From Amoebophrya sp. A120 (lineage: Eukaryota; Protista; Dinoflagellata), in the NCBI GenBank assembly GCA_905178155.1, contig CAJINV010000115.1, forward strand, positions 1 to 5,875: DNA of 5,875 bases, given 5' to 3'. Under the pieces are notes generated by a model. It worked only from the letters and a program-made list of their open reading frames with translations, made no database searches and was not told the origin of the DNA. The translations under genes were made by a program, and so were the position numbers. Shown piece by piece: positions 1 through 5,875 of the stretch (positions within the stretch are counted from its first letter, which is position 1; the number at the start of each line of letters is the position of its first letter).

Positions 1-150
1 ATTTCCAGTACGTTCACATTTTTTCTAGCACAACAACATCATCATCTTCTCTTTTTCCAGCTGCACCGGGGCTCACTGGGAAAGATAAGCATTTTCGGAC
101 TTCGAGGCGTTCTGCTGCACGTGCTATTTTTTGTCGGTTTTATCCAGGCG

Positions 151-180
151 TTTTATTGTTTTTTTATTTTATTTTTACTA
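151..180 (-). terminator. A-rich tract with three AATAAA hexamers downstream of ORF2 (possible polyadenylation signal)
   Basis: Plus-strand TTTATT at 152-157, 163-168 and 168-173, about 145-165 nt after the ORF2 stop. Confidence 0.4.
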
Positions 181-317
181 ATCATCGTCCTCCCAAGTGT
201 TTGTCATCGATGTCCTTCGTCGAGGTCGTTGTGCAAGAGCAAGACTTCTGCGTGTCTTCCATAACAAGGTCGAGGCATCGGAGTGCGCGGCGGCAGGAAC
301 CTGTTACTTCTGGACTG

Positions 318-3300
318 TTATGCACTAGTTTCTAACATTCTTTCATAAACTATTCTACCGTATGCAATTCCTTGTCTTTGCTGCTGGCTTGTGTTGCTTT
401 TTTCTGGAACCCCTTTCTTCTTCGGCAGGGCCATCGTGCGTATTTTTCTTCCGTCACATGTGGCTTTCATGCCGCAAAACTCTTCTTCTGCCGTCGTGTT
501 CTTCACATGGCAGCCGGGGTATATGTTCGCAAGGGGCTGGCGCTGGCTATTCTTCTTCGCTATTCGCACCCGAAGAATGTCATCAATGTATCTTTTGTAC
601 AGCAGCAAGCCAAGGATTGCACTACTACTTCTTTCATGTTTGTAGCCAAACACGTTACTGATTTCGACCATTGCAGGGGATCCCATTGGCCCGCCAGTAG
701 TTTGGCGGAGGATGTGTCCTAGACATCGGACATAGCAAAAGTTGATATCTAGCTGTAGCACCTCCTTCACAAAACTCGGCGTCATCCAGGTTATTCCCTT
801 GCCCGGTTTCTTCTTCAGGTACTGAAATCTCCTCTGCGGTTTTGGCTTTTCGATTCTGTACAGCTCCTCCATCCCTCCGCGCAGTCTTGGTCGGTCTCGG
901 TGAACATCTAGTCTTTCTCGGAGGATGTGGTCTGCTTCCATGGCGATGTATTTCACCCCCTTGTTCTCCAGGGAGCTAGTGAAACCTCCCAGGAAACTCG
1001 TCGAATCCGCTGTGTCGCAACGCGTGAAGAAATCTTTCAGGTCTCCCGTGTCCAGCTGTAGCTCCTCGTCTTGTTTCCCTGTCTCTGCGAAGTGTCGGTT
1101 GATTTTTTCAATTTCTTCCACTACTTGTCGCTGCGTATAAAAAGTTGTTCGTCTTGCCGTTGGTTCGATTATCCTTCTGGCTATTTTTGCTGCTGCTGAT
1201 AGAATTCGCTTGTAACAATGCCCGGCATATGATGTCAGCGGGCGGTAGGCTATCCCTTCATCGGGCCACGGAAGGAAGTCATCGCGTTGTAGTTTGTTGA
1301 TAAAACGTGCCTTGAACAGGATGCGCAGGAAGGGCAACCTGTGTCGCCTGCTGGCTCTCATCGAAGTTCCTCCATCCTTGTGCAAGCTGAAAAACTCGCC
1401 GGCTTCGTCTTTTCTCGTCAACCCGAACCACCCCGGCACCTTCTCGTACTCCTCGGTGTGTTTTTTCATCGTTCTCTGCATCAACCTGTTGCAAGAGAAG
1501 AAAAGCTGCTTCTCGGGGTCTTTGTCTACTTCGTCGCAGTACAGAATATTCGCTCTCGAAAAGGCCAGCAGGCTCGCGTCAATGTCGTCGACAGTAACTC
1601 GGTTATCTTGTACCCACGTCCAGTCTACTGATTTTTCGGCCGCCCATCTGTCTGCTCTCCCGTCTAGCTTTATTACCTTCGTCCCGATCGCTTTTTCTAG
1701 TTTCTTTCTGGCTGCTGCAAAGTGCCTCTCTGTTTCGTTTCTGTTCGGGTGGAACCTGCCGAGCTTGTTCCAGGTTGGGTCTTTTCCCGGTTTTAGCAGC
1801 GGCAGCGTTTTTGTTGAAAAGCACACATGTCCATCAACGAGGGGGGCATCTGGGTACAGTTCTTTGATCTTCTTGCAGTGACATGGTGCGTCTTGTCCTG
1901 TCTGCTCCCAGTAGGCCAATAGGCCATGCCAGTTTTTCAGCCGGGTTCGGAAAAAGTCATGCGTTCGGGCGCACTTTTTTCTCTTTATCCGGATGATGAC
2001 ATCTCCTTCTCCTGTTCCTTCATGTTTGTACCTCTGCGCCATCGTGCTGTAGATCGAGAGAAGCGGCCCGATTGCTTCTGGTGATGTGTCGAAGAGCTCG
2101 ACCGTGGCTATTCTTGCTGCTATTTTTTCGCCTCGTATGCATTTGAGGTGGTGCTGGAACATCAGGTATTTCCCATCGGCCAAAATCCGCCTCGCATATC
2201 TGTCCAGCGCGATCACCTGTCTAGTGTTGAGATTCGTGAGGGCGGTCTGAACGTGTCGGGGCGGCTCCTTTAGTCTCAGTGACAGCCTCGTAATGAGCTT
2301 CAGGAACTTGTAGCCAACCTCTTTCAGGTTCCTCGTCCTCAAAATCCGCGCCGCTTCCTTCGGAATTTTGTCGCTTGGGCTTCTGTGCTCTCCTCCTTCT
2401 CTTCTTCGTCTCGTCGAGCGGAATTCCTTGCAGGTTCTGGCGGTCATGATGATCGTTTTCCGAATTCCCCCGTACTTTTTGCCCTTGGCGCTCGCTTTTT
2501 TCTCCATCGTGTTCGCCGTTGCATTGAAATACCCGATCAACATCATCTCGGCCATTTTCAGCGGCGTGGACTCCACTATTCGCGCTCGCATCACTCTCAC
2601 GAACAAGTACTCAGCCAGCTCTTTTCGATGGAACGCGCACCCCCGTCCATCACGGTACTCGCTGATCTTCTCGGACCAGTGGCACTTCCATCTGGTCTTC
2701 TTGTGCTGAATGGTTTGTCCGATGTAAGTCGACCGCGTTCCCGGACGCCAGGCGAGGTAGATAACTCCCTCCTCGTTTTCTCCTTCTTCCCGTTCGTCTT
2801 CGTTTGCCGCGCAACAAATCTCCAGTTTGTTTCGTAGGGTCCTGCAGAAATGTGTGTCGCTTTTGTCCAGGAACGCCCTGGCGATCCATTGGTCAAGGCT
2901 GAAAAGAGAATCTCTCAACACTGGCAAGAAGTGTCGCCCTCCTATTCTCGGCGCTGGTAGTGGTCTGCTGTCTCTGCATTGTTCTGCCCAAGGCTCGGGC
3001 AGGTTCTCGGCTTGGAATCTGTTGGTGGAGTAGGTTACTTGTTTTGCTCTTTTGTCATAGTCGAAGGTGACTACGCAGCTGCATCGGTTTGTTTGTCTGC
3101 AATAGTTACACTGCCCCCGTGGCGCTGCTGTTCGTGCAAAAGCGTAGCTTTTCATTGCTACTATAAGTTGTTGAGTGGTCGCGCACATGTTGTCGGTGTA
3201 CGTGTGCGGGCCTCTTCTTACTAGATCTCGGATTTTGTTGCGGATAAGGTGCAAAACGTTTATCCACGTGCGTGTGCCTACTCTCAGCGAGAGTGGGTAA

Positions 3301-3332
3301 AGCGGTACTGTTCTGTTAGTTCTCATCATCAT
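318..3332 (-). CDS. ORF2: GIY-YIG endonuclease / reverse transcriptase polyprotein (PLE-type, Naiad/Chlamys-like architecture), 1004 aa
   Basis: Uninterrupted ORF starting ATGATGATG and ending TAA. Motifs: GVIY(189-192), YIGQT(203-207), R214, H218, E262, N274; PCHC..GHVC(483-504); DK(603-604); LPFLRILFK(666-674); RPLTS(697-701); DLKDFFT(764-770); QTTGGPMGSP(877-886); RYIDD(914-918); EFCGM(951-955). Confidence 0.92.
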   Translation of the reverse strand: MMMRTNRTVPLYPLSLRVGTRTWINVLHLIRNKIRDLVRRGPHTYTDNMCATTQQLIVAMKSYAFARTAAPRGQCNYCRQTNRCSCVVTFDYDKRAKQVTYSTNRFQAENLPEPWAEQCRDSRPLPAPRIGGRHFLPVLRDSLFSLDQWIARAFLDKSDTHFCRTLRNKLEICCAANEDEREEGENEEGVIYLAWRPGTRSTYIGQTIQHKKTRWKCHWSEKISEYRDGRGCAFHRKELAEYLFVRVMRARIVESTPLKMAEMMLIGYFNATANTMEKKASAKGKKYGGIRKTIIMTARTCKEFRSTRRRREGGEHRSPSDKIPKEAARILRTRNLKEVGYKFLKLITRLSLRLKEPPRHVQTALTNLNTRQVIALDRYARRILADGKYLMFQHHLKCIRGEKIAARIATVELFDTSPEAIGPLLSIYSTMAQRYKHEGTGEGDVIIRIKRKKCARTHDFFRTRLKNWHGLLAYWEQTGQDAPCHCKKIKELYPDAPLVDGHVCFSTKTLPLLKPGKDPTWNKLGRFHPNRNETERHFAAARKKLEKAIGTKVIKLDGRADRWAAEKSVDWTWVQDNRVTVDDIDASLLAFSRANILYCDEVDKDPEKQLFFSCNRLMQRTMKKHTEEYEKVPGWFGLTRKDEAGEFFSLHKDGGTSMRASRRHRLPFLRILFKARFINKLQRDDFLPWPDEGIAYRPLTSYAGHCYKRILSAAAKIARRIIEPTARRTTFYTQRQVVEEIEKINRHFAETGKQDEELQLDTGDLKDFFTRCDTADSTSFLGGFTSSLENKGVKYIAMEADHILRERLDVHRDRPRLRGGMEELYRIEKPKPQRRFQYLKKKPGKGITWMTPSFVKEVLQLDINFCYVRCLGHILRQTTGGPMGSPAMVEISNVFGYKHERSSSAILGLLLYKRYIDDILRVRIAKKNSQRQPLANIYPGCHVKNTTAEEEFCGMKATCDGRKIRTMALPKKKGVPEKSNTSQQQRQGIAYGRIVYERMLETSA
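468..1526 (-). other. Reverse transcriptase core of ORF2 (aa 603-955)
   Basis: Catalytic aspartates D764 (nt 1041-1043) and YIDD (nt 579-590), motif B QxxGxPMGSP starting at nt 704, finger motifs P..IxxK and RPLTS, and the PLE-type DK motif at nt 1521-1526. Confidence 0.92.
1821..1886 (-). other. Zinc-knuckle-like motif PCHC-x14-GHVC in the EN-RT linker
   Basis: Translation PCHCKKIKELYPDAPLVDGHVC (aa 483-504). As I recall, a CxC..GH motif at this position is characteristic of PLEs with N-terminal EN. Confidence 0.65.
2511..2768 (-). other. GIY-YIG endonuclease domain of ORF2 (aa 189-274)
   Basis: GVIYLAWRPGTRSTYIGQTIQHKKTRWKCH...AEMMLI...ATAN carries the GIY and YIG motifs, the downstream Arg and His, the metal-binding Glu and the terminal Asn, in the order expected for the superfamily. 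Confidence 0.9.
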
Positions 3333-3345
3333 ATTTCTTCAATTC

Positions 3346-3362
3346 AAACAAGTGGGCGAGAA
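3346..3362. repeat. 17-bp inverted repeat, arm in the ORF1-ORF2 spacer (AAACAAGTGGGCGAGAA)
   Basis: Exact reverse complement of 5594-5610; lies 13 nt upstream of the ORF2 ATG. Confidence 0.95.
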
Positions 3363-3385
3363 GTCGTCGTTGTTATTGCTGCCAA

Positions 3386-3394
3386 AATGGCGCT
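3386..3394. repeat. 9-bp inverted repeat arm (AATGGCGCT), complementary to the ORF1 start-codon region 5578-5586
   Basis: 5578-5586 reads AGCGCCATT, the exact reverse complement. The pair is nested co-linearly inside the 17-bp pair. Confidence 0.85.
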
Positions 3395-3439
3395 CGATGT
3401 AGATCTGTTGTGCACGTGCGAAGCGGATTACTGCTGCTG

Positions 3440-3495
3440 TTTTTTGTTTTTTTAAAAAATTTTTTACTTTTTATTATTTTTGCTTTTTTAATATT
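3440..3495 (-). promoter_or_regulatory. A-rich tract in the inter-ORF spacer containing AATAAA (possible polyadenylation signal or internal promoter element)
   Basis: The minus strand is almost pure A/T from about 27 nt after the ORF1 stop. AATAAA is at 3470-3475 and AAAAAGTAAAAA at 3461-3472. Confidence 0.35.
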
Positions 3496-3521
3496 GCCAG
3501 AACCAGAACTGCACTACTGTG

Positions 3522-5585
3522 CTACTCCTCCCACTTCCCGTTCATCCATGCGTCCCATTCTTCTTTCGAGTACTCTTTGTTCCAGTCATTCGCATTCTCC
3601 TCTTTTCCCGTTTTGTTGGAGTTGATGTTCCCACTGCTGTTGCTGGTGTTGCTGCTGCTTGTTTTGTTGTTCCCACTGCTGTTGCTGTTGCTGCTGCTGC
3701 TCGTCCTGTTGTTTGTTTCCTGTTCCACTTCATCCTCGTACTCCCAGGTCTTGTTGCAGTTCAGGGCGTTCTTGCTGCTGTTCGATTTATTGTTCTTAGC
3801 TTTTTCCAAATTCCCGTCGTCATTCGGTACCAAATCGCCCACATCCAGTTCATCGTCGTCAAACTGCTGTTCCAAAAAATCCACATCCACCTCGTCATCT
3901 GAATCCAGGTTAATAATCTCGTCCTCTTCTGCGTAGTTCCCGAAATTGCCGATGGAGTGTTTTTCCGCGAGGTCTGCGTCATCTCCGTCGTCGATCTGCA
4001 TCTTGCTGGCTTTTTCGACCTTGATGCTGTAGTCGAGAATCTCCATCACCCTGATAGCCAACCCGATTCTGCCAAAGCTCTGCTTCTCTACCCAGACTGC
4101 TCCTTCGTCCGTGTCCTTCACAAAGCTGTACGATTCTGCTCCAAGGAGCATGAAGTGCTTGCGGAAGTCTTCGTGCCAAAAACACTTTTGGTAGAGACCG
4201 GTTTTATCTCCAGTGAGCGTAGACTGCACCGAAGCCTGCAACGACCCCACATTGATCTCCGGCAAGATCTTCCCCGCTTCCTTCACCTTTTTTGTGACGC
4301 TCCGCATCATGTACTTGGCGAAAGTTTCCGGCTTCTTCATGTGCTTGGGCTTCCACATGTCAAAAGAGGTCTTTGCGGCATGTGCTCCGGTTTTCACTCC
4401 TACATCCGAAAGCTTCTGGCTGCTCTCTTCTTCAAGGCATTTCCAGGTTTCTGCTGCTGCTTCCCACTCGTCTTCCAGGTAAGCTTCCCAGTTGAAGTTG
4501 ACAAATTCCTTTTTCTCTGCTTTTTTGGCGTTCTCCGTACTCCGCTCCGCAGCTTCTTCCGCAGGGGTTTTTGGCAGTGGTGGTAGCACGGGGGTGTCCT
4601 GCAGTTTCAGCTTTCTCTTCTTGCCCTCGGCCTGGTCTTCCTCCGCGTGCTCGTGTTCTTCTTCGCCGTCCTTCTCTGCTACTGTTTCGCCCTGTTCTTT
4701 CTCATTCGGTCGCGGTCGCAAGTTCAAGGCTCTGGTGGAGGGTTGAATAATTTCTGGCGGCACCTCTAAAACCGTCGAGGCCATCTCAACGTCTTTGTTT
4801 CCCTTATTCTTCCCACCTTCTTTCCCCGCGCCCTTTCCCTTCCCGTCTTTCTTCGTCGGCAAAGCCACAGCGTCGCGGCGCACGAGCTGTTTCCCTTTTC
4901 CTCCTTTGCTCGTAGTCCCGGCTTCTTCTCCCTTCTTGCTGAACTGTACGCGCTGGAGCTCCTCGATCTTCTTGTTCTGGTTCTTGATCAAGTCCACTAA
5001 TTCCTTCGGGATCCCAGCGGGCTCCTTGCTGCTACTGCTAGTAGTCGGAGCGACTTCTTCCGTTTCCTGCGGCGGCCCATCAACACACTTTTCCCAGTCG
5101 ATTTTGTCATACCAATCCGGTTCCGGCCCGACAATTTTCGAGAAGGCGCGGCTGCTGATGGTACTCATGGCGCTGAGCATCTTCCTCTGGTCTTCTTCTT
5201 TTACCATATCCAGTTTCGCTACCAGTGCCGCGACATGTCCTACAGCGAATCTGGGTACTGGTAGTGGGCAATATTTCGGGATTGTTAGCTCGGGGTAGGC
5301 TGGGTCCAGGATCTTCAGGGTGTTCATCATTTCGCGCGGGACTTTTCCCAGGAGGCTGACGTCTCTGGTGCTCCGTCCTTCTGCAATCGGATAATAGGTA
5401 AGCTTTCCGAAAAACTTCTCTTCCGAAACTGCTTCCACGGCGTCGTTGTTCCATCCCCCGGGCGGTTGCTCATTGTACTGGAACTGGTTGTATCCGCCTC
5501 CTTTTCCACCAAAATAGTTCTTTCCTCCTCCGTATCCTTTACCGGCTCCACTGTCTGCCGGCGGTCTTCGATTTGCCAGCGCCAT
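3522..5585 (-). CDS. ORF1: hypothetical protein of 687 aa (701 aa if the TTG at 5627 is used), largely disordered; possible RNA-binding/RNP chaperone
   Basis: Long open frame whose first in-frame ATG (5585) is in strong context (ATAATGG). It has a Gly/Tyr/Lys-rich N-terminus, a short heptad-like stretch (ELVDLIKNQNKKIEELQR), GK-rich and KKRKLK basic patches, Asp/Glu tracts, an Asn/Ser repeat and a Trp-rich acidic tail. No known domain was recognised, so the function is inferred. Confidence 0.85.
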   Translation of the reverse strand: MALANRRPPADSGAGKGYGGGKNYFGGKGGGYNQFQYNEQPPGGWNNDAVEAVSEEKFFGKLTYYPIAEGRSTRDVSLLGKVPREMMNTLKILDPAYPELTIPKYCPLPVPRFAVGHVAALVAKLDMVKEEDQRKMLSAMSTISSRAFSKIVGPEPDWYDKIDWEKCVDGPPQETEEVAPTTSSSSKEPAGIPKELVDLIKNQNKKIEELQRVQFSKKGEEAGTTSKGGKGKQLVRRDAVALPTKKDGKGKGAGKEGGKNKGNKDVEMASTVLEVPPEIIQPSTRALNLRPRPNEKEQGETVAEKDGEEEHEHAEEDQAEGKKRKLKLQDTPVLPPLPKTPAEEAAERSTENAKKAEKKEFVNFNWEAYLEDEWEAAAETWKCLEEESSQKLSDVGVKTGAHAAKTSFDMWKPKHMKKPETFAKYMMRSVTKKVKEAGKILPEINVGSLQASVQSTLTGDKTGLYQKCFWHEDFRKHFMLLGAESYSFVKDTDEGAVWVEKQSFGRIGLAIRVMEILDYSIKVEKASKMQIDDGDDADLAEKHSIGNFGNYAEEDEIINLDSDDEVDVDFLEQQFDDDELDVGDLVPNDDGNLEKAKNNKSNSSKNALNCNKTWEYEDEVEQETNNRTSSSSNSNSSGNNKTSSSNTSNSSGNINSNKTGKEENANDWNKEYSKEEWDAWMNGKWEE
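3621..3704 (-). repeat. Imperfect 2 x 42-bp tandem repeat in ORF1 (TSSSSNSNSSGNNK / TSSSNTSNSSGNIN)
   Basis: The 20-mer TGTTCCCACTGCTGTTGCTG occurs at 3626-3645 and 3668-3687, a period of 42, within AAC/AGC-rich low-complexity coding sequence. Confidence 0.85.
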
Positions 5586-5593
5586 TATTTGTT

Positions 5594-5610
5594 TTCTCGC
5601 CCACTTGTTT
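5594..5610. repeat. 17-bp inverted repeat, arm in the ORF1 leader (TTCTCGCCCACTTGTTT)
   Basis: Exact reverse complement of 3346-3362. Confidence 0.95.
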
Positions 5611-5617
5611 TGATGAT

Positions 5618-5635
5618 TTAGTTCCAAAATTGCAT
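5618..5635 (-). promoter_or_regulatory. Short upstream ORF MQFWN*
   Basis: ATG CAA TTT TGG AAC TAA on the minus strand, in weak context (CGCATGC). It is the only AUG between the TATA-like motif (5730) and the ORF1 ATG. The sequence is certain; its translation is inferred. Confidence 0.5.
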
Positions 5636-5704
5636 GCGTTTATGTAAAATATAGTGAGCAGTTTAAGGCGTAATAAGTTTACGATTTTCTATGGTGTTAA
5701 TCAG

Positions 5705-5732
5705 TTTTTATTTCTTTTTACTTTTTTATAAA
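5705..5732 (-). promoter_or_regulatory. A-rich tract with a TATA-like motif upstream of ORF1
   Basis: The minus strand reads TATAAAAAAGTAAAAAGAAATAAAAA from 5730, about 145 nt upstream of ATG 5585. TTTATAAA (5725-5732) is palindromic, and AATAAA is at 5707-5712. Promoter function is inferred only. Confidence 0.35.
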
Positions 5733-5875
5733 GATCAGAGATTTTAGATATTACCCGCAAAGCTAAAATATCTAGGCAAATTCCGGAGACAGTTTGATCT
5801 CACTAAAGCGACGAAGTGTAAAGACGAACGAAGTTTTCCAAACGTAAAGAAGTGCTAGAACATCGGGAAAGTCCA

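Follow-up and report, generated by a model that had tools for sequence, protein, structure and literature searches.

A probable Chlamys-type Penelope-like retrotransposon with two open reading frames in Amoebophrya

The 5,875-nt stretch of Amoebophrya DNA analysed here (the window) carries two long open reading frames (ORFs), which raises the question of whether they make up a single mobile element and, if so, to which lineage it belongs. Telomerase has its sister group in the reverse transcriptases (RTs) of Penelope-like elements (PLEs). Within PLEs, the branch in which the nuclease comes first is thinly sampled. A preliminary description had assigned the window to this group. Our analysis indicates that it most likely holds the entire body of an autonomous Penelope-like retrotransposon of Chlamys type, whose lineage probably resides in Amoebophrya-like parasitic dinoflagellates. 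Chlamys elements are PLEs with an N-terminal endonuclease (EN) (Craig et al. 2021, PMC8557442).

Overall organization

Both ORFs are uninterrupted and co-oriented on the minus strand, with zero internal stops in the standard code (Table 1). This agrees with the preliminary description of an EN-linker-RT ORF behind a co-oriented 687-aa ORF. Residue numbers of ORF2 motifs are taken from reading of the sequence. The two complete proteins matched no family in Pfam and nothing in a PDB sequence search, and no relative was found in viral contigs, prokaryote genomes, plasmids or a first metagenome scan. Word-seeded protein searches with ORF2, ORF1 and a 16-sequence alignment also returned nothing, but the same searches missed known relatives that had been found otherwise, so their blanks count for little.

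Table 1. Features of the window and their coordinates
Feature	Position (nt)	Strand	Remarks
Multicopy terminal sequence	1-95	-	Inferred start of downstream direct repeat
3' untranslated part, single-copy	96-317	-	A-rich tract, AATAAA (173, 157), GCACGTGC (117-124)
ORF2	318-3332	-	1004-aa EN-RT polyprotein
Short thumb	321-407	-	ORF2 ends 86 aa past YIDD
RT core, aa 664-970	423-1343	-	D764, GGPMG, YIDD
CxC...GHV (aa 484-503), GxKF/Y-like (aa 521-527), DK (aa 603-604)	1518-1883	-	Motif positions, by-eye comparison
GIY-YIG endonuclease, aa 190-275	2508-2765	-	R, H, E, N residues; sub-threshold Pfam, alignment, model
CxxC-x5-CxC, aa 75-86	3075-3110	-	Predicted zinc site, ~100 aa ahead of nuclease
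Inter-ORF gap, 189 nt	3333-3521	-	A-rich tract, AATAAA (3475), GCACGTGC (3412-3419)
Inverted-repeat arm, 17 nt, perfect	3346-3362	-	13 nt upstream of ORF2 ATG
ORF1	3522-5585	-	687 aa
42-nt tandem repeat, 2.2 copies	3622-3713	.	Encodes S/N-rich tail of ORF1
Inverted-repeat arm, 17 nt, perfect	5594-5610	-	8 nt upstream of ORF1 ATG
Multicopy terminal sequence	5781-5875	-	Inferred 3' end of upstream direct repeat (pseudo-LTR)

Endonuclease and RNA-binding region of ORF2

GIY-YIG-type motifs are located at aa 190-205 of ORF2, and the residues R214, H218, E262 and N274 are present. The isolated nuclease domain matched Pfam PF01541 with an E-value of 0.016, below the curated cut-off, while relatives reached 0.003 and 0.0007. 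In the predicted structural model the nuclease elements follow the order beta-beta-alpha-beta-alpha. There are no cysteines from GIY to YIG, and neither a CCHH nor a CX2-5CxxC finger was found at the nuclease. Further upstream, a CxxC-x5-6-CxC motif precedes the nuclease in five of the six relatives that have at least 100 residues ahead of GIY.

Between EN and RT, the CxC motif reads CHC...LVDGHV, and it appears in every homologue that covers this region in the alignment. It is followed by WNKLGRF at aa 521, corresponding to the GxKF/Y-like motif, and by VDKD at aa 602, the DK motif, which is common across the alignment. In a comparison by eye, these motifs match published Chlamys alignments (Fig. 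S4 of PMC8557442). For the region of aa 484-604, a likeness to the telomerase RNA-binding domain is predicted.

Reverse transcriptase of ORF2

The unusual RT motifs pointed out in the preliminary description are indeed there, with LFKARF at aa 672 and GGPMG at aa 880, ahead of YIDD at aa 915. RT1 is altered throughout the family to H-x-(W/L)-x-F-L...K-x-K-x-F. Motif A is separated from GGPMG (motif B) by 116 aa, a spacing of IFD size that falls within the Chlamys range (Fig. S1 of PMC8557442) and exceeds that of canonical PLEs. The short thumb has parallels: five of the 14 relatives with a YxDD motif terminate 91-106 aa past it. We rejected an extension of the thumb by a frameshift or a tiny intron, as no downstream frame encodes the GY helix of long-thumbed relatives and the five relatives have a similar end point.

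ORF2 did not match the Pfam RT family. A profile built from ORF2 and its relatives matches RTs in PDB. Its structure was predicted from 16 sequences (mean pLDDT 67.5, with low confidence at aa 1-141 and 209-239); folded from a single sequence, the RT reached a pLDDT of only 34. When the model was compared with known structures, the best 15 Foldseek matches and the best 16 VIA matches were all telomerase RTs. The VIA matches to telomerase have Z-scores of 13-19 at an rmsd of ~4 A over 320-417 aligned positions, and group II intron RTs come next (Z 12.8). The telomerase alignments begin near model residue 454. Nothing in a viral structure library matched with an E-value of 0.001 or lower. The RT of ORF2 is thus predicted from the model to be telomerase-like. 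The earlier identification of a Penelope-like element with a nuclease ahead of a divergent RT is upheld.

Relatives of ORF2 and a complete insertion

The search for the protein family produced 28 matches, including three fragments of the query. Among the others, the top three are Amoebophrya proteins of 30-34% identity, and judging from these sequences the host range of the lineage would be Amoebophrya-like. A Physarum protein is also among the matches (E 7.6e-4). The homologue tree includes 19 of the 21 aligned rows. Excluded were P0004, which spans just 142 residues of the region, and P0012, whose RT is the same as that of P0031. In this tree, which holds homologues only, 10 of 16 inner branches are open and there is no supported Amoebophrya clade.

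Only one related locus, L001, reaches upstream of the nuclease; another, L002, is cut. L001 is distantly related and represents a whole insertion, bounded by direct repeats of ~971 nt that are 99% alike and by a 7-nt target duplication, TTCAAAT. Within the repeats a 774-aa ORF is followed, after 245 nt, by a 1132-aa EN-RT, and there are two additional small ORFs. The repeats are co-terminal, with a clean duplication; they start with GCG and end near TAGG(TT), without TG...CA. No tail was found, and the target site is not a microsatellite. The eight substitutions between the repeats all fall within the first 282 of ~971 nt, a clustering more in keeping with mosaic templates than with the ageing of LTRs. 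Pfam searches of the L001 ORFs and of the window element revealed none of the families of integrase, protease and RNase H.

Ends and boundaries of the element

The window ends differ from its body in copy number. In run X1 a body of single depth (45) lies between two multicopy ends of 95 nt each, with a depth of 127 at 5781-5875 and 94.9 at 1-95. Near-identical copies of the upstream end stop at 5778-5781 and continue into three different neighbours, that of the window and two others. Run X3 has both ORFs together, with a depth of 2-5, and two end-bearing contigs with a depth of 39-44. X4 and X5 contigs, from one sample, join 5798-5875 to 56-105 in direct order; because they match 56-105 and not 1-55, they derive from a related locus. 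The window ends are probably collapsed direct repeats, and by analogy with L001 they may serve as pseudo-LTRs (pLTRs). At 85% likeness, X1 contained no second and no truncated body copies, only multicopy end modules, so that no independent insertions were seen.

It had been proposed earlier that inverted repeats join both ORFs into one unit. This was not confirmed in that form: the sole strong inverted repeat encloses ORF1 alone and is not terminal. The unit is instead likely bounded by the direct repeats at the window ends.

Inverted repeat and the gap between the ORFs

Among ten inverted pairs in the window, the 17-nt repeat is the only long and perfect one, and the duplex of its arms amounts to -32.3 kcal/mol. 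When the dinucleotides of the window were shuffled, 15 of 1000 shuffles contained a perfect inverted repeat of at least 17 nt at any position. When one leader was shuffled against the other, a complement of at least 12 nt arose in 72 of 20000 cases. As shuffles rarely reach such length, the repeat is unlikely to be a chance product. The arms are absent from L001, where no leader-to-leader complement exceeds 9 nt.

The gap is in frame with both ORFs, yet its four in-frame stops, including that of ORF1, rule out readthrough from ORF1 to ORF2. The AATAAA of the gap and its possible promoter motif are consistent with two separate transcripts. Two raw RNA runs, X8 and X9, gave no reads on the window, a blank that speaks neither for nor against splicing. 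Eight stretches from the termini and leaders were folded, and in no case was the fold better than that of shuffled sequences. An Rfam match to CrcZ in the window (E 0.62) is put down to chance similarity of A-rich sequence.

ORF1

ORF1 has a G/K/Y-rich head, charged low-complexity stretches and an acidic and S/N-rich tail, but no zinc knuckle. Pfam, protein searches and Atlas queried with whole ORF1 gave neither a family nor an established homologue; a weak lead for its middle part (aa 345-535) is DUF6532, with an Atlas score of 0.88 (below 0.9). The partner had been described as LINE-ORF1-like, a label that has to be dropped, since Pfam and Atlas searches revealed no detectable likeness to LINE ORF1. 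The head of the 774-aa ORF of L001 is similarly G/K/Y-rich. However, BLASTP between the two proteins gave E 0.081, with shuffle controls at 15/300 (full-length) and 201/2000 (local composition), and the C-terminal folded part was without signal. The sequence likeness is thus weak and homology is not established. We infer that ORF1 may be an accessory RNA-binding protein.

Alternative explanations

ORF1 most likely belongs to the same element as ORF2. Alternatively, ORF2 might by itself make up a single-ORF Chlamys-type element, with ORF1 lying upstream by coincidence, either as captured cargo or as an unrelated host gene without introns. Co-orientation, the default in Amoebophrya, would suit a host gene but says little, given that co-oriented blocks contain 83-98% of Amoebophrya genes (PMC7789003); AATAAA and GCACGTGC between the ORFs and the failure to establish an ORF1 homologue also point that way. 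We nevertheless regard this explanation as improbable: both ORFs are part of a single-depth stretch bounded by repeats, their depth falls jointly in X3, and the 17-nt complement connects the two leaders. The concern, voiced in the preliminary description, that other RT copies might lack ORF1 is not borne out at L001, the sole informative locus, where an ORF of similar size sits in the corresponding position, enclosed by repeats and a target duplication. It is highly unlikely that ORF1 and the 17-nt arms form a mobile cassette of their own (a coding introner or TIR element) that entered the 5' leader of a PLE and is spliced as a non-canonical intron. The arms do bracket ORF1 exactly, Amoebophrya introners do end in inverted repeats of 8-20 nt (PMC7789003), and one introner family has ORFs between its TIRs (PMC12130899). 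Against this, no direct repeat of 3-5 nt adjoins the arms (flanks ATCA and GAAT), the segment measures 2265 nt compared with an average of 120-240 nt for non-canonical introns, X1 shows single depth and no second copy, Pfam and Atlas give no transposase match, and the upstream ORF of L001 lacks such arms.

As to the RT, it could come from a separate deep clade of telomerase-related retroelements with true LTR-like repeats that is merely Chlamys-like. The absence of a Pfam RT match, the family-wide replacement of RT1, the short thumb and an upstream cysteine motif that is not a Chlamys feature are compatible with such a clade, as are the co-terminal, tailless L001 repeats with their clean duplication. 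We find it very unlikely all the same, given that CxC-GHV, the GxKF/Y-like and DK motifs, IFD and the CCHH-less nuclease are Chlamys diagnostics, that the matches include the Physarum protein, and that L001 has neither TG...CA termini nor an integrase, protease or RNase H family. A bolder version of the Chlamys-type assignment, itself unlikely, posits a deep alveolate-centred clade of multi-ORF nuclease-first PLEs with their own zinc finger, a clipped thumb, repeat-body-repeat insertion and clean target duplication, in which the RT is here expressed by removing ORF1 as an introner-style non-canonical intron. If so, a retroelement would have co-opted an unexplained splicing route of Amoebophrya.

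Relation to known elements

ORF2 shows Chlamys diagnostics: an N-terminal GIY-YIG (R, H, E, N) without CCHH, then CxC, a GxKF/Y-like motif and DK, an insert of IFD size and the RT. The window differs from Chlamys in its 687-aa ORF1 without a zinc knuckle, the altered RT1, the short thumb, the leader-to-leader complement and a probable alveolate host. Its CxxC-x5-6-CxC motif ~100 aa before the nuclease is not visible in five Chlamys N-termini compared. Hammerheads are usually absent from Chlamys, and we found no Rfam ribozyme in L001, L002 or the window, which covers little of the repeats; the single hammerhead core-like pattern in the window falls inside ORF1. Chlamys insertions are biased to (CA)n or (C)n, with no preference listed for several published ones. 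An upstream ORF is already present in three Chlamys families, Chlamys-2_cBra, Chlamys-5_cBra and Chlamys-1_bBra (PMC8557442). The claim that a permuted EN+ PLE with an ORF1 partner is undescribed thus survives in part: the two-ORF layout is known from algae, and any novelty lies in the lineage; these sequences likely represent an undescribed PLE branch in parasitic dinoflagellates.

Naiad shares with ORF2 the domain order, CxC, DK and IFD, but occurs in animals, has only one ORF and bears CCHH and CX2-5CxxC fingers at its nuclease (PMC8557442). Hydra, cited earlier among permuted-order PLEs, actually has a C-terminal nuclease, together with a hammerhead and no CxC or IFD (PMC8557442), and the window element does not fit it. 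Athena/Terminon and Coprina resemble the window in a largely disordered ORF1 before a telomerase-like RT, but are described as having no fused nuclease and as having telomere attachment, hammerheads and telomeric-repeat stretches (PMC8557442, PMC13159263); in the window the nuclease is fused, and no TTAGGG or TTTAGGG occurs. Amoebophrya introners have 8-20 nt inverted repeats around a segment (PMC7789003), comparable to the 17-nt arms, whereas the ORF1 segment is ~10x longer, coding and without an adjoining direct repeat or a second copy in X1. LTR retrotransposons are set apart by TG...CA ends, protease, RNase H and integrase; the L001 repeats lack such ends, and Pfam shows none of these families in L001 or the window element. 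PLEs provide precedent for pLTR tandems, for TPRT (reverse transcription primed at the target) and for variable target duplications (PMC8557442, PMC11167929, PMC9977147). They also frequently have 5'-truncated copies and a 30-40 nt tail; X1 shows no truncated body copies, and L001 has no tail.

Proposed mechanism

We propose that transcription would start in the upstream direct repeat, cross ORF1 and ORF2 and end in the downstream repeat. ORF2 could bind the element RNA through its telomerase-like RNA-binding region, nick target DNA with its GIY-YIG nuclease and prime reverse transcription from the freed 3'-OH, with ORF1 acting as a putative RNA-packaging partner. A template jump to a second RNA would yield a partial tandem copy that becomes the repeat upstream; the short target duplication would come from a second, staggered nick. 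The 17-nt arms might pair in the RNA, looping out ORF1 and bringing the 5' leader to the ORF2 start, through ribosome shunting or splicing; this pairing is the most tentative step of all.

Biological significance

According to a 2025 paper, PLEs were unreported in the TSAR supergroup before Ectocarpus (PMC12477816), and our literature searches found no report of PLEs in alveolates. With an intact member overlooked by Pfam, PLEs would extend to alveolates and gain a family that has motifs of its own. An in vitro system has been named as the next task (PMC8557442), and a published one uses a nuclease-last element (PMC11167929). The open full-length EN-RT is a candidate for studying pLTR formation, of which the mosaic repeat pair of L001 may be a genomic trace. 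The leader-to-leader helix, in turn, may help to show how a second ORF is expressed in a host with non-canonical introns.

Two intact ORFs and a probable Chlamys-type reverse transcriptase

The preliminary description had proposed two co-oriented ORFs, an EN-linker-RT ORF preceded by a 687-aa ORF, and both are indeed unbroken on the minus strand, separated by a gap of 189 nt. Neither ORF as a whole matches Pfam, and a PDB sequence search with ORF2 returned no match. The motifs named earlier (GIY-YIG, LFKARF and GGPMG) are all present in ORF2, which has VIY...YIG at aa 190–205, LFKARF at 672, GGPMG at 880 and YIDD at 915.

Coordinates of features in the window and in L001, a distant relative locus from a metagenome scan
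Feature	Sequence	Positions	Strand	Description
ORF1	window	3522-5585	minus	687 aa, unbroken
ORF2	window	318-3332	minus	1004 aa, unbroken
17-nt inverted repeat	window	3346-3362 / 5594-5610		perfect
GCACGTGC	window	117-124 and 3412-3419		both non-coding, downstream of A-rich tracts
GCACGTGC	L001	5958-5965		single occurrence, non-coding, ~200 nt upstream of L001 ORF1
Direct repeats	L001	3180-4150 and 12577-13548		99% alike
133- and 235-aa ORFs	L001	4503-5611		inside element, upstream of L001 ORF1, one-base overlap

Chlamys elements are defined, in the accessible text of PMC8557442, by a GIY-YIG domain at the N-terminus, without CCHH and without the CX2-5CxxC linker, and further by a CxC motif, DK and a long IFD. 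ORF2 agrees with Chlamys in every motif test: read by eye, the CxC feature is CHC...LVDGHV (aa 484–503), WNKLGRF lies at aa 521, DK appears as VDKD at aa 602, and motifs A and B are 116 aa apart, which fits a long IFD. The same source lists upstream ORFs for Chlamys-2_cBra, Chlamys-5_cBra and Chlamys-1_bBra. Because of these three families, the two-ORF nuclease-first layout is already published. Hydra does not belong among the nuclease-first clades, where it had been placed, since that text gives its EN as C-terminal. A two-ORF Coprina has also been described (PMC13159263, accessible part).

Among the listings of our literature search none describes a PLE in an alveolate, and the words 'Penelope' and 'PLE' are absent from the main text of PMC7789003. 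According to the accessible part of PMC12477816, PLEs were unreported in TSAR before the Chlamys elements of Ectocarpus.

Features of the ORF2 family

A search of 1.84 billion representatives with ORF2 gave 28 matches, three of them 100% pieces of the query. Organism names were looked up for 20 of the 25 non-self matches and four carry one; the three best non-self matches are Amoebophrya proteins (30–34% identity), and a Physarum protein is the weakest of the four. Judged by homologues only, the host is probably an Amoebophrya-like parasitic dinoflagellate. A tree of 19 homologues does not settle relations within the family: 10 of its 16 inner branches are open.

Well upstream of the nuclease (~100 aa in ORF2) sits a CxxC-x5-6-CxC motif that recurs in five of the six relatives long enough to test, one with a longer spacer; the protein P0026 lacks it. 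In contrast, no such motif is visible in five Chlamys N-termini printed in the supplement of PMC8557442. RT1 is altered across the whole family, with K674 invariant in 16 of 16 rows. The ORF2 protein terminates 86 aa past YIDD. Among 14 distinct relatives with a YIDD-type motif, five end 91–106 aa past it, seven end 118–206 aa past it and two are cut short. Because those five end similarly early, the short putative thumb is a trait shared with some relatives and not a lesion.

The nuclease reached only E 0.016 in Pfam, and that of two relatives 0.003 and 0.0007, all under the curated cut-off; its residues R214, H218, E262 and N274 align across relatives. A 21-sequence family profile matched reverse transcriptases in PDB (best E 2.7e-7). 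We also built a structure model of ORF2 from a 16-sequence alignment (mean pLDDT 67.5). All top 15 Foldseek matches of the model and all top 16 VIA matches (Z 13.0–19.0) are telomerase RTs, with group II intron RTs ranking behind in VIA at 12.8. Judged by their first and last aligned residues only, the telomerase alignments start near model residue 454, so the ORF2 'linker' is probably the counterpart of the RNA-binding domain of telomerase.

The inverted repeat and the relation of ORF1 to the element

Only one of ten inverted pairs in the window is both long and perfect. Its 17-nt arms, 8 nt upstream of the ORF1 ATG and 13 nt upstream of the ORF2 ATG, bracket ORF1 alone. The pair is therefore not a terminal repeat of a two-ORF unit, and the idea that inverted repeats tie both ORFs into one unit is not borne out as it was put. 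The repeat itself is probably real rather than chance, because few shuffles match it: a repeat of this type arose anywhere in 15 of 1000 dinucleotide shuffles, and a leader-to-leader complement of at least 12 nt in 72 of 20000 leader shuffles. The energy of the helix is -32.3 kcal/mol. Within ORF1, the nearest Atlas clusters to window 3900-4550 (aa 345–535) are Basidiomycota DUF6532 (PF20149; score 0.88), a lead only.

The metagenome scan yielded two loci from seven pattern matches. One, L002, breaks off upstream of the RT. A frameshift near 760-850 divides its RT ORF, and downstream of the RT (3004-3310 and 5522-7466) lie a 32-nt imperfect inverted repeat, its arms 243 nt apart, and an array of tandem units of 128–184 nt each. 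The other, L001, is a complete insertion at 24% identity, with a TTCAAAT duplication flanking the outer sides of its direct repeats and no tail. Between the repeats are ORFs of 133, 235, 774 and 1132 aa; the two smallest had no convincing Pfam match. The 774-aa ORF (L001 ORF1) lies 245 nt upstream of the EN-RT and opens with a G/K/Y-rich head similar to that of ORF1.

An upstream ORF thus precedes the RT in L001 too, and a sequence comparison of the two ORF1 proteins gave E 0.081. Full-length comparison of the two proteins was equalled in 15 of 300 shuffles. N-terminal parts, in windows picked after looking, were equalled in 1 of 2000, in 201 of 2000 with local composition kept, and in 26 of 2000 without the head (control scores 28–35 vs 38); C-terminal parts gave no signal. 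L001 also has no leader complement longer than 9 nt. The upstream ORF is thus common to both loci in position, but on these values neither ORF1 homology nor the helix is established as common to them.

The L001 repeats differ by eight substitutions, all of them transitions that fall in the first 282 nt, and apart from one T-run indel the other 690 nt do not differ. This confinement fits two templates and suggests that the upstream repeat is a mosaic of templates.

Ends of the window

In read run X1, which may be the source of the window itself, the body of the window has depth 45, compared with 94.9 at 1-95 and 127 at 5798-5875. Exactly 95 nt are multicopy at each end, as would be expected if repeats had ended the contig; X1 gave no further copy of the body. 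Near-identical right-end copies end at 5778-5781, next to three different flanking sequences. X1 also contains a diverged copy of 5785-5866, with 7 differences over 82 nt and different flanks on either side, whose variant letters recur in X3. In X3, whose run kind is a guess, pieces of both ORFs have depth 2–5 and two end-bearing contigs 39–44, which fits a body present or absent as a single piece.

Sample S3 is the source of both X4 and X5, and contigs of these two runs link 5875 with 56-105 in direct order. Because they do not match 1-55, these contigs are, by sequence, a related locus and not the window's own. If the joint lies on a 1406-nt equal-depth X4 contig, the repeat would be at most ~1.15 kb, like that of L001. 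Module 55-105 also recurs with other neighbours. X1, X3 and X7 have a tandem variant of it behind 95; in X4 and X5 it runs on into ACCCTAAAAAAAA, which on the sense strand is a T-run plus AGGG and resembles a single telomeric unit. In L001, TTTTTTAGGG stands directly ahead of the downstream repeat. A 14-nt stretch with a single mismatch is common to the X4/X5 sequence behind 105 and to one of the flanks ahead of 5778, and may mark a repeated target locus.

Expression and proposed mode of retrotransposition

Readthrough from ORF1 into ORF2 is excluded. The 17-nt helix might shunt ribosomes to ORF2 or, alternatively, its arms might bound an intron. Amoebophrya introners have 8–20 nt inverted repeats plus 3–5 nt direct repeats (PMC7789003, accessible text), and one ORF-bearing introner family has been described (PMC12130899, accessible text); the ORF1 cassette shares the inverted repeats but lacks the direct ones. 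Against both shunting and an intron we count AATAAA and the palindrome GCACGTGC in the ORF1–ORF2 gap, with which the two ORFs could have separate transcripts. Any GC-rich 8-mer palindrome was repeated in only 2 of 2000 shuffles, and GCACGTGC is a possible promoter element.

By analogy with established PLE biology (accessible parts of PMC8557442, PMC11167929 and PMC9977147), transcription would start in the upstream repeat, the GIY-YIG domain would nick target DNA and target-primed reverse transcription would follow. A template jump would then build the partial tandem, with a short duplication of the target left at the insertion. ORF1, judged by position and composition only, may act as an RNA-packaging partner. 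With its class assigned from motifs read by eye, the window element likely works like an autonomous Chlamys-type PLE.

Follow-up and report, generated by a model that had tools for sequence, protein, structure and literature searches.

A 17-bp duplex bracketing the first gene of a two-ORF Chlamys-like Penelope retroelement may carry ribosomes to the second

The window, i.e. the whole 5,875-nt stretch of DNA that was analysed, carries on its minus strand a two-ORF Chlamys-like Penelope retroelement in which ORF1 is followed by an AUG-free spacer and then by ORF2. A perfect 17-bp inverted repeat, with one arm in the leader and the other in the spacer, is by shuffling tests and predicted folding a real RNA duplex beyond chance expectation, and this duplex is probably functional. 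We tentatively propose, with a probability of about 0.4, that ribosomes ending a short upstream ORF (uORF) shunt across the stem that loops out ORF1 and restart at ORF2, on a single presumed transcript. Removal of ORF1 by splicing is the main and serious alternative.

Identity and layout of the element

5778..5875, minus strand: 5' terminal stretch, common to other loci in run X1
3522..5585, minus strand: ORF1, 687 aa, strong start context
3333..3521, minus strand: inter-ORF spacer, 189 nt, AUG-free, with an A-rich tract, ATTAAA (3492) and AATAAA (3475)
318..3332, minus strand: ORF2, 1004 aa, with GIY-YIG, CxC and RT, good start context
ORF2 aa 75-86: N-terminal Cys cluster
ORF2 aa 190-274: GIY-YIG endonuclease
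ORF2 aa 484-486: CxC motif
ORF2 aa 601-918: RT with DK, A, B' and YIDD motifs
1..95, minus strand: 3' terminal stretch, multi-copy in run X1; a diverged variant adjoins it

The endonuclease of ORF2 precedes the reverse transcriptase: VIY..YIG lies at aa 190-205, the R, H, E and N motifs extend to aa 274 and the RT lies beyond aa 600. Pfam, PDB and the word-indexed protein search each gave 0 matches for ORF2, as did the word-indexed search with alignment A4, and PF01541 occurs in 16-38% of the members of its atlas neighbours. The CxC motif is present in all six relatives that fully span the region (10 were aligned). Read from the ORF2 sequence alone, DK lies at aa 603-604 and motifs A and B' are 113 aa apart, in keeping with the insertion of Naiad/Chlamys Penelope-like elements (PLEs). 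There is no Cys between VIY and YIG, whereas Cys in the GIY-YIG core is the feature that defines Naiad as against Chlamys (PMC8557442); at the sequence level this points to the Chlamys type.

Chlamys is the N-terminal EN+ Penelope-like group, in which Chlamys-2_cBra has two ORFs (Craig et al. 2021, PMC8557442). The element resembles this group in its N-terminal GIY-YIG free of core cysteines, its CxC, DK and long A-B' region, the hammerhead ribozyme not being found (an Rfam scan to E 5 gave four weak unrelated matches, in a window that may miss part of the 3' end) and, as in one Chara family, an upstream ORF. It differs in that ORF1 has no CCHC knuckle, ORF2 has the extra N-terminal Cys cluster and the closest relatives are found in Amoebophrya, the source of all three closest named relatives of ORF2 (30-34% identity).

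ORF1 begins with a Gly/Lys-rich N-terminus and encodes an E/K-rich protein with a short predicted coiled coil. No family or homologue was found for it (Pfam 0 matches, word-indexed protein search 0, nothing usable in the protein atlas), and its single-sequence structure model was poor (pLDDT 39.7) and unfit as a search query. It is likely to be the RNA-binding accessory protein of the element.

Both window ends are multi-copy in run X1. Several contigs start or stop within 5778..5875, where depth is 89-127 versus 45 for the element body, and this stretch is possibly a pLTR, a tail or a neighbouring repeat. Depth at 1..95 is 95, with a loose end at 95. A search for a pLTR or partial tandem structure found no repeat shared between the two ends. 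An inverted pLTR remnant was ruled out as the source of the 17-bp repeat by the intact, co-oriented ORFs and by the repeat length of just 17 nt.

The sole related locus recovered, L001, came from metagenome contigs (1 locus from 122 candidate stretches), and none was found among the viral or genome contigs searched. It has ORF1 and ORF2 as here. Its ORF1 has a similar size, the same place and a like Gly/Lys-rich start, with no significant alignment to that of the element (best E 0.08). Direct repeats lie about 9.4 kb apart in this locus.

The inverted repeat exceeds chance expectation

5725..5730, minus strand: TATAAA box-like motif in an A-rich tract
5618..5635, minus strand: uORF MQFWN*, 5 codons, weak start context with C at -3 and +4
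5611..5617, minus strand: 7-nt linker from the uORF stop to the 5' arm
5594..5610, minus strand: 5' arm of the perfect 17-bp inverted repeat, non-coding, ending 8 nt before the ORF1 AUG
3346..3362, minus strand: 3' arm of the inverted repeat, non-coding, 13 nt ahead of the ORF2 AUG
3333..3345, minus strand: A/U-rich stretch of 13 nt (10/13 A/U), predicted unpaired at 0.72-1.0, candidate landing site

The earlier note had described this layout, and its coordinates were all confirmed, from the uORF through the 7-nt gap, the two arms (2231 nt apart) and the A/U-rich stretch to the three AUGs that start ORF2 (3332/3329/3326). So was its remark that both arms sit just ahead of start codons. The TATAAA at 5730 would set the start of transcription near 5700, and the uORF AUG would then be the first. 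One further AUG lies upstream at 5863, and a start at a second TATA-like stretch near 5650 could exclude the uORF.

Among the ten inverted-repeat pairs listed in the window the 17-bp repeat is the sole perfect one, and the 17-mer has no third copy with up to three mismatches allowed. The earlier note had put the chance of such a match in 5.9 kb at roughly 1e-3; its rarity was upheld, with a computed expectation of about 3e-4 anywhere in the window and 1.1e-5 for leader against spacer. A length of 17 bp was never reached, either in 600 block-dinucleotide shuffles of the window or in 2000 leader-spacer shuffles.

These figures bear on a reading that we consider improbable, namely that the repeat arose by chance and that ribosomes leaving ORF1 cross the AUG-free spacer and reinitiate at ORF2, as in bicistronic non-LTR elements. 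Scanning many windows will turn up some 17-mers, and from 1.1e-5 about three leader-spacer pairs are expected in the roughly 250,000 windows scanned; against this, 1.1e-5 does not yet count the position of the arms next to start codons. An AUG-free spacer was obtained in 190 of 3000 shuffles, which is weak evidence alone and compatible with every explanation considered here. Reinitiation is used by L1. SART1 uses it too (PMC10275272), and L001 manages without the duplex.

Terminal inverted repeats are usually of about this length, 17 bp, and on that account 5610-3346 might be an ORF-carrying transposon or introner inserted in the leader of a single-ORF PLE. ORF-bearing introners flanked by terminal inverted repeats have been reported in Amoebophrya A120 (PMC12130899). 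This origin also seems improbable, as no target-site duplication of 2-10 nt was detected at the arms and ORF1 belongs to no Pfam family. Moreover, no extra copies of the segment are present in run X1, because a single contig of flat depth 45 spans both ORFs, and the ORF1 of L001 occupies the same place.

Predicted folding joins the leader to the spacer

5578..5586, minus strand: helix 2, 5' strand, predicted, over the ORF1 AUG, pair probability 0.38-0.58 in the 2.4-kb fold
3386..3394, minus strand: helix 2, 3' strand, predicted
5611..5617, minus strand: helix 3, 5' strand, identical to the uORF-arm linker, predicted pair probability 0.68-0.73
3325..3331, minus strand: helix 3, 3' strand, predicted, within the ORF2 AUG-AUG-AUG, paired at about 0.7

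The arms alone have a predicted duplex energy of -28.6 kcal/mol, and in the partition function of the 2.4-kb RNA 5700-3290 they pair with a probability of 0.8-1.0 (0.81-1.0). Of the pairs in this fold with p>0.5 that span more than 1000 nt, all 41 connect the leader with the spacer or with the ORF2 start. Folded alone, the leader (z +1.56) and the spacer (z +0.44) are weakly structured, so the arms meet no strong local competitor.

Two shorter helices flank the duplex in the model. The 7 nt after the uORF stop are complementary to 3331-3325, inside the three AUGs of ORF2, and therefore neither the linker nor the ORF2 start is free in the equilibrium model. Shuffling produced a flush 7-nt partner like that of helix 3 in 500 of 200000 cases, and an inner helix of 9 bp, as in helix 2, in 30 of 5000. 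These helices were picked out post hoc; looser length tests of helices 2 and 3 gave 68/3000 and 4464/100000, and both failed the energy test, in which shuffled flanks were as stable in 134, 95 and 92 of 400 cases.

Such a fold could also serve to shut translation off. Helices 2 and 3 would then hide both start codons and leave the full-length RNA as the retrotransposition template, with ORF1 made from an RNA ending at the spacer AATAAA and ORF2 from an RNA started at a promoter in the spacer A-tract. Both AUG regions are indeed covered in the 2.4-kb fold, A-rich tracts resembling one another occur about 150 nt ahead of both ORFs and past ORF2, and an AATAAA follows each ORF. We nevertheless judge this unlikely: the helices it depends on fail the energy test, the spacer contains no TATAAA, and the position of the uORF would remain a coincidence of about 4 in 100 (a 2-15-codon uORF stopping 5-10 nt before the arm was found in 427 of 10000 shuffles).

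Splicing as a possible alternative route to ORF2

The splicing alternative, which we regard as possible though doubtful, places ORF1 in a retained intron. Pairing of the arms would either bring the intron ends together, in the manner proposed for Amoebophrya introners, or mask the donor and the pyrimidine tract, and in the masking version a small share of the RNA would be cis- or trans-spliced into the ORF2 message. The signals bearing on it include one further feature.

3372..3375, minus strand: UAAC, branch-point-like, the sole one in the spacer

The 5' arm contains the only GT from 5681 to the ORF1 start, a candidate donor at 5604-5603. At its end the spacer carries the UAAC, which resembles the branch-point consensus, followed by the 3' arm, a tract of 14/17 pyrimidines that is the joint most pyrimidine-rich 17-mer on the sense strand, and a candidate acceptor AG (3338-3337) in the A/U-rich stretch, 4 nt before the ORF2 AUG. 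Whichever of the 12 donor-acceptor pairs tried is used, the ORF2 AUG comes first or second, and in L001 a pyrimidine tract and CAG occur in the leader of ORF1, with an AG that ends one base ahead of the ORF2 AUG. However, the donor and the AAG acceptor are no strong matches to the consensus, the pyrimidine tract necessarily arises from complementing a purine-rich leader, and splicing leaves the position of the uORF unexplained. An in-frame uORF-ORF2 fusion through the arm GT was rejected, the uORF stop preceding the GT.

Splicing has precedents on several sides. PLEs retain 5'-UTR introns (PMC8557442), and RTBV joins a leader uORF to a distal ORF by splicing (PMC5902531). In Amoebophrya, home of the closest named ORF2 relatives, non-canonical introns make up more than 60% of the total, and inverted repeats of 8-20 nt mark the ends of 11-30% of them (Farhat et al. 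2021, PMC7789003). A protein identity of 30-34% is nevertheless not enough to assign the element to Amoebophrya. The 17-nt repeat here would likewise close a hairpin. Yet the A25/A120 introner repeats begin TTA or TAT and the arm begins AAA; in place of the 3-5-nt boundary direct repeat of introners there is no flush repeat (2-10 nt) and only an offset AAAT (5619, 3336); and the 2.2-kb loop compares with an average of 120-240 nt for Amoebophrya inverted-repeat introns (PMC7789003). The segment is about ten times longer than introners, holds the ORF1 of the element and was seen in no extra copies. Should splicing prove correct, the choice between the two proteins of a retroelement would lie with an inverted-repeat-guided intron, and this would bear on how Amoebophrya-type non-canonical introns are removed.

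A proposed shunt across ORF1

A special route to ORF2 is needed because leaky scanning and simple readthrough are poor ones: 36 AUGs lie across ORF1, the spacer holds three more in-frame stops and the ORFs do not overlap, which also argues against an ORF1-ORF2 fusion. A GUGGGA-like motif at the ORF1 end, considered as a calicivirus TURBS-like signal, was discarded since the restart site lies 189 nt away.

In the proposed shunt, most scanning ribosomes would bypass the weak AUG of the uORF, open the stem and translate ORF1; alternatively, ORF1 might come from a shorter RNA that ends at the spacer AATAAA and lacks the 3' arm. The minority translating the uORF would terminate 7 nt before the stem. 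A ribosome covers about 10 nt past the stop codon, and this footprint would melt precisely helix 3, releasing the adjacent ORF2 AUGs. We suggest with reserve that the uORF-terminating ribosome unzips the 7-bp helix holding the ORF2 starts and reinitiates at these AUGs, 2.3 kb downstream along the sequence. The 40S subunit would resume on the 13-nt A/U stretch, and one RNA would be expected to give much ORF1 and little EN-RT. Counting against the shunt, the spacer, with its ATTAAA and AATAAA, holds a possible polyadenylation signal for an ORF1-only RNA, and the AATAAA might terminate many transcripts upstream of the 3' arm.

The shunt put forward in the earlier note is partly supported: it gains from the rarity of the duplex, the predicted fold and a geometry like that of RTBV and RTSV, and it loses from the fit of the same sequence to splicing and from L001. 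The earlier note had named homologues lacking the pairing as evidence against it, and the pairing is missing in the one related locus examined (24% ORF2 identity), which shows no covariation: in L001 leader and spacer form a helix of at most 9 bp, 9 of 40 shuffles equalled the best duplex energy, and 7 AUGs occur in the spacer.

Comparison with known shunts

The CaMV, RTBV, RTSV and prototype foamy virus shunts likewise combine a short uORF in suboptimal context with a stop close before a stable helix, 7 nt here (PMC5902531, PMC3291615); the RTBV and RTSV peptides have 5-6 aa and their uORF stops lie 7 and 8 nt from the stem (PMC3291615). An A/U-rich stretch past the helix and then a long ORF complete the likeness, which is one of sequence geometry: in the predicted fold the linker pairs with the ORF2 AUGs, and if helix 3 forms the layout departs from CaMV, where the sites for take-off and landing are open. 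In the viruses the stem-loop is part of a 445-697-nt leader and the ORF it serves is the first long one, whereas here the loop is a translated 2.1-kb gene and the target is the second cistron. If the shunt is real, a mechanism known from viral leaders of less than about 700 nt would reach a transposon and span an entire translated gene of 2 kb.

The earlier note knew of no such description for PLEs. The main text of the clade paper (PMC8557442) does not cover RT expression in two-ORF PLEs and contains no mention of alveolat, dinoflagellate, shunt, base-pair or translation. The idea is new for PLEs. It is not new for retroid elements: duck hepatitis B virus, also with a bicistronic RNA, has its RT in the second cistron and reaches it by a shunt beyond the first ORF (PMC5902531). 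In the account of that virus given there, the take-off site is described as undefined and no long-range helix is named, whereas the element offers a discrete 17-bp candidate, so that its shunt, if true, would have a defined bridge.

Coding content and affiliation of the element

Two long co-oriented ORFs, separated by a gap of 189 nt, lie on the minus strand of the window, together with a short upstream ORF (uORF) and the two arms of a perfect inverted repeat.

5635-5618, minus strand: uORF, MQFWN*
5610-5594, minus strand: 5' arm of the 17-bp inverted repeat, in the leader
5585-3522, minus strand: ORF1, 687 aa
3362-3346, minus strand: 3' arm of the 17-bp inverted repeat, in the spacer
3332-318, minus strand: ORF2, 1004 aa

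ORF2 gave no match in Pfam or PDB. With a cut-off of E 0.001, a full HMMER search returned 28 relatives, including three pieces of the ORF2 protein itself (100% identical), and a language-model atlas placed ORF2 (0.92-0.97) among clusters of 800-1080-aa proteins, in several of which a minority of the members carry GIY-YIG or RVT_1. The alignment includes a Cys cluster, a VIY..YIG endonuclease with R, H, E and N, a CxC motif, DK, and the RT motifs A, B' and YIDD, and the endonuclease core contains no Cys. Because of this motif order and the Cys-free core, ORF2 fits, at the sequence level, the Chlamys group of Penelope-like elements (PLEs) as defined in PMC8557442. Among ten relatives looked up, the closest three (33, 30 and 34% identity) come from Amoebophrya: P0002, P0005 and P0006, gene models that represent fragments of PLE proteins with an N-terminal GIY-YIG. 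This host group goes unmentioned in the main text of PMC8557442.

The Cys cluster, CxxC-x5-CxC (3077-3110, minus strand; ORF2 residues 75-86), lies upstream of GIY-YIG and is also present in the aligned relatives P0002, P0007 and P0009. Its order is unlike that of the CX2-5CxxC finger, a described Naiad feature that Chlamys elements are said to lack. No homologue of ORF1 was found in Pfam, the language-model atlas or word-indexed protein searches; a 42-nt tandem duplication (3622-3713) codes for a Ser/Asn-rich stretch near its C-terminus. Three similar A-rich tracts with AATAAA are located on the minus strand at the element start (5740-5695), in the spacer (3500-3430) and at the 3' end (185-140).

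In sequencing run X1 a single contig at depth 45 spans positions 66-5810 except for a skipped repeat, and both window ends are common to other loci; X1 may itself be the run from which the window derives. A small hairpin without an Rfam match is predicted near the 3' end (50-95), inside a multi-copy stretch, and a diverged variant of this stretch adjoins position 95 in the same run.

The 17-bp repeat and chance expectation

The earlier note had described the 17-bp repeat, the uORF stopping 7 nt before its 5' arm, and a 13-nt A/U-rich stretch between the 3' arm and three AUGs, all of which were confirmed on the sequence; the repeat feature is real. Its chance expectation is 3e-4 when the whole window is considered, and it falls to 1.1e-5 for the 290-nt leader against the spacer. 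A 17-bp match arose in none of 600 whole-window shuffles (longest 16) and in none of 2000 leader-by-spacer shuffles (longest 14). By simple arithmetic, a scan of ~250,000 windows at these rates would produce ~75 chance cases (anywhere) and ~3 (leader by spacer), and therefore the position of the arms counts: their ends precede the start codons of ORF1 and ORF2 by 8 and 13 nt, respectively. A suitable uORF occurred in 427 of 10000 shuffles, a further factor of ~0.04, and an AUG-free spacer in 190 of 3000 (~0.06), the criteria of position, uORF and AUG-free spacer having been picked once the sequence had been seen. We regard a chance origin of the repeat as very improbable.

Routes to ORF2

A scanning route to ORF2 must get past 36 AUGs, and ORF1 and ORF2 share a frame in which three further stops intervene, the last of them three codons before the ORF2 AUG. 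The routes left are therefore shunting, splicing, a separate transcript, and reinitiation across the spacer, for which SART1 offers a second-ORF precedent (PMC10275272). In published accounts of shunting (PMC3291615, PMC5902531) the uORF is short and 5'-proximal, has a start codon in moderate context and stops 7-8 nt ahead of a stable helix, and the landing site is open and UA-rich; the 5-10-nt range of the earlier note did not appear in these descriptions. The window resembles these viral shunts in its short uORF, its stop-to-helix spacing, its stable predicted helix and its UA-rich candidate landing stretch. In duck hepatitis B virus the RT of a second cistron is already reached by shunting (PMC5902531).

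A uORF-gated shunt is our leading reading for ORF2 expression, held tentatively and at somewhat less than even odds. The start contexts are weak for the uORF, strong for ORF1 and good for ORF2, a combination that would yield a high ORF1 to RT ratio, as is usual for retroelements. Titles and abstract openings in the open-access literature contained no description of the present layout, whether as a shunt, as splicing-out of ORF1 or as long-range pairing in PLEs or bicistronic retrotransposons.

The duplex may instead govern splicing, ORF1 being removed as an intron to leave an ORF2 message. A GT inside the 5' arm is a candidate donor, the spacer ends with UAAC, the pyrimidine-rich 3' arm, AG, 4 nt and AUG in that order, and in all 12 donor-acceptor pairs tried the ORF2 AUG becomes the first or second. 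PLEs keep leader introns (PMC8557442), many Amoebophrya introns are closed by inverted repeats of 8-20 nt (PMC7789003), and some of the inverted-repeat introns carry ORFs (PMC12130899). However, the looped segment lacks the direct repeat and the terminal triplet of the Amoebophrya introner family and for this reason is not classed as an introner; by analogy it could work like one. On balance splicing ranks second to the shunt and appears less likely than not. We consider less likely again a fold that would shut off translation while the ORFs have separate messages; an AATAAA 46 nt past the ORF1 stop and similar A-tracts ahead of each ORF are consistent with separate transcripts. Taken jointly, these three RNA-level readings make it probable (about 0.8), from one sequence, that the feature is an RNA duplex controlling ORF2 expression.

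Predicted fold of leader, ORF1 and spacer

The segment 5700-3290 (2411 nt) was folded as a minimum-energy structure and as an ensemble. The 17-bp helix is part of the predicted minimum-energy structure, with ensemble pairing of 0.81-1.0, and the leader alone and the spacer alone fold weakly. Two flanking helices are predicted: helix 2 (5586-5578 with 3394-3386, 9 bp; probability 0.38-0.58), which lies over the ORF1 AUG, and helix 3 (0.68-0.73), in which the 7-nt linker from the uORF stop to the arm pairs with 3331-3325, within the three AUGs of ORF2, so that the A/U-rich stretch bulges out. Support for both is mixed. In length tests helix 2 was equalled in 30 of 5000 shuffles (narrow window) and 68 of 3000 (wide), and helix 3 in 500 of 200000 (flush) and 4464 of 100000 (any position). 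When the flanks were shuffled around fixed arms, equal stability was reached in 134, 95 and 92 cases out of 400 each, and 17 of the 582 windows along the element offer the helix-2 strand a 9-10-bp partner. A ribosome halted at the uORF UAA would cover the 7 nt of helix 3 and set free the ORF2 AUGs alongside, which suggests helix 3 as a refinement of the shunt model.

Comparison with a related locus

The contig of relative P0010 (L001; 24% identity) was the sole locus compared with the window, and searches of viral, genome and metagenome contigs recovered none closer. L001 is bounded by long direct repeats and contains an ORF1 of 774 aa whose start is rich in Gly and Lys, a spacer of 244 nt with 7 AUGs, and an ORF2 of 1132 aa. 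The two ORF1 proteins gave no significant alignment. To judge by sequence, the two-ORF layout looks like an original trait of this lineage, and this makes it less plausible that the arms are a DNA-level TIR relic of an inserted transposon, a reading we think about as improbable as chance.

Leader-versus-spacer pairing, a check proposed earlier, bore out the duplex in the window (best energy -31.0, matched in 0 of 40 shuffles). The expectation that relatives would share it failed: the best energy in L001 was -24.7 (matched in 9 of 40), its best perfect leader-spacer helix is 9 bp, and it has no comparable duplex. The duplex is therefore not clade-wide; at 24% identity its absence from L001 does not show that it is idle in the window's own family.

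In L001 the interval from the upstream repeat to ORF1 holds two extra acidic ORFs (1528-2636; 133 and 235 aa) that overlap at a UAAUG-type stop-start, giving a four-ORF unit of ~9.4 kb. The ~1-kb direct repeats flanking that element (205-1175 and 9602-10573) are 97-100% identical in the listed pieces, as expected for a putative pLTR.

Follow-up and report, generated by a model that had tools for sequence, protein, structure and literature searches.

The leader and the spacer of a two-gene retroelement in Amoebophrya sp. A120 are complementary to one another in three nested blocks, which are predicted to fold the entire first gene, ORF1, into a 2.2-kb RNA loop. The window, by which we mean the whole 5,875-nt stretch of DNA analysed, carries the features involved on its reverse strand (Table 1), and from the outermost inwards the blocks are H0 (7 bp), H1 (17 bp) and H2 (9 bp). 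The explanation that we tentatively favour, while holding it to fall somewhat short of probable, is that this three-part stem is a short-uORF-dependent ribosome shunt that would deliver ribosomes to the reverse transcriptase (RT) gene, ORF2, with H2 as its innermost block. All structural statements are equilibrium folding predictions in which covariation plays no part.

Table 1 Positions of the genes, helix arms, repeats and signals discussed in the text
Feature	Position	Strand	Description
ORF2	318..3332	-	1004 aa; GIY-YIG-type and RT motifs
Direct repeat, right copy	3316..3322	-	7 nt, 2 nt beyond the H0 arm
H0 3' arm	3325..3331	-	inside the ORF2 AUG cluster, three in tandem (3332, 3329, 3326)
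Bulge between H1 and H0	3332..3345	-	14 nt, AU-rich (10/13 before the AUG), unpaired 0.64-0.97; candidate landing site
H1 3' arm	3346..3362	-	14/17 pyrimidines
Local hairpin competing with H2	3378..3393	-	3393-3388 with 3384-3378, -6.4 kcal/mol
H2 3' arm	3386..3394	-	in the spacer
AATAAA	3470..3475	-	A-rich spacer tract; possible poly(A) signal
ORF1	3522..5585	-	687 aa
Local hairpin	5557..5580	-	5580-5575 with 5557-5562; replaces H2 when H1 is open (P 0.99)
H2 5' arm	5578..5586	-	covers the ORF1 AUG (5585-5583); optional weak extension 5591-5588
H1 5' arm	5594..5610	-	17-bp perfect helix, -28.6 kcal/mol; predicted scanning barrier
H0 5' arm	5611..5617	-	7 nt, the entire gap from uORF stop to H1; P ~0.62-0.66
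Direct repeat, left copy	5618..5624	-	GAACTAA; last codon and stop of the uORF, flush with the H0 arm
uORF	5618..5635	-	5 codons (MQFWN) plus UAA, weak context

Judged by its sequence motifs the element is a two-ORF Penelope-like retroelement (PLE) with an N-terminal GIY-YIG nuclease and an RT. The GIY-YIG-type motif of ORF2 (residues 191-205) lies N-terminal to the RT, as in the Naiad/Chlamys PLEs, with its R, H, E and N present in an alignment of relatives; it is preceded by a CxxC..CxC motif (residues 75-86) and followed by a linker CxC (CHC at 484), a DK at 603 (VDK at 602) and the RT motifs DLKDFF (764), GGPMGSP (880) and YIDD (915). In the same alignment the linker CxC is a shared column; L001, a metagenomic relative described below, has CRC at 557 and has TDK where ORF2 has VDK ahead of the RT core. 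Between RT motifs A and B, the region of the fingers insertion in Naiad/Chlamys PLEs, ORF2 has 116 aa (764 to 880), a stretch that may include such an insertion. Searches of the window against Pfam, PDB and Rfam returned nothing significant; PF01541 was matched by 2 of 20 aligned proteins, the ORF2 protein itself not being one of them, and by 25% of the members among the Atlas neighbours of ORF2 (0.96-0.95). A single-sequence structure prediction of the nuclease region gave a pLDDT of 35, too low for use. No canonical hammerhead ribozyme was found by Rfam in the window or in the two metagenomic loci, and a simple pattern search found no CCHH zinc finger in the nuclease, as in Chlamys. The window is without a long direct repeat of the pseudo-LTR kind, and L001 has flanking direct repeats of ~1 kb. 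The ORF1 protein has a Gly/Lys-rich N-terminus, acidic tracts and Asn/Ser-rich tracts; it received no family assignment from Pfam or PDB, and a word-indexed search, confined to shorter proteins, gave no non-self homologue.

In the available text of the study that defines them, Naiad/Chlamys PLEs share with our element the GIY-YIG domain before the RT, the CxC linker, the DK motif and the lack of a hammerhead, and Chlamys-like members the lack of a CCHH finger; our element differs in its long ORF1 without a zinc knuckle, in the conserved CxxC..CxC before the nuclease and in having its relatives in Amoebophrya (PMC8557442). One Chara type is described there with an upstream ORF, and the main text contains 0 occurrences of 'dinoflagellate', 'alveolate' or 'Amoebophrya' (PMC8557442). 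A HMMER search gave 28 matches, 3 of them self, and the nearest named non-self relatives of the element proteins are Amoebophrya proteins. Word-indexed searches returned the window's own pieces only (for ORF1 among shorter proteins only). DNA scans found 0 loci in viral contigs and prokaryote genomes and 2 in metagenomes, one of which (L002) starts inside ORF2 and has no leader, leaving L001 as the sole leader-bearing locus; it is a distant relative (22% identity) that keeps the ORF1-spacer-ORF2 layout.

H1, H2 and H0 are the three longest helices between leader and spacer in nested order. H1 forms fully, with a pairing probability (P) of ~1.0 in the long fold, while H0 and H2 form partly, and H2 only while H1 holds. 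Taken alone H0 is within chance, being matched in 9% of 5000 shuffles and 3.9% of windows; the 40 nt that follow the uORF stop pair with the spacer at -46.3 kcal/mol, a value reached in 0/500 shuffles, and stepped 40-mers neighbouring that segment take the top ranks among 203. The uORF stop lies 7 nt ahead of H1 and 0 nt ahead of H0, whose other arm pairs over the ORF2 AUG cluster. The uORF AUG is the sole AUG between 5780 and the ORF1 AUG (5780-5586), and so the only one in the leader, making it a candidate 5'-proximal uORF whose presence in the mRNA is presumed; the 189-nt spacer has none. The start contexts given in an earlier note on this DNA hold: the uORF AUG at 5635 has C in both positions, -3 and +4 (weak), the ORF1 AUG at 5585 A at -3 and G at +4 (strong), and all three ORF2 AUGs have A at -3. 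The Kozak rule used for this grading is a general one and may not be this host's. Three features that the note did not mention, namely H0 above the ORF2 AUGs, the end of the uORF at the foot of the stem and the 7-nt repeat on either side of it, point towards shunting or splicing.

For a shunt, the blocks, the position of the uORF stop, the absence of AUGs and the AU-rich stretch are read from the sequence and the pairing from folding, and the steps that follow are what we infer from them. In closed RNA, ribosomes would translate the uORF and terminate at the base of the stem; on terminating they would melt H0, freeing the adjacent ORF2 AUGs, at which they could reinitiate. Scanning towards ORF1 would stall at H1, with H2 reinforcing it. 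In open RNA, or in a shorter one whose end lies in the spacer, ribosomes that leak past the weak uORF AUG would make ORF1; the AATAAA in the spacer could possibly give such an ORF1-only RNA lacking the 3' arms.

The arrangement resembles known viral shunts, as they are summarised in the accessible parts of the literature. In CaMV, RTBV, RTSV and foamy virus a short uORF likewise ends before a stable long-range stem followed by an AU-rich landing site and a downstream AUG (PMC5902531, PMC3291615, PMC3542737); here the stem likewise comes directly after the uORF stop. RTBV and RTSV have uORFs of 5-6 aa with the stop 7-8 nt before the stem, a pattern within which the 5 aa and 7 nt found here fall (PMC3291615), and the UA-rich open landing site defined for shunts (PMC5902531) has its candidate in the largely unpaired bulge between H1 and H0. 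The loop here, however, would be a complete 687-codon gene of 2.2 kb in a retrotransposon, with extra helices over both start codons and a shunt that is predicted, whereas in CaMV-type shunts the loop is a non-coding leader, and the leaders skipped measure ~445-700 nt (PMC5902531, PMC3291615, PMC3542737). Duck hepatitis B virus also has a bicistronic RNA with the RT gene behind a structural gene, the RT gene being reached by shunting there (PMC5902531) as is proposed here; its take-off site is described as undefined and its shunt is said to do without the uORF-plus-stem layout (PMC3542737), which is explicit here. Flavivirus long-range helices block scanning before an AUG, and the UAR/DAR/CS set likewise places several of them at the start codon, the upstream one at -26.7 kcal/mol against -28.6 kcal/mol for H1, although that pairing joins the genome ends for replication and ours encloses one gene with a second at the stem base (PMC6765113).

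The flanking direct repeat is left unexplained by a shunt, and the uORF may lie outside the mRNA. The wider claim, that a two-gene PLE lineage in syndinian dinoflagellates shunts across a whole 2.2-kb gene by means of a stem that docks the uORF stop onto the RT AUGs and hides the ORF1 start, each RNA serving as either an ORF1 or an RT message, we put forward as possible but doubtful.

The stem may instead guide or mask RNA processing, the main alternative, which we also rate as doubtful: ORF1 would be removed as a hairpin-bounded introner-type intron or one of the GT-AG type, or a spliced leader would be joined at the AG at 3338-3337, giving ORF2 its own mRNA, and H2 would be an inner part of the hairpin. 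The best non-self relatives of the element come from Amoebophrya, a lineage with introners, and these are described as having inverted repeats of 8-20 nt, direct repeats placed immediately before the 5' arm and at most 2 nt after the 3' arm, and splice sites that vary around the hairpin (PMC7789003). H1, at 17 nt, is of that length, and GAACTAA, present in the window in 2 copies only with both strands counted, lies relative to H0 as the introner repeats do, abutting the outer arm on the upstream side and separated from it by 2 nt on the downstream side (PMC7789003, PMC12130899); a 7-nt direct repeat flanking given boundaries is expected by chance in 0.2-0.45% of cases. The first AG after H1 is the one at 3338-3337, inside the bulge and four bases ahead of the ORF2 AUG, and the pyrimidine-rich H1 3' arm before it also looks like a polypyrimidine tract. 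PLEs keep introns, Chlamys-3 having alternative 5' introns, in the part of that study available (PMC8557442).

Against processing, the element departs from introners in its 2.3-kb length with a long ORF, its three-block repeat, a direct repeat of 7 nt rather than 3-5 nt, which flanks H0 and not H1 (none of at least 5 nt is flush with H1), and the absence of a family motif (TTA-R-R or TAT..AAA), the arms starting with ATCATCA (H0) and AAACAAG (H1) rather than TTA or TAT (PMC7789003, PMC12130899). Excision exactly between the direct repeats (2302 nt) would lose all three ORF2 AUGs, keep the uORF stop and leave the junction one base off the ORF2 frame; we rejected it as a route to full ORF2. Two sets of RNA data have no bearing on expression or splicing: contigs of one run covered 15 of 30 bins of the window, none of them over 3333-3528 or 5489-5684, with no joints in the covered bins, and three raw runs labelled as this species gave 0 reads on the window.

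L001 offers a marginal analogue of the uORF-plus-helix arrangement. An imperfect helix arm there begins just after a 3-codon uORF (-34.7; 0/500 shuffles with boundaries chosen afterwards), this being 1 of 4 short uORFs tested and ranking 2 of 267; without prior choice of boundaries the result is marginal (4/60 shuffles) and P is ~0.35. Since 7 AUGs lie between the 3' arm and ORF2, L001 is better suited to splicing than to shunting, and it has a donor-like GTAAAG ~20 nt ahead of the helix arm, while its spacer contains pyrimidine-AG sites. No perfect complement of at least 6 nt spans its ORF1 AUG, a weak test at 22% identity, and no AUG-covering helix was significant.

The stem could also serve replication, either by selecting or packaging full-length RNA or as a template-jump point for the RT at the direct repeats, with H2 accessory or fortuitous and without effect on translation. 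Short direct repeats at the base of a hairpin favour RT jumps. The multi-part helices around the flavivirus AUG serve replication, in the passages of that work available (PMC6765113), and H2 reaches only 1.8-5% by duplex-energy shuffles, with stronger partners for its 5' region elsewhere. Even so we regard this as unlikely, for it does not account for a uORF that ends where the stem starts, for H0 covering the ORF2 AUGs or for a spacer free of AUGs, and the stem encloses ORF1 alone and not the whole element.

It was H2 on which the earlier note had centred, proposing that it conceals the ORF1 AUG and switches output between ORF1 and ORF2, possibly with feedback from the ORF1 protein; for such feedback the analysis found no evidence. 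The match is as described: sense 5586-5578 and sense 3394-3386 are exact reverse complements, the former contains the ORF1 AUG, and the helix nests within H1 (5610-5594 with 3362-3346) across an asymmetric internal loop with 7 nt in its 5' strand and 23 nt in its 3' strand. A proposed 12-bp form with a 2-nt bulge (5591-5578 with 3394-3383; loop of 2 and 20 nt) is geometrically sound; its extension has a pair probability of only 0.14-0.16 in the 2561-nt fold and 0.25 in a mini-construct and alters the duplex energy by ~0.5 kcal/mol, and we rejected it as the main state. The 9-bp match is modestly beyond chance only. Immediately inside H1, 0.64% of 5000 shuffles produced a perfect helix of at least 9 bp, as did 11 of 558 other 60-nt windows, and a 9-mer covering the AUG appeared in 0.25% of 20000 shuffles; by duplex energy H2 is weaker (4.75% of 2000 shuffles; 9/500 in a second test), and the ORF1 start region has stronger partners near 552 (-23.2) and 5175 (-21.7) than in the spacer (-17.3).

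H2 amounts to -13.6 kcal/mol and has P ~0.5-0.6 in the long fold (2561 nt), and both arms have local alternative hairpins, that of the 3' arm with P ~0.4 in the long fold and 0.68 with H1 open, as would be expected of a bistable element. For a ribosome to arrive at 5585, the leader has to be unpaired as far as 5594. With that stretch held unpaired, H2 has P = 2e-6 and the three bases of the AUG are unpaired at 0.98/0.64/0.56; a P of 0.86 with H1 blocked in the mini-construct is an effect of its artificial 12-nt tether. H2 as an independent block was accordingly rejected. Because H2 is lost and the AUG mostly unpaired when H1 is open, the predicted gate is H1, and H2 looks in these folds like a helper of the leader/spacer stem rather than the switch itself. 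The earlier proposal survives in outline: with the stem closed ORF1 would be shut off and ORF2 would lie beside the leader, and with it open leaky scanning would give ORF1. H2 as the blocker does not survive. Nor does L001 have a significant equivalent (60/500 shuffles), although its AUG region pairs with the last ORF1 codons (P 0.57). In its narrow form, then, the H2 switch appears quite improbable, for all that the AUG is covered exactly.

The block 5617-3323 could also be a separate inverted-repeat transposon that brought ORF1 into an element with a single gene and duplicated 7 bp of target, H0-H2 being pieces of its decayed terminal repeat. The direct repeat does adjoin near-terminal inverted repeats, and ORF-bearing Amoebophrya introners with terminal inverted repeats exist according to the available part of one report (PMC12130899). 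This is nevertheless highly improbable: in L001, too, a related ORF2 is preceded by a long ORF1 whose beginning is rich in Gly/Lys, the empty site would leave the first 49 ORF2 codons without an in-frame AUG, and ORF1 has no transposase match. The two ORF1 proteins are not significantly alike (E 0.08).

A translational hop from the last uORF codon, AAC 5623-5621, over the stem base to the in-frame AAC 3317-3315, fusing the uORF peptide to ORF2, recalls T4 gene 60 and yeast mitochondrial bypassing in its matched codon, stop and stem with an in-frame AAC just beyond, but is barely credible, since known hops span ~50 nt, ORF2 is itself supplied with three good AUGs and the AAC that lies within the repeat copy has a stop after it. 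Ribosomes that have finished ORF1 might also simply cross the AUG-free 189 nt and reinitiate, a possible route that would make the stem dispensable for ORF2.

How the second gene of two-gene retroelements is translated is described as a still open question (PMC3894237), and the routes given for retrotransposons in the available text are stop-start reinitiation, possible IRESs and frameshifting, shunting being absent from it (PMC3894237, PMC5902531). A full-text literature search, which covered few subscription papers, yielded no account of a stem of this kind, nor any of these elements in dinoflagellates. The design is compact and mutable, with ~60 nt on each side of ORF1, and could be used to separate shunting, splicing and masking. 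If the shunt is real, a mechanism of viruses would operate in transposons as well, and over loops that exceed those in the available descriptions several-fold in length; if splicing is, a retroelement would be exploiting its host's unexplained hairpin-bounded splicing and would offer a handle on that machinery.

Neither of the proteins encoded by the element, that of the first gene (ORF1) and that of the reverse transcriptase (RT) gene (ORF2), was named by Pfam or PDB search. The Atlas neighbours of ORF2 include some clusters with GIY-YIG in a quarter of their members and others with RVT_1 or HTH_animal, and HMMER returned 28 proteins, three being the window's own pieces and the remaining ones 24-35% identical; of ten of these that were looked up, the top three come from Amoebophrya, and the host is probably Amoebophrya-like. 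Judged from sequence motifs, ORF2 arranges its domains as Naiad/Chlamys Penelope-like elements do, an N-terminal GIY-YIG and then RT (PMC8557442, in excerpt), and is tentatively placed with them on this order.

Genes, ORF2 motifs and helix blocks of the element; sense coordinates run from high to low
Feature	Position	Strand	Description
H0	5617-5611 / 3331-3325	minus	leader/spacer complementarity
H1	5610-5594 / 3362-3346	minus	leader/spacer complementarity
H2	5586-5578 / 3394-3386	minus	leader/spacer complementarity
ORF1	5585-3522	minus	687 aa
Spacer ORF1/ORF2		minus	189 nt; AUG count 0
ORF2	3332-318	minus	1004 aa
ORF2 GIY-YIG-type motif	residues 191-205		motif inspection
ORF2 CxC	residue 484		motif inspection
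ORF2 DK	residue 603		motif inspection
ORF2 RT motifs	residues 764, 880, 915		motif inspection

Leader and spacer share three nested helix blocks, H0, H1 and H2 from the outside inwards, and we judge this three-part stem to be a real structure, its mechanism being a proposal. A 17-bp inverted repeat was found in 0 of 100 shuffles of the window, and the duplex energy is -47.9 kcal/mol for the closed stem as a whole and -28.6 for H1 alone. The partition function over 5780-3220 gives pairing probabilities (P) of ~1.0 for H1, 0.62-0.66 for H0 and 0.4-0.6 for H2, with a rival spacer hairpin at ~0.4. The sole upstream AUG starts a 5-codon reading frame (uORF) whose stop lies 7 nt ahead of H1; these 7 nt are the 5' arm of H0, its partner lies within three tandem ORF2 AUGs, and in the 3' strand of the stem a 14-nt AU-rich bulge, predicted to be unpaired, separates H1 from H0. 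A 7-nt direct repeat with only two copies in the window sits flush upstream of the H0 5' arm and 2 nt past the 3' arm, a placement seen at random boundary pairs in 399 of 196,671 draws (whole window) and 774 of 172,794 (non-coding), figures to be read in the light of the repeat having been spotted after the boundaries had been chosen. Such repeats do occur by chance, since a second one links the leader and spacer regions (5630-5624 / 3388-3382).

The earlier note saw in H2, which covers the ORF1 AUG, a possible translational switch between ORF1 and ORF2. The 9-nt complementarity was confirmed in the sequence, the start contexts (uORF weak, ORF1 strong) are as it gave them, and its bulged 12-bp extension is correct in geometry but barely populated in folding models (P only 0.14-0.25). 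A 9-bp neighbour of the 17-bp helix, H1 given, arises by chance in 0.64% of 5000 shuffles and an AUG-covering 9-bp match in 0.25% of 20000; by duplex energy the chance is 4.75% of 2000 shuffles, and 9/500 in a second test. Partners of stronger duplex energy than H2 exist inside ORF2 near 552 (552-538, minus, 13/15 paired) and inside ORF1 near 5175 (5175-5167, minus, 9 bp), and a GC-rich stretch like the ORF1 start therefore finds partners easily. As a ribosome at 5585 has already unwound 5610-5594, H2 was judged with the leader kept unpaired to 5594. In this fold model its P is 2e-6, both arms move into local hairpins and the ORF1 AUG is mostly open; H2 thus forms only within a closed H1. The two-state picture survives, while H2 as its element and feedback by ORF1 protein found no support. 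The closed stem as a whole could block scanning, a block that would act at H1; in Zika a long-range helix of -26.7 kcal/mol before the AUG does so (PMC6765113, in excerpt).

We tentatively favour, as the most likely mechanism, a ribosome shunt to ORF2 by stem and uORF. Pararetrovirus shunts share three sequence features, namely a short uORF that terminates ahead of a stable stem, this stem itself and an open, UA-rich stretch for landing (PMC5902531, in excerpt). All three are present in the window, and its uORF length and stem distance (5 codons, 7 nt) equal those of RTBV/RTSV, where 5-6 codons are followed by 7-8 nt (PMC3291615, in excerpt). A ribosome terminating at the uORF would melt H0 and thereby free the adjoining ORF2 AUGs, where it would reinitiate; in a mini-construct fold with 5640-5611 held unpaired, H0 was lost and H1 kept. 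ORF1 would be made from open molecules via leaky scanning, or alternatively from shorter RNAs ending past the AATAAA at 3475 and lacking any 3' arm. The RT gene of duck hepatitis B virus is reached by shunting on a bicistronic RNA (PMC5902531), reportedly without the uORF-plus-stem layout (PMC3542737; both in excerpt).

The main rival, which we consider only slightly less likely, is that the stem guides RNA processing, by splicing as in introners (hairpin-bounded intron-like elements of Amoebophrya) or by a spliced leader. Amoebophrya has many non-canonical introns with 8-20-nt inverted repeats and short direct repeats, placed as in the window, with splice sites that vary around the hairpin, and 18-38% of its transcripts receive spliced leaders (PMC7789003, in excerpt); introns are also retained in Penelope-like elements (PMC8557442). 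The H1 3' arm is rich in pyrimidines and the next AG lies four bases upstream of the ORF2 AUG. However, exact excision between the direct repeats would lose the ORF2 AUGs and leave the uORF out of frame, and the stem arms are without introner family motifs. Inexact joins could still link the uORF start with ORF2 in 122 ways, none of which is GT-AG. Just inside ORF2, at 3320-3308 (minus), ACTAAC is followed by AG at 3314 and 3309, resembling a branch point with close acceptors.

A metagenome scan gave two loci with a related ORF2, out of 7 candidate stretches; the searches turned up no close relative suited to covariation analysis. L002 begins inside ORF2, which is split across two overlapping frames (2-847 and 759-2246), with an array of ~170-185-nt units downstream (5522-7466). 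L001 has an ORF1 of 774 aa, a 244-nt spacer and an ORF2 of 1132 aa (22% identical to that of the window, E 6e-29), so the two-ORF layout is native to the lineage; the likeness of the ORF1 proteins is not significant (E 0.08). Direct repeats of ~1 kb (205-1175 and 9602-10573, matched parts 97-100% identical) bracket the whole 9.4-kb unit and resemble a pseudo-LTR or LTR, and between the 5' repeat and ORF1 two extra ORFs (1528-2636; 133 and 235 aa) meet at a TAATG stop-start junction and had no significant match in Pfam. L001 yielded no perfect leader/spacer helix >9 bp, and neither of its start codons is spanned by a perfect 6-mer complement. An imperfect, G-U-rich helix begins 3 nt past a 3-codon uORF and closes on the ORF1 end; it arose in 0/500 shuffles with boundaries picked afterwards, a result reached by one of the four short uORFs tested, and in 4/60 in an unbiased test, has P ~0.35 and is missing from the minimum-energy fold. 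In that fold the sequence around the ORF1 AUG is paired with this ORF1 end too (P 0.57), not significantly so by shuffling (60/500). The spacer has seven AUGs after the helix, and L001 also carries sites that resemble splice donors and acceptors. L001 lends weak support to the view that the family as a whole loops out ORF1, and does not discriminate between shunt and splicing.

Downstream of each ORF lies an A-rich tract containing AATAAA (within 3490-3411 and 180-116, minus; AATAAA at 3475 after ORF1 and at 173, 168 and 157 after ORF2), and after each tract stands the 9-mer GCACGTGCA (3419 and 124), its only two sense copies. Together these could form a shared 3'-end or promoter signal giving separate ORF1 and ORF2 transcripts. 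A TATA-like run (5730-5722, minus) lies ~95 nt upstream of the uORF, and an 8-bp hairpin (5774-5748, minus) lies at the likely 5' edge of the element. In contigs of run X3 the window flanks (1-95 and ~5778-5875) have bin means of 23-28 in depth versus 0-5 in the body and continue into other sequences, which assigns them to other repeats. A ~29-nt unit seen at ~55-83 recurs at the loose end at 95.

In full-text literature searches we found no description of a shunt in a retrotransposon, of such Penelope-like elements in dinoflagellates, or of a whole gene held in a loop with both start codons paired. Every single ingredient of the stem layout has a known counterpart; the combination turned up nowhere in that literature.
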